Shown here: in pieces, positions 1-64,000 of the stretch
Position numbering within the stretch: the first letter of the stretch is position 1
Layout of the letters: each line of letters begins with the position of its first letter
Assembly (NCBI GenBank): GCA_965226875.1
Contig: OZ245439.1
Span: forward strand, 3,382,316-3,446,315
DNA: 64,000 nt
Reading direction: 5' to 3'
Origin: Dehalococcoidia bacterium
GTDB lineage: Bacteria > Chloroflexota > Dehalococcoidia > Lucifugimonadales > UBA3495
Translations under genes and position numbers: made by a program
The notes under the pieces: model-generated
Databases searched by the model: none
Seen by the model: only the letters and a program-made list of their open reading frames with translations
What the model was told of the DNA's origin: nothing

Positions 1-2
1 TC

Positions 3-380
3 AGCCAGGACAGCGTGACCCGGCAGCCTTGGTTCCAGGGCGTGGAGCCGGGGGGCCACGACCGGATGCGGCTGTTTGGCCGCCACCTGCTCTCGCTGCT
101 GATGCAGGAGTCAGCGCATCGCCGACGGAGACAGGAACTGTTGGATGAAGCGGGTATGCTGGGCCAGGAATACGGCTCGGAAATGTCGGAGCGCAACGTG
201 GCCCTGACCGACACCGTTGAAGCCTTCGTCTTCTTCCGGACGATGGTGCTGGACACCGCACCCGCCGATTCCTGGGCGCGCATCCTGGAAACTTCCGACC
301 GGGTGCTGACCGGCGTTTGCTTATCATACCAACGGGCCGCCGAGTCCGGCGGTTCCCATCAAACAGCATCCCCCTCTTAA
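3..380 (+). CDS. hypothetical protein, 5' end cut by window edge
   Basis: ORF open to window start in this frame, TAA at 378-380; no family motif recognised. Confidence 0.3.
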   Translation, partial: SQDSVTRQPWFQGVEPGGHDRMRLFGRHLLSLLMQESAHRRRRQELLDEAGMLGQEYGSEMSERNVALTDTVEAFVFFRTMVLDTAPADSWARILETSDRVLTGVCLSYQRAAESGGSHQTASPS

Positions 381-409
381 ATAAGAAGGCCAGACAACGG
401 GCCGAGGGT

Positions 410-1516
410 ATGACTATGGACATGACCGACCGCAAGCTGCTCAACCTGATTCAAGGCCCTTTCCCCATGGTGGAGCAGCCCTACCTGGACCTGGCAGAAC
501 AACTGGAAACCACCGAGGAGGACGTGCTGGCGAGGCTCACCGAGCTTAGGCGGCAGAACGTCCTGCGTCAGATAAGCGCCATATTCGACACCCGGCGGCT
601 GGGCTACAAGACCACGCTGGTAGCGATGGCCTACGAGCCGGACAAGCTGCACCGGGCAGCGATGGAAATCAACCGCCACCCCGGCGTCAGTCACAACTAC
701 GCCCGCGAAGGCTCCTATTACAACCTCTGGTTCACCCTGGCCGTTCCCCCGGATCACGATTTGGAGGCCACGGCCAACCACATGGGCCGAAAGACCGGGG
801 CAGTGGAATCCCGCATCATGCCCACCATCCGCTTCTTCAAGATCGGCGTCAACTTCGACATGGTGAAGCAGCAGGGATCGTCCTACAACTTCAGCCCCGA
901 CGGGTTCGACAAGGCCGCGGCCGATAGCTGGAACAAGCCGCAGACCGTAACCGAGTGGGAGAAAGAGGCTATCCGCCAGATGCAGGAAGACCTGCCTCTG
1001 GTCTCCCGACCCTTCGACCCGCTTGCCGAACGGCTGGGCATCACCACCCCGCAGCTTTTTGCGCAGGCCGAGAACTTCCAGGAGCGCCGCATCATGCGCC
1101 GGTACAGCGCGGTGCTGCATCACCGTCGCTCCGGTTTCCGCTCCAACGCCATGATCGTCTGGAAGGTGCCGCCGGAACGCTCCGAGGAAGTGGGCCTGAT
1201 TATGGCCGGGCACAAGGCGGTTACTCACTGCTACGAGCGGCCCACCTTCCCCGACTGGCCCTACACTCACTTCACCATGGTTCACGCCACCACCCCGGAG
1301 GGCTGCGAGCAGTACAGCGACGAAATCGCCGAGGCCACCGGCATCAACGACCGGCTGGCCCTGTACAGCACCCGGGAATACAAGAAGACGCGCGTCCGCT
1401 ACTTCGTCCCCGATTATGACGACTATCTGGCGTCGGAGTCGCTGGTGGACCTGGACTCGGCGGAACTGGACGAAGAGGAAATTGAAGAAATGGCCCCGCT
1501 GGCCACTTCCGACTAG
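410..1516 (+). CDS. ahbAB: siroheme decarboxylase, fused AhbA/AhbB (NirD/L/G/H family) two-module protein
   Basis: Two tandem HTH + NirD-like modules (HPGVSHNYAREGSYYNLWFTLAVPP and HKAVTHCYERP...); ATG 410 chosen within ORF 317-1516; clustered with siroheme genes. Confidence 0.7.
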   Translation: MTMDMTDRKLLNLIQGPFPMVEQPYLDLAEQLETTEEDVLARLTELRRQNVLRQISAIFDTRRLGYKTTLVAMAYEPDKLHRAAMEINRHPGVSHNYAREGSYYNLWFTLAVPPDHDLEATANHMGRKTGAVESRIMPTIRFFKIGVNFDMVKQQGSSYNFSPDGFDKAAADSWNKPQTVTEWEKEAIRQMQEDLPLVSRPFDPLAERLGITTPQLFAQAENFQERRIMRRYSAVLHHRRSGFRSNAMIVWKVPPERSEEVGLIMAGHKAVTHCYERPTFPDWPYTHFTMVHATTPEGCEQYSDEIAEATGINDRLALYSTREYKKTRVRYFVPDYDDYLASESLVDLDSAELDEEEIEEMAPLATSD

Positions 1517-1540
1517 CGAGTAATGGCGGGGTGAGGAAAC

Positions 1541-1577
1541 GCCCTCACCCTGACCCTCTCCCAGAGAGAGAGGGAAC
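1541..1577. repeat. REP-like hairpin element, family 1 (GCCCTCACCCT + CCCTCTCCC-n-GGGAGAGGG), orientation B
   Basis: One of 9 copies seen by eye in this window; intergenic ahbAB/sirC. Confidence 0.7.
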
Positions 1578-1592
1578 TATGAGCGAGCTTCC

Positions 1593-2327
1593 ATGACCAC
1601 TTACTACCCCGTATACCTCAACCTGCGGGGCCGCCGCTGCGTCATCGTCGGCGGCGGGGCCGTGGCCGAGGGAAAAATCAGTCGCCTGCTCGATTCCGGC
1701 GCGAAGATCTGCGTCGTCAGCCCCGACGCGACAGCCGGCATCCGGCAGTTCGAGGCCAATGGCGCCGTGCGCTGGGAGCAGCGCACGTACCGGCCCGGCG
1801 ACCTTGAGGGCGCGTTCATCGCCATCGCCGCCACCAACGTCCGCGAGGTGAACCGGCGCATCTTCGAGGAGGCGGAAGAGCGGGGCGTCATGCTGAACGC
1901 CGTGGACGACCCGCCCAATTGCAGCTTCATCGCACCGTCCATCGTGCAGCGGGGGCCGGTGACGCTGGCCATATCCACCGGCGGCGTCTCCCCGGCCTTG
2001 GCGCGCAAGCTGCGGGAGTCCTTGCAGAATTCGGCTGAACTGGCATGGGCCGACCTGGCCGGCGTGATGGCCGTGGCCCGCTCTCACCTGCGGGAGGCGG
2101 GGCTGCTGTCCACCATTGACCCGCAACGCTGGCAGTGCTGCATCACACCCCAACTGCTGGCGATGGCGCAGGACGGGCGGCAGTCCGAGGCAACCGAGAA
2201 GCTGCTGGCCGGACTGACGGGCGACGACGGACGCGGCCTGTGCAACGACCCGACCGCCTGCCAGCCCCAAGGATGCCAACTGCGCCAAGCCCAACAAAAA
2301 TCTCCTCTCCCCTTGGGAGGGGGCTAG
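1593..2327 (+). CDS. sirC: precorrin-2 dehydrogenase / sirohydrochlorin ferrochelatase (SirC/Met8/CysG N-domain type)
   Basis: N-terminal Rossmann VIVGGGAVAEGK, PPNCSFIAPSIV and ISTGGVSPALARKLR motifs; last residues KSPLPLGGG and TAG stop are encoded by a REP copy. Confidence 0.75.
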   Translation: MTTYYPVYLNLRGRRCVIVGGGAVAEGKISRLLDSGAKICVVSPDATAGIRQFEANGAVRWEQRTYRPGDLEGAFIAIAATNVREVNRRIFEEAEERGVMLNAVDDPPNCSFIAPSIVQRGPVTLAISTGGVSPALARKLRESLQNSAELAWADLAGVMAVARSHLREAGLLSTIDPQRWQCCITPQLLAMAQDGRQSEATEKLLAGLTGDDGRGLCNDPTACQPQGCQLRQAQQKSPLPLGGG

Positions 2328-2336
2328 GGTGAGGGC
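2301..2336. repeat. REP-like hairpin element, family 1, orientation A
   Basis: CTCCTCTCCCCTTGGGAGGGGGCTAGGGTGAGGGC; contains the sirC stop codon (2325-2327). Confidence 0.7.
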
Positions 2337-2343
2337 AACTTCC

Positions 2344-3300
2344 ATGACCCTCAATCGGCCCATTCGCGTCGGCAGCCGGGGCAGCCCCCTGGCCCTGATC
2401 CAGGACGACGAAGCCATCGCGCAGCTCAAGGCCCACCATCCGGGTCTGGAATTCGAGGTCGTAGTGGTGCGCACCAGCGGCGACGCCAACCAGACTGCGC
2501 CGCTGGCGGGCATGGGCTTGGGCGTGTTCGTCAGCGAGCTGGAAGAGCGTCTGCTTTCCGGTGACCTGGATATGGCCGTTCACAGCCTGAAGGATATGCC
2601 GACGAAGCTCCCCGACGGCCTGACCCTGGGAGCGATTCTGGAGCGCCGCGACGCCCGGGACGCTCTGGTGAACCGCTGGAACTGTCCGGTGGACCAACTC
2701 CCTGACGGCGCCCGCATCGGAACCAGCAGCCCGCGCCGCGCCGCGCAGCTGCGGCGTTACATCCCCAACGTGGAGGTTGTGCCCATCCGGGGCAACGTGG
2801 AGACGCGGCTGCGCAAGGCCGAGGGAGACGAGGCCGACGGGGCGGTGCTGGCCGCCGCCGGGCTGGCCCGCCTGGGCATGAAGGATCGGGTGGCAGCCTA
2901 CCTGTCGCCGCAACGCTTCGTGCCGCCGCCGGGGCAGGGCGCGCTGGCCGTGGAGGTCCGGGCCGACGACCGCCGGATGCTGGACATCCTAAAGTCCATC
3001 GAGCACCCCGCCACCCGCTACGAGGTGACCGCCGAGCGGGCCTTCCTGGAGATCCTGGGCGGCGGCTGCTCCATCCCGGTGGGCGCCTACGCCCGGTGCA
3101 TGGGCCACGAGTTGCTGATGACCATCTTCCTCAGCAACCCCGAGGGCTCCCGTGTCTTCACCGCCAAGGTGGACGGCCTGAAGCACGACCCGAAACAGCT
3201 GGCCGGAGACGCCTACCTCGCGGTAGCCGAGCGCGGCGGCGCCGACCTGCTGGAGGGCGCCCGTCAACCGCAAGGCCCACCCGCGACTGAGAATCTCTAG
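2344..3300 (+). CDS. hemC: hydroxymethylbilane synthase (porphobilinogen deaminase)
   Basis: IRVGSRGSPLALIQ, MAVHSLKDMPT, GTSSPRRAAQL, RGNVETRL motifs; ATG 2344 preferred over GTG 2329. Confidence 0.9.
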   Translation: MTLNRPIRVGSRGSPLALIQDDEAIAQLKAHHPGLEFEVVVVRTSGDANQTAPLAGMGLGVFVSELEERLLSGDLDMAVHSLKDMPTKLPDGLTLGAILERRDARDALVNRWNCPVDQLPDGARIGTSSPRRAAQLRRYIPNVEVVPIRGNVETRLRKAEGDEADGAVLAAAGLARLGMKDRVAAYLSPQRFVPPPGQGALAVEVRADDRRMLDILKSIEHPATRYEVTAERAFLEILGGGCSIPVGAYARCMGHELLMTIFLSNPEGSRVFTAKVDGLKHDPKQLAGDAYLAVAERGGADLLEGARQPQGPPATENL

Positions 3301-3328
3301 TCTGTATTTGGAAACAGGGTTGTAACTG

Positions 3329-4897
3329 TTGGTTGGCAAAGTCTACCTCATCGGCGCGGGGCCCGGGGACCCGGGACTGCTGACCGTCAAGGGCCGCGAG
3401 GCGCTGGAGCGGGCGGACGTCGTCGTCTACGACCGGCTGGCCCACCCGTCGCTGCTGGACCACGCGCCGCCTTCCGCCGAGCGGGTCTTCGCGGGCAAGG
3501 CGAGGGGGCAGCAGGAGCTGACCCAGGACGGCATCAACGACCTGCTGGTGGAGCGGGCGCGAGCCGGGCTGCGCGTGGCGCGGCTCAAGGGCGGCGACCC
3601 CTTCGTCTTCGGGCGCGGCGGCGAGGAGGCCCTGGCCCTGGCCCGCTGCGGCATCCCCTTCGAGGTGGTGCCGGGCGTCTCGTCGGCGGTGGCCGCTCCG
3701 GCCTATGCCGGCATCCCCGTCACCCACCGGGGCATCGCCGCCGGGTTCACCGTGGTCAGCGGCAGCGAAGACCCGTCCAAGCCCGAATCGTCGGTGCACT
3801 GGGAGGAGCTGGCCCGCTCGCTGGCCGCCCACGGCGGAACGCTGATGACGTTGATGGGCTGGGCCTCCATCGAAAAGATTCTGGAAGCGCTGCAACGGGC
3901 CGGATTGTCCGCCGATACGCCGGTGGCCCTGGTGCAGTGGGGCACCTGGAACCGTCAGAGAACAGTGACCGGAACGCTGGCCACCGCCGCCGCCAAGGGC
4001 CGCGACGCCGGGTTGGCCGCTCCGGTAGTGGCGGTCATCGGCGAGGTAGTGCGCCTCCGCGAGGAGCTGGCCTGGTTCGACAACCGTCCGCTGTTCGGCC
4101 AGCGCGTGCTGGTCACCCGCTCCCGCACCCAGGCGTCGCGGATGTGCGAGCTGCTGGAGGACGCCGGGGCAACGGCCGTGGAGCTGCCCGCCATCGCCAT
4201 CGCTCCACCCGAGGATTTCGCGCCGCTGGACGACGCTGTGGCGCGCCTGTCGTCCTTCGGGTGGGTCATTTTTGCCAGCGTCAACGCCGTGGACTCCGCG
4301 TTCGAGCGGCTGTACGCGCAGGGGCTGGACGCCCGCGCCTTCGGGTCGGCCCGCGTCGGCGCCATCGGCCCCGCCACCACCGAAGCGCTGGAGCGGCGCG
4401 GCATCCGCCCCGACTTCACGCCGACGCGCCCGGTGTCGGCAGCGGCGCTGGAAGAACTGACGGCCTACGATTGGAGCGGCGTCCCGGTGCTGTTGCCCGC
4501 CGCCGACATAGGCCGCGACGAACTGGCCGATGGCCTGTCCCGCCTCGGCGCGGACATTGAGCGGGTGACCGCCTACCGCACCGTCACGCCGCCGGACGCG
4601 GCACAGCGGGCGCGGGACGCCTTCGCCAACGGCATAGACATCGTGACCTTCACCAGCTCATCCACAGTCCGCAACCTGCTGGCCCTGTTGGAAGAGGGCG
4701 GCGGGAAGGGCCGGGAGGCGCTGAACGGCAGCCTGGTCGCCTGCATCGGCCCGGTCACCGCCGGCACCGCCCGCGAGCTGGGCCTGCGGGTAGACATCGA
4801 GGCCGTGGAGCACACTGTCGACGGGCTGGCCGACGCCCTGACGCAGCACTTCACCGCAGCCAAGTCCGCCAATCCTGTTAATCCCTCAATTCTGTAA
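3329..4897 (+). CDS. cobA-hemD: uroporphyrinogen-III C-methyltransferase fused to uroporphyrinogen-III synthase
   Basis: N-half VYLIGAGPGDPGLLT...RLKGGDPFVFGRGGEE (TP-methylase); C-half HemD-like; TTG start at 3329. Confidence 0.9.
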   Translation: MVGKVYLIGAGPGDPGLLTVKGREALERADVVVYDRLAHPSLLDHAPPSAERVFAGKARGQQELTQDGINDLLVERARAGLRVARLKGGDPFVFGRGGEEALALARCGIPFEVVPGVSSAVAAPAYAGIPVTHRGIAAGFTVVSGSEDPSKPESSVHWEELARSLAAHGGTLMTLMGWASIEKILEALQRAGLSADTPVALVQWGTWNRQRTVTGTLATAAAKGRDAGLAAPVVAVIGEVVRLREELAWFDNRPLFGQRVLVTRSRTQASRMCELLEDAGATAVELPAIAIAPPEDFAPLDDAVARLSSFGWVIFASVNAVDSAFERLYAQGLDARAFGSARVGAIGPATTEALERRGIRPDFTPTRPVSAAALEELTAYDWSGVPVLLPAADIGRDELADGLSRLGADIERVTAYRTVTPPDAAQRARDAFANGIDIVTFTSSSTVRNLLALLEEGGGKGREALNGSLVACIGPVTAGTARELGLRVDIEAVEHTVDGLADALTQHFTAAKSANPVNPSIL

Positions 4898-4928
4898 ATC
4901 CTGATTCAGGCATAGGGAGAATGTCGCC

Positions 4929-5915
4929 ATGACCGGATACAACGCCTATCCCGAGACCCGCCTGCGCCGACTGCGCGGCAGCGACCCACTCCGCAACCTG
5001 GTCCGGGAGACCCGCCTGTCGCCCAAGGAGTTCATCTATCCCATGTTCGTGATGCACGGCCACGGGGTGCGCGAACCCATCGAGCCGATGCCGGGCTGCT
5101 ACCAAGTGTCGCTGGACGTGATGTCTGAGGAAGTGGGCGAGGTGGCGGAACTGGGCATTGGCGGCGTACTGCTCTTCGGACTGCCCGCCGAGAAGGACCC
5201 GCTGGGCCTCGAGGGCTACGACCCCGAGGGCATCGTGCAGGAGGCGGTGCGCGTCATCAAGCGCGACCACCCGGAGATGCTGGTGTCCACCGACGTGTGC
5301 ATGTGCGAGTACACCGACCACGGCCATTGCGGCGTCATCGACAACGGCCGGGTGGACAACGACGCCACGCTGGAACTGCTGGCCCGGACGGCGCTGTCCC
5401 ACGTACAGGCCGGGGCCGACCTGCCAGCGCCATCGGCCATGATGGACGGCCAGGTGTGGGCCATCCGGCAGGCCCTCAACGCCAACGGTTACGACGACAC
5501 GCCCATCATGGGCTACGCCGCCAAGTTCGCGTCTGCCTTCTACGGCCCCTTCCGCATCGCCGCAGGCTCGACGCCTCAGTTCGGCGACCGCAAGACCTAC
5601 CAGATGGATCCGGCCAACTCGCGCATGGCCATGCGTGAGATCGAAAGCGACATCGCCGAGGGCGCCGACATCGTGATGGTGAAACCCGCCATGGCCTACA
5701 TGGACGTGATCCGCGAGGCCCGCGAGCGCTTCAACCACCCACTGGCCGCCTACAACGTCAGCGGCGAGTACTCGATGGTCAAGGCCGCAGGCCAGCAGGG
5801 CTGGATCGACGAGCGCCCGATCACCACCGAACTGCTCACCGGCATCAAGCGCGCCGGCGCCGACATCATCATCAGCTACTTCGCCAAGGACGTGGCCCGC
5901 TGGCAGCGGGAGTAG
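4929..5915 (+). CDS. hemB: porphobilinogen synthase (ALA dehydratase)
   Basis: RLRRLR N-terminus, DVCMCEYTDHGHCG metal site, VKPAMAYMD, YNVSGEYSM motifs. Confidence 0.92.
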   Translation: MTGYNAYPETRLRRLRGSDPLRNLVRETRLSPKEFIYPMFVMHGHGVREPIEPMPGCYQVSLDVMSEEVGEVAELGIGGVLLFGLPAEKDPLGLEGYDPEGIVQEAVRVIKRDHPEMLVSTDVCMCEYTDHGHCGVIDNGRVDNDATLELLARTALSHVQAGADLPAPSAMMDGQVWAIRQALNANGYDDTPIMGYAAKFASAFYGPFRIAAGSTPQFGDRKTYQMDPANSRMAMREIESDIAEGADIVMVKPAMAYMDVIREARERFNHPLAAYNVSGEYSMVKAAGQQGWIDERPITTELLTGIKRAGADIIISYFAKDVARWQRE

Positions 5916-6045
5916 CCTCTATCGGGCCAGCTCTCCATTCCCCTCCGCGAAGGGCGAGGGCCATCACGCCTTTGGCGAGCTGCTGAAGCCGGGCGCGCTG
6001 GCCTACCCGGTTGCAGGCGGCGGCCCGTGATGTCGGGAAAATGTC

Positions 6046-6223
6046 CTAGAAGTCTGGCCGGAAAGCCATTGGCCGGGTTTTGCGCTACGCAAAGCAGACG
6101 TATTCCAGTCTGATATAGCATGATAGTGCACGTAATACGTTGCAACACCCACTATTTAATCGATAATCGACGTTAAGAAAACGACGGCTTGGGGAGAATC
6201 GGGGTTTCCGGCCAGACTTCTAG
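6046..6223. mobile_element. MITE-like element, family A, copy 1 (178 bp, ~19-bp terminal inverted repeats CTAGAAGTCTGGCCGGAAA)
   Basis: Near-identical (roughly 85-90 percent by eye) reverse-complement copy at 59132-59309; no ORF; CTAG termini. Confidence 0.8.
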
Positions 6224-6231
6224 GGCCGAGG

Positions 6232-6678
6232 CTAGCCGGGGCTGACCGTTTCCCCTCCAACCCCCGAATCGAACTCCACCGACTCGCCGGGGTTGACCTT
6301 GAACAAGCTATCGCTCGGCTCCTCCTCGGGTTTGGTCTGGGGACGCTGCACCACGCGGACTCCCAGCGTTGCCAGCATACTGTCAATGCGCTCCACGGGG
6401 CCGTCAGCCGCCGCCGTCTCCTGACGCAGGGCCAGCAGTTCTGAAGTCATCTGCAGGGCCAGTTGCACGCCCGACAGGTTCAGGCCCATGTCATCCACGA
6501 AGTGCTTTATCAGCCGCAGTCGGGCCACGTCCTCGTCGGAATATGTGCGCAACGCGCCCATCCGCAGCGGCACGACGAACCCGGCGCGCTCGTACTTGCG
6601 CAGCGTCTGCGGGTGCATATCCAGCGTATCCGCCACCACGCTTATCAGGTAGATGCCCCGCGTCTGCTGCGTCGTCAT
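6232..6678 (-). CDS. hspR: MerR-family heat-shock repressor HspR
   Basis: YLISVVADTLDMHPQTLRKYERAGFVVPLR...YSDEDVARLRLIKHFV typical of HspR; divergent from hsp20; ATG 6678 chosen within ORF 6232-6741. Confidence 0.75.
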   Translation of the reverse strand: MTTQQTRGIYLISVVADTLDMHPQTLRKYERAGFVVPLRMGALRTYSDEDVARLRLIKHFVDDMGLNLSGVQLALQMTSELLALRQETAAADGPVERIDSMLATLGVRVVQRPQTKPEEEPSDSLFKVNPGESVEFDSGVGGETVSPG

Positions 6679-6834
6679 GCTCTGCTTCCTCCCGCGATGC
6701 CAAGACTCAATCCAAGCCCCTCGCCGAACAGCTCGCGGCATACCTGTTTTATACCTGCATGGAAGGGGTTTGTCAACGTCATATCCAAATAATCACACGT
6801 TGCAACTCATCTTATGACCATTTCTGACAATAGA

Positions 6835-6864
6835 CTTGACACATATCATATCAACTACTATAGT
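6835..6864 (+). promoter_or_regulatory. sigma70-like promoter (TTGACA 6836-6841, 17-bp spacer, TATAGT 6859-6864) overlapped by a HAIR-like inverted repeat CTTGACA-N7-TATCAAC (6835-6855)
   Basis: Read directly; core TTGA-N11-TCAA matches the geometry of the HspR operator consensus CTTGAGT-N7-ACTCAAG. Confidence 0.5.
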
Positions 6865-6893
6865 CTAATCATAAAGCAAGGAGGGATGAGGAT

Positions 6894-7076
6894 ATGGCAA
6901 AGACAGAGCTTCGGAATAGCCCGGCGGCAGTGGCGGAGAACAAGGCGCAGGAGTTGAGCGGCAAGGTGGCCCGGCAGGTGTCGGAGATCCTGGAAGAGGC
7001 CAGCCAGCGGGAGAAGGCTCCGCAGCCTGTCCTCGCCTACAGTGTGCCCGCCCCCGGCGTCCGCTACTACTTCTAG
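6894..7076 (+). CDS. small hypothetical protein (60 aa) between heat-shock promoter and hsp20
   Basis: AGGAGG upstream of ATG 6894; lies downstream of the strong promoter; no family recognised. Confidence 0.4.
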   Translation: MAKTELRNSPAAVAENKAQELSGKVARQVSEILEEASQREKAPQPVLAYSVPAPGVRYYF

Positions 7077-7169
7077 GGGGGCGTGCAGGCTCCCTCCCCC
7101 TCCGGGGAAAGGGTGGCGCAACACCGGCAACCATCAGATGAATCGAAATGGAATAGGAAGGAGAAAACC

Positions 7170-7649
7170 ATGATGTTGCAGCGAAGAAACCGCTTCAGCC
7201 CCTTCGGTGAACTACGGCAGATGCAGGACAACATGGACCGTATGTGGCGGCGTTTTGGCACTTCCCACCACGAGGACAACGGCGGTTCCGAGGCCTGGGC
7301 TGCTCCGCTTGACGTGGTGGGCGACGGCGACAATTTCATCGTCCGGGCCTCCATGCCTGGTGTGGGCCCCGACAACATCCAGGTGTCCATCGAGGACAAC
7401 GTCCTGACCATCCGGGGCGAAACCGCGTCCCACTTCGAAAGCGCCGAGGGTTCCTACCTGATGCGCGAGCGGCGCTCTGGCTCGTTCCACCGCTCCCTGC
7501 GCCTGCCCGACACGGTGGACCAGAACAAGGCGGAACCCCGCTACGAGCACGGCGTTCTGACCGTCACCCTGCCCAAGGCCGAGGCCAAGCGGGCCAAGCA
7601 GTTCGAGGTGAAGGTCGTGGAAGGCCCGGCTGCCATTCAGGCCAGCTAG
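7170..7649 (+). CDS. small heat shock protein, Hsp20/alpha-crystallin family
   Basis: AAPLDVVGDGDNFIVRASMPGV...SFHRSLRLP...GVLTVTLPK; AGGAAGGAG SD before ATG 7170. Confidence 0.9.
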   Translation: MMLQRRNRFSPFGELRQMQDNMDRMWRRFGTSHHEDNGGSEAWAAPLDVVGDGDNFIVRASMPGVGPDNIQVSIEDNVLTIRGETASHFESAEGSYLMRERRSGSFHRSLRLPDTVDQNKAEPRYEHGVLTVTLPKAEAKRAKQFEVKVVEGPAAIQAS

Positions 7650-7674
7650 ACCACAAACGCGGTACAGCGCGAGT

Positions 7675-7715
7675 AAATGTGTAGGGGCGGGTTTGAAACC
7701 CGCCCCTACACATTT
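7675..7715. repeat. perfect 20-1-20 palindrome (REP family 2, core GGGGCGGGTTTGAAACCCGCCCC), probable bidirectional terminator between hsp20 and sodN
   Basis: AAATGTGTAGGGGCGGGTTT-G-AAACCCGCCCCTACACATTT; second copy at 27495-27523. Confidence 0.6.
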
Positions 7716-7743
7716 ACCAGTAATCTACCCAGTCGCCTAAGAC

Positions 7744-8217
7744 CTACGCGCCGTAACGGGCGGCGGCCAGGGGGTCGCTGTACTCCTGGTTCTTGGTCGC
7801 CCAGAAGGCGGCGGCAATGTCGTCGCAGGTGGCCACCAGGTTCTCGGCGTTCTCCATGCTGACGGTCTGCTTGCACTGGCCGGCCAGCTTGATGGCGGCG
7901 TTGAACTTGGCCGCGATTTCACCGGCGTCGATGCCGGGCCAGGCATAGTCGGCCCAGAGGATGCGCAGCTCCTCCTTGCACTTCTCGGCGTGCTCTTCCT
8001 TCACCTGCACGTAGCGGTTGAAGGTGTTGGCGAAGGCCTGGTGCGCCGACATGTCGGAGCCGGGCGCCGGATGCTCCAGGTTCTGCATCCGCAGCACCAT
8101 CTTTTGCACAGTCTGCGCCGCAATCTTGGCCGAGATGGGGTCATAAATACCGCAGGGAATATCGCAATGAGCCTTGGCTACCGCAGGCTTGAACCACCCG
8201 ATGGGGTTGAACATCAT
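7744..8217 (-). CDS. sodN: nickel superoxide dismutase precursor
   Basis: Ni-hook HCDIPCGIYDP directly after a 16-aa propeptide MMFNPIGWFKPAVAKA. Confidence 0.88.
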   Translation of the reverse strand: MMFNPIGWFKPAVAKAHCDIPCGIYDPISAKIAAQTVQKMVLRMQNLEHPAPGSDMSAHQAFANTFNRYVQVKEEHAEKCKEELRILWADYAWPGIDAGEIAAKFNAAIKLAGQCKQTVSMENAENLVATCDDIAAAFWATKNQEYSDPLAAARYGA

Positions 8218-8373
8218 GCCCCTCCAAATTCAGAATCTCTCAGGTTATCGACCCATTGCCATCATGCGATAGCATCAATACGAGCCGCCCAAAAAGGTTA
8301 AAGGAAATCCGCCAGCGGCGCAACCCGTCGCCCGCTCGTGGCCTGGGCCAAAAGGAGCGTGCTAGACTGAATT

Positions 8374-8877
8374 ATGGAAAGTAGTGAACTGCCCGCAATT
8401 CGCCGAGAGCATCCGGCAACGGAAGCGGCGGCCCTCCTCATCGCCGAGTTGGACGCCTACCTGTCGCCACTGTACCCCAAGGAGAGCCAGCACGGGTACA
8501 GCATCGAGACGCTGATAGCCCGGCAGGTCGAGTTCTTTGTGCTGTACCACGACGGCGAACCGGCGGGCTGCGGCGGGGTGCAGTTCTTCACCGGCCCGCA
8601 GGCGCCGGGCGGCGCCTACGGCGAACTCAAGCGAATGTACGTGCGCAACCAGTTCCGGGGCCGCGGCTACGGCAGGCAATTGCTGGCGCACCTTGAGCAA
8701 CTGGCGACAGCGAAGGGCGTAACCATCATGCGGCTGGAGACCGGCATCCACCAGCCGGAAGCCGTCGCGCTGTACGAAAAGGGCGGCTACCACCGCATCC
8801 CGCCCTTCGGCAACTACCCCAAGGACGACCCGCTGAGCCTCTGCTACGAAAAGCGGCTGGATAGACCTGGCTTCTGA
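8374..8877 (+). CDS. GNAT family N-acetyltransferase
   Basis: RNQFRGRGYGRQLLAHLEQLA acetyl-CoA-binding motif. Confidence 0.8.
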   Translation: MESSELPAIRREHPATEAAALLIAELDAYLSPLYPKESQHGYSIETLIARQVEFFVLYHDGEPAGCGGVQFFTGPQAPGGAYGELKRMYVRNQFRGRGYGRQLLAHLEQLATAKGVTIMRLETGIHQPEAVALYEKGGYHRIPPFGNYPKDDPLSLCYEKRLDRPGF

Positions 8878-8924
8878 TACAACTCACAGAAAAAGCGACC
8901 CTTTGGTCTGAACTGACCGACAGG

Positions 8925-9738
8925 CTAGGTTGTGTTGACATTTTGGTTATGATGCTTGTATGTCAAATGTTAAATTGCCAGTAGAACAATGGGACAGGAT
9001 TCTCGATTTCCTGCGTGGCTGCGCCGGCCTGTATGTCGCTCAGGAAGAAGATTGCCAGCGATTTGTCGAGGCCGTTCTGTGGATTAACCGCTCCGGCGCC
9101 CAATGGCGGCTGCTTCCGGCCGAATACGGGAATTGGAACAGTGTCTATAAACGATTCGCCCGTTGGGCTGACAAAGGCGTCTGGGAACAGATGCTTCAAC
9201 ACTTCTCCGGCGACCCGGACCTGGAATACCTGATCATTGACAGCACGGTGGTTCGGGCGCACCCATGCGCGGCGGGGGCGCCCCCAAAAACGGGGGACAG
9301 GCTTGCCAGGCCCTGGGCCGCAGCCGGGGCGGGTTCAGCACCAAGATCCACGTGAGCGTGGACGGCTTGGGCAACCCCTTGCGATTCATCCTGACCGGAG
9401 GGCAACGGCACGACATCACCCAGGCAGAGGAATTGATCGCCGGTTACGCTGGAGAGCAGGTGCTGGCTGATAAAGGATATGACTCCCAGGAGTTTCGCGA
9501 GCACATCCTGGCCCTGGGCATGACTCCGGTCATTCCGCCCCGCTCAAACCGGAAGGAACCCGCCGGCTATGACCGGCATCTGTACCGGGAGCGCCATCTG
9601 GTCGAATGCTTCATCAACAAGATAAAACACTATCGCCGGATATTCTCCCGGTTTGAGAAACTGGACACCAGATACCTGGGCTTTCTGCATTTCACCGCCG
9701 CTCTCATCTGGTTACGCTGAAATGTCAACACAACCTAG
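8925..9738 (+). mobile_element. IS5-family insertion sequence (IS427/IS1031-like), 814 bp, 19-bp perfect terminal IRs CTAGGTTGTGTTGACATTT
   Basis: Left IR 8925-8943, right IR 9720-9738 (exact reverse complement); two overlapping transposase frames inside. Confidence 0.88.
8960..9720 (+). CDS. IS5-family DDE transposase OrfAB, requires -1 frameshift on the A5 run 9286-9290
   Basis: OrfA ...WRLLPAEYGNWNSVYKRFARWADKGVWEQ...IDSTVVRAHPCAAGA; OrfB GRSRGGFSTKIHVSVDGLGNP...ADKGYDS...YRERHLVECFINKIKHYRRIFSRFEK; frames differ by -1. Confidence 0.85.
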
Positions 9739-9765
9739 TGTCGAGGCGTCTGGACCTAGCTACCG

Positions 9766-10908
9766 CTAGCGGCACAAGCGTAGTTCACTGCTGGTCTGCA
9801 CCTGCCAGAGGCTTTCCGGGATGCAGCCGGTCAAGCGATTGTCCGAGAGCCCCAGGTATTCCAGGTTTTCCAGTTGGCCCAACTCCTCTGGCACGTCTCC
9901 TGTCAGGGCATTCTGTGCCACGCTCAGCCATTGCAGGGAGGCCAGCTTGCCCAATTCCGGCGGCAAATCGCCAGACAGTCCGTTCCTGTCGAGTACCAGC
10001 GACTCCAGTTGGTTCAGGTCTCCGATTTCCGGCGGTATTTCACCGGACAGATGATTGTCGCTAAGGCCCATGCGCTTCAACTTCGGGAGATTTCCCAACT
10101 CCGGAGGTATCTCACCCGACAATTGGTTGTCGCCGAGCCCCAGCGACAGCAATCGATCCAGATTGGCCAATTCTCGCGGAATTTCCCCGCTCAACCGATT
10201 GTCGCTCAGCCCAAGCCTTTCCAGTCTCACCAGCAATCCAATCTCCGGTGGTATCGTCCCGAACAGCCGGTTCTGGCTGAGGATAAGGTCGTCCAGGGCT
10301 GTCAGATGGATGAGTTCCTTTGGGATCTCCCCGGTCAATCCCTTGCCGAGAAGATATATATGCACTACGCGGTCCGGCGAGCCGTCAATACCGAGGCCAT
10401 CCCAATGCCTGATTGAGACGTCCGGGTTCCAGTTTAGACGGCCACTTTGGTCGAGCGCTTTCTTGGCAGCAAGGAGCGCGGCACAGTCGCTGACCAGTTC
10501 GGGATTCCGCTCGGGGTGCTGAACGGCAACCCCGTTGGAGCAGAATTCCAAAAATGTTGGCGGCACAGGATCAAAGGTGGCCAAAGGTGATGGGGTTGCC
10601 GCCAGCTCGGGAGTAGGCGTCGGCGGGAGCGTAGCCGTGGGTGCTGGCGCAGGTGTGGGAATGGGCGTAGGTTTACGTGTAGGCACGGCCGTGGGGATAG
10701 TTGTCGGCACAGCCGTAGGCGTAGGTATCGGCGTGGAAACGGAGGTTGGCACGGGTGTTGTCTCTGCTTCCCTGGTGACCTGCTCCGACTCGACTCTCGC
10801 CTCAACGGTTGCGTCCAGGTCAGGCGTCGGAGCCGGACCATCGCCGCGACACGCGATCACTACAGACAGGGCGACAAACAGGAAAACAATCAGCACTGCG
10901 TTCTTCAA
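9766..10908 (-). CDS. secreted lipoprotein with Pro/Thr-rich linker and plant-type (24-residue LxxLxLxxNxLSGEIPxELGxL) leucine-rich repeats
   Basis: Signal peptide with lipobox VIAC, PT linker, LRRNT-like ALLAAKKAL...LNW...W.GL, about 7.5 regular 24-aa LRRs, Cys-containing C-cap. Confidence 0.8.
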   Translation of the reverse strand: MKNAVLIVFLFVALSVVIACRGDGPAPTPDLDATVEARVESEQVTREAETTPVPTSVSTPIPTPTAVPTTIPTAVPTRKPTPIPTPAPAPTATLPPTPTPELAATPSPLATFDPVPPTFLEFCSNGVAVQHPERNPELVSDCAALLAAKKALDQSGRLNWNPDVSIRHWDGLGIDGSPDRVVHIYLLGKGLTGEIPKELIHLTALDDLILSQNRLFGTIPPEIGLLVRLERLGLSDNRLSGEIPRELANLDRLLSLGLGDNQLSGEIPPELGNLPKLKRMGLSDNHLSGEIPPEIGDLNQLESLVLDRNGLSGDLPPELGKLASLQWLSVAQNALTGDVPEELGQLENLEYLGLSDNRLTGCIPESLWQVQTSSELRLCR

Positions 10909-10996
10909 GTTACTCCCAGGCTCGACCTGCGATTCCCTGGCCTCATTATAAGCAGAAAGGTACTGAAATAGCTCTGTGGCTCATCGAGGCACCGCC

Positions 10997-11025
10997 TTGT
11001 GCCTCAACATGACGCCACCTATAAT
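10997..11025 (+). promoter_or_regulatory. candidate promoter for ilvD (TTGTGC-N17-TATAAT)
   Basis: Read directly; about 100 nt upstream of ATG 11125. Confidence 0.35.
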
Positions 11026-11124
11026 TGCGCGATAGATTTCCGGCAGCATCCAGACGGCGCGACACTTTTTGTCCTGCCGCACCATAACCAATCCTGCCCC
11101 GACGGAGATGACCCTGTGGCCACC

Positions 11125-12816
11125 ATGAGCAAACCCGCCAAGACCAAGCACCGCAGCGCCGAGATCACCCACGACCCGCAGCGCGCGCCGGCCCGCGCCA
11201 TGCTGATGGCCATGGGCATCACCCACGAGGACATGGAAAAACCCTTCGTCGCCATCGCCAACCTGGCCAGCGACGTTACTCCCTGCAACGTTCACCTAGG
11301 CCGCTTCGCTCTAGGCGCCAAGGAAGGCGTGCGCGCTGGCTACAACGGAAACAGCGGCGTACCCTTCGAGTTCGGCACCATCACCGTCAGCGACGGCATA
11401 TCCATGGGCACCGAGGGCATGAAGACCTCGCTGGTCAGCCGCGAGGTCATCGCCGACTCCATCGAGCTGGTCACCTTCGGCGAGCGCATGGATGGCCTTA
11501 TCACCATCGCCGGCTGCGACAAGAACATGCCCGGCTGCATGATGGCCCTGGCCCGGCTCAACGTTCCCGGCATCTTCATGTACGGCGGCTCCATCATGCC
11601 CGGCCGGCACAACGGCAAGGACGTGAACATCCAGGACGTGTTCGAGGCCGTGGGCGCCTACGCCAAGGGCGACGTCAGCTTCGAGGAGCTCCGTGACCTG
11701 GAATGCCGCGCCTGCCCCGGCGAGGGTTCCTGCGCCGGCCTGTTCACCGCCAACACCATGTCCACCGCCATCGAGGTTATGGGAATGTCGCTGCCCGGCG
11801 ACGCCTCCATCCCGGCCATAGACCCGCGCAAGCTGGGCGAGGCCCGGGACGTGGGCCGAACCCTGATGCGCCTGCTGGAAGAGGACGTGCGCCCCCGCGA
11901 CATCATGACCAAGCAGGCTTTCGAGAACGCCATCACCGTCGGCGTAGCCATGGGCGGCTCCACCAACATCGTCCTGCACCTGCTGGCCATCGCCAACGAG
12001 GCCGGGGTGCCTTTGGCGCTTGAGGACTTCGAGCGCATCAGCGCGGCCACGCCCTACATCGCCGACATGAAGCCGGCCGGCCGCTACGTGATGGCCGACC
12101 TGTCGCGCTACGGCGGAATCGCGCTGGTGATGAAGCGGCTGCTGGCCGCGGGACTGCTCCACGGCGACGCCATGACGGTCACCGGCAAGACCTTGGCCGA
12201 GAACCTGGAGGGCATCACTGTCATTGACGACCAGCCGGTCATCACGCAGGTGGACACGCCTCGCAGTCCCACTGGCGGCCTGGCCATCCTGCGCGGCAAC
12301 CTGGCTCCTGACGGCGCGGTCATCAAGGTGGCCGGCCACCAGGAGCGGGTCTATCGCGGCCCGGCGCGGGTGTTCGACCAGGAACCCGCCGCCTTCCAGG
12401 CCATCCAGCGAGGCGAGGTCAAGGCCGGCGACATCGTAATCATCCGCTACGAAGGCCCCAAGGGCGGCCCCGGAATGCAGGAGATGCTGGGGGTCACCGC
12501 CGCCATCGTCGGCCAGGGCCTGGGCGACGACGTGGCGCTGGTAACCGACGGCCGCTTCTCCGGCGCCAGCCACGGCCCGATGGTCGGTCACGTGGCCCCC
12601 GAGGCGGCAGTGGGCGGCCCCATCGCGCTGCTACAGGAGGGCGACGAAGTTACCCTCGATATCCCGGCCCGCCAACTCAACGTCAAGCTCACCGAGGAGG
12701 AGCTGACCGACCGCCGCGCCAACTGGCAGCCCCTCCCGCCCAACTACACCACCGGCGCCCTAGCCAAGTACGCCAAGCTCGCATCATCAGCATCCGAGGG
12801 CGCGGTGACGCGGTAG
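11125..12816 (+). CDS. ilvD: dihydroxy-acid dehydratase
   Basis: [44 protein letters not shown] motifs; ATG 11125 ([11 protein letters not shown]...) chosen within ORF 10999-12816. Confidence 0.92.
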
Positions 12817-12834
12817 GCAACGGGAGCGCAAGAC

Positions 12835-12862
12835 ACGCCGCCCGGACACATCCGGTCGGCGT
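12835..12862 (+). terminator. hairpin after ilvD (ACGCCGCCCGGA-caca-TCCGGTCGGCGT)
   Basis: Read directly; only a weak T tract follows. Confidence 0.35.
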
Positions 12863-12911
12863 TATCTACCTACAGCCCATCGGGAAACTAATCACCGGAT
12901 TGACAACGTCC

Positions 12912-13271
12912 ATGATACTGACTCACGACTTGACGCAGGAACAGCTCGACAGGGTAGAGGAAATCGTTCGGGAAGACCTTGCGGAAGGGTTCGGAGACAA
13001 GTTCGTCTTCGACCCGATATGGGTCATCCCCTACATCAGCGACGCCTTCCCAGACGACCCGATGGATTTCATGCGGATATTGATTATTTTCGACGGTGAC
13101 CAGAAAAACCTCGACTCATCCAGGACGGTGGGAATGATTACCCGCATGTGGCCAAAGCTGGAGGAGGCAGGCGTTAACCATTTTCCCGTAAGATCGTTCA
13201 TTAGCAAGCGCGAATGGGAAAGGTATGCCAAGAAAAACTGGGAAAAGTATCTTGCTGAGAACCGAAGGTGA
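12912..13271 (+). CDS. hypothetical small protein, translationally coupled to a HEPN-like gene (possible antitoxin/partner)
   Basis: AT-richer islet; stop overlaps next start in GTGA (13268-13271); no clear nucleotidyltransferase motif. Confidence 0.5.
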   Translation: MILTHDLTQEQLDRVEEIVREDLAEGFGDKFVFDPIWVIPYISDAFPDDPMDFMRILIIFDGDQKNLDSSRTVGMITRMWPKLEEAGVNHFPVRSFISKREWERYAKKNWEKYLAENRR

Positions 13272-13747
13272 GAGCGCTCGACCTAATTGCAGCGGCCAAG
13301 CTGCTGGCCGAACATCCCGGAAGAGGGAGGCCTCCCGAAGCAAATCTCCGCAGGGCAATCAGCACCGCATACTATGCGCTCTTTCATTGTTTGGCTGAGA
13401 ATTGCGCGGACATGATGGTGGGCGGTTCAGGCGCAAGAAGAAGCAGAGAGGCTTGGCGGCAGGTCTACAGGACACTGGAACACAGAGTGGCAAGGCGGCG
13501 TTGTGGCGACAAGAGTTCAATTCAAAATTTTGCTCCCGAAATCATAAACATTGCGACCGATTTCGTTGAAATGCAAGATTTGAGACACATCGCGGACTAC
13601 GATCCTATTGCATCTATTCCTACCAGGGACGAAGTGATTCAACACATAACCGATGCGGAGAACGCCATACGACAGTTCCCCAACGCCCCCATCGTGGACC
13701 GGCGCTCCTTCGCCGTCCACGTCCTGATGAGCGGCAGGAGGAACTGA
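13268..13747 (+). CDS. HEPN-domain-like protein
   Basis: AISTAYYALFHCLAENCA helix and DLRHIADYD (R..adY) motif reminiscent of HEPN PF05168-type proteins. Confidence 0.5.
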   Translation: MRALDLIAAAKLLAEHPGRGRPPEANLRRAISTAYYALFHCLAENCADMMVGGSGARRSREAWRQVYRTLEHRVARRRCGDKSSIQNFAPEIINIATDFVEMQDLRHIADYDPIASIPTRDEVIQHITDAENAIRQFPNAPIVDRRSFAVHVLMSGRRN

Positions 13748-13807
13748 CCGCCCGGTTATCATCGCCCCGGCACAACCCAAACCGAAACCACGTCAGGAGT
13801 GCATACC

Positions 13808-14968
<1,161 letters not shown>

Positions 14969-14980
14969 AACGAAATCCCT

Positions 14981-16549
14981 ATGCCTCCCGGAATCAGCGT
15001 CGAAACCCTGGACATACTCCGGCCCAACCTGCGCGCGCTCATAGCGGAGCGGGCCAGGACGCTACCTGACCTGCGCTATTGCGACCTGCGCATCGAGGTC
15101 CGCGAAGAGAAAGGGGCCGTGGCGGAAAACGGCAACGCCAAGGCCGGGCGCGAGGACTACTCCTTCGACTTCGGCGTGCGGGCCATCTCCGGAGACAGCG
15201 CCAGAGCTGCCGGCTACTATGGGCGCGTGCTGGGCCAGTCCGACGCCGGCAACATAGAGGCGCTGGTGTGGGAAGGCCTGGAGGAGGCGCACCGCCGGGC
15301 GCTGGCCAGCGCCTCCCGGAAGGAGCAGCTGCGCCAGCGCCATACCCTGTTGGGCGCGTCGCTGGGCGACTCCGACCTGGCCCTGGTGCCGCCCGCCGTG
15401 GATACCGTGGCCGCCACCTACGCCGACGACCCGCGCCAAGTGTCGCTGGATGCCGTAGTGCAGATGGCGGTGGAAGGCTGTCGCGCGTTGCAGGACACGC
15501 GGGGCGAGGTGGTATATTGCGCCGCTTCGGCCAGCACCCAGTTGATGCGGGAGCTGTTCATCAGTTCCGACGGGGCCGACATCGACCAGACCTTCGCACA
15601 GACCGAGGGGTTCGCCATCGTCGTCTGCACCGGGGAACATGGCAACTTCGAGCATTACGACTTCACCGGCCACCAGCGCGGCTGGGAGATACTCACCGAG
15701 GGCTACGACAACGGCCCCATCGTCCTGCCCAACTTCGTGGACTTCTGCGCCCGGCTGTCGGCAGACGCGCGGGAGACGGCAGCCGCGCCGCCGCTCAAGC
15801 CGCCCGACCGAGACGTGGTGGTGGTGACCAATCCCCATTTCAACACCCTGCTGGTACACGAGGTGGTGGGGCACCCCTCGGAGCTGGACCGGGCGCTGAA
15901 ATACGAGACGGGATACGCCGGTCGTTCCTGGTTCCTGAAAGACCTGAACGACCACCAACTGGGGCAGCAGATAGCGTCGCCCCTGGTCTCGGCCTACTCC
16001 GACCCTCTAATGGAAGGCCACGGCTCCTTCCAGTACGACCACGAGGGCACCCCGGGCCGCCGGGCCTACATCATCCGGGACGGAGTGCTGGAGGAGTTCC
16101 TCAACAACCGGCAGACCGCAGCCATCATGGGCGTGTCCCCCAACGGCTCGGCCCGGGCCACCGAGGCCCAGCTCGTGCCGCTGATACGCATGACCAACAC
16201 CATCTTCGCACCCGGCGACCGCGATCCGCAGGACATCATCGCCGAGGTCGAACACGGCTACTACATCGCTGGGCACCGCACTCCGTCCATCGCCGAGTCC
16301 CGCGAGAACTTCCGCATCACCGCGGTCAAGGTCTACGAGATCGAGAACGGACAGTTGGGGCGCCTCTATCGCGATGGCGGCATCACCTCCGACAGCCGCG
16401 ACTACTTCCGCTCCATAGACGCCGTAGGCAACGACCTGAGGATCAACCCCATTCCCAACTGCGGCAAGGGCCAACCCATGCAGGCCAAGCGCATGAGCAA
16501 CGGCGGCCCCACCATGCGCGGCATCGCCCGCCTGACAGGGCCAGGGTGA
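14981..16549 (+). CDS. tldD: TldD-family metalloprotease
   Basis: HEVVGHPSELD zinc motif, C-terminal GKGQPMQ...GGPTMR. Confidence 0.8.
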   Translation: MPPGISVETLDILRPNLRALIAERARTLPDLRYCDLRIEVREEKGAVAENGNAKAGREDYSFDFGVRAISGDSARAAGYYGRVLGQSDAGNIEALVWEGLEEAHRRALASASRKEQLRQRHTLLGASLGDSDLALVPPAVDTVAATYADDPRQVSLDAVVQMAVEGCRALQDTRGEVVYCAASASTQLMRELFISSDGADIDQTFAQTEGFAIVVCTGEHGNFEHYDFTGHQRGWEILTEGYDNGPIVLPNFVDFCARLSADARETAAAPPLKPPDRDVVVVTNPHFNTLLVHEVVGHPSELDRALKYETGYAGRSWFLKDLNDHQLGQQIASPLVSAYSDPLMEGHGSFQYDHEGTPGRRAYIIRDGVLEEFLNNRQTAAIMGVSPNGSARATEAQLVPLIRMTNTIFAPGDRDPQDIIAEVEHGYYIAGHRTPSIAESRENFRITAVKVYEIENGQLGRLYRDGGITSDSRDYFRSIDAVGNDLRINPIPNCGKGQPMQAKRMSNGGPTMRGIARLTGPG

Positions 16550-16678
16550 GCAATCCTCCTTCACCCGCCTGGCACGCCTGTGCCCAAAGGATGAATGGAT
16601 TATGGCAAGAGAGCGTAGTTGCCGGGAGCCTGGAATTGACGAATTGCTGTGCCCGAATCATGCCGACCGGAAAATGAA

Positions 16679-18310
16679 ATGCTCCTCCTAGACCACTTGC
16701 GCGCCGCCACCAGCGAGGCCCTGGCTTACGTATCCGCCCAACCCGGCGTCGAGGCGGTGGAGGTGTTCGCCTCGGCGGACGCCAACCTCACCGTGCGGCT
16801 CAACTACACCTCACACATCCCCAGCAACGGCGTCGAGGAGCCCAAGTCCACCGAATCCTTCGGCCTGGGGCTGCGGGTAGTATTTCGACCCGACGCCGAT
16901 GGCTACCGCCGCACCGGTTTCGGCAGCGAACCCAACGACCTGTCGTTGGACGGCGCCCGCCGCGCTCTGGACAAGGCCCGCGCCGGGGCCGTGGCCGACC
17001 CGGAGTTCGTTTCCTTGCCTCGGCCCGACGACCTCATCCCTACGCCGTCCCCCGCATCCGAAGAAGCGGACACCGCCAGCTATGACCCGGCCATCATGGA
17101 CGTGGACAGCGGGCAGTTGGTGGATACCGGCTGGCGCATGATGGATCGGGCGCTGGACGCTTTCGCCTCGGCAGAGGAACTGGTCGCGCTGGCCGGTCAG
17201 CCGGAACGCATCCCTGAGCTGGGCCTGATCCTTGGCGGCGACGTGGTGCTGCTCCAGTCCCGCATGGCCGTGGCCTCCACCCACCTGCCGCAGGTGCAGA
17301 GCGAGCAGAACACGCTGGTCATGTCCTTCGCCACCGCCATGGTGGAGCGGCGTAACAGCAAGGGCAGCGGCTGGTCCGTGGGCGCCAGGCTCGCCGGGTT
17401 TGACGGGCGGGCCGCCGCCGAAGCCGCCCGCAACGCTGTGTCCGCCGCAGGGCTGGAATACGGCGGCGGACAGCGCATCCCCACCGGCAGCTACCGCGTG
17501 GTTCTGGGACCGCAGCCAGTGGCCGAGATCCTGGAGTGGATCATCATGCCCGGCCTACAGGTGGAGATGTTCTACGCCGGGGCGTCCCCGTTCCTGGGCC
17601 AGTTGGGCCGGATGGTGGCCTCGGAAGAAATCAGCATCTACGACGAGGGCCCTTTGCGGCATCTTCCCGGCAGCGAGTCAGCAGGGCGGCCCGGCTCCCG
17701 CCGCATCACCGATGAGGGACTGCCCGCTGGCCGCACCGACCTGATTGGCCGGGGCGAGTTGGCTGGGCTGCTGTCTGACTACTACAACTACCAGCGCATT
17801 CGCCGCGACCCCAACGCCCGGCAGAAGCTGGGCCGCGACCCTGCCGACGCGCTGGCCAGCATTGCGCCGCGCAACGGCTTCCGCCCCGGCAACGGGGGCG
17901 GGCGCAACTTCGGAGCCACGCCCTCGACCATCCCCACCAACCTGGTTATTGAGGGAACCAACGGGCTATCCCACGAGGAACTGCTGCGGCGCGTCGGCAA
18001 CGGCGTCTATATCGGACGCATCTGGTACACCTACCCCGTCAACGGCATCACCTCCGGCGACTTCAGCGGCACCGTCATCGCCGACTCCTACCTCATCAAG
18101 GACGGACGCCTGGCCGCGCCGCTGCAACCAAACACGGTGCGAATGAACGACAACGCGCTGCGCGTCCTGAACAACATCATAGGCATCGGCGCACACCGCC
18201 GCCCCACTGTCCGCTGGTCCTCAGACCAGGTGACGTGGGCTCCCGAAATCGCGGTGGACGGCTTCGGCCTCGAGGAAATCAGCGAGTACATGGACGGGAT
18301 GTATCAGTAA
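16679..18310 (+). CDS. pmbA: PmbA/TldE-family protein (TldD partner)
   Basis: Family-typical C-terminus GDFSGTVIADSYLIKDGRLAAPL; lacks HExxxH; ATG 16679 chosen. Confidence 0.7.
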   Translation: MLLLDHLRAATSEALAYVSAQPGVEAVEVFASADANLTVRLNYTSHIPSNGVEEPKSTESFGLGLRVVFRPDADGYRRTGFGSEPNDLSLDGARRALDKARAGAVADPEFVSLPRPDDLIPTPSPASEEADTASYDPAIMDVDSGQLVDTGWRMMDRALDAFASAEELVALAGQPERIPELGLILGGDVVLLQSRMAVASTHLPQVQSEQNTLVMSFATAMVERRNSKGSGWSVGARLAGFDGRAAAEAARNAVSAAGLEYGGGQRIPTGSYRVVLGPQPVAEILEWIIMPGLQVEMFYAGASPFLGQLGRMVASEEISIYDEGPLRHLPGSESAGRPGSRRITDEGLPAGRTDLIGRGELAGLLSDYYNYQRIRRDPNARQKLGRDPADALASIAPRNGFRPGNGGGRNFGATPSTIPTNLVIEGTNGLSHEELLRRVGNGVYIGRIWYTYPVNGITSGDFSGTVIADSYLIKDGRLAAPLQPNTVRMNDNALRVLNNIIGIGAHRRPTVRWSSDQVTWAPEIAVDGFGLEEISEYMDGMYQ

Positions 18311-18358
18311 TTCTGCCAGTGGCCAAATCAACCACAAAAGCCCGGCATCACCCCACCC

Positions 18359-18451
18359 GGCATTCCCGCGAAGGCGGGAATCCAGAGGCCCTACCCTTTG
18401 ACAACGTCCGGGCTGCAATGCGGGTCGGATTCCCGCCTTCGCGGGAATGCC
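18359..18451. repeat. REP family 3: two inverted copies of the hairpin GGCATTCCCGCGAAGGCGGGAATCC
   Basis: 18359-18383 and 18427-18451 are reverse complements; related copies at 32526-32547 and 42909-42931. Confidence 0.65.
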
Positions 18452-18506
18452 GGCAAAGCGAAAATGCCCCGGTTTATAGCCCGGTTTAGAGAAGGAGAGT
18501 CAAGTA

Positions 18507-19310
18507 ATGGCTGAAGAGTCGGTCAAGTTCAGCACGTCGGGAGCCGTGGGTATCATCACCCTGAACAGCCCCGAAACCCGTAACGCCCTGACGCCGGAGA
18601 TGATTGACGCCCTCGGGCAGGCGATTAAGCAGTGCGTGTCACCCAACATCCGAGCGGTGCTGCTGACCGGCGCAGGGGGCGCATTCTGCGCCGGGGCCAA
18701 CGTCAGGCAGTTGGTGGCAACGCTGGAGGAGAGCGGAACCGACGGCATATCGCAGGCAATCCGCGAGTTGGCCGACGCGCTGCACGGACAGGTAGTGCTG
18801 CCCCTGCGGCGGCTGCCCAAGCCGGTGGTGGCGGGAATCAATGGCGCGGCGGCGGGCGCGGGCTTCAGCCTGTCCCTGGCTGCCGACCTGCGGGTGGCGG
18901 CCCAGAGCGCCCGCTTCCTGATGGCCTACGCCAACATCGGAGCCCCCGCCGACGGCGGCTCCACTTGGCTGCTGCCCCGCCTGCTAGGCACCGGACGGGC
19001 CATGGAGCTGTACCTGGCCAGCCAGCCCATCGGAGCGCCCCGCGCCCTGGAACTGGGGCTGGTCTCGCAGGTGTGCCCCGACGAGGAGCTGGACCGCCAC
19101 GCGCTGGAGACCGCCACCCGCCTGGCCGGCGGCCCGACAGTAGCCTACGGACGGGTCAAGGAGCTGTACGAACGTTCCTGGGACTCCACGCTGGAGGAGC
19201 AGCTTGAGGCCGAGACCGAGGCCTTCGCCCGCACCGCCCACACCCGCGACTTCCAGGAGGGCATCAAGGCCTTCGCCGACCGCCGCCAGCCCTGGTTCCA
19301 AGGGATGTAA
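18507..19310 (+). CDS. enoyl-CoA hydratase/isomerase (crotonase) family protein
   Basis: LNSPETRNAL, LTGAGGAFCAGANV, PVVAGINGAAAGAGFSL motifs. Confidence 0.85.
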   Translation: MAEESVKFSTSGAVGIITLNSPETRNALTPEMIDALGQAIKQCVSPNIRAVLLTGAGGAFCAGANVRQLVATLEESGTDGISQAIRELADALHGQVVLPLRRLPKPVVAGINGAAAGAGFSLSLAADLRVAAQSARFLMAYANIGAPADGGSTWLLPRLLGTGRAMELYLASQPIGAPRALELGLVSQVCPDEELDRHALETATRLAGGPTVAYGRVKELYERSWDSTLEEQLEAETEAFARTAHTRDFQEGIKAFADRRQPWFQGM

Positions 19311-19324
19311 AACCGGGCCTGTAC

Positions 19325-19750
19325 TCAAGAATGCTTTAACTTGCGGGGAATTCGCTGGAGCAGGAGCGGCAGGATATACTCGCTTGCCTTTTCCAGTGTG
19401 AAGCCCACCGGGTAGCCCTCCGTGTCGAGATGAGCAACACAATGCTCGATTACGGTTTCGCTGTAGCTAACCGGGTCGCTGTTGCAAAAATAAAGGGTAT
19501 CTGATTCTGTGTTGTAGGAAATGGTCAAATTATCTTCAAGGTCAAACTTGGGGAATTTGTCCGGGCACAAGTAAGGAAGAAACAGGTCGGCAGAATCGAG
19601 AAACTCAAAGCCCATACAATGGCCCTGGGTGTCGAAGTTGGCCATCAGATCGTAAGCCACGGTCGCAGATTCTTCGTAATCCCGCTTCGTAGACAACGAA
19701 AGTATGTCGAGTTCCCTATCGTATGTGTAGGGCGTATGGTTTTCTATCAT
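19325..19750 (-). CDS. tandem DUF2283-like protein (two YDxExDxL...GxxxGFE modules)
   Basis: YTYDRELDILSL...QGHCMGFEFLD and ISYNTESDTLYF...EGYPVGFTLE; AT-richer islet. Confidence 0.6.
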   Translation of the reverse strand: MIENHTPYTYDRELDILSLSTKRDYEESATVAYDLMANFDTQGHCMGFEFLDSADLFLPYLCPDKFPKFDLEDNLTISYNTESDTLYFCNSDPVSYSETVIEHCVAHLDTEGYPVGFTLEKASEYILPLLLQRIPRKLKHS

Positions 19751-19896
19751 TCCCTCCCTCCCCTTCGCCTTCTCCGTTCGTCTTTGTCAGGCATTGCCGA
19801 AACCACAACCTCGACTTTACGCAAAATCCAGGAAAAGTAATGGATGACATCACCTTTGTGCGTAGCCACTGGTGGTTGGTGTCGGAGGGTTTTTCA

Positions 19897-20232
19897 CTAT
19901 CGACCGCCAACTCCGATGTACAGAAACTCCCCGCCACTCTGTACCATCGTATTGCAGATTCCCTCGCTTATGCCGCTTAAAATGCGTAAAGTCCAGACAA
20001 CATGAGGAACTGCTATTTCGTCCACGATTACCCTCAAATAATTTCCTCTGTCGCTCAGTTCAGCAAACCAACGCCAGTAGAGAATGCGGTCATACTTGCC
20101 GGGCCCTGTCCGTTCCGGCTCAAGTATGGTTTGCCTGATTTGGTCAATGGTAACTTGGCCAATCCTCTCAGGGTGGTCCCGCCAGATATGCTCGGCCACT
20201 TCATATATTTGCCCGCCAATGACAACGCACAT
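19897..20232 (-). CDS. small toxin-like hypothetical protein (DUF4258/RelE-barnase-like, tentative)
   Basis: AEHIWRDHPERIG...ILYWRWF...NYLRVIVDE; upstream of the DUF2283 gene on the same strand. Confidence 0.4.
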   Translation of the reverse strand: MCVVIGGQIYEVAEHIWRDHPERIGQVTIDQIRQTILEPERTGPGKYDRILYWRWFAELSDRGNYLRVIVDEIAVPHVVWTLRILSGISEGICNTMVQSGGEFLYIGVGGR

Positions 20233-20233
20233 T

Positions 20234-22732
20234 TTACCGTAGCTGCGCCACCGTCACGCCCTCGCCCCCGGGGCCCTCGCCGTCGGTGGCGCCGGATACC
20301 AGCGAGTGGCTGGACAGGTAATCGCGGATGGCGCGGCGCAGGGCGCCGGTGCCCTTGCCGTGGATGATGCGCAGCATCCCCACGCCGTCCAGGGCCGCGT
20401 CGTTCAGGGCGGTGTCCACGCGGGCCACGGCTTCGTCAACACGCAGGCCGCGCAGATCCATATCCGGGTCGGGACGGCGCGGAGCGGTGGGACGGTTCCG
20501 AGCGCGGTCCAGATATACGCCTTGTCGGGCGGCGGTGGGGTGGCCCTCGGCCAGGCTCTGTAACTGGTAGACGGGAATTTTCGCCCTCATCGTTCCCAGC
20601 AGCACCTCAACCCGCTGCGCCTGGGCCGATCCCGACGACAGGTCGGGCGTCGAGATTACCTCCACCGGCTGGCTGATGCCCCGGACGTAGACACGGTCGC
20701 CGCTCTTGAGCCGCTCCTGCCACGGAGTGCGCTTGATTTCGATGGGCTGCCAGTTGGCATCGTCCAGCTCCCGTTGCACTTCGCGCAGGGAGCGTTGCTG
20801 CTCACGAAACTCCGACTGCCGTTCTTGTCCGGTGGAGGGCGCGCGCCCGTATGACGCGGAGGCGGTGGCGCTGGCCGCCAGCTCCATCGACCGCTCTGCC
20901 TGTTGCAGCCTGTCGAGGATGCCGCCGGTCCGCAGTTGCAGCTCGCGCCGGGCCTCTTCCACCAGTTCGGTCTTGGTGGACTCCACCGACCCCAGTTGCT
21001 CCTCCAGTTCCCGTTGCAGCCTGACCGCGGCCAGGCGAGCCGACTCCGCTTCGTCCTTCAACTGCTCCACCGTGCGGCGTTCCTGCTGCAACTCCCGCAG
21101 CAGCGACTCGGTGGCCTGCTCCACAGGTGAGACACCGGCGCTGGCGTCTTCGATTATCTCCTGGGGCAGTCCCAGCCGCGAGGCGATGGTCAGGGCGTAG
21201 CTGCGGCCCGGCAGACCAACGGTGAGCTGGTAGGTGGGAGCCAGCGTCACCGGGTCCAGGTCCACGCTGGCGTTGAGCATCCCCGGATGCTCCTGCACCG
21301 TGCGGGCTACGCCGCGCTGGTGGGTGGTGCCGACCAGGAACACACCCATGCGCTGGAAGTGGCGCAGCACGGCGCTGGCCAGGGCGGCTCCCTCCTCGGG
21401 GTCGGTGCTGGTGCCCAGCTCGTCCACCAGCACCAGCGAGCGGCCCGTGGCCCGGCGCATAATGTTGACAAGGTTGGTGATGTGGGAACTGAACGTCGAG
21501 AGGGACTGCTGGATGCTCTGCTGGTCGCCGATGTCGGCATAGATGCCGTCGAACCCCGGAAAGCGGGCCTCATCCGCGGGTACGTGCAGCCCGGCGTGGG
21601 CCATCATCGCCAGCAGGCCCACGGTCTTGAGGGCCACGGTCTTGCCGCCGGCGTTGGGACCGGTGACCAGCAGCACGCCGCGCCGGGAGTCCAGCGACAG
21701 GCTGATAGGCACCACGTCGCCCGACAGCAACGGATGCCGGGCGCGGCTGAGGCGCATACGGCGCGGCGCGTCCTGCTCCCCGTCGCCTATTCCCTCTCCC
21801 TCTGGGGGAAGGTTAGCGTGGAGGCCATCTTCCTCAGCGTCTTCGATGACCGGCGGTGCAGCGCGCAGGGACGCCGAGTAGCGGGCCTTGGACACGTCCA
21901 GGTCCAGCCGGGCCACGATGTCCAAGGCAAGCAGCAGGTCTTCGGCGGTCTCGCCGACGCGGGCGGATAGCTGGCGCAGCACCCGCTCCACCTCGCGCTC
22001 CTCAGCCAGCCGGGCCTCGCGCCAGCGGTTGCCCATGTCCACGGCGGCCATCGGCTCGACAAACACCGTCGCGCCGCTGTCGGAAACGTCGTGAACGATC
22101 CCCGCGACGCGGGGGCGCATCTCCGTCTTGATGAGCAGCACCATGCGGCCGTTGCGCTGGGTGATGAGGGGCTCCTGCACCAAATCAGCCCGCTGGAGCC
22201 GCCGCAGGTTGCGCTCCATGATTTCGTTGAGCCGGTTCTGCGCCTGCCTGGATTCGGCCCGCAGCCGTCCCAGCACCGGGCTGGCGTAGTCCAGCACCTC
22301 GCCCGCCGGGCTGATGGCCGCGCCGATCTCGCGGTCCAGGTGGCCCAGCTCCGGGATGTTGCTGGCCAGGCTGGATAAGAGCGGCAGTTCCTCTTTGCGG
22401 CTGAGCTCGTCGCGGTCGAACCGGGCGGCGCGGGCGAAGGCGCGGACGGCGTAGAGTTCCTCGCCCCGCAGCAGGCCACCCAGCAGGGCGCGTTGAATCA
22501 GCTCACTGATGTCCTGCTCCGGGCCGAATTCCAACGAGCCGCCGCCGTCCGTGTACCTGCGGGCCTCGGTGGTCTCCTGCTGCCGGGTGGCCACTTCCAG
22601 CAGGTCGCCGGAAGGCTCCAGCGACACGACCCTCTTGCGGCCCAGCGCGGTGCGGGCATACTCCGCCAACTGCGCCAGCACCTTGTCGAATTCCAGCAAC
22701 CGCCCCGCCTGCTCAAAACCGCCGAGAGTCAT
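20234..22732 (-). CDS. mutS2: MutS2 (MutS-paralogue ATPase with C-terminal Smr domain)
   Basis: Walker A TGPNAGGKT, STFSSH, DELGTSTDPEEG, long coiled coil, Smr DLRGLRVDEA...IIHGKGTGALR. Confidence 0.92.
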   Translation of the reverse strand: MTLGGFEQAGRLLEFDKVLAQLAEYARTALGRKRVVSLEPSGDLLEVATRQQETTEARRYTDGGGSLEFGPEQDISELIQRALLGGLLRGEELYAVRAFARAARFDRDELSRKEELPLLSSLASNIPELGHLDREIGAAISPAGEVLDYASPVLGRLRAESRQAQNRLNEIMERNLRRLQRADLVQEPLITQRNGRMVLLIKTEMRPRVAGIVHDVSDSGATVFVEPMAAVDMGNRWREARLAEEREVERVLRQLSARVGETAEDLLLALDIVARLDLDVSKARYSASLRAAPPVIEDAEEDGLHANLPPEGEGIGDGEQDAPRRMRLSRARHPLLSGDVVPISLSLDSRRGVLLVTGPNAGGKTVALKTVGLLAMMAHAGLHVPADEARFPGFDGIYADIGDQQSIQQSLSTFSSHITNLVNIMRRATGRSLVLVDELGTSTDPEEGAALASAVLRHFQRMGVFLVGTTHQRGVARTVQEHPGMLNASVDLDPVTLAPTYQLTVGLPGRSYALTIASRLGLPQEIIEDASAGVSPVEQATESLLRELQQERRTVEQLKDEAESARLAAVRLQRELEEQLGSVESTKTELVEEARRELQLRTGGILDRLQQAERSMELAASATASASYGRAPSTGQERQSEFREQQRSLREVQRELDDANWQPIEIKRTPWQERLKSGDRVYVRGISQPVEVISTPDLSSGSAQAQRVEVLLGTMRAKIPVYQLQSLAEGHPTAARQGVYLDRARNRPTAPRRPDPDMDLRGLRVDEAVARVDTALNDAALDGVGMLRIIHGKGTGALRRAIRDYLSSHSLVSGATDGEGPGGEGVTVAQLR

Positions 22733-22746
22733 CCAACCATCTCCGT

Positions 22747-23508
22747 TCAGTGATCAAATTTCAGTTCCCAAACGCGGCTCTCGGTGAGCATCGCCGCGAC
22801 CTGCGGCAGGGTGTCGCGTTTCGGGTCGCGGACGTTCAGCCGCCGTTTCAGCGTGATCGGTTGCAGCGCGGCCAAGGCCGGGCACCCCTTCAGCAGTCCG
22901 TTGAGGGTAAACCGCTCGCCGCCCAGCACCAGGTAGTCCAGTCGCGCCGCCGGAGGCATGAGGCGGGCGCGGGCCTCCTCGCAGACCTTGTCGTACAGCC
23001 GCTTGATCTGCCCTTCCCGCACCCGCGTATAACGCAACTGCGAGGTCCCGCCGGCGTGGTGTTTGCCCTTGACGTAACGGGAATCGGTCTTGGAGTCCAA
23101 TATCTCCCCGCCGCGAAACACGGCCACAGAGAACCGCCCCAGCCGGACTAGGGCCACCCCCACAGTTACATCGGCGTCCAGTATAAGGCGCAATGGGGCA
23201 TCGTCCCAATCCGTTGTGAGATAGGTTTCGGCCACCGGGAAGGGAGGGGCAATGAGCAGCCCCTTCTCGTCGGCGCGCAACCCGACAAGTCCGCAGCCGT
23301 CCCGCAGCGCTGCCTCTCCCTTGTCTGCAATATGGGGAGCCCATCCCGTTTCGGCCATCACCAGCGGGTCCGGGCGGTCCCCCGGCGCCAGGTACAGCGA
23401 CGATGCCACGCTCGCGCCGGCCTCCACCGCCAGCCCGTCCAGCATACGCCGCAGACCTACAGCGGACACTACCGAACTCTGACGGCTCTCGTCGCCCCTA
23501 GCGTTCAT
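22747..23508 (-). CDS. eRF1/Vms1-like (VLRF1-type) putative peptidyl-tRNA hydrolase
   Basis: KGKHHAGGTSQLRYTRVREGQIKRLYDKV resembles the eRF1 loop [27 protein letters not shown] with displaced Gln; TGA 14 nt before the mutS2 ATG; start 23508 or 23541. Confidence 0.6.
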   Translation of the reverse strand: MNARGDESRQSSVVSAVGLRRMLDGLAVEAGASVASSLYLAPGDRPDPLVMAETGWAPHIADKGEAALRDGCGLVGLRADEKGLLIAPPFPVAETYLTTDWDDAPLRLILDADVTVGVALVRLGRFSVAVFRGGEILDSKTDSRYVKGKHHAGGTSQLRYTRVREGQIKRLYDKVCEEARARLMPPAARLDYLVLGGERFTLNGLLKGCPALAALQPITLKRRLNVRDPKRDTLPQVAAMLTESRVWELKFDH

Positions 23509-23807
23509 TCCCGCCTGGAGGGCGGAGGGTTGTCGTCCCAATCGGACTTACCGGCTTCCCGTTGTCGTTCCAGCCACTCTTCCCAAAGCCGTTGGTTTTC
23601 TTCGACACCCTTTTCCATGCCTACTTCCATGCCCTTCCGATCGCCAAACGCCTTGCCGCACCGGGGTGAATGCCGGATTATCAAACCGTTGATTTTGCTT
23701 GCCAGGTTCATGCAGGGGCTACCGCCATAGTATTCTATCAGGGATTGTTCCGGGAGGGCTTTCCATCTATTCTGCCTATTCTGCCCGACAAGATAGACTT
23801 CAACCAT
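23505..23807 (-). CDS. hypothetical small protein (uncertain; possible shorter form from ATG 23711)
   Basis: AT-richer ORF overlapping the start of the VLRF1-like gene; no motif; only 11 bp from the divergent gene if full length. Confidence 0.25.
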   Translation of the reverse strand: MVEVYLVGQNRQNRWKALPEQSLIEYYGGSPCMNLASKINGLIIRHSPRCGKAFGDRKGMEVGMEKGVEENQRLWEEWLERQREAGKSDWDDNPPPSRRE

Positions 23808-23818
23808 CCTGAATCCAT

Positions 23819-24643
23819 GTGGAGGCGCCTTTGAATCCCGCAGAAAGAGAATCCATCCTGCAACGGCGCGACGCCGCGTTGCAACGTCTTGATGAAGGGC
23901 ATCAGATCCTGCTCAAGTCGCTGGAAGGGCTGGAGGCCGAGGAGGCGTTCCTGGCCCAGCGCTGGTCGGTGCGCGACGTGCTGCTGCACCTAGACTCGGA
24001 GCGGTACGTGGACGCGCTGGAGAAAATCGCCGAGGGCGAAATGGAGATGCTCCCGGCCTTCACCAGCCGCGAGGAGCATTTCCGGCAGGAGTTGGAGCAT
24101 CAAGAAGCCACCCACCGGAGGTTCCGCGCCCTGCTGACGGAGCTGACCCCGGAGCAGTTGGCCCGCCCGGCGACGCCGCCCAACCCGGAGAACGCCTTTC
24201 CAGGTTTGACGCTGCTGGAGTTGCTGGAGCGCTCCGCAGGCCACGAGGCCAGCCACGCCCGGCAGATTGACCTCACACGCCAGTACATCGCCGCCTTCCG
24301 CTCCCAGGAACGCGCCCTGAACGTCGCGGCGCTGGGCGACGGCGACCCGTCCCGCCTGTCGCCGCAGGTCAAGGACCTGCTGAACATGGCCGACTTCGTG
24401 GTCGGTGAGCCGGATGCCCTGGCCGCCGTCGGCCACATCGTGCGCGGCGTCCAACTGGCGATTCACCCCGGCAACCGCGAGGAACTGGTCAACCGCGCCG
24501 CCCGCGAGTCCCGCGAGGGCCTGTGGCCCATAGTTTGCGTGATGGGCGACGCCGGAGACGACGACGCCACGGTGGCCCTGGCCCGCCACCACGCCGACGC
24601 CGTGGCCGTGCACCGGCCCGCGGGGGAAGAACAGAGCCAATGA
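23819..24643 (+). CDS. DinB-family domain fused to a partial tetrapyrrole-methylase-like N-subdomain
   Basis: N-half WSVRDVLLHL...AGHEASHARQI (DinB four-helix, His triad); C-half AALGDGDPSRLSPQVKDLLNMADFVVGE...VMGDAG resembles a CbiE/TP-methylase N-terminus. Confidence 0.55.
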   Translation: MEAPLNPAERESILQRRDAALQRLDEGHQILLKSLEGLEAEEAFLAQRWSVRDVLLHLDSERYVDALEKIAEGEMEMLPAFTSREEHFRQELEHQEATHRRFRALLTELTPEQLARPATPPNPENAFPGLTLLELLERSAGHEASHARQIDLTRQYIAAFRSQERALNVAALGDGDPSRLSPQVKDLLNMADFVVGEPDALAAVGHIVRGVQLAIHPGNREELVNRAARESREGLWPIVCVMGDAGDDDATVALARHHADAVAVHRPAGEEQSQ

Positions 24644-24671
24644 ACAATCAATACCCTATCCACCCGCCGGG

Positions 24672-24700
24672 TTACGCATTTCGCACGCTTGTAATACAAT
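24672..24700 (+). promoter_or_regulatory. candidate promoter for the Rieske dioxygenase genes (TTACGC-N17-TACAAT)
   Basis: Read directly, 67 nt upstream of ATG 24767. Confidence 0.3.
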
Positions 24701-24766
24701 CCCCAAAATAAACGAATGCAGGCCGGTTATCGAATGTACGCATGAAACGGTGGGAGGCGCAACAGC

Positions 24767-26077
24767 ATGGTTATCGCAAACGTTGAGGCGCTGGTCGATA
24801 TAGACCGGGGGCTGATCAGCCCGCGAATTTTCAGCGATCAGGACATCTACCAAGAAGAGCTGGAAAGGATATTCGCCCGGTGCTGGCTGTTTTTGGGACA
24901 CGAGACGCAGATTCCCAACCCCGGCGACTTCTTCACCACCTACATGGGCGAAGACCCGGTGCTGGTGACCCGCGACCGGCAGGGCAAGGTCAACGCCTTC
25001 CTGAACATCTGCCGCCACCGGGGGAACCGGCTCTGCCGCGCCGACGACGGCAACGCCGCCGCCTTCATCTGCGCCTACCACGGCTGGGGCTATGGCGCCG
25101 ACGGCAAGTTGCAGGCCGTTCCCAACCTCCAGGACGCCTATTACAACGAGCTGGACCAGTCCCAGTGGGGCCTCATCCCGGTGTCCCAACTGGACAGCTA
25201 CAAAGGGCTGATTTTCGCCACCTTCGACACCACCGCGCCCCCGCTGACGGACTACCTCGGCCCGATGGCCTGGTACCTGGACGCCTTCTTCGACCGACGG
25301 GAGGGCGGAACCGAGGTCATCGGCGGTGTTCACAAGTGGGTGGTGCCCTGCAACTGGAAGATGCCCGCCGAAAATTTCTGCGGCGACGCCTACCACGTTC
25401 CGTGGTCGCACCTGTCCCCCATCCTCTCCGGATTCAGCGTCGGGGTCACCGCCTCGACCACAAAGGGCGGCGGCCCGGTGTCCACCGGCAACGGCCACGG
25501 CATGATCACCGTCGCCGCCGGCCAGTCGGGGGCACCGATGCAGATACTCAAGGACTACGAAGATGAGACCCTGCCCGAAGTGGAGGCCCGCCTCGGCCCC
25601 CGCGCCAAGGAGCTGAACCCCATCGTGGGCACCGTGTTCCCCAACTTCTCCATCGTCCGGGGCAGTTCCCAATCCTTCCGCGTCTGGCACCCCAAGGGGC
25701 CGGACAGCATCGAAATCTGGTCATGGGCCTTCACCGACCGGGCCGCGCCCCCCGAGGTGAAGGAGGCCGTCCGCCTCAGCGCCATCCGGGGCTTCAGTCC
25801 CTCGGGTACCTTCGAGCAGGACGACATGGACAACTGGCAGGAGTGCACCGTCACCAGCCGCGGCGTGGTGGCCCGCCGCCAGATGCTCAACTACCAAATG
25901 GGCCTGGGCCACGAAACTTACAACGAGGACTACGAAGCCCTGACCAGCGAATACCGCTACAGCGACAGCAACCAACGGCAGTTCTACCAACGCTGGAGCA
26001 ATCTCATGGCCGCCAAGAGCTGGGCCGAGTTGCAGGCGGCAGCGCATGGGAAACTTCCCTCCAGACGTGCGAGGTAG
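24767..26077 (+). CDS. Rieske non-heme iron ring-hydroxylating oxygenase, alpha subunit
   Basis: Rieske CRHRGNRLC...CAYHGWGY; catalytic-domain DAYHVPWSH. Confidence 0.9.
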
Positions 26078-26083
26078 TCTCTC

Positions 26084-26626
26084 ATGCGTGACGACACCAT
26101 CCGCGAGGTCGAGCAGTTCCTGTTCCGGGAGGCGCGGCTGCTGGACGCCCGCAGGTTCCACGAGTGGCTGGACCTGCTGACCGACGACGTGCGCTACTGG
26201 ATGCCCACCAGGGCCAACCGCTACCCGGCCAACAGCAAGGCCATCTCCATCCTGGACGGCTCCCGATACGAGGAGGGCGACCTGTCCAGGGAGGACGAGC
26301 TGGCGATCCTCGACGAGGACAAGGACTCGCTGACCCGCCGCGTCAACCGACTCGACTCCGGCATGGCCTGGGCCGAGGACCCGCCGTCCCGCACCCGCCA
26401 CTTCGTGTCCAACATCGAGGTCGAGCCGGGGGCCGGGGATACCGAGATGAGGGTCTACTCCAACTTCATCATGTACCGCACCCGGGGCCAGACCGAACAG
26501 GACTTCTACGTCGGCAGCCGGCAGGACGTGCTGCGCCGGGAGGCCGGCCAACTCAAGGTCGCCTACCGCAAGATAGTCCTCGACCAGACCGTGCTGCTGG
26601 CAAAGAACGTCAGCAACTTCTTCTGA
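26084..26626 (+). CDS. ring-hydroxylating dioxygenase beta subunit (NTF2/SnoaL fold)
   Basis: FLFREARLLDARRFHEWLDLLTDDVRYWMP typical beta-subunit N-terminus; 6 nt after the alpha stop. Confidence 0.85.
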   Translation: MRDDTIREVEQFLFREARLLDARRFHEWLDLLTDDVRYWMPTRANRYPANSKAISILDGSRYEEGDLSREDELAILDEDKDSLTRRVNRLDSGMAWAEDPPSRTRHFVSNIEVEPGAGDTEMRVYSNFIMYRTRGQTEQDFYVGSRQDVLRREAGQLKVAYRKIVLDQTVLLAKNVSNFF

Positions 26627-26842
26627 CGGCACTGGCCCTTCAGTCCAGCAGGACGAGTTGCGACTTTAACAGCGCGTCCCGCAGCGTTTCCGCCAGACGT
26701 TCGAGCATCGGCACTTGTCTGCCAGCTTCGCCCTTCCCCTCCGGCCACGGCGTCAATTGCCCGCCATCGGCGCGTTTGGTACACTAACGACGAGCTGAAG
26801 CTCCACCGCGATGGAACCCACACATTGCAGGAGAACGCCGCG

Positions 26843-27463
26843 ATGATTTACGAAGTCCGCACCTATACGCTTAAACCCGGTAGCGTGCCAATCTTCGAGG
26901 AAAACTTCGCCAAAGGGCTGCCCCACCGGCAGAAGTATTCGCCCCTAGCCGCCTTCTGGCATACCGAGATTGGCCCACTGAACCAGGTCATCCACGTCTG
27001 GCCCTACGAGAGCCTGGACGAGCGCACCCGCATCCGGGCCGAGGCCTCCCAGGACCCCAACTGGCCGCCCGCCAACGACCCCGATATGTACATCAAGATG
27101 GAGTCGGAAATCTTCAACCCGGCGCCCTTCATGCGCCCGCTGGGCAACGACCAGGCGCTGGGCAACATCTACGAGATGCGCTCCTACACCTACAAGACCG
27201 GGTCCATGGGCGAAGTGATCAACCGCTGGGAAGCCGCCGTGCCTCACCGCGAGGAGTACTCGCCGCTGGCCGCCGCCTGGTACACCGAGCTGGGCGGGCT
27301 GAACAAGTGGGTACACATCTGGCCCTACAACGACCTAGAAGAGCGCAACCGGATCCGCGAAGAGGCGGTAAAGTCGCCCCACTGGCCCCCGCCCACCCGC
27401 GAGTTCCTGGTCAGCCAGGAGAACAAGATCATGGTGCCGGCCTCCTTCTCGCCCACCCACTAG
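26843..27463 (+). CDS. NIPSNAP family protein (two repeats)
   Basis: MIYEVRTYTLKPGS...IHVWPYESLDER and IYEMRSYTYKTGS...VHIWPYNDLEER. Confidence 0.8.
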   Translation: MIYEVRTYTLKPGSVPIFEENFAKGLPHRQKYSPLAAFWHTEIGPLNQVIHVWPYESLDERTRIRAEASQDPNWPPANDPDMYIKMESEIFNPAPFMRPLGNDQALGNIYEMRSYTYKTGSMGEVINRWEAAVPHREEYSPLAAAWYTELGGLNKWVHIWPYNDLEERNRIREEAVKSPHWPPPTREFLVSQENKIMVPASFSPTH

Positions 27464-27494
27464 GCTTGGGCACAGATGTCATTCTCATCTGTCC

Positions 27495-27523
27495 GTAGGG
27501 GCGGGTTTGAAACCCGCCCCTAC
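27495..27523. repeat. REP family 2 palindrome copy 2, terminator-like
   Basis: GTAGGGGCGGGTTTGAAACCCGCCCCTAC, same core as 7675-7715. Confidence 0.6.
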
Positions 27524-27558
27524 ACCGTCAACTATCCATTGAGGACCGAAACCTCCCC

Positions 27559-28272
27559 ATGACCAACCTTGACCGGCAGTTGCATGACCTGGTCACCGCC
27601 AACCGCATCCTGGCCCGCGAGGACGTGGTGGACGCCTACGGGCACGTCAGTATCCGCCACCCCGAACATCCGGGCCGCTACTTCCTGTCCCGCTCCCGCG
27701 CCCCGGAGCTGGTGGAAGCCGGCGACCTGATGGAGTATACGCTGGAGGGGGAGCCGCTGGACCAGCAGGGCCGCGAGATGTACTCCGAGCGTCCCATCCA
27801 CGGCGGCGTCTACGAAGCCCGGCCCGAGGTCATGGCGGTGGTGCATAACCACTCGCAGCCCGTGATGCCTTTCGGAGTGACCGGAACGCCGCTGCGCCCC
27901 ATGTTCCACCTGGCGGCGCTCATCGGTGGCGACATCCCGGTCTGGGACATTCGCGACAAATTTGGCGACACCAATATGCTGGTCACCACCATGGCGCAGG
28001 GGCGCGACCTCGCCGCCGCCCTCGGCCCGCGCCGGGTGGCGCTGATGCGGGGCCACGGCTGCGTCGTCGCCGGGGGTTCCCTGAAGGAAGCGGTCATGGC
28101 GGCGGTATACCTGCAAGTCAACGCCAGGCTGTTGCTGGAGTCCCTCAAGCTGGGCGACGTGACCTACCTGTCGCCCGGCGAAGTCGCCATAATGTCAGAA
28201 AGCCAGGTGCAGCCCCGCACCATGGCCCGCGCTTGGGAATACTGGGCCGTCCGCGCCGGACGCGAGCCATAA
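27559..28272 (+). CDS. class II aldolase/adducin family protein
   Basis: DAYGHVSIRHP...VVHNHS...LMRGHGCVVAG motifs. Confidence 0.85.
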   Translation: MTNLDRQLHDLVTANRILAREDVVDAYGHVSIRHPEHPGRYFLSRSRAPELVEAGDLMEYTLEGEPLDQQGREMYSERPIHGGVYEARPEVMAVVHNHSQPVMPFGVTGTPLRPMFHLAALIGGDIPVWDIRDKFGDTNMLVTTMAQGRDLAAALGPRRVALMRGHGCVVAGGSLKEAVMAAVYLQVNARLLLESLKLGDVTYLSPGEVAIMSESQVQPRTMARAWEYWAVRAGREP

Positions 28273-28285
28273 ACACCGAAAGAAT

Positions 28286-28317
28286 CCCCTCTCCTCAGGG
28301 TGAGAGCCGGGGTGGGG
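28286..28317. repeat. REP family 1, degenerate copy, orientation A
   Basis: CCCCTCTCCTCAGGGTGAGAGCCGGGGTGGGG. Confidence 0.5.
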
Positions 28318-28411
28318 ATGAAATCCCGGCATGACACAATGTTCGCTCACCGGCAGGGACGCCCCCACCCTAACCCGCTAGGACAGGGAACTAATAGCCC
28401 CACGGAGAGCC

Positions 28412-28810
28412 ATGCTGAACGACGAACCCGAAATCGTGGAAGAAATCCGGTCCGCCAACCAGCGGTTCTACGATGCCTTCAATGAACTCAGCATCGAGCG
28501 CATGGAGGAGGTCTGGGAGACCTCTGACCGGGCCATCTGCGTGCATCCCGGCTGGACGCCCATCGTGGGCTGGGACACCATCCGCGAGAGCTGGGTACGC
28601 ATCTTCGACAACGCCAACCTGATGCAGTTCAGCGTCCGCTACCTGAACGTGGTGGTGCAGGGCGACTTCGGGTGCGTCACCTGCGTCGAGGGCGTCACCA
28701 GCGTGGTGCAGGGCCGGGCCGCCAACTTCTCCACCTTCGCCACCAACATCTTCGCCCGCCGCGACGACGGGTGGAAGATGATCGCCCATCACGCCTCCCC
28801 CGGCGGGTAG
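28412..28810 (+). CDS. SnoaL-like/DUF4440 (NTF2 fold) protein
   Basis: IRSANQRFYDAFNELSIERMEEVW...CVHPGW...IFARRDDGWKMIAHHAS. Confidence 0.75.
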   Translation: MLNDEPEIVEEIRSANQRFYDAFNELSIERMEEVWETSDRAICVHPGWTPIVGWDTIRESWVRIFDNANLMQFSVRYLNVVVQGDFGCVTCVEGVTSVVQGRAANFSTFATNIFARRDDGWKMIAHHASPGG

Positions 28811-28869
28811 CCCGCTCTACGAATTTCGTATTTCCTTCCTCGAAAGCCCCCCTGATTGCCCAGGGTCTT

Positions 28870-28882
28870 GATACAATGTATC
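28870..28882. promoter_or_regulatory. perfect 6-1-6 palindrome GATACA-A-TGTATC upstream of the ferritin-like/VIT1 gene (candidate metalloregulator operator)
   Basis: Read directly, 41 nt before ATG 28923. Confidence 0.3.
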
Positions 28883-28922
28883 CAGTGCCTGCACACACGG
28901 CCGCATTCAAGGGAGCATCTTT

Positions 28923-30191
28923 ATGGCCGGCAATCCTTCAAGTCTGACCACTACCGAAAAAAACCTCTGGAACGCCATCGTCTCCGAGGCGCTGGCCAAT
29001 CTGAAATATAACGCCTACGCCCAGCGCGCGATGCAGGAGGGACACCCGGAGGTGGCCCAGATTTTCCAGGAGGTGGCCGGCGCTGAAACGGTGCACGGCA
29101 TCAACCACCTGCGCGTGTCCGGCGACCTCGCGTCCACCGCCGAAAACCTGCGGGCCATCATCGAGGGAGAGGCTCTGGAGGCCGCCACCATCTACCCGCG
29201 CATGATCCGGGAGGCCCTGGCCGAGGGCAACCAGGAGGCCGCCGACTCCTTCACCATGGCCATGGAGCGGGAACGCCGCCACCTGGAGGCGTTCATCGAG
29301 GCCCTGACCGGCCTGGAAGTCAAGCTGTCGGCTCAAAGCGGGAGCGGGCGCCCGGTGCCCGTGCCGGAGATTCCGGTCATGCCCGCCAGCGTGGCCTCGG
29401 CGTCCCTTTCTCTCGTACCCGACGGCTTTTCGGAAGCGGCCGCCGCTGCGGAGCGGGCCTTCGACCGGGAAACCTACAACACCGCCGTCACCGAAATAGA
29501 CGAGGAGCGTTGGCGGGTGGCCCGCCTGGGCCGCCTGCGCGAGGTCGTGTTCGGCGCCCAGGACGGCCTCCTCAGCACCGTCGCGCTGGTTACCAGCCTG
29601 GCCGTCGCCGTGGAAAGCCAGACCACCGTCCTCGTGGCCGGACTGGCCGGGGCGCTGCCCGGCATGATTTCCATGGCTACCGGCGCGCTCCTGGGCTCCC
29701 GCGCCGAGCAGGACGTACAGCGGGCCGAGATCGAGCGAGAAGCGCGGGAGCTGGACTCTAACCCCGCCGAGGAGCTGGCCGAACTGGTGGTGCTGTTCCA
29801 GCGGGAAGGCATGACCTTCCACGAGGCGCGGCAGATGGCCGACGAAATCTCCCAAGACCGCGATCTGTGGCTCAAGACGCTGGTGGAGAAAGAGCTGGGC
29901 ATCAGCCGTGATGTAACGTCCAACCCGGTCAAGGACGCGATGGTCATGGGCTTGGCCTTCATCACGGGCGCCGCCGTGCCCCTCGTTCCCCACTTCTTCC
30001 TGACCGGCGGCCAAGCCATCACCGTATCCGTGGGGGCGACGCTGGCCGGGCTATTCACGCTTGGGCTGGTGAAGGGACGGCTGGTAGAGCGCTCGCCGCT
30101 GCTCCAGGGCCTCGAAATCCTGGGCATCGGCACCCTGTCCGCCGGCGTGGGCTACGCCCTCGGCGAGCTGATCCCCCGGCTGTTCACGTAG
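28923..30191 (+). CDS. rubrerythrin/ferritin-like domain fused to VIT1/CCC1-family iron transporter
   Basis: N-half NLKYNAYAQRA...EVAGAETVHGINHL...IEGEALE; C-half VFGAQDGLLSTVALV and multiple TM segments. Confidence 0.85.
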   Translation: MAGNPSSLTTTEKNLWNAIVSEALANLKYNAYAQRAMQEGHPEVAQIFQEVAGAETVHGINHLRVSGDLASTAENLRAIIEGEALEAATIYPRMIREALAEGNQEAADSFTMAMERERRHLEAFIEALTGLEVKLSAQSGSGRPVPVPEIPVMPASVASASLSLVPDGFSEAAAAAERAFDRETYNTAVTEIDEERWRVARLGRLREVVFGAQDGLLSTVALVTSLAVAVESQTTVLVAGLAGALPGMISMATGALLGSRAEQDVQRAEIEREARELDSNPAEELAELVVLFQREGMTFHEARQMADEISQDRDLWLKTLVEKELGISRDVTSNPVKDAMVMGLAFITGAAVPLVPHFFLTGGQAITVSVGATLAGLFTLGLVKGRLVERSPLLQGLEILGIGTLSAGVGYALGELIPRLFT

Positions 30192-30274
30192 GTCAAGCGG
30201 TGTTGCCAAATGCAGAGTGTGGCAAGTGGTGTGGGGTGTGTGGGCGGCGGACGACGCTTTAGTGTGGAGAGGGA

Positions 30275-30826
30275 ATGGCCTTTATTTTGCAGTTGGTAGG
30301 TTTGGCGCTCCTCGCTACCGCAGCATACATCGGCCTGAAGTTGCCGGACATTGACCAGCAGATCGGGTTCCTGCTCCATCGATCGATCATAACCCACGGC
30401 CCTCTGCTGCCGTTACTGGCCTTCGCTTTCGCGCAGAGCAACAACCCAATCCTGCGCAGATTCGGAACGGGAATAGGGGTCGGTTTTGCCGTCCATATGG
30501 CGTTTGACCTTTTTCCTCGGGGGTGGCAGGGATACGCTTTAATCAGCTTCCCCGGATATGGGTGGACCCCTGCGGTTTTTTCTTGGATTTGGATTGCGGC
30601 CACTATGCTTATCTGCCTCGGCATCGCTGTCAGGTTAGGTCGCAGTGCAATAGACGGGGTTCTCTTGCTTATCGCGGTGATAGCAACCTTTCTGTTTGCT
30701 GCCAGTAATGAGAATGCACTTTGGCGTCCGCTGGGGGTTACTGTAGCTTCCTTGCTAGTTTGCTACTGGATGATAGGCCCGGATAAAGACAAAAGCAGTC
30801 TCGAGAAAAGGAGCAGTTTCCGATAG
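30275..30826 (+). CDS. integral membrane protein, DUF457/YdjM-like (putative membrane-bound metal-dependent hydrolase)
   Basis: PDIDQQIGFLLHRSIITHG motif, several TM helices; AT-richer. Confidence 0.5.
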   Translation: MAFILQLVGLALLATAAYIGLKLPDIDQQIGFLLHRSIITHGPLLPLLAFAFAQSNNPILRRFGTGIGVGFAVHMAFDLFPRGWQGYALISFPGYGWTPAVFSWIWIAATMLICLGIAVRLGRSAIDGVLLLIAVIATFLFAASNENALWRPLGVTVASLLVCYWMIGPDKDKSSLEKRSSFR

Positions 30827-30876
30827 TTGGAAAAACCCGTTCTCCCCCCAGACAAATTCGGGCGAACGGGTTTCGT

Positions 30877-31128
30877 CTAATCGTCCTCATTCAGTTCGGC
30901 CACGGTCCCTACGGTTATGAGGTCTCCGCTCTCTGCTTCAGCGATAGCCGCCAGAGTCTCTTCGTTGGGTTCAAAGCATTGGAAGTGGGGCATCCGTCCC
31001 TCAACGACGATGTAGTTCATCATCTGACGAAGGGCCTCGGTCAGGGTGATGCCTTCTTTGGCCAGGACTTCGTTGGCTTGGGCCAGAGTGGCTGCATCGA
31101 CATCGGCAGTGAAGACGGTTGTGCTCAT
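30877..31128 (-). CDS. RelB/DinJ-family antitoxin, no toxin gene adjacent
   Basis: MSTTVFTADVDAATLAQANEVLAKEGITLTEALRQMMNYIV (RHH) + FEPNEETLAAIAEAESGDL tail; AGGAG before ATG 31128. Confidence 0.7.
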   Translation of the reverse strand: MSTTVFTADVDAATLAQANEVLAKEGITLTEALRQMMNYIVVEGRMPHFQCFEPNEETLAAIAEAESGDLITVGTVAELNEDD

Positions 31129-31313
31129 TTTCCGGTCTCCTGTGAGTCGCCTCGATTCCGCCTTTCCGGGATGGAAGTTTATGGACGCTGTTGGCGCAAC
31201 TTGGTCATAAATTCTATCGCGTTCGTTGCGTAAAGGCTTGGCGTCGCTGGTCACATCGCATCATCATAGATGCTTGGAGAACCCCATTGAACGTTTCCAG
31301 TCCTTGATTGCTC

Positions 31314-32234
31314 CTAACTCCCCAGCCCCTCCGCCCGCTCCAGGTGCGCCCGCGCCGCGGCGAGGAAGTCCTGCGGGTTGTCGCCCTGCACCAGGTGGCC
31401 GGCGTTGGTGATGGTGGTGGTGGTGCAGTCGGCTATCTCGCGGCCCATGCGCTGCAAGGTGTCGTCGGAGAAGATATCGCTGCGGTCTCCGCGTGTGACC
31501 AGCGTCGGGCAGTCTATGCGCCGCCAGCACTCCCAGAGCTGCTCCGGAGACCAGAGGTTGTCCTGGCGTCCGCGCTCACGCATCACCCGGTCATACTTCC
31601 AGGTCCACTTGCCGTCGGCGCCCTGGCGGATGCTGTACTTCAAGGCGCCCAGCACTTGCTCACGGGTGCGGCCGGTGTATTCCTGGATGCGGTCGGCGAA
31701 CTCGTCCAGCGTATCCAGGTTGTCGGGCAGCTCGCGGAACTGCTGTATGCGCTGGCGGCCCCTCGGCACCGTCTCAGGGCCGGTGTCCACGATGGTCAGA
31801 GAGCGCAAGGCCCCCGGATGCCGCGACGCCCAGACGAAACTGTTGCGCCCGCCCATGGAGTGCCCCATCAGGTGGAACCTGCCCGCGTCCAGTCCAAGGG
31901 CCGGGACCAGCGCCTCAAGGTCGCCCACCATCTCATCCAGCGAGTAGTCGCTGTCGTGGGCCCAGTCGCTGTCGCCGTGTCCCCGCTGGTCGAGGGCCAA
32001 GACATGATAATCGGTTGAGAGGGGCAGGCTGATAAAGTCCCAGCTATGCCCCTGTTGCGACGCGCCGTGCAGCATCAACACCGTGGGATTGGAGGAATCG
32101 CCCCATTCCAGGTAGTGGAAACGGAGTCCATTGGCGTCCACGAACTGGTCGGCGGGTTCGTTCTCGTGAATGAACGGCACGCCCATGCGCCGCGCCGCCT
32201 CGTGCAGCGAAAGCCCCATAGAATGAGACGCCAT
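31314..32234 (-). CDS. alpha/beta-fold hydrolase
   Basis: LMLHGASQQGHSWD oxyanion region, nucleophile elbow GHSMGG, C-terminal NAGHLV. Confidence 0.85.
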   Translation of the reverse strand: MASHSMGLSLHEAARRMGVPFIHENEPADQFVDANGLRFHYLEWGDSSNPTVLMLHGASQQGHSWDFISLPLSTDYHVLALDQRGHGDSDWAHDSDYSLDEMVGDLEALVPALGLDAGRFHLMGHSMGGRNSFVWASRHPGALRSLTIVDTGPETVPRGRQRIQQFRELPDNLDTLDEFADRIQEYTGRTREQVLGALKYSIRQGADGKWTWKYDRVMRERGRQDNLWSPEQLWECWRRIDCPTLVTRGDRSDIFSDDTLQRMGREIADCTTTTITNAGHLVQGDNPQDFLAAARAHLERAEGLGS

Positions 32235-32345
32235 TTTGATGCCCTCCGTCCGCCAACCGGCCTGCTTGAAATCAGCCTTTATGATAACCCTGCTGTCAAT
32301 TTAATACCGATGATACAGGGAGTCGTCCAGGGCCTTTTGATTGTT

Positions 32346-32386
32346 CCCTCTCCCTTTGGAAGAGGGTTAGGTTGGGGGCGTCCCCC
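32346..32386. repeat. REP family 1, orientation A
   Basis: CCCTCTCCCTTTGGAAGAGGGTTAGGTTGGGGGCGTCCCC. Confidence 0.7.
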
Positions 32387-32477
32387 ACTGTGTGCGGCCA
32401 TCGTCTTGCCCAGGATTTCCCCTCCACCGCAGCCCTAAATCTCAAGGGAAAGGGAGGATCGAAAAACCCCGAGGCGC

Positions 32478-32609
32478 GGATGATAGCGTTCCAAATTTAG
32501 GTGGTATGGCAGCTTACGGTCCGTAGTTCCCGCGAAAGCGGGAATCCAGGGGTAGTGGGTGTTAATGTCGGGTACGTGTCTCGACCACCTAATTCGGAAC
32601 GCTATCGCC
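32478..32609. repeat. composite inverted-repeat element (about 27-bp arms GGATGATAGCGTTCCAAATTTAGGTGGT / reverse complement) enclosing a REP family 3 hairpin; MITE-like
   Basis: Arms 32478-32505 and 32584-32609; a third copy of the arm core TTCGAAACGCTATCG at 33219-33240. Confidence 0.55.
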
Positions 32610-32656
32610 TCTTCCCACTTGCCAAATTAACAGAACACATATACTATTATAAGCAC

Positions 32657-33215
32657 ATGGCCCACCGCTCCCCATATCACCAGGGCCAAAACCAAATAGC
32701 CACTGAGGCCACGCGATGTTTGATGCCTGAAAACCAAAAGAAGACTCCCTGCTCCAAGCTCACCAAGCGCAACCCGGACTCCAAACCCAACTCAGACACT
32801 ACACCCACCTCCGACGGTCAGACACAACGGCCCGAAATGGCCGCCAATGGCCGGGGAATCGAAATTTTCCGAACCCAACTCCGACACTACTCCCACCTCC
32901 GACGGTCAGACACAACGGCCCGATATGTCCGCAAATGACCGGGAAATCGAAATTTCCGAACTCCCCTTCCGCCAGCAGGCCGCCCTCCCCGCGATAGCCC
33001 TTGCCCAGTCCCTGGCCCAGGCCGCAATGTCCATGTGCCTCTCCATCCTCGCCGATGCAGCCTTGGAGATCCCCGATCCCGCCCTTCGTCTGCGGGCCGC
33101 CCGTTACCTGCTATCCTACGGTGTGAAGTTCGTCGAGGTGGACAACCTCAGGGAGCGCCTCAAGGCGGTGGAAGACGCCTTCCATTATGCAAAGACCGCC
33201 TCTCCCTTGGGATAG
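32657..33215 (+). pseudogene. hypothetical gene interrupted by a tandem duplication plus a T-run frameshift
   Basis: Frames 32657-32938 and 32847-33215 both read ...PNSDTTPTSDGQTQRP...; removing one T of the T4 run 32865-32868 or the 88-bp copy restores one ORF. Confidence 0.6.
32786..32960 (+). repeat. tandem direct repeat, 88 bp + 87 bp
   Basis: Copies 32786-32873 and 32874-32960 aligned by eye, about 90 percent identical. Confidence 0.85.
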
Positions 33216-33318
33216 CTTCCATATTCGAAACGCTATCGACGCGAACCCCGCCATTCCCTTTCCGCCCTGCGGGTGGTATTATTCGGTGTTGCTGAAACCA
33301 TCGGGAGAATGACTGTTT

Positions 33319-33948
33319 ATGACAACCAGCGCGGTGCAATTGGAGCTACAGCCCAGGAATCTGCTGGGCAAGAAAGTCGGCAGACTGCGGCGGGCCGGCA
33401 TTGTCCCCGTGCATCTTTACGGCCCCGGCATTGAGTCCCGGGCCCTGCAATGCGCCGCCCGGCAGCTTATACCGACGCTGGCCGCAGTGGGCGCCAGTTC
33501 GCCCATCATGTTGACCATCGAGGGAGAATCCGGGAGTCAATTGGCCTTCGCCAGGGAAATCCAGTGGGATCCCAGGCGCGATACCGTGTTGCACGTCGAC
33601 TTGATGTCCGCAGACGTGAGCCGCCCGGTTACCGCCCAAGTGAGCTTGGTCCTGGAGGGAGAAGCTCCGGGAGCCGCCCGCATCGGCGGCCACGTTACCC
33701 AGCACCTCTTCACCATAGACGTTTCGGCCCTGCCGCTGGATATGCCGGCCCAGGCCTTTGTTGACCTGTCGGTATTGACCTCCGAAGCCATCGTTATCCG
33801 GGCGGGCGACATTCCGCTGGCCCCGGAAGTTACCCTGCTGACCGACCCGGAGGACATGGTGGCGCGCATAGACATCCCGCGTGTCTCGATGGGTGCCGAG
33901 GGAGAAGAGGAAGGGCAAGCGTCGGCGGAAGCAGGGGAATCCGAATAA
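33319..33948 (+). CDS. rplY: 50S ribosomal protein L25/general stress protein Ctc
   Basis: RNLLGKKVGRLRRAGIVPVHLYG...REIQWDP...VLHVDL typical L25/Ctc; acidic C-tail. Confidence 0.85.
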   Translation: MTTSAVQLELQPRNLLGKKVGRLRRAGIVPVHLYGPGIESRALQCAARQLIPTLAAVGASSPIMLTIEGESGSQLAFAREIQWDPRRDTVLHVDLMSADVSRPVTAQVSLVLEGEAPGAARIGGHVTQHLFTIDVSALPLDMPAQAFVDLSVLTSEAIVIRAGDIPLAPEVTLLTDPEDMVARIDIPRVSMGAEGEEEGQASAEAGESE

Positions 33949-34030
33949 TCCAACGGTTCACCGAGCATCCCGCCGGAAAGAAGCGTCGCCGAGCCGCCGC
34001 GACGGAGGCATCAGGAAGGAGAACGACGGT

Positions 34031-34801
34031 ATGCACCTGGTATACATAGGACAGTCGGGCACCACCGGAATCAGCGCCGACGACCCTTCCCAGCCCCACG
34101 AGGTGGTGGCCGGGCTGATGCTCCACGAGACGCAAACCGTGTCGTTGAACGGAGAGTTCGACGCCCTCTGCCGCCGGCAATTCGGGGCGCCCCTGGGCGA
34201 GTCGGGCGCACCCCGCCATATCCGGCCCGTGGACCTGTTCCAAGGGCTGCGCCACTATTCATCGTGGCCGCCGGAGCGACGGTCAGAGATGATTCAGGAC
34301 TGCCTGAACATCCTCATCCGGCGCGAGACCCCGGTTCTCAGCGCATTCCTCAACAAGCGGGACCTCATAGATGCCCGGGCCACCTCCTCCTCTCCCGCCG
34401 CTCTGCTGTCGGCCAATCCCATCGAACCCGTGATGAGCCGTTTCCTTTTCGCGTTGAGTCTGTTCCTCGACGAGATGAGCCTGGCCACACTCAACCACGA
34501 CCAGATAATGTCGGGTCAGCTTCCGGTCTCCCAGTTCGCCATGGTCGTTGCCCAGGAAAGAGCCAACATAGAGCCGCGCCTCTTGGCCGAATTCCTGCGC
34601 TCAGACGAGGGAATGGACGCATCGGCGATCCACGAGAATATCTGCTTCGTCAACGCCGAGGACTCACCGGGAATGCAGCTCGCCAACCTGTGCGCCTACT
34701 TCACCCGCCGCTGGCTGCAAACCCCCAACAATCCCAACCCCTACTTCGAAGTCCTGCGCGACAACAAAGTCATACAGGTGCTCTACCCGGTGGCGCTCTA
34801 A
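34031..34801 (+). CDS. hypothetical protein (DUF3800-like, tentative)
   Basis: AGGAAGGAG SD before ATG 34031; weak resemblance only. Confidence 0.5.
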   Translation: MHLVYIGQSGTTGISADDPSQPHEVVAGLMLHETQTVSLNGEFDALCRRQFGAPLGESGAPRHIRPVDLFQGLRHYSSWPPERRSEMIQDCLNILIRRETPVLSAFLNKRDLIDARATSSSPAALLSANPIEPVMSRFLFALSLFLDEMSLATLNHDQIMSGQLPVSQFAMVVAQERANIEPRLLAEFLRSDEGMDASAIHENICFVNAEDSPGMQLANLCAYFTRRWLQTPNNPNPYFEVLRDNKVIQVLYPVAL

Positions 34802-34994
34802 GGCGTCGCCACAACCATGGCCAGCTATTAGTACATCACAAACCGGGTCACCATGCCAGTAATCGAAAAACACTTGGCCCAGGGTAGAAAGGAAGGCTGA
34901 GAAGAAGGCAGGGCCGAAGGCGAAGCCCGGGCCAACCGGGCCTGGCGGGAATGGAACCGGCGCAGGATAAATGCAGCCGCCAACAACCTCCCGT

Positions 34995-35023
34995 TTGACG
35001 AGCCGCCGCCGCGTTGCTAGAAT
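34995..35023 (+). promoter_or_regulatory. candidate greA promoter (TTGACG-N17-TAGAAT)
   Basis: Read directly, about 74 nt upstream of ATG 35097. Confidence 0.45.
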
Positions 35024-35096
35024 CACGCAAAGTTTCAGGAGGGTCGCGCCTGGCGCAGACTCTCTTATGCTGTTGCCTCCGCCGGAGGGTTCCGCC

Positions 35097-35564
35097 ATGA
35101 CTCAGCCTAACTACGTTACCCGCGAGGGCCTGGAAAGACTACAGGCTGAGCTTACGCATTTGCGCACCGACCGCCGCCGCGAGGTCGCCGACCGCATCCA
35201 GCAGTCCCGCGAGCGCGGCGGCACGGTCAGCAACGCCGAATACGAAGAGGCCATCAACGAGCGTTCCTTCGTCGAGGGGCGCATTCAGGCCCTGGACAAC
35301 ATGATCAGCAACGCCGTCCTCATTGAAGAGGACCAAGGCCAGCGGGAGTCTGTTGGCGTCGGGGCAAAGGTCACCGTTCGGAACCCGCAGGGCAAGCCCG
35401 CCACCTACACCATCACCGGCATTACCGAATCCGACCCTGCCCAAGGTAAAATTTCCAACGTCTCTCCCATCGGCAAGAGCCTGCTGGGAAAGAAGGTCGG
35501 CGAAATCGCCGAGGTCAGCGCCCCTTCGGGTAAGATACAGCTCGAAATCATAGCCATTGAATGA
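35097..35564 (+). CDS. greA: transcription elongation factor GreA
   Basis: TREGLERLQAEL...NAEYEEA...SPIGKSLLGKKVGE motifs. Confidence 0.9.
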   Translation: MTQPNYVTREGLERLQAELTHLRTDRRREVADRIQQSRERGGTVSNAEYEEAINERSFVEGRIQALDNMISNAVLIEEDQGQRESVGVGAKVTVRNPQGKPATYTITGITESDPAQGKISNVSPIGKSLLGKKVGEIAEVSAPSGKIQLEIIAIE

Positions 35565-35576
35565 CGTTTTACCAGT

Positions 35577-35612
35577 CCTCTCTCCCTCAGGGGAGGGCTA
35601 GGGTGGGGACGC
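35577..35612. repeat. REP family 1, orientation A, between greA and lysS
   Basis: CCTCTCTCCCTCAGGGGAGGGCTAGGGTGGGGACGC. Confidence 0.7.
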
Positions 35613-35626
35613 TTCCGAATTCCGAT

Positions 35627-37180
35627 ATGCAAGATTCCTTCGTCACCAACCGGACCGCCAAGCTCGAACGCCTTCGCGAAAGAGGCATCGACCCCTACCC
35701 GCCGCGCTACCCCCGAACCTGCGACAACGCCACAGCCACGGCCACCTTCGTCGCGGTGGAATCCGGGGAGCGCCCTGTCGGCGACGCCGAGGGCCTGTCG
35801 CTGGCCGGACGCATCGTGTCCGTGCGGGTCATGGGGCGAGCCGCCTTTCTCGACCTCCAGGACGCCTCCGGCTCCATCCAGGTACTGTTCCGCCGCAACA
35901 ACCTGGGCGAAGACTTCGAGTTGCTGAAGGACCTGGACATCGGCGACCATCTGGGGGTCAAGGGCAACCTGATCCGCACACGCACCGGCGAGATAACCAT
36001 CGACGCCTCCCGCGCCGCCGTCATCGCCAAGGGGATGCGCCCGCTGCCCGAGAAGTACCACGGCCTGCGCGACACCGAGACGCGCTACCGGCAGCGCTAC
36101 CTAGACCTCATCGCCAACCGCGAGAACATGGACGTTTTCCGGCTGCGCAGCAGGGTAATCAGCGGCATCCGGCGCTTCCTCGACGAGCGCGGCTTCCTGG
36201 AGGTGGATACCCCGGTGCTGGTGCCGGTGGCCGCCGGGGCCCACGCCCGCCCTTTCATCACCCACCACAACGCCCTCGACGAGCAACTGTACCTGCGCAT
36301 CGCCACCGAGCTATACCTGAAGCGGCTGATTGTCGGCGGGTTCGACAAGGTCTACGAGATCGGCCGCGTCTTTCGCAACGAGGGCATTGACCAGAACCAC
36401 AACCCTGAGTTCACCCTGCTGGAAAGCTATGAAGCCTACGCCGACTACAACGACGTACTGGACATGGTGGAGCAGATGATCTCCCGGTTGGCCATCGACG
36501 CGACCGGCTCCGCGCAGGTGGCCGCCGGCGAGCAGGTCATTGACTTCACCCCCCCGTGGCGGCGGGTATCCCTGCGGGAGGAACTGCAACGGCGCAGCGG
36601 CATTGACCTCGACACCTGTGACGACAGGGAGCTGCAAAACCGCGCCCGTGCCTTGGGCGTGGACACCGGCATCCGCGAGAGCCGGGGCCGCATCATAGAC
36701 AAGCTGCTGTCGACCTTGGTGGAGCCACACCTGACGCAGCCCACATTTGTGCTGGACTACCCCGAAGAGATGTCGCCGCTGGCCAAGGCCAAGCCCGGCG
36801 CCCCGGGCTACGTGGAGCGGTTCGAGGCCTTCGCCTGCGGCATGGAAATCGCCAACTCCTACACCGAGCTGAACGACCCGCAGGTGCAGAGGGAGCGATT
36901 CGAGGGTCAGGAGGAAATCCGCCGCCTGTACCAGGACGAAGAAGTAGACCGGCTGGACGAGGACTTTCTGACAGCGATGGAGTACGGTATGCCCCCCACC
37001 GGCGGCCTCGGCATCGGCATAGACCGGCTGGTAATGCTGCTGTCGGGCCAACCCTCAATCCGCGACGTGCTGCTGTTCCCGCAGATGCGGCAGCTGAGGC
37101 AAGCCCCCGTCACCTCTAGCAGCGAAGTCGGTGCCATCTCCGACTTGGACTCGCAGCAAGGCCAGGGGACGGGCCAATAG
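35627..37180 (+). CDS. lysS: lysine--tRNA ligase (class II)
   Basis: OB-fold N-domain, FLEVDTPVL, FRNEGID, TGGLGIGIDRLVMLL class II motifs. Confidence 0.92.
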   Translation: MQDSFVTNRTAKLERLRERGIDPYPPRYPRTCDNATATATFVAVESGERPVGDAEGLSLAGRIVSVRVMGRAAFLDLQDASGSIQVLFRRNNLGEDFELLKDLDIGDHLGVKGNLIRTRTGEITIDASRAAVIAKGMRPLPEKYHGLRDTETRYRQRYLDLIANRENMDVFRLRSRVISGIRRFLDERGFLEVDTPVLVPVAAGAHARPFITHHNALDEQLYLRIATELYLKRLIVGGFDKVYEIGRVFRNEGIDQNHNPEFTLLESYEAYADYNDVLDMVEQMISRLAIDATGSAQVAAGEQVIDFTPPWRRVSLREELQRRSGIDLDTCDDRELQNRARALGVDTGIRESRGRIIDKLLSTLVEPHLTQPTFVLDYPEEMSPLAKAKPGAPGYVERFEAFACGMEIANSYTELNDPQVQRERFEGQEEIRRLYQDEEVDRLDEDFLTAMEYGMPPTGGLGIGIDRLVMLLSGQPSIRDVLLFPQMRQLRQAPVTSSSEVGAISDLDSQQGQGTGQ

Positions 37181-37327
37181 CCACGCGTCCGCACTCCCTC
37201 TCGCACGTTCCCAATGCCCGGTGCCGACGTTCCTATCCACCTTATGTAGCGTTATTCTTAGGCGTTCCTCCCACCATTTGATCCCTTCCGCTCGCGTTTC
37301 CTTGCGCCATCTTTCTTCTACCAGACC

Positions 37328-37369
37328 ATTACAACGTATTATGGCAATAGTTGTATAATACGTTGTAAT
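37328..37369. promoter_or_regulatory. perfect 15-bp-arm inverted repeat ATTACAACGTATTAT-N12-ATAATACGTTGTAAT in the AT-rich serS upstream region
   Basis: Read directly; the right arm overlaps a TGTATAAT -10-like box (37352-37359). Confidence 0.4.
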
Positions 37370-37542
37370 TCCAAATTGTCTATATTAAGTGGATTAAGTA
37401 AATTATCACTTACCTCGGCTCTAACCCACATGGGACAGGAGAGCCAGAACCCTGCGCGGACATGGGATTGCCGTGTAATATAATATCGTGCTGGTGCTAC
37501 ATCGGCACGCTGCAACACGAAACTAAGCAAGGGCTGGAACGA

Positions 37543-38850
37543 ATGATTGCCATTGAGCAGGTGCGGCGCGACCCGGATACGGTGCGGCGGGCGATGCAGT
37601 CCCGCGGCGAGCCGGACCCGGTGGACGAGCTGCTGGAACTGGATGCCTCCTGGCGGCAGGACAAGACGCAGTCCGACGAGATACGCAACCGGCGCAACCA
37701 GGTGAACCGGGAAATCGGACACGCCCGCTCCGCCGGGCAGCCACCCGCTCCCGAAGTCATCGAGGAGATGCGCAACCTGGGGCGCCAGGTGGACGAACTG
37801 GAGGCCAGCGCCCAGGAAGCCGAGGAACGAATCCACCAGTTGCTGCTGGGCCTGCCTAACCTCCCGTTGGCCGAGGTCCCCCTGGGCAGCGATTCAGAGG
37901 ACAACCGCATCTACCGGGAGGAAGGCGAACCGGTGGAACTAGGCTTCGAGGGCCTGCCCCACTGGGAACTGGGCGAGCGGCTGGGCATCATAGACTTCCA
38001 GCGCGGCGCGAAGCTGTCGGGCAGCCGTTTCTACACCTCCATCGGCCCGGGGGCGCGGCTGGAGCGCGCTCTTATCTCCTGGATGCTGGACCTGCACACC
38101 GGCGAGCACGGCTACACCGAGCTGGCCCTGCCCGCCGTGGTGCGCCGCGACGTGATGGAAGGATCGGGCAACCTGCCCAAGTTCGCCGACAACCTGTATC
38201 ACGACGAAGAGGACGATCTCTGGCTCATCCCCACCGCCGAGGTGCCCATCACCAACCTGTACCGCGACGAGATCATCCCGCCGGGCCGTCTGCCCTTATA
38301 CTACGTGGCCCAGACCCCTTGCTTCCGGCGCGAGAAGGCGGCGGCGGGGCGCGACACACGGGGCATCAAGCGTGTGCATCAGTTCAACAAGGTCGAGATG
38401 TACCATTTCGTCGAGCCGGAAACCTCCTCCGGGGAGCTGGAGCGGCTGCTGGGCCACGCCGAGGAAATCTGCCGCCGCCTGGGATTTACCTGGCGCGTGC
38501 TGGAGCTGTGCACTGGCGACATGGGCTTCGCCGCCGCCAAAACCTACGACATCGAAGTCTGGGCCGCAGGATGCCAGGAGTGGCTGGAGGTCAGCTCCTG
38601 CTCCAACTGCACCGACTTTCAGGCAAGAAGGGCAAACATCCGCTATCGCCGGGAGCAGGGCGCCCGGCCCCAGTTGCCCCACACCCTCAACGGCTCCGGC
38701 CTGGCGCTGCCCAGGGTGATTATCGCCATCTTGGAGAATAACCAGCAGCCCGACGGCTCGATCATAATCCCCGAAGTCCTGCGCCCCTACACCGGCTTCG
38801 ACCGCATCGAGGCGCCGGAAAGCTTTGGCAGGCCGACGCCCTCGCCGTAA
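37543..38850 (+). CDS. serS: serine--tRNA ligase
   Basis: N-terminal coiled coil, FRREKAAAGRDTRGIKRVHQF, GSGLALPRVIIAILEN motifs. Confidence 0.92.
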   Translation: MIAIEQVRRDPDTVRRAMQSRGEPDPVDELLELDASWRQDKTQSDEIRNRRNQVNREIGHARSAGQPPAPEVIEEMRNLGRQVDELEASAQEAEERIHQLLLGLPNLPLAEVPLGSDSEDNRIYREEGEPVELGFEGLPHWELGERLGIIDFQRGAKLSGSRFYTSIGPGARLERALISWMLDLHTGEHGYTELALPAVVRRDVMEGSGNLPKFADNLYHDEEDDLWLIPTAEVPITNLYRDEIIPPGRLPLYYVAQTPCFRREKAAAGRDTRGIKRVHQFNKVEMYHFVEPETSSGELERLLGHAEEICRRLGFTWRVLELCTGDMGFAAAKTYDIEVWAAGCQEWLEVSSCSNCTDFQARRANIRYRREQGARPQLPHTLNGSGLALPRVIIAILENNQQPDGSIIIPEVLRPYTGFDRIEAPESFGRPTPSP

Positions 38851-38946
38851 CGGCCGTGGCCCCTTGCCGTGATTGCAAGCTCGGCAGACACATTGACCTG
38901 CGAGACGATGCTCAAGGATTGGCGCAGTAGCCGGACAACTCCGCTT

Positions 38947-38974
38947 GAAATCAGTGTCCCGAAATCAGTGTCCC
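38947..38974 (+). repeat. perfect tandem 14-bp direct repeat GAAATCAGTGTCCC x2 just upstream of the deacetylase SD
   Basis: Read directly. Confidence 0.8.
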
Positions 38975-38995
38975 GTTAGTTTAGGAGGTAAGCAC

Positions 38996-39814
38996 ATGGC
39001 AGGAATCTGGCCCGATGAAATCCAGTGCGTGGCGATGCTGGGGTTCGACGTTGACGGCGTTTCGTCCTGGCTGAACCGGGACCCCAACTTCAAGAACCAT
39101 CCCAGCCTGATGTCCATGGCAGAGTATGGCCCCAGCGTGGCCACGCCCCGCATCCTGAACCTGCTGGACGCCCACGACATTCCGGCCAGCTTCTACATCC
39201 CTGGCTATGTGGCCGAGACGCATCCGCGGCTGGTGCGGGAAATCGCCGCTCGCGGTCACGAGGTTGCCCATCACGGCTATATGCACGAGCCGCCGTCAAC
39301 GCTGACCCGCGAGCAGGAGGACGACGTGCTGCGCCGGGGCATAGACATCCTCGGCGGCCTCACAGGGGAGCGGCCCCTGGGCTACCGCTCGCCAAGCTGG
39401 GAACTCAGCGAGCATTCGCTGGACCTGCTGGCCTCCCACGGTTTCGTCTACGACAGCAGCATGATGGGCGACGACGCTCCCTACGTCGAGACTGCGCCGC
39501 AGTCGGGGCAGAAGCTGGTGGAAATCCCCATCCACTGGCTGCTGGACGACGCCCCCAACTTCGTCTACGCGCCGGTGGCCAACCGCCTGGGCCCCATGCG
39601 CAACCCCGACGAGGTTTACGGCACCTGGAAGGCGGAGTTCGAGGGCCTCTACCGCTACGGCCGCTCCTTCGTGCTCACCATGCACCCGCAGTACATCGGC
39701 CGCCCCGGCCGCCTGCTGATGCTGGAGAAGCTCATCGAGTTCATCAAGTCCCATCGCAACGTCGAGTTCATGCGCGGCATAGACGCGGCGCGGCTGTTCG
39801 CACCCGCGGAGTGA
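38996..39814 (+). CDS. polysaccharide deacetylase (NodB-homology) family protein
   Basis: FDVDG...ASFYIPG...GHEVAHHGYMHE motifs; AGGAGG SD. Confidence 0.8.
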   Translation: MAGIWPDEIQCVAMLGFDVDGVSSWLNRDPNFKNHPSLMSMAEYGPSVATPRILNLLDAHDIPASFYIPGYVAETHPRLVREIAARGHEVAHHGYMHEPPSTLTREQEDDVLRRGIDILGGLTGERPLGYRSPSWELSEHSLDLLASHGFVYDSSMMGDDAPYVETAPQSGQKLVEIPIHWLLDDAPNFVYAPVANRLGPMRNPDEVYGTWKAEFEGLYRYGRSFVLTMHPQYIGRPGRLLMLEKLIEFIKSHRNVEFMRGIDAARLFAPAE

Positions 39815-39850
39815 TGATGCACTGTTAATTTACGACATTCCCGCAAACAT

Positions 39851-39901
39851 AAATAGCGACAGGCGTTATTCTCGAATCAAAAATAACGCCTGTCGCTATT
39901 T
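39851..39901 (+). terminator. 20-bp-stem hairpin followed by a T-rich tract (intrinsic terminator of the deacetylase gene)
   Basis: AAATAGCGACAGGCGTTATT-loop-AATAACGCCTGTCGCTATTT then TCTATT. Confidence 0.65.
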
Positions 39902-39912
39902 CTATTCCACCA

Positions 39913-40078
39913 CTAGGTTCTGTTGACATTTGCATTTGTAACCGATGTGCAGGCCCATTTCATGTCATTCCAAGTGCAGGAAAGCACTAATGGCCTTGAA
40001 TCGGAGTGATAAGTCCAGGATTCTTCGTCGCTATTTCCCCGGAATGACCCGCAACAGCGAAATGTCAACAGAACCTAG
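39913..40078. mobile_element. MITE family B (166 bp) with 19-bp IRs CTAGGTTCTGTTGACATTT, 2 mismatches from the IRs of the IS at 8925-9738
   Basis: Left IR 39913-39931, right IR 40060-40078; no ORF; directly upstream of the Fic gene. Confidence 0.8.
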
Positions 40079-40149
40079 TAATTTACACTTAGAGGCCAAA
40101 TGAAAATAATTGCTGGCGCTATTTTTGTTTCGTAACCGGAGGCACCCCA

Positions 40150-41310
40150 GTGAAACGCGAACACAACGGGCGCTACGAAGTAACCTGGACCGTTAGCGAA
40201 GCCGTCCGAGTTTTCATCCCAGCTCCTCTACCACCAGTTCCCGACCTTGACATAGCGTCTTTGCAGCCCACTATGGCGAGGGCGCACCTGTCCTTGGGGC
40301 GATTGGACGGCCTCGCTCTGCAACTACCTGACACTCCACTGTTCCTCTATTCCTATGTCCGAAAGGAAGCAGTGCTGTCATCTCAAATCGAAGGCACTCA
40401 GTCGTCTCTATCCGATTTGATGCTATTCGAGATGGACGACGCCCCTGGTGTTCCCGTTGACGACGTTGTGGAGGTCTCCAATTACGTAAAGGCGATGGAG
40501 CATGGACTGCGTCGTCTTCGCGAAGGCTTTCCGCTTTCTAACCGCTTGATACGCGAGATTCATGCCGAATTGCTATCGCGGGGCCGCGGCAGCGATAAAT
40601 TACCAGGGGAATTTCGAAGATCCCAAAACTGGATAGGCGGCTCTCGTCCCGGAACCGCCTACTATGTTCCGCCGCCTCACAATGCTGTACCAGATTGCAT
40701 GGGAGAGCTGGAGAAGTTTCTTCACGCCCAGGAGACAAACCTTCCGCCGCTGGTAAAGGCAGGACTGAGCCATGGGCAGTTTGAGAGTATCCACCCGTTC
40801 CTTGACGGCAACGGCCGGGTAGGGAGGCTGTTAATTGCCCTGCTGCTGGTTCATGACGAAGTGCTGCGTCAACCGATGCTTTATTTGAGCCTGTACTTCA
40901 AGCATCATCGCCAAACTTACTACGAGTTGCTAAGCGGCCTTAGAGAAAATGGCGATTGGGAAGAGTGGCTCCTGTTTTTTTTGGAAGGCGTAACGCAGAC
41001 TGCCGAAAGAGCCGCCTCAACAGCCCGGCAACTGCTGGACTTGTTCGACGAAGATGCATCCCGAATTCAGCAGCAGGGCCGGACTGCAAGTTCCGCTCTC
41101 CGAGTTCACCGGGCATTGCAAGAGCGACCAATCATATCGTTGCGAGAGGTGGGAGACCGCGCTGGCCTCGCCTCAACGGCAACCACCACCGGAATGCGCG
41201 TACTGGAAACTCTGGGCATAGCTCGCGAGATTACGGGAAGGGAACGCGACCGTAGATATGCCTACCAGCAGTACATCGACATCCTGTCCGAGGGCACCGA
41301 GCCGCTCTGA
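40150..41310 (+). CDS. Fic/DOC family protein (probable AMPylase) with N-terminal inhibitory motif and C-terminal wHTH-like region
   Basis: HPFLDGNGRVGRLL active site; SSQIEG fits (S/T)xxxE(G/N); GGAGG SD before GTG 40150; AT-richer. Confidence 0.85.
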   Translation: MKREHNGRYEVTWTVSEAVRVFIPAPLPPVPDLDIASLQPTMARAHLSLGRLDGLALQLPDTPLFLYSYVRKEAVLSSQIEGTQSSLSDLMLFEMDDAPGVPVDDVVEVSNYVKAMEHGLRRLREGFPLSNRLIREIHAELLSRGRGSDKLPGEFRRSQNWIGGSRPGTAYYVPPPHNAVPDCMGELEKFLHAQETNLPPLVKAGLSHGQFESIHPFLDGNGRVGRLLIALLLVHDEVLRQPMLYLSLYFKHHRQTYYELLSGLRENGDWEEWLLFFLEGVTQTAERAASTARQLLDLFDEDASRIQQQGRTASSALRVHRALQERPIISLREVGDRAGLASTATTTGMRVLETLGIAREITGRERDRRYAYQQYIDILSEGTEPL

Positions 41311-41381
41311 CCGCCTCCCGCGCCTTGCCAACGCCGCCGGGCGCGTTTAGCATAGGCGGCAACCCACTGGGAGCGTCTGAT

Positions 41382-41711
41382 ATGACCGATACGGCCAAGT
41401 TTCACGATATGGGCGGGCGGCCCAACGACGAACCCATCGACCAGAGCGAGCACGTCCTGATGGACTGGGAGCGCCGCATCGACTCCATCCGCGGCGTCTT
41501 GGGCGAAAAGGGCTACCTGGGCGTGGACGAACTGCGTCGCGCCATCGAGGCCCTGCCCCCGGAACGCTACGAGTCGCTCAGCTACTACGAGCGTTGGACC
41601 GAGGCAGTGGAGGCACTGCTCGTCGAGAAAGGCGTCGTGACTCCCTCCGAGCTGGACGCGACGATGGCCCGGCAGGAAAACAAATCCCCTCTCCCTCCGG
41701 GGGAGGGTTAG
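41382..41711 (+). CDS. nitrile hydratase beta subunit, N-terminal half (separate ORF)
   Basis: FHDMGG...MDWERRID...YYERWTEAVEALLVEKG; last 9 codons and the TAG lie in a REP element. Confidence 0.75.
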   Translation: MTDTAKFHDMGGRPNDEPIDQSEHVLMDWERRIDSIRGVLGEKGYLGVDELRRAIEALPPERYESLSYYERWTEAVEALLVEKGVVTPSELDATMARQENKSPLPPGEG

Positions 41712-41726
41712 GGTGGGGGCGTCCCC
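41686..41726. repeat. REP family 1, orientation A, at the junction of the two NHase beta ORFs
   Basis: CCCCTCTCCCTCCGGGGGAGGGTTAGGGTGGGGGCGTCCCC; ends 1 nt before ATG 41727. Confidence 0.75.
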
Positions 41727-42026
41727 ATGAGCGCAGCGGAACAGACGACCTTCAACAACGGCGACATGGTAACGGTCCGCATCGGCAACCCGCCGACGCA
41801 CTACCGCACCCCGGTCTACGTGCAGGGCAAGACCGGGCGCGTGGTGGCCCTTTGCGGCGTATACCCCGACCCGGAATCGCTGGCCCACGGCGGCGACGGC
41901 ACGCCCCGCAAGCCCCTCTACCGCGTCGAGTTCCCCCAGACCGATCTCTGGAACGACTACAACGGCCCGCCCACCGACCGCCTGCAAGTGGACATCTACG
42001 AGCACTGGCTGGAGCAGGCATCGTAG
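41727..42026 (+). CDS. nitrile hydratase beta subunit, C-terminal (SH3-like) half (separate ORF)
   Basis: FNNGDMVTVRI...RTPVYVQGKTGRVV...LYRVEF...DIYEHWLE. Confidence 0.75.
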   Translation: MSAAEQTTFNNGDMVTVRIGNPPTHYRTPVYVQGKTGRVVALCGVYPDPESLAHGGDGTPRKPLYRVEFPQTDLWNDYNGPPTDRLQVDIYEHWLEQAS

Positions 42027-42184
42027 GGGACCGGTGGTGTCAGAAAAACGCAAGCTCCCCTCTCTGGAAGAGTGGCTGGCTGTTCGATTGCCTGCGCTGC
42101 ATTCGTGGTCTTGGGGCTTGCGCTGACGATTCTCATATTCTTCTTTCTTAATCCAGAGCAACGTCAACAGAACCGGAGGACGCC

Positions 42185-42832
42185 ATGAGCGAAATAGACC
42201 ACGGCGACCACACGCACCCCGGGATGGACACCGAGGAACTGAGTTATCACGCCCGCCGCGTCCGCGCCATGGAAACGCTGCTGGCCGAGAAGGGCGTGCT
42301 GACGCTGGCGGAAGTGCAGCGCAACGTGGACGCCGTGGAGTCGCGCTCGCCCGCCGACGGCGCCCGCCTGGTGGCCCGGGCCTGGGCCGATGCGGAGTTC
42401 AAGGCCCGGCTGCTGTCCGAGCCGGAGGCGGCGCTGGCCGATATGGGTTACACGCTGCCTGACCCGACGCCCAAGCTGGGCGTGGTGGAAAACTCCGAGG
42501 ACGTGCATCACTTGGTGGTCTGCACCCTCTGCTCCTGCTACCCCCGCGCCCTGCTGGGCCGTCCGCCCGACTGGTACAAGAGCTTCGCCTACCGCTCGCG
42601 GGCTGTCAGCGACCCGCGCGGCGTGCTAGAGGAGTTCGGCACGGAAGTGTCGGATGACACGGAGGTAGTCGTGCTGGACAGCACCGCCGACCTGCGATAC
42701 CTGGTGCTGCCCCAACAGCCTGCCGGCACCGAGGGGATGAGCGAGGAGGAACTCGCCGCCTTGGTGACCCGCGACTCCATGATCGGCGTCTCCCGCGCCC
42801 TAGCCCCGGAGCCTGTCGCCGCCGACGATTAG
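42185..42832 (+). CDS. nitrile hydratase alpha subunit, cobalt type
   Basis: Metal site VVCTLCSCYPRALLG (CTLCSC with Thr/Tyr = Co-type signature). Confidence 0.88.
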   Translation: MSEIDHGDHTHPGMDTEELSYHARRVRAMETLLAEKGVLTLAEVQRNVDAVESRSPADGARLVARAWADAEFKARLLSEPEAALADMGYTLPDPTPKLGVVENSEDVHHLVVCTLCSCYPRALLGRPPDWYKSFAYRSRAVSDPRGVLEEFGTEVSDDTEVVVLDSTADLRYLVLPQQPAGTEGMSEEELAALVTRDSMIGVSRALAPEPVAADD

Positions 42833-42908
42833 TTGGGGTTGTCAACACAAAGGCTGCCCTCATCTCCCAGTTCCGCAGCCCCACTCTGTCATTCCCGTAG
42901 ACCCGCTG

Positions 42909-42931
42909 GGTTCCCGCTTTCGCGGGAATGG
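42909..42931. repeat. REP family 3 hairpin copy
   Basis: GGTTCCCGCTTTCGCGGGAATGG. Confidence 0.55.
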
Positions 42932-42975
42932 CGGAAGTGGTTAGCACCGTCCTGACGAGGGTAGTAAACCCCCGC

Positions 42976-43767
42976 CTAATCCATCAGCCCTTCCAGCAGG
43001 GCCTCCACGGCGGAAACACCGGCGTCGTCGCCCATACCCAGCTTCAGCGGGGTGATGGAGACGTAGTTGTTCTTCAATGCCATGATGTCTGAGTCGGCGG
43101 CCTGCGTCTGGTTGCCGGGACGGTTGCGGGCAATCCGGTAGCGTTTCTCGTCGCCGTCGGTCCCTTCCAGCCGCACCGACTCGCGGTAGGAGAGGCCGCC
43201 AAGCCGTGTCGCACGGATTCCCTTCACGAGGTCGGGGGCCACGTTGGGGACGTTCAGGTTCAGGAACAGTGGCTCGCCCTCCCGCTGGTCCAGGCGGCGG
43301 GCCAGCCCCTCCAGCAACCGCCCGGCCACTTCGTAGCGGGGCGCGGTGACCGAGCCGACGGAGACGGCGATGGTGGAATGCCCGCGATTGTAACCCTGCA
43401 CCGCACCGCCCACGGTTCCCGACACCATCACGTCCCACCCGGTGTTTGAGCCGGAGTTGATGCCCGACACCACCAGGTCCACCCCGCTGGTCAGGGTCTC
43501 CAGCGCCAGGATGCAGCAGTCGCCGGGGGTGCCTTCGGCGGAGTAGGCAGTCACCGGGTGCAGTCCGCCAGTACAATCCTGGAATTCAGTGTCGGGAGTC
43601 CAGGGAATTACCTTCACCGGAGAGTGGAGCGTCAGCGACGCTCCCACGCCGCTCTGCTCCCGGGTGGGGGCCACGACGACCACCTCGCCGACCCTCCGCA
43701 CCGCCCGCACCGCCGCCCACAAGCCGGACGATTCTATACCGTCGTCGTTGATTACCAGTATTTTCAT
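42976..43767 (-). CDS. surE: 5'/3'-nucleotidase SurE
   Basis: MKILVINDDGI...GINSGSNTG motifs. Confidence 0.9.
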   Translation of the reverse strand: MKILVINDDGIESSGLWAAVRAVRRVGEVVVVAPTREQSGVGASLTLHSPVKVIPWTPDTEFQDCTGGLHPVTAYSAEGTPGDCCILALETLTSGVDLVVSGINSGSNTGWDVMVSGTVGGAVQGYNRGHSTIAVSVGSVTAPRYEVAGRLLEGLARRLDQREGEPLFLNLNVPNVAPDLVKGIRATRLGGLSYRESVRLEGTDGDEKRYRIARNRPGNQTQAADSDIMALKNNYVSITPLKLGMGDDAGVSAVEALLEGLMD

Positions 43768-43893
43768 TCAATAACCTGAGAACCCTGTTTGAGGTAAACA
43801 ATCCATTGTAACCTTATCCAAGCCATCCCAACCACTTGTGCGCCAGCAGACCGGCATAGACCGGAACGATGACCAAGAAAATAGAATGCAAAC

Positions 43894-43936
43894 GGAGCGA
43901 AGGCCCCGCCCCCTCAAGGTTGGGCGCCTTCGCTCC
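43894..43936 (-). terminator. hairpin (GGAGCGAAGGC / GCCTTCGCTCC, large loop) followed by a T-rich tract on the minus strand, after the medium subunit gene
   Basis: Read directly; the loop is long so confidence is modest. Confidence 0.35.
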
Positions 43937-43955
43937 GCTCTAAAAGACGCTCTTT

Positions 43956-44891
43956 CTAGTGGTGGGCTAAACCCACGGCGTGGTACAGCGCGTGCTTCAG
44001 CTCGATGCCGGCCATGTTGCGGCGGTAATCGGCGGAGGCGTAGACATCGCCCAGGATGTCGTCGCCCAGGTCGTTGCTCACCAAAGCAGCGGCTTCGGCG
44101 ATGGAGTCGGAGGTGAGTTCGCTTCCGGCCAGTGCCGCCTCCACCGCCGGCGAGCGGGTTGGCTTCGGGGTCAGCCCACCCACGGCGATCCTGGCGGCGG
44201 TGCATCGCGGCGCGTGGTCATGGCCGTGGCCGTGATCATGGTCGTGGCCGTGATCGTGACCATGCCCGCCTCCGCCGCCTTCCAGCGTCACCACGGCCGC
44301 CGCGCCAACCACAGCAAAGGACGTGGCGGGGTGGGACATCTTGGCGTATTCGGCCACCTGATTCGCAGCCAGCGCGGGCACGCTGACGCCGGTCAGCACC
44401 TCGTCGGCCCCCACCGCGGTCTCGAAAGGTCCGAGAAAGAAGTCGTCTGCTGCCACGGTGCGCGATCCCGACGGCCCCTGCAAATTGAAGCTGGCGCCCA
44501 GGGCGGTGAGCACAGTGGGCAGGTCTGAGGCCGGGTCGGCGTGGGAAACGTTGCCGCCGATGGTGCCGCGATTGCGCACCGCCGGGTCGCCGACACCGGC
44601 GGCCGCCTCGGCCAGAATGCCGCAGTTGGCCTGGATGTCCGCCGAGGAGGAAATCTCGTAGTGGGTGGTCAGCGCGCCAATGCTAACGACGCCATCCGCA
44701 ACGCTGATCCCCCGCAGTCCGGCGATGCCGCCGATGTCCACCACCCGCGAGGGACGGGCCAGCCGCAGCTTCATCAATGGGAGGAGGCTGTGCCCGCCGG
44801 CAATTATCTTGGCTTCCGGGTCCTGTCGCAGGATCTCGATGGCCTCGGCCACCGATCCCGCCTTGGTGTATTCAAATTGGGCTGGATACAT
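43956..44891 (-). CDS. molybdenum hydroxylase FAD-binding medium subunit (CoxM/CutM-like) with a His/Asp-rich insertion
   Basis: IIAGGHSLLPLMKLR, GTIGGN FAD motifs; insert GGGGGHGHDHGHDHDHGHGHDH. Confidence 0.85.
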   Translation of the reverse strand: MYPAQFEYTKAGSVAEAIEILRQDPEAKIIAGGHSLLPLMKLRLARPSRVVDIGGIAGLRGISVADGVVSIGALTTHYEISSSADIQANCGILAEAAAGVGDPAVRNRGTIGGNVSHADPASDLPTVLTALGASFNLQGPSGSRTVAADDFFLGPFETAVGADEVLTGVSVPALAANQVAEYAKMSHPATSFAVVGAAAVVTLEGGGGGHGHDHGHDHDHGHGHDHAPRCTAARIAVGGLTPKPTRSPAVEAALAGSELTSDSIAEAAALVSNDLGDDILGDVYASADYRRNMAGIELKHALYHAVGLAHH

Positions 44892-44925
44892 CGCTTAGCT
44901 CCTCGGGCCAGTCTCCCTATCTCTC

Positions 44926-44970
44926 GGGGGGACGCCCTCACCCTGACCCTCTCCCACAGGGAGAGGGAAC
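44926..44970. repeat. REP family 1, orientation B, between large and medium subunit genes
   Basis: GGGGGGACGCCCTCACCCTGACCCTCTCCCACAGGGAGAGGGAAC. Confidence 0.7.
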
Positions 44971-44976
44971 TAATTG

Positions 44977-47325
44977 TTAAGCCTTGGCGTCCTGGATGGC
45001 CTGCCAGACCCTTTCGGGCGTCAGCGGCATCTCCAGGCGGGTTACGCCCAGTGGCCTGAGGGCGTCTATGACTGCGTTGTAGATGGTGACCGTCGAGGCG
45101 ATGGTGCCGGTCTCGCCGATGCCCTTGACGCCCAGCGGGTTGTGGGGCGAAGGCGTTTCCGACGACAGCGTCTCGATGTCTGGAACCATGTGGGCCTTGG
45201 GCAGGGCATAGTCCTGCATCGAGCCGGTGAGCAACTGCCCGGCTTCGTCATAGACCACGCCTTCCCACAGCGCCTGTCCGGCGCCCTGCACCACACCGCC
45301 ATGGACCTGGCCCTCGACTATCATCGGGTTGATCTGTGGGCCGCAGTCGTCCACGGCCACGTAGCGGCGCAGCTCTATGTGGCCGTTATCGGTGTCAACT
45401 TCAACCACCGCGACGTGAGCGCCGAAGGGGTAGACGAAGTTGGGCGGGTCATAGAAGGCCGACGCCTCCAGGCCCGGCTCCATGCCCTCCGGCATATTCC
45501 AGGCCACGTTGGCCATCAGCGCGATTTCCTGGATGGACTTGCTCTGGTCGGGCGCGCCACGGACGAAGAACTGGCCGTCGGCGTACTCAATGTCGGCCTC
45601 GGCGGCCTCCAGCAGGTGAGCCGCCAGGGCGCGGGCCTTGTCTTTGATCTTGTTCAGGCCCAGCAGCAGGGCGCCGGCGCCCACCGCCGTGGTGCGGCTG
45701 CCGTAGGTGCCCCAGCCCATCGGGGTGTTGTCGGTGTCGCCGTGGACGATTTCCACGTCCTCCACCGGAACGCCCAGCGTGTCGGAAACGACTTGGGCGA
45801 AGGTGGTCTCCTCGCCCTGTCCGTGGGGCGAGACGCCGACGTAGGCGTTGACCTTGCCCGTCGGGTGGAAGCGCACTACCGCGCTCTCCCACAGTCCGCC
45901 GCCGAAGCCGACCGCGCCAGCCACCTGGGACGGGCCAAGGCCGCAGATTTCGCAGTAGGTGGAGATGCCGATGCCGGTGTAGTGGCCGTGCTCGCGGGAG
46001 TGGGCCTGCTCTTCGCGGAGGTTGGCGTAGCCCACGTGGTCAAGGACCATGTCCAACGCGCCCTCGTAGTCGCCGCTGTCGTAGGTCAGGCCGGGGGCCA
46101 CATCGTACCCGTTCTCGAACTTGGGAATCAGGTTGAGCCGGCGCACCTCTGCCGGGTCCTTGCCCACCTCGACGGCGAGCAAATCTATCAGCCGCTCCAG
46201 CAGGAAGGTGGCCTCGGGACGGCCCGCGCCGCGGTAGGCGTCAACTGGCGTGGTGTTGGTGAACACGCCGTAGATGTCGGCCTTGGTAGCGGCCAGTTGG
46301 TATGGGCCGCTGTACATCAGCCCGTGCAGTATGGTCGGCACCCCCGGCGCGGCGGTGGACAGGTAGGCGCCCATGCCGGCGTGAACCACCGAGCGTACTC
46401 CGATTATCTTGCCGTCGCTGGTGGCGGCCATCTCCACCTGCTGCACATGGTCCCGCCCGTGGATAGTGGCCTGGAAATTCTCGGAGCGGGTCTCGGTCCA
46501 TTTGACCGGGCGGTTCAGCCGCATGGCGCAGAAGGCCGCGATCATCTCGTCGGCGTAGACCGGTATCTTGCTGCCGAACCCGCCGCCCACCTCGGTGGCG
46601 ATGATCCGTATCTTGTGCTCCGGCACGCCGGTTACCAGCGAGCCCAGGAAGCGGGCGATGTGGGGGTTCTGGCTGGTGCTCCAGATGGTCAGCTCGCCCA
46701 TGGAACTCAGCCAAGTGGCCACCGCGGAGCGCGGCTCCATGGCGTTGGGGACAAGGCGCTGCTGGATGATGGTGTCGCTTACGACCACTTCGGCCTCGGC
46801 AAAGGCGGCGTCGGGATCGCCCCCGACGGCCACCCAGTGGAAGGCCTGGTTGTTGGGGGCGTCTTCGTGGAGCTGCGGCGCGCCCTCCGCCATAGCCGCC
46901 ACGGGATTGATCACGGCGGGCAGCGGCTCGTAGTCAACGCTGATCAGTTCCAGGGCGTCCTCGGCCTGGTAGCGGGTTTCCGCCACCACTACGGCCACGG
47001 CGTCGCCCTGGTAGCGCACCACGTCCTTGGCGATGGCCGGGTGGGCCACGGCCTTGACGTCGGATTCCGGCGGAATCCAGGCGCACGGGATGGGCGCCAG
47101 GGCGCCCTCGGTGTCGGCCCCGGTGTAGACCGCGATGACGCCGGGCGCGGAGGCCGCGGCGGTGGTGTCGATGCCGGTGATGCGGGCATGGGCATGGGGG
47201 CTGCGCAGGATGGCGGCATTCACCATTCCCGGCAGGGTAACGTCATCGGTATAGGTGGCGTCGCCGGTGATGAGACGCGGGTCCTCACGGCGGCGGATGC
47301 CTGAGCCGAATATCCTTGTCGTCAT
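44977..47325 (-). CDS. molybdopterin-binding large subunit of a xanthine-oxidase-family hydroxylase (form II CoxL-like, AYRGAGR)
   Basis: Active-site loop VDAYRGAGRPEA (form II, not the form I VAYRCSFR); GGGFG motif. Confidence 0.88.
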   Translation of the reverse strand: MTTRIFGSGIRRREDPRLITGDATYTDDVTLPGMVNAAILRSPHAHARITGIDTTAAASAPGVIAVYTGADTEGALAPIPCAWIPPESDVKAVAHPAIAKDVVRYQGDAVAVVVAETRYQAEDALELISVDYEPLPAVINPVAAMAEGAPQLHEDAPNNQAFHWVAVGGDPDAAFAEAEVVVSDTIIQQRLVPNAMEPRSAVATWLSSMGELTIWSTSQNPHIARFLGSLVTGVPEHKIRIIATEVGGGFGSKIPVYADEMIAAFCAMRLNRPVKWTETRSENFQATIHGRDHVQQVEMAATSDGKIIGVRSVVHAGMGAYLSTAAPGVPTILHGLMYSGPYQLAATKADIYGVFTNTTPVDAYRGAGRPEATFLLERLIDLLAVEVGKDPAEVRRLNLIPKFENGYDVAPGLTYDSGDYEGALDMVLDHVGYANLREEQAHSREHGHYTGIGISTYCEICGLGPSQVAGAVGFGGGLWESAVVRFHPTGKVNAYVGVSPHGQGEETTFAQVVSDTLGVPVEDVEIVHGDTDNTPMGWGTYGSRTTAVGAGALLLGLNKIKDKARALAAHLLEAAEADIEYADGQFFVRGAPDQSKSIQEIALMANVAWNMPEGMEPGLEASAFYDPPNFVYPFGAHVAVVEVDTDNGHIELRRYVAVDDCGPQINPMIVEGQVHGGVVQGAGQALWEGVVYDEAGQLLTGSMQDYALPKAHMVPDIETLSSETPSPHNPLGVKGIGETGTIASTVTIYNAVIDALRPLGVTRLEMPLTPERVWQAIQDAKA

Positions 47326-47328
47326 CGT

Positions 47329-47793
47329 CTAGCCTCCCTTGGCTTCAGCAGCCGCGAGGACCGCCTTTACGATGTTGTGGTAGCCGGTGCAGCGGCAGAT
47401 GTTGCCTTCCAGACCGTCGCGGACTTCTTGGGACGTGGGGTTGGGGTTGCGTTCCAGCAGCTCGACGGCGGTCATAATCATGCCGGCGGTGCAGTAGCCG
47501 CACTGGAGGCCGTGCTTGTTCCAGAAGGCCTCCTGTACCGCGTGGAGGTCGCCGTCGGCGGCCAGGCCCTCGATGGTGGCGATGTCGGCGCCGTCGGCCT
47601 GGACCGCCAGGGCGGTGCAGGACTTGACGGTGCTGCCGTTCATGCGCACGACGCAGGAGCCGCATTGGCTGGTGTCGCAGCCGATCTTGGTTCCGGTCAG
47701 CCCCAGGTTTTCCCGCAGGAAATGCACCAGGAGCAGGCGGGGCTCAACGTCCGCCTCCCGGGACTGCCCGTTGACAGTCATCTGAATTCTCAA
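47329..47793 (-). CDS. [2Fe-2S] small subunit (CoxS-like)
   Basis: [12 protein letters not shown] and QCGYCTAG...CRCTGY cluster motifs. Confidence 0.9.
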
Positions 47794-47951
47794 TTCAGCA
47801 CCCCTCAGGTGTAGGATTCGGTCGCTTGAGCCGAATGTGTCCGCAGTATAATGTTGCCCCTATACCACGTCAACGCGGCTTGCGCGGACGGCGCGATAAG
47901 CCCTATGATTTCTGCGGTGCTTCGGATTGGGAGCGAGCCTCCAGAGAAATT

Positions 47952-48188
47952 ATGCCGACTGTATTGCGGGAAGGGCCTTATCGCTTGTTTTTCTATTCAG
48001 GCGACGGTTCTGAGCCACCTCATGTTCATGTCGAACGCGACGACCGAATTTGCAAGTTCTGGCTGGACCCTGTGCGGATGCAGGGAAGTGGTGGGCTGGC
48101 GCGCGCAGAGATCCGCCGGATTGCCAGGATTGTTGAACAGCATCAGGCTACCTTGATCGAAGCGTGGAATGAATATTTCAACTATTAA
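47952..48188 (+). CDS. DUF4160-like small protein
   Basis: GPYRLFFYSGDGSEPPHVHVERDD typical DUF4160 N-terminus; AT-richer islet. Confidence 0.65.
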   Translation: MPTVLREGPYRLFFYSGDGSEPPHVHVERDDRICKFWLDPVRMQGSGGLARAEIRRIARIVEQHQATLIEAWNEYFNY

Positions 48189-48492
48189 CGTAAATGTCCC
48201 GGACGCAGTCGCCATATCCGTTTCCGAGGACACCCTGACCGCCGAGTTGTCTGACGGACGGACAATCTCTGTCCCCTTGGCCTGGTATCCTCGACTACTT
48301 CATGGAACAGTTGCTGAGAGAAATAACTGGCGGTTGATCGGCGGCGGTCAGGGCATCCACTGGCCTGACCTTGACGAGGACATTAGTGTGGAAAACCTGC
48401 TGGCGGGAAGGCCGTCGGTCGAAAGCCAAAGATCACTTAAGCGCTGGCTCGATAGAAGGCAGGCAGGCACAAACACAACAGAAGCCGAGTAG
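48169..48492 (+). CDS. DUF2442-like small protein
   Basis: LTAELSDGRTISVPLAWYPRL...GGGQGIHWPDLDEDISVENLLAG; overlaps the previous gene by 20 nt. Confidence 0.6.
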   Translation: MNISTINVNVPDAVAISVSEDTLTAELSDGRTISVPLAWYPRLLHGTVAERNNWRLIGGGQGIHWPDLDEDISVENLLAGRPSVESQRSLKRWLDRRQAGTNTTEAE

Positions 48493-48519
48493 CGCCACTA
48501 CTTTTGAGGGAGGCCTCTA

Positions 48520-49827
48520 ATGTTCCCGAAATCCGTATTTCCCGACACTGCCGAAATCAACACCCAGGGTCACCTGACCATCGGCGGGTGTACCGCCCAG
48601 GACCTGGCCGAGGAATACGGCACTCCGGTCTACGTCTTGGACGAGGCGACCATCCGCGCCCGCTGCCGCTCCTTCGTCAGCGAGTTCCGGCAGCGCGCGC
48701 CGGCGGCCAAAGTGGCCTATGCTTGCAAGGCGTTCATCAATCCCGCGCTGGCCCGCGTACTCCGCGAGGAGGGGCTGGGCTTCGACGTGGTCTCCGGCGG
48801 CGAGCTGGCCACCATCGTCAACTCCGGGGCAACCCTGGAGGACGTGTACTTCCACGGCAACAACAAGACCCCGCAGGAGTTGGAAGAAGCGCTCGAACAG
48901 TCCATCGGCTGGATCGTGGTAGACAGCTTCCACGAGCTGGAGCTTCTGGACCGTCTGGCGGGCGAGGCGGGCAAGATCCAGGACATACTGTTGCGGGTGT
49001 CGCCGGGCATCGACCCGCACACCCACGTCTACACCACCACCGGCATCCTCGACTCCAAGTTCGGCTTCTCCATCCAGACCGGCCACGCCGCCATCGCCGT
49101 GCGGCAGGCCCTCGCCGCCAGGAACCTGAAACTGCGCGGCCTGCACTTCCACCTCGGTTCGCCGGTGTTCGAGCTGGAGCCGTACCGCGTCGCCACCGAG
49201 CTGGTGCTGCGATTCGCCGCCGAGTTCCGCGAGGAGGGGTTGCAGTTGCAGCATTTCAGCCCCGGCGGAGGATTCGCCGTGGCCTACACCCGCGACCAGC
49301 AGGCCCCCTCGGTGGCCGACTACGCCGAGACCATCTGCTCTGCCTTGAGCGCCACCTGCGAGGATCTGGGCATGGAGCAGCCGACCCTCGTCGTCGAGCC
49401 GGGCCGCTCCATCATCGGACCCTCGGGCGTTGCCATCTACCGCGTCGGGGCCATCAAGGATATCCCCGGCGTCCGCAAGTTCGTCAGCGTGGACGGCGGC
49501 ATGGGCGACAACATCCGCCCCGCCCTGTACCAGGCCGAGTACGAGGTTGTGGTGGCCAACAAGGCCGACCGGGATCCGTCCGAGAAGGTCACCATCGCCG
49601 GGAAATACTGCGAGTCCGGCGACCTGCTGGCCTCCGACGTAATGCTGCCGGTAATCGAGTCCGGCGACCTGCTGGCCATTCCCGTAGTCGGGGCCTACTG
49701 TCCCTCAATGGCCAGCAACTACAACCTGAACCCGCGCCCGCCCATGGTCCTGGCCGCCGAAGGCCGCAGCCGCCTGATCCGCCGCCGCGAAAGCTACCAG
49801 GACCTCATGTATTGCGACGTTGATTAG
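48520..49827 (+). CDS. lysA: diaminopimelate decarboxylase
   Basis: YGTPVYVLDE, YACKAF, HFHLGS, EPGRSI, CESGD motifs. Confidence 0.92.
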   Translation: MFPKSVFPDTAEINTQGHLTIGGCTAQDLAEEYGTPVYVLDEATIRARCRSFVSEFRQRAPAAKVAYACKAFINPALARVLREEGLGFDVVSGGELATIVNSGATLEDVYFHGNNKTPQELEEALEQSIGWIVVDSFHELELLDRLAGEAGKIQDILLRVSPGIDPHTHVYTTTGILDSKFGFSIQTGHAAIAVRQALAARNLKLRGLHFHLGSPVFELEPYRVATELVLRFAAEFREEGLQLQHFSPGGGFAVAYTRDQQAPSVADYAETICSALSATCEDLGMEQPTLVVEPGRSIIGPSGVAIYRVGAIKDIPGVRKFVSVDGGMGDNIRPALYQAEYEVVVANKADRDPSEKVTIAGKYCESGDLLASDVMLPVIESGDLLAIPVVGAYCPSMASNYNLNPRPPMVLAAEGRSRLIRRRESYQDLMYCDVD

Positions 49828-49918
49828 GAACACTCCGCCTTTTCTTTTACTGCGACAGCAGTGAATGAACCTGACGAAAACGCAGGAGACTTGCCGTTCT
49901 AGGCTCGGCTCAAAGTAT

Positions 49919-50926
49919 ATGTGGCGAACCCTCGGACAGGATCACCTCATCGCCCGGTTGCAACCTGCTTTGGAGCTGGGGCGGGAGTCCCACGCCTACC
50001 TGCTGATCGGCCCGCCCCACGTTGGCAAGCTGACGCTGGCGCGGGAGGTGGCGCAGGCGGTCAACTGCCTGCGGGGCCCCTGCGAACCCTGCGGCGAGTG
50101 CGTTCAATGCCAGCGCATCGCCGCCGGTCTGCACGCCGACGTGAGGGTGGTGGACATCGAGTTCAGCCGCATGGTGGAGGGGCGCAACACTGTCACCACC
50201 ATCACCATCGACGCCATCCGGGAACTGGAGCGCACCGTTAACCTCAACCCCTTCGAGGGTTCCCGGTTGGTCATAATCATCGACGGGGCCGGCGCGATGA
50301 GTCCCGAAGCGGCCAACGCCCTGCTGAAGACGCTGGAGGAACCGCCGCCGGGGGTGCTGTTCCTGTTGCTTACCGACGACGAAGACGCTCTGCTGCCCAC
50401 GATCCGCTCCCGTTGCCAGGCGTTACAGTTGCTCCCCATGTCGCGGCGGCAGATGATCGAGTACCTGACGCAACAACGCGCCGTATCCGAGGAGCAAGCC
50501 GACCGGCTCTACCGGCTGTCGCGGGGCTGCTTGGGCTGGGCCCTGGGGGCGCTGGACGACCCGCAACTGCTGGAACAGCGGCAGGCCGACCTGGAACGTA
50601 TGCGGGAGACCGTAAGCGCAGGGCTGGACGCCCGGTTCAGCTACGCCAACGAGGTTGCCTCGCTGTTCGGCTCCAACCGCCCGGCGGCGCGGGAGCTGCT
50701 GGCCCTCTGGCTGCGCTGGTGGCGTGACCTGCTGCTGGTCAAGGAGGGCGCCGAGGAGTTCCTGCACAACGCCGATCTCGCCGACGAACTCCGCGCCCAC
50801 GCCGAGACGCTGACCACCGCGCAGATAGCCGCCTTCATCCGCCGCCTGCTGTCCACCATAGCCGCCCTCGACGCCAACGCCAACCCCCGCCTCGCCCTCG
50901 AAACCCTCATGCTCCACGTCGAATGA
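49919..50926 (+). CDS. holB: DNA polymerase III delta' subunit
   Basis: HAYLLIGPPHVGK, zinc module C..C..C..C, KTLEEPP, SRCQ motifs. Confidence 0.85.
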   Translation: MWRTLGQDHLIARLQPALELGRESHAYLLIGPPHVGKLTLAREVAQAVNCLRGPCEPCGECVQCQRIAAGLHADVRVVDIEFSRMVEGRNTVTTITIDAIRELERTVNLNPFEGSRLVIIIDGAGAMSPEAANALLKTLEEPPPGVLFLLLTDDEDALLPTIRSRCQALQLLPMSRRQMIEYLTQQRAVSEEQADRLYRLSRGCLGWALGALDDPQLLEQRQADLERMRETVSAGLDARFSYANEVASLFGSNRPAARELLALWLRWWRDLLLVKEGAEEFLHNADLADELRAHAETLTTAQIAAFIRRLLSTIAALDANANPRLALETLMLHVE

Positions 50927-50942
50927 CGTCCACCCCCCAGCC

Positions 50943-51623
50943 CTACTCCGGCTCCCAAAACTGGTCGGGAATAGGATACCAGAAGACGTTTCCCTGAAGC
51001 AAGTCGGGGTCCAGCTCGCGGTCGTTCCTTACGCTGACAATGGCGGGGTAGGCCGGGGTGCCGGTGAACTGCGCCAGGAATTCGACGTTCCTCAGGGCAC
51101 GGTCGGCATCCCGGTGGTCAGCGGTGTAGGACGCTTCGACGGCGATGTAGCAGGTGTCGTCTCCTTGGGTCGCTTCGATAATCAAGTCTGCATTATAGAA
51201 GCTCTTGAGGCTGTCCCTGGGGATTCCGTTTCGCACGGCCTGCCCGGCCATCTGTACCAGCTCGGCCCGGGTTAGATTTCTGACGAATCCCATGCCCATT
51301 TCCATGGCTATGACAGGGGCGAAATCAGACGCGTTGAGGCGGGCAAACCATCCCCTGAGCTGGCCTATATCGTCCGCAATTCTTCCCATAAGCTCGTGAA
51401 GTCGCGAGTTGGTGTCATTCTGCGCTCTGACGAAGTTCTTCATCTCTGCGTTAAACTGCTTTTGCTCTTCGATGAAGGCGTCCATTTTCTCCACGAAGGC
51501 GTCGAAGCGGGCCGGGAGTTGCAGCAGTTCCTCGCCGAGGATCTGGGCTCGTACCGCCGCTCTCCACTCGGGATTTTCGGCGAGGGCGCGAAGGAAATCT
51601 TCCTGGCTGTTGATGGTGGTCAT
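50943..51623 (-). CDS. hypothetical protein: N-terminal coiled coil + C-terminal PD-(D/E)xK-like region (DUF3782-like, tentative)
   Basis: ADLIIEAT...CYIAVEASYT resembles a D...ExK nuclease core with K replaced; AT-richer. Confidence 0.45.
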   Translation of the reverse strand: MTTINSQEDFLRALAENPEWRAAVRAQILGEELLQLPARFDAFVEKMDAFIEEQKQFNAEMKNFVRAQNDTNSRLHELMGRIADDIGQLRGWFARLNASDFAPVIAMEMGMGFVRNLTRAELVQMAGQAVRNGIPRDSLKSFYNADLIIEATQGDDTCYIAVEASYTADHRDADRALRNVEFLAQFTGTPAYPAIVSVRNDRELDPDLLQGNVFWYPIPDQFWEPE

Positions 51624-51795
51624 GGGTGTTTTCCTGCCAACCGTTGGGAAGCGGACAGTCTACTCAAGGCTCACCATGCCAATATAGCGGCGAAACGAAC
51701 TAACTGCAATGGCCAACTGTCAGTTAATGACGAGCCTATTGGTAACCCCGGAATATTGTGTGGCCGTTGAGAGAGGGAGCTTCTATTCTGCCCCC

Positions 51796-52398
51796 TCACT
51801 CCAAATTCCACGGGATGTAGGGCTTCCAGACCTCCAGGATCGTGCGGTTCTGGAGAATCAGGTAGGGGTTGGGGTCGGGAGCGCGGGGAACGGTGTGCAG
51901 CTTCATCCTCGCCTCGGCGGGGGTGTGGCCGGCCTTGCGGAGGTTGCAGCGGTTGCAGGCGGTCACCACGTTCTCCCAGGTGTGGGGGCCGTGTTGACGG
52001 CGGGGGATTACGTGGTCGAGGGTCAGGTCCTGGGCCTTCTTGCCGCAGTACTGGCAGGTGAAGCGATCGCGCAGGAACACCTCTTTCTTCGACAGCCTGC
52101 GGGGCAGGAAGGGACGCTTGACCAGGTAGACCAGCCGGATGATAGCCGGGGCGTCAACCGCGCCCGACACGGTATGCAGGCTGCCCTCGTGCTGCTCCAG
52201 CAGTTCCGCCTTGCCCTTGTCCACCATCACGATGGCGCGGCGGACGGAACAGACGTTGACCGGCACGTAGTTCAGGTTCAGCACCAGCACCGGGGCGCGA
52301 ATCAGCACCCGCGGGTCGGTACGCTCTTCCCCATCTTCCGAAGTCTCGGACGCACCGTTAACCGGGGCAACCTGAGTTGTCTCAACCGCTCTGGCCAA
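51796..52398 (-). CDS. HNH endonuclease family protein
   Basis: CQYCG...LDHVIPR...TWENVVTACNRCNLRK HNH/zinc motif. Confidence 0.85.
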   Translation of the reverse strand: MARAVETTQVAPVNGASETSEDGEERTDPRVLIRAPVLVLNLNYVPVNVCSVRRAIVMVDKGKAELLEQHEGSLHTVSGAVDAPAIIRLVYLVKRPFLPRRLSKKEVFLRDRFTCQYCGKKAQDLTLDHVIPRRQHGPHTWENVVTACNRCNLRKAGHTPAEARMKLHTVPRAPDPNPYLILQNRTILEVWKPYIPWNLE

Positions 52399-52568
52399 TA
52401 CTCGCGCCTCCCGGTATGACTGATGGCAAATTCCACCGTTCTTTGTCGCCGGGTTATCCGCCTGTTACCTCTGTTACCTCACCAGCCCCTTTTCCATAGC
52501 CAACCCTACTCCGTATTCCTCGCCATTATAACGCAAACCCCGGCGCGTCAATCCATCCCTGGCAACCG

Positions 52569-53084
52569 CTAGTCTCGATCCTTCCACTCCGGGGAAATCT
52601 CAATGGATGCAACGAATCTGTCAACCCAGCCTATGGGCGCCGATGCCACAGACGACTCTGCGATGGCCCTGCCAACGGAGGTTACGGGGTACTGCTGCAA
52701 GCCGATGAGGATGACGGAAACCACTATCAAGCAGGTCAGAGTCCCCAGCGCCAGACCGCCGGCCCGGTTGACCATGCCGCCCATCGGGACCAGGGACATC
52801 AAGGCAGAGGCTATGCTCAACGGCACCAGCAATGCCAGAGCGATTACGGAGCACACCACCAGCGCGGCAGCGAAAACAAGGAAAAACCCGGCCAGCTCCT
52901 GCCTTGCCTCGCTCTCGATGAAACCGAAGACGCCGGAGCCGACCAGTTCGCCAAGTCCTGCGGCAAATAACGTGCCCGCCACCAGGAAGACGAAGGGAAC
53001 CCAAATCCTCATCAGCCCGGCCGCCAGGCCCATCACCGCGCCGGACACCCATGCCACCAATGATATGACGTCTACCCAGTTCAC
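52569..53084 (-). CDS. cvpA: CvpA family membrane protein
   Basis: MNWVDVISLVAW...; 4 TM helices, family-typical N-terminus. Confidence 0.75.
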   Translation of the reverse strand: MNWVDVISLVAWVSGAVMGLAAGLMRIWVPFVFLVAGTLFAAGLGELVGSGVFGFIESEARQELAGFFLVFAAALVVCSVIALALLVPLSIASALMSLVPMGGMVNRAGGLALGTLTCLIVVSVILIGLQQYPVTSVGRAIAESSVASAPIGWVDRFVASIEISPEWKDRD

Positions 53085-53154
53085 CCTTCCAGTCTATCAC
53101 GGGATTAACGAAACCGATTAGCCGGGGAAATTGACTTCGTTGATTCCCAACGGC

Positions 53155-53817
53155 CTACCTTCTCGCCTCAACCATCCTGCGGATGGCAACCAGCGCGGCG
53201 AGATACAGGGCGCCGAAGAGAAAGCCGCCAATGACGTCGCTGGGCCAGTGCACTCCCAGCCAGACGCGGGAAGCGCCGACGCCCAGGAGCAGCAGCAGCA
53301 GCGCGCCCTGCGCCGTCAGCCGCAACACCGGGCGCCCTTCCAGGTAACGCCACCGGCCCAGCAGGACAATCAGCGCCCCGAAGAAAGCGGCGGCGAGGAC
53401 GGCGTGGCCGCTGGGAAAGGCGTAGCCCGTTTCCTCCACCAGGGCCAGGGCCGGGTCCGGGCGGGGGCGGGCCGCCAGTTCTTTCAAAGCCGGGTTGACC
53501 GCCGGGGCCAGCAGCGCCGCCGACAGGAACAGGGCATCGCCCCACCGCCTCACGCCCAATAGCCCCCCCACGGCAACCGGGGGAATCCACGGTATGCCGA
53601 TGCCGCCCAGACCGATACCGCCCAAGCCTACCGCAGACAGAGCGATGGCCGCGTCGTCCGGCCAGCCGCCCCGCCACTGACGCAGTTCCAGCAGCGCCCA
53701 CTCGTCGCCGGGGAAGGCTCCGAAGGCGCGGGCCAGTCCCAGCAGCCCCACCACAAGCGCGAGGCCCAAGAGCGACGGGAGAACCGTTTTAATCACAGGT
53801 TTAACCACAGAAATCAC
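53155..53817 (-). CDS. PAP2-family phosphatase (undecaprenyl-diphosphatase/phosphatidic acid phosphatase type)
   Basis: KELAARPRP...PSGH...SRVWLGVHWPSD; GTG 53817 or 53808 as start (rest of the 498-aa ORF rejected). Confidence 0.75.
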   Translation of the reverse strand: MISVVKPVIKTVLPSLLGLALVVGLLGLARAFGAFPGDEWALLELRQWRGGWPDDAAIALSAVGLGGIGLGGIGIPWIPPVAVGGLLGVRRWGDALFLSAALLAPAVNPALKELAARPRPDPALALVEETGYAFPSGHAVLAAAFFGALIVLLGRWRYLEGRPVLRLTAQGALLLLLLGVGASRVWLGVHWPSDVIGGFLFGALYLAALVAIRRMVEARR

Positions 53818-53904
53818 AGGGCTTCCGGCTGATTCAGCATAATCATAGTCTCCGGGTACTCCGCGCGCTCTGTGCCCAACCCACCGAATGATATAATCCG
53901 GCCC

Positions 53905-54606
53905 ATGATTCAGACCATTGCCATTGACGGGCCGGCGGCGTCGGGCAAGACATCGGTGGGGCATGAATTGGCCCGGCGACTGGGCTGGTGGTTCCTGGAT
54001 ACCGGCATCATGTACCGCGCCGTGACCTGGCTGGCCCTGGAGCGCGGCGTTTCCCCCAACGACGCCGACGGGCTGGGCAATCTTACTCAGGCCGTGCAGG
54101 TGCGGCCGGTGTCGAGGGACGGCGATTCGGTGGAGGTGGCGGGCCGCCGGGTAGGGCCTGAACTGCGTGAGTCCCGTGTGGATAATAATGTCTCCAACGT
54201 ATCCCGGCACCCCAACGTGCGCCGCGCCCTGGTGGAGCAGCAACGTCAGTATGCCGACACGGTCGTCTCCGGTCTCAACGGGGCGCAGCCGGACGACTCG
54301 GGCTTGGGGATCGTGATGATTGGCCGCGACATCGGCACCGTGGTTCTGCCCAATGCCGGGCTGAAGGTATATCTGACCGCCTCGGCGCAACAGCGCGCCC
54401 TGCGCCGCTGGCGGGAGATGCGGGAGCGCGGGCAGGCCGCCGACGTAGAAACGGTGCAGAGCGAAATCGAGGCCCGCGACGTGATTGACTCTACCCGCGA
54501 CGACTCGCCTCTGCGCCCTGCCGAGGACGCCTGGCTGCTGGACACCAGCGAACTCACGGTGGACGAGGCGGTGAAGGCTATCCTGCGGCAGGCGGAACGA
54601 CAATGA
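53905..54606 (+). CDS. cmk: cytidylate kinase
   Basis: IAIDGPAASGKTSVG P-loop, DTGIMYRAVT, GRDIGTVV. Confidence 0.9.
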   Translation: MIQTIAIDGPAASGKTSVGHELARRLGWWFLDTGIMYRAVTWLALERGVSPNDADGLGNLTQAVQVRPVSRDGDSVEVAGRRVGPELRESRVDNNVSNVSRHPNVRRALVEQQRQYADTVVSGLNGAQPDDSGLGIVMIGRDIGTVVLPNAGLKVYLTASAQQRALRRWREMRERGQAADVETVQSEIEARDVIDSTRDDSPLRPAEDAWLLDTSELTVDEAVKAILRQAERQ

Positions 54607-55295
54607 TGGCCGGCGAAAGCACCACACTGCTCTACCGCTTGGGGAGACCATTTGCCCGCTTCTGCTTCGGAACCTTCGGGCGGATGGAAGTCATCGGCGA
54701 AGAAAACGTGCCGCCTCACGGGCCGCTGATAGTGGCCTGCAACCACCTGGCCTATACCGACCCGCCGCTGCTGGTGGCGGCCATCCCCCGGCCCCTTAAC
54801 TTCATGGGTAAAAAAGAGCTGTTCGGCAACCCGGTGGGGAGATTCCTGATGCGCAGCTTTCACGTTTTTCCCTACCAGCGGGGCGGAGCCGGCGCCGGGA
54901 CGCTGCGAATCCTGCTGGGCCTGCTGGAACAGGACCAGGCGGTGGTCATATTCCCCGAGGGGACCCGAAGCAGGAGCCATGCGCTCCAGGAGGCGCAGTT
55001 GGGGGTGGTGTACCTGGCCATGAAGTCACAGGCGCCCATCCTGCCCGTGGGAGTGACCGGAACTCAGAACCTGAAGGCGTGGCGAATGCCCGCGCCCCTG
55101 TGCCGGCTCACCGCCAGCATCGGCCCGCCCTTCACCCTGCCGGTGGTGGAGGGCCGCATCCCCCGACCGGTGATGCACAGTATGTTGCGGATGATCATGG
55201 AGCGGGTGGCGTTGCAGTTGCCGCCGGAGTATCGTGGCGTATACGACCCTTTGAGGTATCGGACTGCGGGAAATCAGGAAGCTAGGAGCAAGTAA
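54603..55295 (+). CDS. plsC: 1-acyl-sn-glycerol-3-phosphate acyltransferase
   Basis: NHLAYTDPP (HX4D) and FPEGTRS motifs; ATGA overlap with cmk. Confidence 0.88.
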   Translation: MMAGESTTLLYRLGRPFARFCFGTFGRMEVIGEENVPPHGPLIVACNHLAYTDPPLLVAAIPRPLNFMGKKELFGNPVGRFLMRSFHVFPYQRGGAGAGTLRILLGLLEQDQAVVIFPEGTRSRSHALQEAQLGVVYLAMKSQAPILPVGVTGTQNLKAWRMPAPLCRLTASIGPPFTLPVVEGRIPRPVMHSMLRMIMERVALQLPPEYRGVYDPLRYRTAGNQEARSK

Positions 55296-55520
55296 ATGCA
55301 GCAGGCATCCAAGTTCGGCATCTACTTAAACGATGGGGAGAAGAAGGTGGTCCGCATCAACTCCCCCTACTGGTTCCCCGAAGAACCCGACTGGGTGTTC
55401 GTGACGCCGGAGGTCAACGCCACGCTGCTCAGCATCCGCGAGCTGGCCCACGAGCAGGGCCTGAGCGCCGACGCCGGTGAGCTGACCTGGGGCACCATCC
55501 CGATGCGGAAAGAGGAGTGA
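55296..55520 (+). CDS. hypothetical small protein (74 aa)
   Basis: ATG immediately follows the plsC TAA; no family recognised. Confidence 0.45.
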   Translation: MQQASKFGIYLNDGEKKVVRINSPYWFPEEPDWVFVTPEVNATLLSIRELAHEQGLSADAGELTWGTIPMRKEE

Positions 55521-55541
55521 CACCAGGCCGGATGCAACCCC

Positions 55542-55859
55542 CTAAAGCCCCGACTCCCCCGTGCGCAGGGTAAAAGCGGACTCGACGTTGGTCACAAAGA
55601 CTCTGCCGTCGCCGGGGAAGCCAGTGGAGGCTGCGGCCTGGATGCAGTTGGCGACCTCTTCCACCTGAAAGTCCTCGACTACCACCATGAACATACACTT
55701 GGCCAGCTCGTCGTAGAAATGGTCGCCGACCTGGACGCCCTGCTGCTTGCCGCGTCCCAGCACATCCCATTTGGTCATGGCCGGGAATCCATCGTTGGCC
55801 AGGGCCGCCGCTACTGTGACCTCTTTCTCGGGCCGGATAATCGCTCGCACCATTTTCAT
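55542..55859 (-). CDS. P-II family nitrogen regulatory protein (divergent)
   Basis: MKMVRAIIRPEK...GRGKQQG...GDGRVFV...RTGE; AAGGAGA SD; 22 nt after the nirA stop. Confidence 0.8.
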   Translation of the reverse strand: MKMVRAIIRPEKEVTVAAALANDGFPAMTKWDVLGRGKQQGVQVGDHFYDELAKCMFMVVVEDFQVEEVANCIQAAASTGFPGDGRVFVTNVESAFTLRTGESGL

Positions 55860-55881
55860 TGCCGCATCTCCTTTGCTCTGG

Positions 55882-57459
55882 CTATGCTTCGTAGTCAACG
55901 CCCGGCACATCGGCCGTTGTCAACTCATTTGCGTTGGTGAATCCGGTCTGCCTCAGCCTTTCGATAAGCCCTGGCAGGACAGCACCCAGCGTGGACACCG
56001 GCACTTGCTCCATCAGCTTCTCCGCCGGGCGGGCGCCGGGGCCGGTGCTGCCGCCGGCGAAGATGGTGACCGCGTCCACCACCTCGCCCTCGAACCGCGT
56101 CTTGCCGCCCTGGAAACCGATGTCGGCGGCGTGATGGTTGCCGCAACCCGCCGGGCAGCCCGACCAGTACATCCGCAGTGACGCCGCGTCGGGGTAGTGG
56201 GCGTCCAGGGCCTCGACTACCCGGCGGCTGACGCTCTTGGTCTCGATCAGGGCCAGGTTGCAGTAGTCGTTGCCGGTGCAGCTCACCAACCCGCGTGTGA
56301 AGGGGCCGGGGTCGGGCGACAGGCGGGACAGCAACGGCTCGTCGAGCAGCGCCGGCAGGTTGGCCTCCAGCACGTCGGCGATGATGGCGTTCTGGCTGAC
56401 GGTCAGGCGGATTGCGCCGGAGCCGTAGATCAGGGCCAGCCGGGCCAGCTCGGTCATGTCGTCGGCGCAGGTGCGCCCGGTGGGTACACTCAGGCCGACG
56501 GAGAATAGCCCCTCCTGCTTCTGCGGGTTCGCTCCCAGGTGGTCGGCGTGATGGTCGTGCCTGGCGTCCTCTCCCGCTCTTGGCAGGGGGCGGCCCCAGC
56601 GTTCTTCCAGCCGCTCCCGGAACAGGTCTACGCCCCAGTCGTCCAGCAGGAAGGCCAGCCGGGCCCGCGTGCGTTTTTCCCGGGAACCCTCGTCGCGGAA
56701 CATCAAGGTGATGGTTGCGGCCAGCCGCGCCGCCTCGTCTGGTTTAACGAACACGTCCAGCGGCTGGGCGACGGTCATGCCGCCGGACCCCATCTTGCCG
56801 CCGACGGCGACGTTGAACCCCTTCCACATATTCAGGGCAACGCCGCCCGGCCCGAAGGCGGGCGTCATGGCGATATCCTGGGTTTCGGCGTGGATGCAGT
56901 TCTCTCGGCAGCCGGTGAATGCCACGTTGAGCTTGCGGGGGAGGTTGGTGTACTCGCGGTTGTTGAGGAACATCCGGGTGAATTCCTCGCTGGCCGGGGC
57001 CGCGTCGAACAGCTCGTTGGGCGTCAGGCCCGCCAACGCGCAAGTGTTAGTTCCCCGGATGTTGTCCATGCCAGTCTGGAGGGAGGACAGGTCAATATCA
57101 CGAAGCGCGTCCAGGATTTGAGGAATGTCGCGTATCTGGATGTCGCGCAACTCAATCTGCTGGCGGGTGGTTATGTCCATCACGCCGCTGCCCAGACGAC
57201 AGGAAAGCGCGGCGAGGGTGGCGAGCTGCGTCGCGGTCAGCCGCCCGTTGGTGATGCGCAGGCGCATCATGAAGCGTCCTGGAGTGGGCTTGCGGAAGAA
57301 CGTGCCGATCCACTTCAGCCGCTCGCGGTCGCCGGGTTGAATGGTTTCCCAGCCCCCGTGCTGCGCCGCCAGTTCGCGGATCTCGTCCAGGATGTTCAGC
57401 CCCGGCTTCTCGGCCTTGATGCGTTCGACCGGATTGCCCGTTTTCGTTGCTGTCGTCAT
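55882..57459 (-). CDS. nirA: ferredoxin-dependent assimilatory nitrite reductase (siroheme/[4Fe-4S])
   Basis: Two nitrite/sulfite reductase repeats; cluster Cys TGC.ENC...SGCPAGCG; next to narK; ATG 57459 preferred over GTG 57471. Confidence 0.85.
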   Translation of the reverse strand: MTTATKTGNPVERIKAEKPGLNILDEIRELAAQHGGWETIQPGDRERLKWIGTFFRKPTPGRFMMRLRITNGRLTATQLATLAALSCRLGSGVMDITTRQQIELRDIQIRDIPQILDALRDIDLSSLQTGMDNIRGTNTCALAGLTPNELFDAAPASEEFTRMFLNNREYTNLPRKLNVAFTGCRENCIHAETQDIAMTPAFGPGGVALNMWKGFNVAVGGKMGSGGMTVAQPLDVFVKPDEAARLAATITLMFRDEGSREKRTRARLAFLLDDWGVDLFRERLEERWGRPLPRAGEDARHDHHADHLGANPQKQEGLFSVGLSVPTGRTCADDMTELARLALIYGSGAIRLTVSQNAIIADVLEANLPALLDEPLLSRLSPDPGPFTRGLVSCTGNDYCNLALIETKSVSRRVVEALDAHYPDAASLRMYWSGCPAGCGNHHAADIGFQGGKTRFEGEVVDAVTIFAGGSTGPGARPAEKLMEQVPVSTLGAVLPGLIERLRQTGFTNANELTTADVPGVDYEA

Positions 57460-57464
57460 AGTTT

Positions 57465-57499
57465 CCCCCACCCTAACCCTCCCCCGGAGGGAGAGGGGA
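57465..57499. repeat. REP family 1, orientation B, between narK and nirA
   Basis: CCCCCACCCTAACCCTCCCCCGGAGGGAGAGGGGA; its GGGTGGGGG (minus strand) sits at SD distance from the nirA ATG. Confidence 0.7.
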
Positions 57500-57553
57500 T
57501 TTGAGTGCTAACCCTCCGTCTGTCCTCCGTCTGTATGGAGGTGACTGGCGGTT

Positions 57554-58939
57554 CTAGGCCTCGCTGTACAGGGCCATCGGGACGCGCTTGGCGTAAGCGG
57601 GCGAGACGGCCAACATGCCACGGCCCATCACCCGCTCCATCACCCGCCGCTCTTCGGTCTCACGCTCCGGGGAGAAGCGCACCACCAGCACCGGCGAGGA
57701 GGCCACGGTTACGGTTGCGCCGAGGTAGAGCAGGGCCATTTCCGTGCTCATAGACTCCATGCGGAACAGGAACCCGGCGGCCACCGCTCCGGCGTTGCCG
57801 CCCGCGCCGACGATGCCGGCCACCGCGCCCAGCGCCTTCTGGTTGATGAACGGCACTACGGAGAAGGTCGCGCCCTCGGACATCTGCACAAACAGGCTGA
57901 ACACCAGCATCGCGCCTATTGCCAGCGGCAGTATGTCCATCCGCGAGAACACGACAAGGGCAAACCCCTCAACCAGAAGCACAGTCCCCAAGAACAGAGT
58001 CCGGCCCCTCAGCCCGAAGCGGATGCCCACCTTGTCGCCGATGGCGCCGCCCAGCGTGCGGGCGAAGAGGTTCATCAGCCCGAACAGGCCGGCAACCAGG
58101 CCCGCCAGACCGACGCCCAGACCAAAGCGGTCGTGGTAGTAGAGGGCGGCGATGTTGTTCATGGTCAGCTCGACGCCGAAGCAGGCCCCGTAAATCAGGA
58201 AGAGCGCCCAGACCCGGTGGTCCTTGGCCGCTTCCAGGAAGGCTCTCGTCCTGGCGCCGGGCGGCTCCTTCGCCCGCTCCTCCTGGGCTAGTTCCATGTC
58301 CGGGGAGTCCTGGGTGAACTTGAAGTAGGCGATCCCCATCAGGAACAGCGCCACGCCCGGCACCACCATGGCGATGCGCCACCCGATGACGTCGGCAGCG
58401 CCCAAGGCCACGATGACGCCCAGCACCAGCGGCATCGCCATCTGCGTTACGCCACCGCCCAGGTTGCCCCATCCGGCGGTGGTTGCGTTGGCCGTTCCCT
58501 CCACGTTGGGAGCAAACATGACCGAGGTGTGGTACTGCGTGATGACGAAGGAGGCGCCGATGATGCCGATGGCCAGCCTGAACAGCAGAAAAGACTCGTA
58601 GCTGTTGGCCAACCCGATGGTCATCACCGGGAATGAGCCGATAATCAGCAGCGCCGAATAGGTGATGCGGGGGCCGATGCGATCGCACAGCCAGCCCACC
58701 ACCAGCCGGGCCGCGATGGTCACCGCCACCGAGGCGATGACGGTGTTGCCGATCTCGGCCTTGGTAAGTTGCAGGTCGTCGCGGACGATGGCCATCATCG
58801 GCGCAATGCCGAACCAGCCGAAGAAGGCGAGGAAGAAGGCCATCCAACTCATGTGGAACACCCGCATATGCGGGTGCCCAAAGCTGAACAGCGGGATCCT
58901 GGTGGCTTTGTGAGTTTGGGGGTCCACTCCGATGTTCAT
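57554..58939 (-). CDS. narK: MFS nitrate/nitrite porter (NNP family)
   Basis: Both nitrate signature motifs present: AGWGNLGGGVTQ and GIVGAGGNAGAV; 12 TM-like segments. Confidence 0.9.
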   Translation of the reverse strand: MNIGVDPQTHKATRIPLFSFGHPHMRVFHMSWMAFFLAFFGWFGIAPMMAIVRDDLQLTKAEIGNTVIASVAVTIAARLVVGWLCDRIGPRITYSALLIIGSFPVMTIGLANSYESFLLFRLAIGIIGASFVITQYHTSVMFAPNVEGTANATTAGWGNLGGGVTQMAMPLVLGVIVALGAADVIGWRIAMVVPGVALFLMGIAYFKFTQDSPDMELAQEERAKEPPGARTRAFLEAAKDHRVWALFLIYGACFGVELTMNNIAALYYHDRFGLGVGLAGLVAGLFGLMNLFARTLGGAIGDKVGIRFGLRGRTLFLGTVLLVEGFALVVFSRMDILPLAIGAMLVFSLFVQMSEGATFSVVPFINQKALGAVAGIVGAGGNAGAVAAGFLFRMESMSTEMALLYLGATVTVASSPVLVVRFSPERETEERRVMERVMGRGMLAVSPAYAKRVPMALYSEA

Positions 58940-59083
58940 CGCTGCCCTCGTTCGGATATTCCCAACGAGTTAGTATTCTGATTTGTGATTTTGTAAGGGA
59001 AACAGCCGTGCGCCCTGGCTCGTATCCTGAAAAAGAGTCGCGTAGACCGGAGGGAGTGGGCGCGCGGTTGCGCACCCCTGCAT

Positions 59084-59118
59084 GGACGCCCTCACCCTCT
59101 CCCAGAGGGAGAGGGGAC
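59084..59118. repeat. REP family 1, orientation B
   Basis: GGACGCCCTCACCCTCTCCCAGAGGGAGAGGGGAC. Confidence 0.7.
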
Positions 59119-59131
59119 ATAAGGGCCGTTC

Positions 59132-59309
59132 CTAGAAATCTGGCCGGAAACCCTGATTCTCCCCAAGCAGTCGTTTTCTTAACGTCGATTATCGATGAAA
59201 CGGTGGGTATTGCAACGTCTTACATGCACTACTGGGCCATATAAGACTGGAATACGTCTGCTTGGCGTAGCGCAAAACCCGGCCGATGGCTTTCCGGCCA
59301 GACTTCTAG
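59132..59309. mobile_element. MITE-like element, family A, copy 2 (reverse orientation relative to 6046-6223)
   Basis: Same 178-bp length and TIRs; its terminal CTAG supplies the TAG stop of the Mo-protein ORF. Confidence 0.8.
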
Positions 59310-59956
59310 ATGTCGGCGGAGGCTGCGCCGGTGCCGACCTTGGCAACCACGATATGAGCCTTTTCCTGGCCAGGCGCGCCGAGGACGGCGGTCTTGCTCT
59401 GGCCGAGGAGCCGCTTGATGCCGTGGGGGTCGCGCACAAAGCCGCGCACCTGGTTGAGCCACTTCACGCTCTTGTAGCCTTGGAGGAAGGGAACCCACAG
59501 CCGCACCGGGCCGCCCAGCTCGTGGGGCAGACGCTCGCCCTCAATTTCGTAGACCAACAGGACGCGGGGATCTCGGGCCAGCGACTTGGGCAGGCTCTCG
59601 AAGTACATTCCGTCGGCGGAGTAGAAGGACAAGAAGCGCGCGCCAGCCATGGCTATGCCCATCGCGTCCAGCAGCACAGGCAGGCGGACGCCGGTGACCA
59701 TCGGCGTCTCGGACCAGTTGAATATCTGGCAGACCAGCGGCGTCGGCTCCTGCACCTTGGGTAGCTTCTGCAAGACTTCCCAGGTGGCCACGGCGGTCTT
59801 GCCGCTGATGTCGGTGAGCCGCAGGTCCCAGTCCTCCAGCGCCTTGCGCTCCGGCATAGGATAGAGAGACAGGACGGGCAAGGGTTCGGCCTCGAAATCC
59901 ATGGCCGCGAACTGGTCCTTGAACTTGGGGTAGTTGACGTTGGGACGGTTGACCAT
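59306..59956 (-). CDS. sulfite-oxidase-family molybdopterin-binding protein (minimal Mo domain, YedY/YuiH-like)
   Basis: LVCQIFNWSETPMVTGVRLPVLL (Mo-ligand Cys context) and GGPVRLWVPFLQGYKSVKWL; no heme/FAD/dimerisation domains. Confidence 0.75.
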   Translation of the reverse strand: MVNRPNVNYPKFKDQFAAMDFEAEPLPVLSLYPMPERKALEDWDLRLTDISGKTAVATWEVLQKLPKVQEPTPLVCQIFNWSETPMVTGVRLPVLLDAMGIAMAGARFLSFYSADGMYFESLPKSLARDPRVLLVYEIEGERLPHELGGPVRLWVPFLQGYKSVKWLNQVRGFVRDPHGIKRLLGQSKTAVLGAPGQEKAHIVVAKVGTGAASADI

Positions 59957-59960
59957 GACC

Positions 59961-60320
59961 TTACACCTTCGCCGCTACTGATTCGGGCATCACGGATTCC
60001 TCCGGGGAGAGAATCATCTCCTCCACCGGGCAGATGAACACTTTGCCGTCGCCAAAGTTATCCGATTTGTTGACTGAGACGAGGGATCGAACCAGCCTGC
60101 CAGCCATTTCGTCGGGGACTAGCCAAGTCAGCATCCGCTTCGGCAGGAACTGCATCACGCCGTCGTCGCTTCCGTTGACGGGACGCATATAGCGCAGCCC
60201 GCGCTGCTTGCCCCGGCCCATGACGCGGATGTGAGAGCATTCGGACAGGCCCATCGCCTGGGCCGCATCCATTGTCTCCTGCCACTTCTCGGACCGGATA
60301 ACGGCAATTACTTCCTTCAT
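59961..60320 (-). CDS. P-II family protein (divergent), translationally coupled to the Mo-protein gene
   Basis: MKEVIAVIRSEK...GRGKQRG...FLPKRMLTWLVPDE...GDGKVFICPV; stop 4 nt before the Mo-protein ATG. Confidence 0.75.
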   Translation of the reverse strand: MKEVIAVIRSEKWQETMDAAQAMGLSECSHIRVMGRGKQRGLRYMRPVNGSDDGVMQFLPKRMLTWLVPDEMAGRLVRSLVSVNKSDNFGDGKVFICPVEEMILSPEESVMPESVAAKV

Positions 60321-60367
60321 GGCACCGCGCCTCCCATGGGATATAGATGACAGATTAGGGCAAGGGT

Positions 60368-60450
60368 GTTTCGGCGCAGTTGCGTGACTATTGCCGGTCA
60401 GTTACGAATTCGTTACGTCTTCTTTACGTTTGCGTTGCGGTTTTGTTAAG
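60368..60450. promoter_or_regulatory. array of eight GTTnCG-like hexamers spaced exactly 11 bp apart upstream of the PII-like/Mo-protein operon
   Basis: Hexamer starts 60368 GTTTCG, 60379 GTTGCG, 60390 ATTGCC, 60401 GTTACG, 60412 GTTACG, 60423 TTTACG, 60434 GTTGCG, 60445 GTTAAG. Confidence 0.6.
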
Positions 60451-60499
60451 CGCATTCGCCATTCGTCATAAATTCCGGCTGAAGCAAGGCAAATAGAAA

Positions 60500-60537
60500 G
60501 AGGGCGTCGGGAGGAAATTACCCCTCCCGGCGCCCTC
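60500..60537 (-). terminator. GC-rich hairpin followed by a T-rich tract on the minus strand, terminator of the LLM oxidoreductase gene
   Basis: GAGGGCGCCGGGAGGGG-loop-CCTCCCGACGCCCTC then CTTTCTATTT (minus-strand reading). Confidence 0.55.
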
Positions 60538-60565
60538 TGCGCTCTCCGGACGGTGAAGCCGGAGC

Positions 60566-61717
60566 TTAGCCCTTGAAGGCGGGCATCACTTCCTCGGCGA
60601 AGATGCTGAGCTGTTCCTTGTAGACCTCCAGCGGCATACCCATGACGGAGCCGATGTTGACGCGCTCGACGCCGGGATAGCTTTCTTCGGCCTTCTTCAA
60701 GGCCTCGACAGCTACTTCGGGAGTGCCGCAGATCCATCCGCCACCCTCGACCGCTTCTTCCAAAGTGGGCAGCTTGACACCACGGTTGCGCCCGCCAGCG
60801 GCCACCGAGTCAATCTGTTCCTGGCTGAACGCCATGAGGCCCAGCGGGGCGGCGAACTTCATGGCTTCTTCAAAGTAGGGCCTGGCCTTCTCAATAGCCT
60901 TTTCCTTCGACTCGGCAAGGAACAAACGGAAGCCCAGGGCCGCTCCTTCGCCGAGCTTAGTCTCACGTCCAGCGTCCAACTGGGCCTGCTGGTACATCCG
61001 CATCCGCTCGCCCAGGGCCGGCTCGGGAGTGTTGGCCAGCAGGGGCTTGATGCCCGTCCTGGCCATAAACTCGACACCGCGCGGGTTGCCGCTGACCAAC
61101 GGCTGCCAGATCTCCACCGGACGGTTCAGGGGGCGCGGCACCAGGGTCAGCTTCTCCAGTTCGTAGCCCCGGTAAGGGACACGGGCGGGAATCTGGAAAT
61201 GCTTGCCCTGATGGGAGAAGGAGTCCTCATTGAAGGCCTTGATCATGACCTCGACCTGCTCCTCGAACAGCTCGCGGTTGGCGTCGGAGTCGCGCATGGG
61301 CGCGCCGAAGGTCTCGACCTCGCGGGTATGGTAGCCACGCCCCACGCCGAAGATGATCCGGCCCTTGGTCAGGATATCGGCCATGGCGAAGTCTTCGGCC
61401 AGCCGCAGCGGGTGCCACATGGGGGTGATGTTGAAGCCGCAGCCGTACTTGAGCGATTCGGTCTGCGTCGCCAGGTACAGCCCCAGCATCAGCAGGTTGG
61501 GGATGCCCTCGTACCCCTCCGGCTGGAAGTGGTGCTCGGCCATCCAGAACTCGTTGTAGCCGTTGGCCTCCAGGTGCTTGGCGATGTCTAGCGCCCAGTC
61601 GTAGGTCTCGGCCAGCTTCTCGTTGGGATACCAGCGGTCGTTGGCCGGAGTGCCGTCGAAGCCCAGGTTGTCATCAACCACGTGCCCGGCATAGGAAGCG
61701 GAAAAGTTCTTAAACAT
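60566..61717 (-). CDS. luciferase-like (LLM class) flavin/F420-dependent oxidoreductase
   Basis: FWMAEHHF...RIIFGVGRGYH typical LLM motifs. Confidence 0.85.
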   Translation of the reverse strand: MFKNFSASYAGHVVDDNLGFDGTPANDRWYPNEKLAETYDWALDIAKHLEANGYNEFWMAEHHFQPEGYEGIPNLLMLGLYLATQTESLKYGCGFNITPMWHPLRLAEDFAMADILTKGRIIFGVGRGYHTREVETFGAPMRDSDANRELFEEQVEVMIKAFNEDSFSHQGKHFQIPARVPYRGYELEKLTLVPRPLNRPVEIWQPLVSGNPRGVEFMARTGIKPLLANTPEPALGERMRMYQQAQLDAGRETKLGEGAALGFRLFLAESKEKAIEKARPYFEEAMKFAAPLGLMAFSQEQIDSVAAGGRNRGVKLPTLEEAVEGGGWICGTPEVAVEALKKAEESYPGVERVNIGSVMGMPLEVYKEQLSIFAEEVMPAFKG

Positions 61718-61866
61718 AGCTACTCTCTTGAATTGAAGATCTGGAGCATGAAGTGATCGTTGAAACTAGCTGAGCATAAGGGGCAACCAAGCATTTGCGG
61801 GAACAATGCCCCTGTAATCAGGTCTCTCCGGCGTAAAAGCTTCCGTCGCTCAGGCTGCTGCATTCT

Positions 61867-62783
61867 CTACTCGCGCACTTGGCTGGGAGCCGGATTGTAC
61901 AGCTCGAGGCCGATGGTGGCGGGGAAGACGCGGGCCAGTTCCTCGACGGTCCACTTGCCGTCCTTCTGGATGGTCTTGACCGGCTCGGGCTGGTTGAGCA
62001 GGTTTATCAGCCCCTCGGTCACATGGAAGACCTGACCGTTGACGTGCTGGGCTTCGTCGGAGGCCAGCCAGGTGACCATGGGAGCGATGTCGTCGGGGCC
62101 GCCGCGCAGAGTGACGCTTGCGCCGGTGCTGATGCCGCGGGCGGCGCGCAACTCGCGGGCCTCGTCGGGGATGCTGGTGGTCATGCGGGTGGCGGCGCTG
62201 GGCGAAATGGAGTTGGCGGTTACGCCGTAGCGCCCCATGTCGCGGGCCACTACGCGGGTGAAGCCAGCGATTCCGTCCTTGGCCGCGCCGTAGTTGGCTT
62301 GCCCGGAGTTGCCGTACAGCCCGGAGGTGGAGCTGAAGGTGATGATGCGCCCGGAACGCTGCTGGCGGAACAGCACGGAAGCGTTCTTGACCACCGAGAA
62401 GGTGCCCTTCATGTGAACGGCGATAACGTCGTCCCACTCCTGCTCGGACATGTTGAAGACCATGCGGTCGCGGAGGATGCCAGCCACGGTGACCACGATG
62501 TCCAGCTTGCCGAAGCTGTCGAGGGCAGTCTGGACAATCTTCTCGCCGCCCTCCATGCTGGCAACGTTCTCGGTGCAGGCGACGGCCTCGCGCCGGCCTC
62601 GCGGATTTCGGAGACTACGACCTCGGCCACGGACATATCCGCGCCTGAGCCGTCAACATTGACGCCCAAGTCGCAGACCACCACCCTGGCGCCTTCCTCC
62701 GCCATTAGGCGGGCCACGCCGCGCCCGATGCCGCGCCCGGCCCCGGTTACAATCGCTACTTTGTCATTCAGCAGGTTTGCCAT
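61867..62783 (-). pseudogene. SDR-family oxidoreductase (multifunctional-enzyme-2-like N-domain) with a 1-nt frameshift
   Basis: N-part (62783 downward) VAIVTGAGRGIGRG...SEIREAG then out of frame; the second frame continues EAVACTENVASMEGGEK...YGAAK; break near 62590-62598. Confidence 0.7.
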
Positions 62784-62936
62784 TCCTTTGCCTCTTCTCC
62801 GTTTAGCGGGGAATCCCGCCTTGATTTCTCTCTGCGGGGAATCCCTCGCTTTTTTCGCAAAAGGGGATACATAGCCCGCTGTCTCATTGCCGGTCCCGAA
62901 CCGGTCATCTCCCCGAACCGGTCATCTCAAAGTTGG

Positions 62937-63377
62937 TCAGTCGGCGCGCTTCCAGAGCAGCACGACGGTAAGCTCGGCGCGGGCGCCCTTGATGGGCAGA
63001 GTGCTGAGCCGGAGTCGTCCGTCGCTGGTGAACTCGAACTTCCGTATCTGCCGCTCGCCGATCCAGTTGGGGAAGAAGCTCCCCTCCACCTGATGAATCA
63101 TCAGTCCTTCGGCTTCGTCCACCGAGTAGTTGCCATAGTAGGCCACATAGCCCTCGAAGGCCGTCCGCACCTCGGCGTCGCTGCCCTTGAGCAGGTTGCC
63201 GGTGGCGAAAGCCGGGCGCTCGCGGGCCATTATCTGGCCGGAAAAGCTGCCCCTCCCGTCATAGACCAGCAGTCCACCGGGTTCGTCGCCGTAGGGGTGT
63301 GTGACCCTCCCGTCCGACCACTGCCCCTCGCAGGCCAGGAGCCGCCACGTTCCGGTGAACCGTTCTGTCGATGCCAA
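62937..63377 (-). CDS. lipocalin-like domain protein
   Basis: FTGTWRLLACE...GLLVYDGRGSFSGQIM...YVAYYGNYSVDE pattern of the bacterial lipocalin-like family. Confidence 0.65.
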   Translation of the reverse strand: MASTERFTGTWRLLACEGQWSDGRVTHPYGDEPGGLLVYDGRGSFSGQIMARERPAFATGNLLKGSDAEVRTAFEGYVAYYGNYSVDEAEGLMIHQVEGSFFPNWIGERQIRKFEFTSDGRLRLSTLPIKGARAELTVVLLWKRAD

Positions 63378-63395
63378 GCCGCGCCTCTGCTCTCC

Positions 63396-63998
63396 CTAGC
63401 TGGGAAGCCTTTGCAAAACTGCAATCAACGCACCTACTGTCGTGCCTATCGCAGTGGCTCCAAGGACAGCTCCGACAGAAAGAAGGATTAGAAAAAAAGT
63501 GCGAGCCTCCTTGCGCGCCGCGTCTATCGCCTCCCTGGCTTCCCGTCGCGCCGCATCATTGGCTTCCCTGGCCTCCTGACGCGCCACATCTATCGCTTCC
63601 CTGGCCTCCTGACGCGCCACATCATTGGCTTCCCTGGCCTCCTGACGCGCCGCATCTATCGCTTCCCTAGCCTCCTGACGCGCCGCATCTATCGCCTGGG
63701 TCAGGGCTATCCGCAATGCTTCGATTGCTTCGTGGGACTCCCGTCGTGTAGCCCTGCTCTCCTCAAGCAACGTGGTAACCGCTTGGGCTAAGGCTAATCG
63801 CAAAGCCTCACTCGCTTCGCGCGCCTCCTGACGCACTCCCTCAAGGGCTTGGAGCAGTTCACGACGCAAAGCCTCATTTGCCTCATTTGCCTCCCGGCGC
63901 AAAGCGTCGTTTGCCTCATTTGCCTCCCGGCGCAAAGCCTCATTTGCCTCATGCGCCTCCCGGCGCGTGGCCTCGCTCATCTGGATCACAATATCCAA
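63396..63998 (-). CDS. tail-anchored coiled-coil protein built from 11-residue (33-bp) tandem repeats; N-terminus at or beyond the window edge
   Basis: Repeats ARQEAREAIDA/ARQEAREANDV and ALRREANEAN; single C-terminal TM FFLILLSVGAVLGATAIGTTVGALIAVL; possible ATG at 63980. Confidence 0.6.
   Translation of the reverse strand: MDIVIQMSEATRREAHEANEALRREANEANDALRREANEANEALRRELLQALEGVRQEAREASEALRLALAQAVTTLLEESRATRRESHEAIEALRIALTQAIDAARQEAREAIDAARQEAREANDVARQEAREAIDVARQEAREANDAARREAREAIDAARKEARTFFLILLSVGAVLGATAIGTTVGALIAVLQRLPS
63513..63695 (-). repeat. about 5.5 tandem copies of a 33-bp repeat (in-frame coding repeat)
   Basis: Units starting 63513, 63546, 63579, 63612, 63645, 63678, near-identical. 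Confidence 0.85.
63864..63962 (-). repeat. 3 tandem copies of a second 33-bp coding repeat
   Basis: GCGCAAAGCCTCATTTGCCTCATTTGCCTCCCG-type units. Confidence 0.75.
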
Positions 63999-64000
63999 AC

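Follow-up and report, generated by a model that had tools for sequence, protein, structure and literature searches.

Which enzyme reduces nitrate in a nitrate-assimilation cluster that lacks the usual nitrate reductase? The question is raised by a locus on the minus strand of a 64,000-nucleotide stretch of Dehalococcoidia DNA (hereafter the window), where a PII-like gene, a gene for a molybdenum (Mo) protein of the sulfite oxidase (SO) family, a MITE with a REP element, narK, nirA and a second PII gene follow one another in that order (Table 1). The initial annotation suggested that the Mo protein may itself be the nitrate-reducing step, and this proposal is supported, as far as sequences can speak to it, by gene linkage, by gene fusion, by the accompanying Moco genes and by the missing canonical reductase nearby. 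To our knowledge, all characterised prokaryotic nitrate reductases belong to the DMSO-reductase (DMSOR) family. A nitrate reductase built on the SO fold has been considered a eukaryotic invention (PMC6400420). As the Mo protein is found in nitrate/nitrite assimilation clusters without the usual nitrate reductase, it is probably an unrecognised prokaryotic one. We put at roughly two in three the probability that this 216-aa protein serves as the catalytic subunit in a new, PII-controlled class of prokaryotic assimilatory nitrate reductases, cytoplasmic, single-domain and of the Mo-MPT type.

The locus and its insertions

Table 1. Features of the window discussed in the text (position 1 is the first letter of the window).
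Feature	Positions	Strand	Evidence
PIIa, PII-like, 119 aa, long T-loop GRGKQRGLRYMRPVNGSDDG	59961-60320	-	PF00543, 59 bits
SO-fold Mo-MPT protein, 216 aa, single domain, candidate assimilatory nitrate reductase	59306-59956	-	PF00174
178-bp MITE-like insertion between Mo gene and narK (22-nt terminal inverted repeats)	59132-59309	.	inverted-repeat search
REP-like palindrome CCTCTCCCTCTGGGAGAGGGTGAGGG	59089-59114	.	repeat count in window
NarK-family (NNP) nitrate/nitrite MFS transporter, 461 aa	57554-58939	-	TIGR00886
Second REP-like palindrome, narK-nirA spacer	57471-57496	.	repeat count in window
NirA, ferredoxin-type siroheme nitrite reductase	55882-57459 (longest ORF to 57471)	-	NF007125, PF01077, PF03460
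PIIb, second PII, 105 aa, shortened T-loop	55542-55859	-	PF00543, 81 bits
Xanthine-dehydrogenase/CO-dehydrogenase-family Mo enzyme	44977-47325	-	Pfam scan of ten largest ORFs

The five open reading frames first annotated at this locus all match in coordinates and strand, and the stop of PIIa does lie 4 nt ahead of the Mo start, the tight spacing that had been reported. Both G-x-G-N-x-G NNP signatures attributed to NarK, AGWGNLGGG and GAGGNAGA, are legible in its translation, and the protein scores 295 bits against TIGR00886, slightly under the cutoff of 312. NirA contains two PF01077 and two PF03460 domains and reaches 509 bits against the ferredoxin-nitrite reductase model NF007125 (cutoff 594). 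PIIa and PIIb are assigned to the PII family, and not as orthologues of GlnB or GlnK: both match PF00543 (scores in Table 1), and against the GlnB/GlnK equivalogs they obtain only 34-50 bits, the cutoffs being 181-202. Compared with E. coli GlnB, the T-loop is longer in PIIa and shorter in PIIb.

The MITE and REP elements are also real, the REP-like palindrome being present in five copies in the window with none expected. The MITE-like insertion is specific to the source genome of the window and is missing from the closest genome (L001), in which, as a separate observation, narK is mostly deleted and the Mo and NirA genes are intact. Both elements reach a depth of 10^3-10^4 in metatranscriptome contigs, which for the MITE indicates a multi-copy element. 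The GTG that lies upstream in the longest nirA ORF is overlapped by the second REP copy, which makes the ATG at 57459 the likelier true start. Sponge metatranscriptome contigs, at a low depth of 2-8 that is compatible with contaminating library DNA, cover PIIa, the Mo gene, nirA and PIIb, and two of these contigs bridge the PIIa/Mo junction.

The window was described as free of a DMSO-reductase-family assimilatory nitrate reductase, and we detected no enzyme of that family when its ten largest ORFs were scanned against Pfam or by tblastn with E. coli NapA. The accompanying statement that it encodes no molybdoenzyme other than the 216-aa protein was wrong, as the same Pfam scan revealed an enzyme of the xanthine dehydrogenase family (Table 1); this enzyme has nothing to do with nitrate.

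Fold and active site of the Mo protein

The Mo protein is a member of the SO (SUOX-fold) superfamily. Its sole domain in 216 aa is PF00174 (85 bits, cutoff 24), and its AF2 model (pLDDT 82, pTM 0.82) matches SorA, YedY, SO and nitrate reductase (NR) in Foldseek with a probability of 1.0 and TMq of 0.54-0.64. The motifs initially quoted for it, LVCQIFNWS and GGPVRLWVP...KSVKWL, are both found in the sequence. In an alignment, Cys76 falls on Cys98, the Mo ligand of the A. thaliana SO (plant sulfite oxidase). This residue and the MPT-binding motif G148-G-P-x-R152...K162-S-V-K-W166 show a conservation of 93% or more among 79 loci. By reading, the N-terminus MVNRPNVNYPKFKDQ contains no signal peptide or Tat motif, neither a twin-arginine nor a hydrophobic region, and the protein is predicted to be cytoplasmic.

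The parallel with the eukaryotic nitrate reductase that the initial annotation implied holds at the level of the fold, and no further. The Mo domain of the Pichia angusta enzyme (PDB 2BII/2BIH) shares the SO-type Mo-MPT fold (Foldseek TMq 0.61-0.63), the cytoplasmic location and, if our proposal is right, the reaction, and the presence of genes for an NNP transporter and siroheme nitrite reductase nearby recalls fungal nitrate clusters. In sequence and structure, however, the Mo protein, 23% identical to the eukaryotic enzyme, is no nearer to it than to sulfite oxidases or YedY. The eukaryotic enzyme has dimerisation, cytochrome b5 and FAD/NADH domains, whereas a domain scan of the Mo protein returned only PF00174, with no dimerisation, cytochrome b5 or FAD/NAD(P)H domain. 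Conversely, the Mo family has its own conserved tail, DPxGIKRLLGQS, and a coupling to PII. It is an independent branch and not a prokaryotic form of the eukaryotic enzyme, which is confined to eukaryotes (PMC6400420).

The active site differs as well. The two substrate arginines conserved in SO and eukaryotic NR, one in an RNH motif and the other five residues beyond the Cys, are unmatched in the alignment, their positions corresponding to L29-S30-L31 and W81 of the family. As these anion-binding arginines are absent, the substrate pocket of the family must differ in build, and its specificity is unreadable from homology. Counted by ungapped spacing after KWL, the near-invariant Gln186 of the family falls at the position that is Tyr in sulfite oxidases and Asn in nitrate reductase and in the engineered SO mutants 3r18/3r19, so that this family and NR would both carry an amide there; we only infer the equivalence with the SO-Tyr/NR-Asn position, as this region of the AF2 model is of low confidence.

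Could the protein be a sulfite dehydrogenase, or a sulfoxide reductase of the MsrP/YedY type, that lies near nitrogen genes by chance? Its best NCBIfam matches are SoxC, MsrP (NF003767), SorT and SorA, and its annotation at JGI reads 'DMSO/TMAO reductase YedYZ catalytic subunit'. Its Cys is followed by a short C-x-x-x-(x)-W-S loop that may resemble that of YedY, and a TauE/SafE-family exporter in the thaumarchaeal clusters could be read in the same way. E. coli MsrP/YedY (PDB 1XDQ; Foldseek TMq 0.54-0.58) is also a single SO-fold domain without a dimerisation domain and a reductase fed by a separate partner, as we propose here. The NCBIfam scores, however, are all far under the curated cutoffs (47 bits against 420 for SoxC, 27 against 207 for MsrP, 26 against 570 for SorT and 23 against 600 for SorA), and the family forms a compact clade of its own, with 22 representatives at E<=1e-30 before scores fall to the generic SO level. 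YedY is Tat-exported and periplasmic and works with the membrane haem protein MsrQ, whereas the Mo protein has neither a signal or Tat peptide nor an MsrQ neighbour, and it lacks the dimerisation domain. An MsrQ-like or cytochrome (c) gene is not among the conserved neighbours when the ORFs of the loci are clustered, and the linkage to nitrogen genes described below is not a matter of chance. A sulfite or sulfoxide enzyme is a very improbable reading.

Gene neighbourhood, PII fusions and cofactor genes

No fewer than 129 species-level genomes of Dehalococcoidia/SAR202, Nitrospirota, Lindowbacteria and Thaumarchaeota carry the Mo family, some of its hosts being MAGs labelled Nitrospira, and we found no name for it in papers or curated models. 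Of the 58 loci with flanks of 5 kb or more on each side, 56 have a siroheme nitrite reductase (NiR) within 6 kb; a NarK-family transporter and PII genes are further neighbours in most cases. The linkage with nitrate genes, whose absence would have counted against the initial proposal, proves to be conserved to a very high degree, in four phyla and two domains of life, and association with NiR, NarK and PII on this scale is not chance. Among the 45 Dehalococcoidia loci, every one contains PII and 41 have NarK beside the Mo gene; PIIa always lies upstream of that gene, and PIIb keeps its place at the cluster end. Clustering of ORFs returned only Mo, PII, NiR and MFS genes as conserved neighbours, and no conserved redox partner in the Dehalococcoidia clusters. 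In distant loci the transporters are all NarK-family (268-302 bits), and the nitrite reductase of Nitrospirota is an NAD(P)H-type siroheme enzyme. The thaumarchaeal clusters also contain the TauE/SafE-family exporter. The Mo and NiR genes overlap by 4 nt in two loci (L058 and L077), and in a thaumarchaeal locus (L068) a NirA-Rieske fusion adjoins the Mo gene. This arrangement parallels the Nas system of Paracoccus, in which the Rieske ferredoxin NasG serves both nitrate and nitrite reductases.

The association with PII goes as far as gene fusion. In Nitrospirota, the PIIa counterpart is joined to the C-terminus of the Mo domain; this Mo-PII fusion is found in 14 of 80 twenty-kb loci, and all 120 listed matches to a Nitrospirota homologue have the same PF00174 + PF00543 architecture. 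We propose that PIIa is the regulatory partner of the Mo enzyme. A comparable case is the PII pair NifI1/NifI2 of archaea and some bacteria, which switches nitrogenase off by direct binding. There, too, two dedicated PII paralogues, one with a distinctive T-loop, belong to a nitrogen-acquisition operon, and direct protein-protein control of a metalloenzyme, established for NifI1/NifI2, is presumed for PIIa. The target here would instead be a Mo-MPT enzyme, and in Nitrospirota a covalent fusion joins it to the sensor.

Mo is needed for nitrate reduction and not for nitrite reduction; the cofactor is Mo-MPT in SO-family enzymes and the MobA-made bis-MGD in NasA/NarB. In a Leptospirillum-like locus (L082), genes for Mo-PII, PII, a NarK-type MFS transporter, NAD(P)H-NiR, PII, MoaA, MoaD, MoaE, MoeA, MoaC and MoaB/Mog follow one another on the same strand, and MobA is absent from this array. 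The same Moco gene set comes after NirA-Mo-NarK in two thaumarchaeal loci (L061 and L068), again without MobA, and in one further Nitrospirota locus (L070). These findings bear on the idea that the protein is a non-catalytic pterin/Moco-binding sensor or carrier working with PII, like the SUOX-fold PruR or the Moco carrier protein. Foldseek does match PruR pterin-binding proteins (TMq 0.45-0.48), a signalling protein always accompanies the Mo protein or is fused to it, and a conserved redox partner is lacking. Nevertheless, the presence of Moco pathway genes in the operon implies the synthesis of a Mo enzyme, the Cys that ligates Mo is conserved in the 79 loci along with the whole MPT-binding motif, and the nitrate-reduction step would stay missing, which leaves a sensor or carrier very unlikely.

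A canonical, DMSOR-family reductase near the Mo gene is absent from 79 of the 80 loci. The exception (L063) has a NasC/Fdh-like DMSOR enzyme, ambiguous in its assignment, 3.4 kb from the Mo gene and adjoined by its own MobA. With NasA, NasC and NarB the Mo protein has in common the proposed role, a neighbourhood of NarK and NirA or NirB, and the cytoplasmic site. Those enzymes, however, have a different fold and are about 700 aa long, with bis-MGD, an N-terminal [4Fe-4S] cluster and PF00384, whereas the Mo protein has 216 aa, Mo-MPT, no Fe-S cluster and no match to PF00384.

We also considered that the Mo protein may be an accessory enzyme of nitrite assimilation, which either reduces a toxic N-oxygenated by-product, for instance hydroxylamine or N-hydroxylated compounds, or converts nitrite to NO, nitrate being reduced by a canonical enzyme elsewhere or left unused. 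The unrelated Mo enzymes mARC and YcbX reduce N-hydroxylated compounds. The missing SO/NR anion-binding arginines would fit such a role, as would the possible NasC-like enzyme in the L063 region and the loss of narK from the closest genome, which kept Mo and NirA. The MAGs labelled Nitrospira, if they are nitrite oxidisers, would have nitrite at hand and no need to reduce nitrate, and the conversion of nitrite to NO is a known SO-family activity (PMC12300631). Yet a detoxifying side activity leaves unexplained why a whole Mo-MPT pathway is in the operon, why the transporter is consistently NarK-family and not a nitrite channel, and why the enzyme should be fused to a PII sensor of its own; nor does it sit well with 79 of 80 loci having no other nitrate reductase nearby. 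We regard an accessory enzyme as unlikely.

Proposed route and its meaning

If the Mo protein is the nitrate reductase, as we favour, NarK would import nitrate, the Mo enzyme is predicted to reduce it to nitrite, and nitrite would be carried on to ammonium by NirA or, in Nitrospirota, by the NAD(P)H-type siroheme reductase. Electrons would reach the Mo enzyme from an external one-electron carrier docking on the Mo domain, presumably ferredoxin in Dehalococcoidia and a [2Fe-2S] BFD or Rieske module on the neighbouring nitrite reductase in other lineages. PIIa may switch the enzyme according to nitrogen/energy status, as signalled by 2-oxoglutarate and ATP/ADP. On balance, and with reserve, we lean towards the wider claim that this family adds a fourth structural class to the prokaryotic nitrate reductases Nar, Nap and Nas, with a minimal SO fold, an origin independent of eukaryotic NR, direct control by a dedicated and in places fused PII sensor, and electrons from ferredoxin or the NiR module, and that it is the nitrate route of abundant uncultured lineages.

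Should this be true, the SO fold would have acquired nitrate reduction on at least two occasions, and the Mo-PII fusion would be the first PII sensor covalently wired to a molybdoenzyme. At 216 aa and with a single cofactor, the protein would be the smallest known nitrate reductase, attractive for work on mechanism and engineering. Nitrate assimilation would also be under-counted in metagenomic surveys that use only nasA, narB or narG, and the lineages now scored as non-users of nitrate by such marker genes are globally abundant ones (SAR202, sponge symbionts, groundwater Nitrospirota and some Thaumarchaeota). For SAR202/sponge Dehalococcoidia, Leptospirillum-like and Manganitrophaceae Nitrospirota and some Thaumarchaeota, this enzyme would be the route by which nitrate is assimilated.

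The nitrate locus and its surroundings in the window

The initial annotation described five minus-strand ORFs, encoding a PII-like protein (PIIa), a sulfite oxidase (SO)-family protein (hereafter the Mo protein), NarK, NirA and a second PII (PIIb), and our gene calls match this description exactly (see table). Both NNP signatures are legible in the NarK translation. The same annotation held that the window carries no assimilatory nitrate reductase of the DMSO reductase family (DMSOR); a family scan and tblastn with NapA found no enzyme of that family at all. Its further statement that the Mo protein is the sole molybdoenzyme was wrong, as a xanthine-dehydrogenase-family enzyme is also encoded in the window, and the genome therefore has to make the molybdenum cofactor (Moco) anyway. 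Elsewhere in the window, a fusion enzyme acts on the path to sirohaem, the NirA cofactor, and an ORF with heptad-like repeats probably forms a coiled coil. A luciferase-like oxidoreductase lies immediately upstream of PIIa; because this position is kept only in the closest genomes (L001 and L008), the gene is probably outside the module. An Rfam scan of 55000-61000 found no riboswitch or leader, and a promoter and terminator scan gave counts no higher than the shuffle background.

Features of the window and of the numbered 20-kb loci that carry Mo-protein relatives
Feature	Position	Strand	Family, score or content
PIIa, 119 aa	59961-60320	-	PF00543, 59 bits
Mo protein, 216 aa	59306-59956	-	PF00174, 85 bits, sole domain
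NarK, 461 aa	57554-58939	-	TIGR00886, 295 bits (cutoff 312)
NirA	55882-57459/57471	-	NF007125 ferredoxin-nitrite reductase, 509 bits (cutoff 594)
PIIb, 105 aa	55542-55859	-	PF00543, 81 bits
Molybdoenzyme, 782 aa	44977-47325	-	Xanthine-dehydrogenase / aldehyde-oxidase / CO-dehydrogenase large-subunit family (PF01315, PF02738, PF20256)
Sirohaem-path enzyme	3329-4897	+	Uroporphyrinogen-III methyltransferase / uroporphyrinogen-III synthase fusion (TP_methylase + HEM4)
Luciferase-like oxidoreductase	60566-61717	-	LLM/F420- or FMN-dependent
ORF, 200 aa	63396-63998	-	Repeated EAREA/NEALRRE-type heptad-like units, hydrophobic C-terminal segment
MITE-like element, 178 bp	59132-59309		22-nt terminal inverted repeats
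REP-like GC-rich palindrome	1548-1573, 41688-41713, 44941-44966, 57471-57496, 59089-59114		CCTCTCCCTCTGGGAGAGGGTGAGGG; 5 copies vs 0 expected
Deletion in L001	L001 10658-11195 vs window 59301-57460		~1.15 kb deleted
PIIa, Mo, PIIb	L045, L046 (9288-11082)		Flanked by enolase-superfamily and CoA-transferase genes
NirA with Rieske/NirD-like domain	L068 7958-9913		Thaumarchaeon
Nitrite reductase, ~1,000-1,100 aa	L058 10630-13707; L070 9066-12275; L082 12794-15988		Nitrospirota; FAD/NAD(P)H reductase, BFD [2Fe-2S] and sirohaem domains
Anion exporter gene	L061 5807-6538; L068 14762-15493		TauE/SafE family, between moaA and moaE, thaumarchaeal clusters
DMSOR protein and following genes	L063 4444-9595		726-aa DMSOR protein, DmsB-like Fe-S protein (627 aa), MobA-containing protein

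The window derives from a sponge-associated Dehalococcoidia/SAR202-type symbiont, and the MITE and REP that had been reported in the spacer between the Mo gene and narK are both real. The MITE is missing from the closest related genome. Both elements reach depths of 10^3-10^4 in sponge metatranscriptome contigs, which indicates very high copy number, abundant transcription in the community, or both. In L001, the closest species-level genome, whose Mo protein is 96% identical to that of the window, narK is reduced to about its first 108 codons, abutting the nirA start, and PIIa, Mo, NirA and PIIb are all intact despite this deletion; in L003, narK is split by a ~1.25-kb insertion. The transporter gene seems to be undergoing erosion in some sponge symbionts. 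Four sponge metatranscriptome runs yielded contigs that cover, at a low depth of 2-8, nirA, PIIb, the Mo gene and PIIa; the two that span the PIIa/Mo junction are consistent with co-transcription, contaminating DNA being possible throughout.

Conserved linkage and fusion to PII

Scanning a single genome for each species, we found relatives of the Mo protein in at least 129 genomes and analysed the loci of the 80 closest. The carriers, uncultured MAGs throughout, belong to Dehalococcoidia/SAR202, Lindowbacteria, Tepidiforma, Thaumarchaeota and Nitrospirota, the last represented by Leptospirillum-like, Manganitrophaceae/Troglogloeales, Nitrospira-labelled and groundwater Nitrospirales genomes. 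When all ORFs of the 80 loci were clustered, only four families emerged as conserved: the Mo protein itself, PII, a siroheme nitrite reductase (NiR) and an MFS transporter. The co-occurrence with nitrate genes that had been proposed as a check was borne out, with a nitrite reductase within 6 kb of the Mo gene in 56 of the 58 loci flanked by 5 kb or more on each side. The two exceptions, L045 and L046 from Dehalococcoidia, keep only PIIa, Mo and PIIb, with NarK and NirA absent within 6 kb. Across Dehalococcoidia, PII is present in 45/45 loci and NarK in 41/45, and the transporters of distant loci are also of the NarK family (268-302 bits).

Four architectures recur. Dehalococcoidia have PIIa - Mo - NarK - NirA - PIIb (A); many Nitrospirota and Lindowbacteria have Mo-PII fusion - PII - NarK - NiR - PII (B); groundwater Nitrospirales have sigma-54 activator - Mo - NAD(P)H-NiR with a 4-nt overlap (C), followed in the fullest cases (L058 and L077) by PII, NarK, porin, Amt and PII; and Thaumarchaeota with some Chloroflexota have NirA - Mo - NarK (D). 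The electron-input module of the adjacent nitrite reductase varies by lineage, from the plain ferredoxin-type NirA of Dehalococcoidia to the multidomain forms of Nitrospirota and the thaumarchaeal L068 enzyme, which exceeds the equivalog cutoff for ferredoxin-nitrite reductase and has its additional domain at the C-terminus.

Fusions of the Mo and PII domains (367-408 aa) were found in 14/80 loci; when one of these fusions was used as a database query, there were 543 matches, with both domains in 120/120 of the matches listed. The fused PII domain and PIIa of the window have in common a long QRGLR[YF] T-loop, which is shortened in the PIIb type. The AF2 model of P0270, a natural fusion, comprises two well-folded domains joined by a ~50-residue disordered linker (pTM 0.57) with no confident docking or interface, and is therefore silent on how PII acts.

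Cofactor genes and the canonical reductase missing from the loci

In L082, from a Leptospirillum-like MAG, Mo-PII, PII, MFS, NAD(P)H-NiR and PII are followed on the same strand by MoaA, MoaD, MoaE, MoeA, MoaC and MoaB/Mog. The same Moco genes come after the cluster in L070 and in two loci from Thaumarchaeota, and MobA is absent from these arrays. Thaumarchaeal clusters also carry an anion exporter gene within the set. Molybdenum is required for nitrate reduction and not for nitrite reduction; Mo-MPT is the cofactor of SO-fold enzymes, and NasA and NarB require the bis-MGD made by MobA. The Mo protein could alternatively sense or carry a pterin or Moco, a reading that we consider highly unlikely.

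Among the 80 twenty-kb loci, a survey of 59 large flanking ORF families and tblastn with NapA found a DMSOR enzyme in L063 only. The top-scoring assignment of this protein is formate dehydrogenase alpha (612 bits), with NasC second (525 bits), and by these scores it could be either, NasC being an assimilatory nitrate reductase.

Giving most weight to the Mo-PII gene fusion, the Moco pathway genes in the cluster and the canonical enzyme missing from the loci, we find it the most economical reading, with a probability of about 0.65, that the Mo protein fills the nitrate-to-nitrite step. Electrons would come from ferredoxin in Dehalococcoidia, and in other lineages from the FAD-[2Fe-2S] (BFD) or Rieske module of the adjoining nitrite reductase, and PIIa may gate the enzyme by nitrogen status. 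YedY with MsrQ, and mARC with cytochrome b5, are precedents for a Mo-only domain served by a separate one-electron carrier.

A distinct clade of the sulfite oxidase fold

The Mo protein has neither a dimerisation domain nor a haem or flavin domain, and since it has no export signal it should be cytoplasmic. In the family profile, its Cys76 lines up with Cys98, the Mo ligand in plant sulfite oxidase. Its AlphaFold model (pLDDT 82, pTM 0.82) is about equally similar to all solved SO-family Mo domains compared, namely SorA, YedY, plant and chicken SO and Pichia nitrate reductase (NR) (TMq 0.54-0.64, 20-26% identity). A specific relationship to eukaryotic NR was rejected, since in sequence and fold the Mo protein resembles SO and YedY at least as closely. 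In an exhaustive profile search of 1.84 billion representatives, 22 scored at E<=1e-30, after which scores fell to generic SO-family values, a drop that marks a compact, distinct clade. Database names for the family are only "molybdopterin-dependent oxidoreductase", "YedYZ catalytic subunit" or "PII"; scores against NCBIfam models all fall far short of the cutoffs (SoxC 47 vs 420 bits, MsrP 27 vs 207), and no model for the family itself existed in June 2026. That the annotation is right and the protein acts on sulfite or sulfoxides is in our judgement very improbable.

At least 93% conserved in 79 loci are C76-Q-I-F-N-W81, R91, S113/D115, E120, D129-P-R131, G148-G-P-x-R152...Q159-G-Y-K-S-V-K-W166 and a family-specific tail, D176-P-x-G-I-K-R-L-L-G-Q-S187. 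In PDB sequences, the position 19 residues past "KWL" is Tyr in sulfite oxidases and Asn in Pichia NR, and also Asn in the engineered chicken SO mutants 3r18 and 3r19; equal spacing in the Mo-protein family leads to a near-invariant Gln186. By this spacing alone, Gln186 may be the counterpart, a parallel that is suggestive only, because the HMMER alignment ends at G179 and the model is of low confidence there (tail 181-216), lending no support to a placement of Gln186 relative to the active site. The two anion-binding arginines of SO and NR are not conserved, aligning to L29-S30-L31 and W81, so the pocket is novel and the substrate is not assignable from homology. The Mo protein might instead be an accessory enzyme that acts on N-oxides or hydroxylamine or forms NO, which we regard as doubtful; we favour the nitrate-reducing step.

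Full-text literature searches turned up no account of this family or of any nitrate reductase with the SO fold in prokaryotes, and a report outside the literature searched is possible. One study restricts euknr to eukaryotes (PMC6400420), and in a 2025 Nitrospirales comparison, whose gene table includes no NasA/NarB survey, a PF00174 gene appears among the lineage-specific ones under no name other than "MsrP". Assimilatory nitrate reduction is itself a known process; the SO fold in that role is known only from eukaryotes, and its candidate use here would be accompanied by a further new feature, the fusion of PII to the Mo domain.
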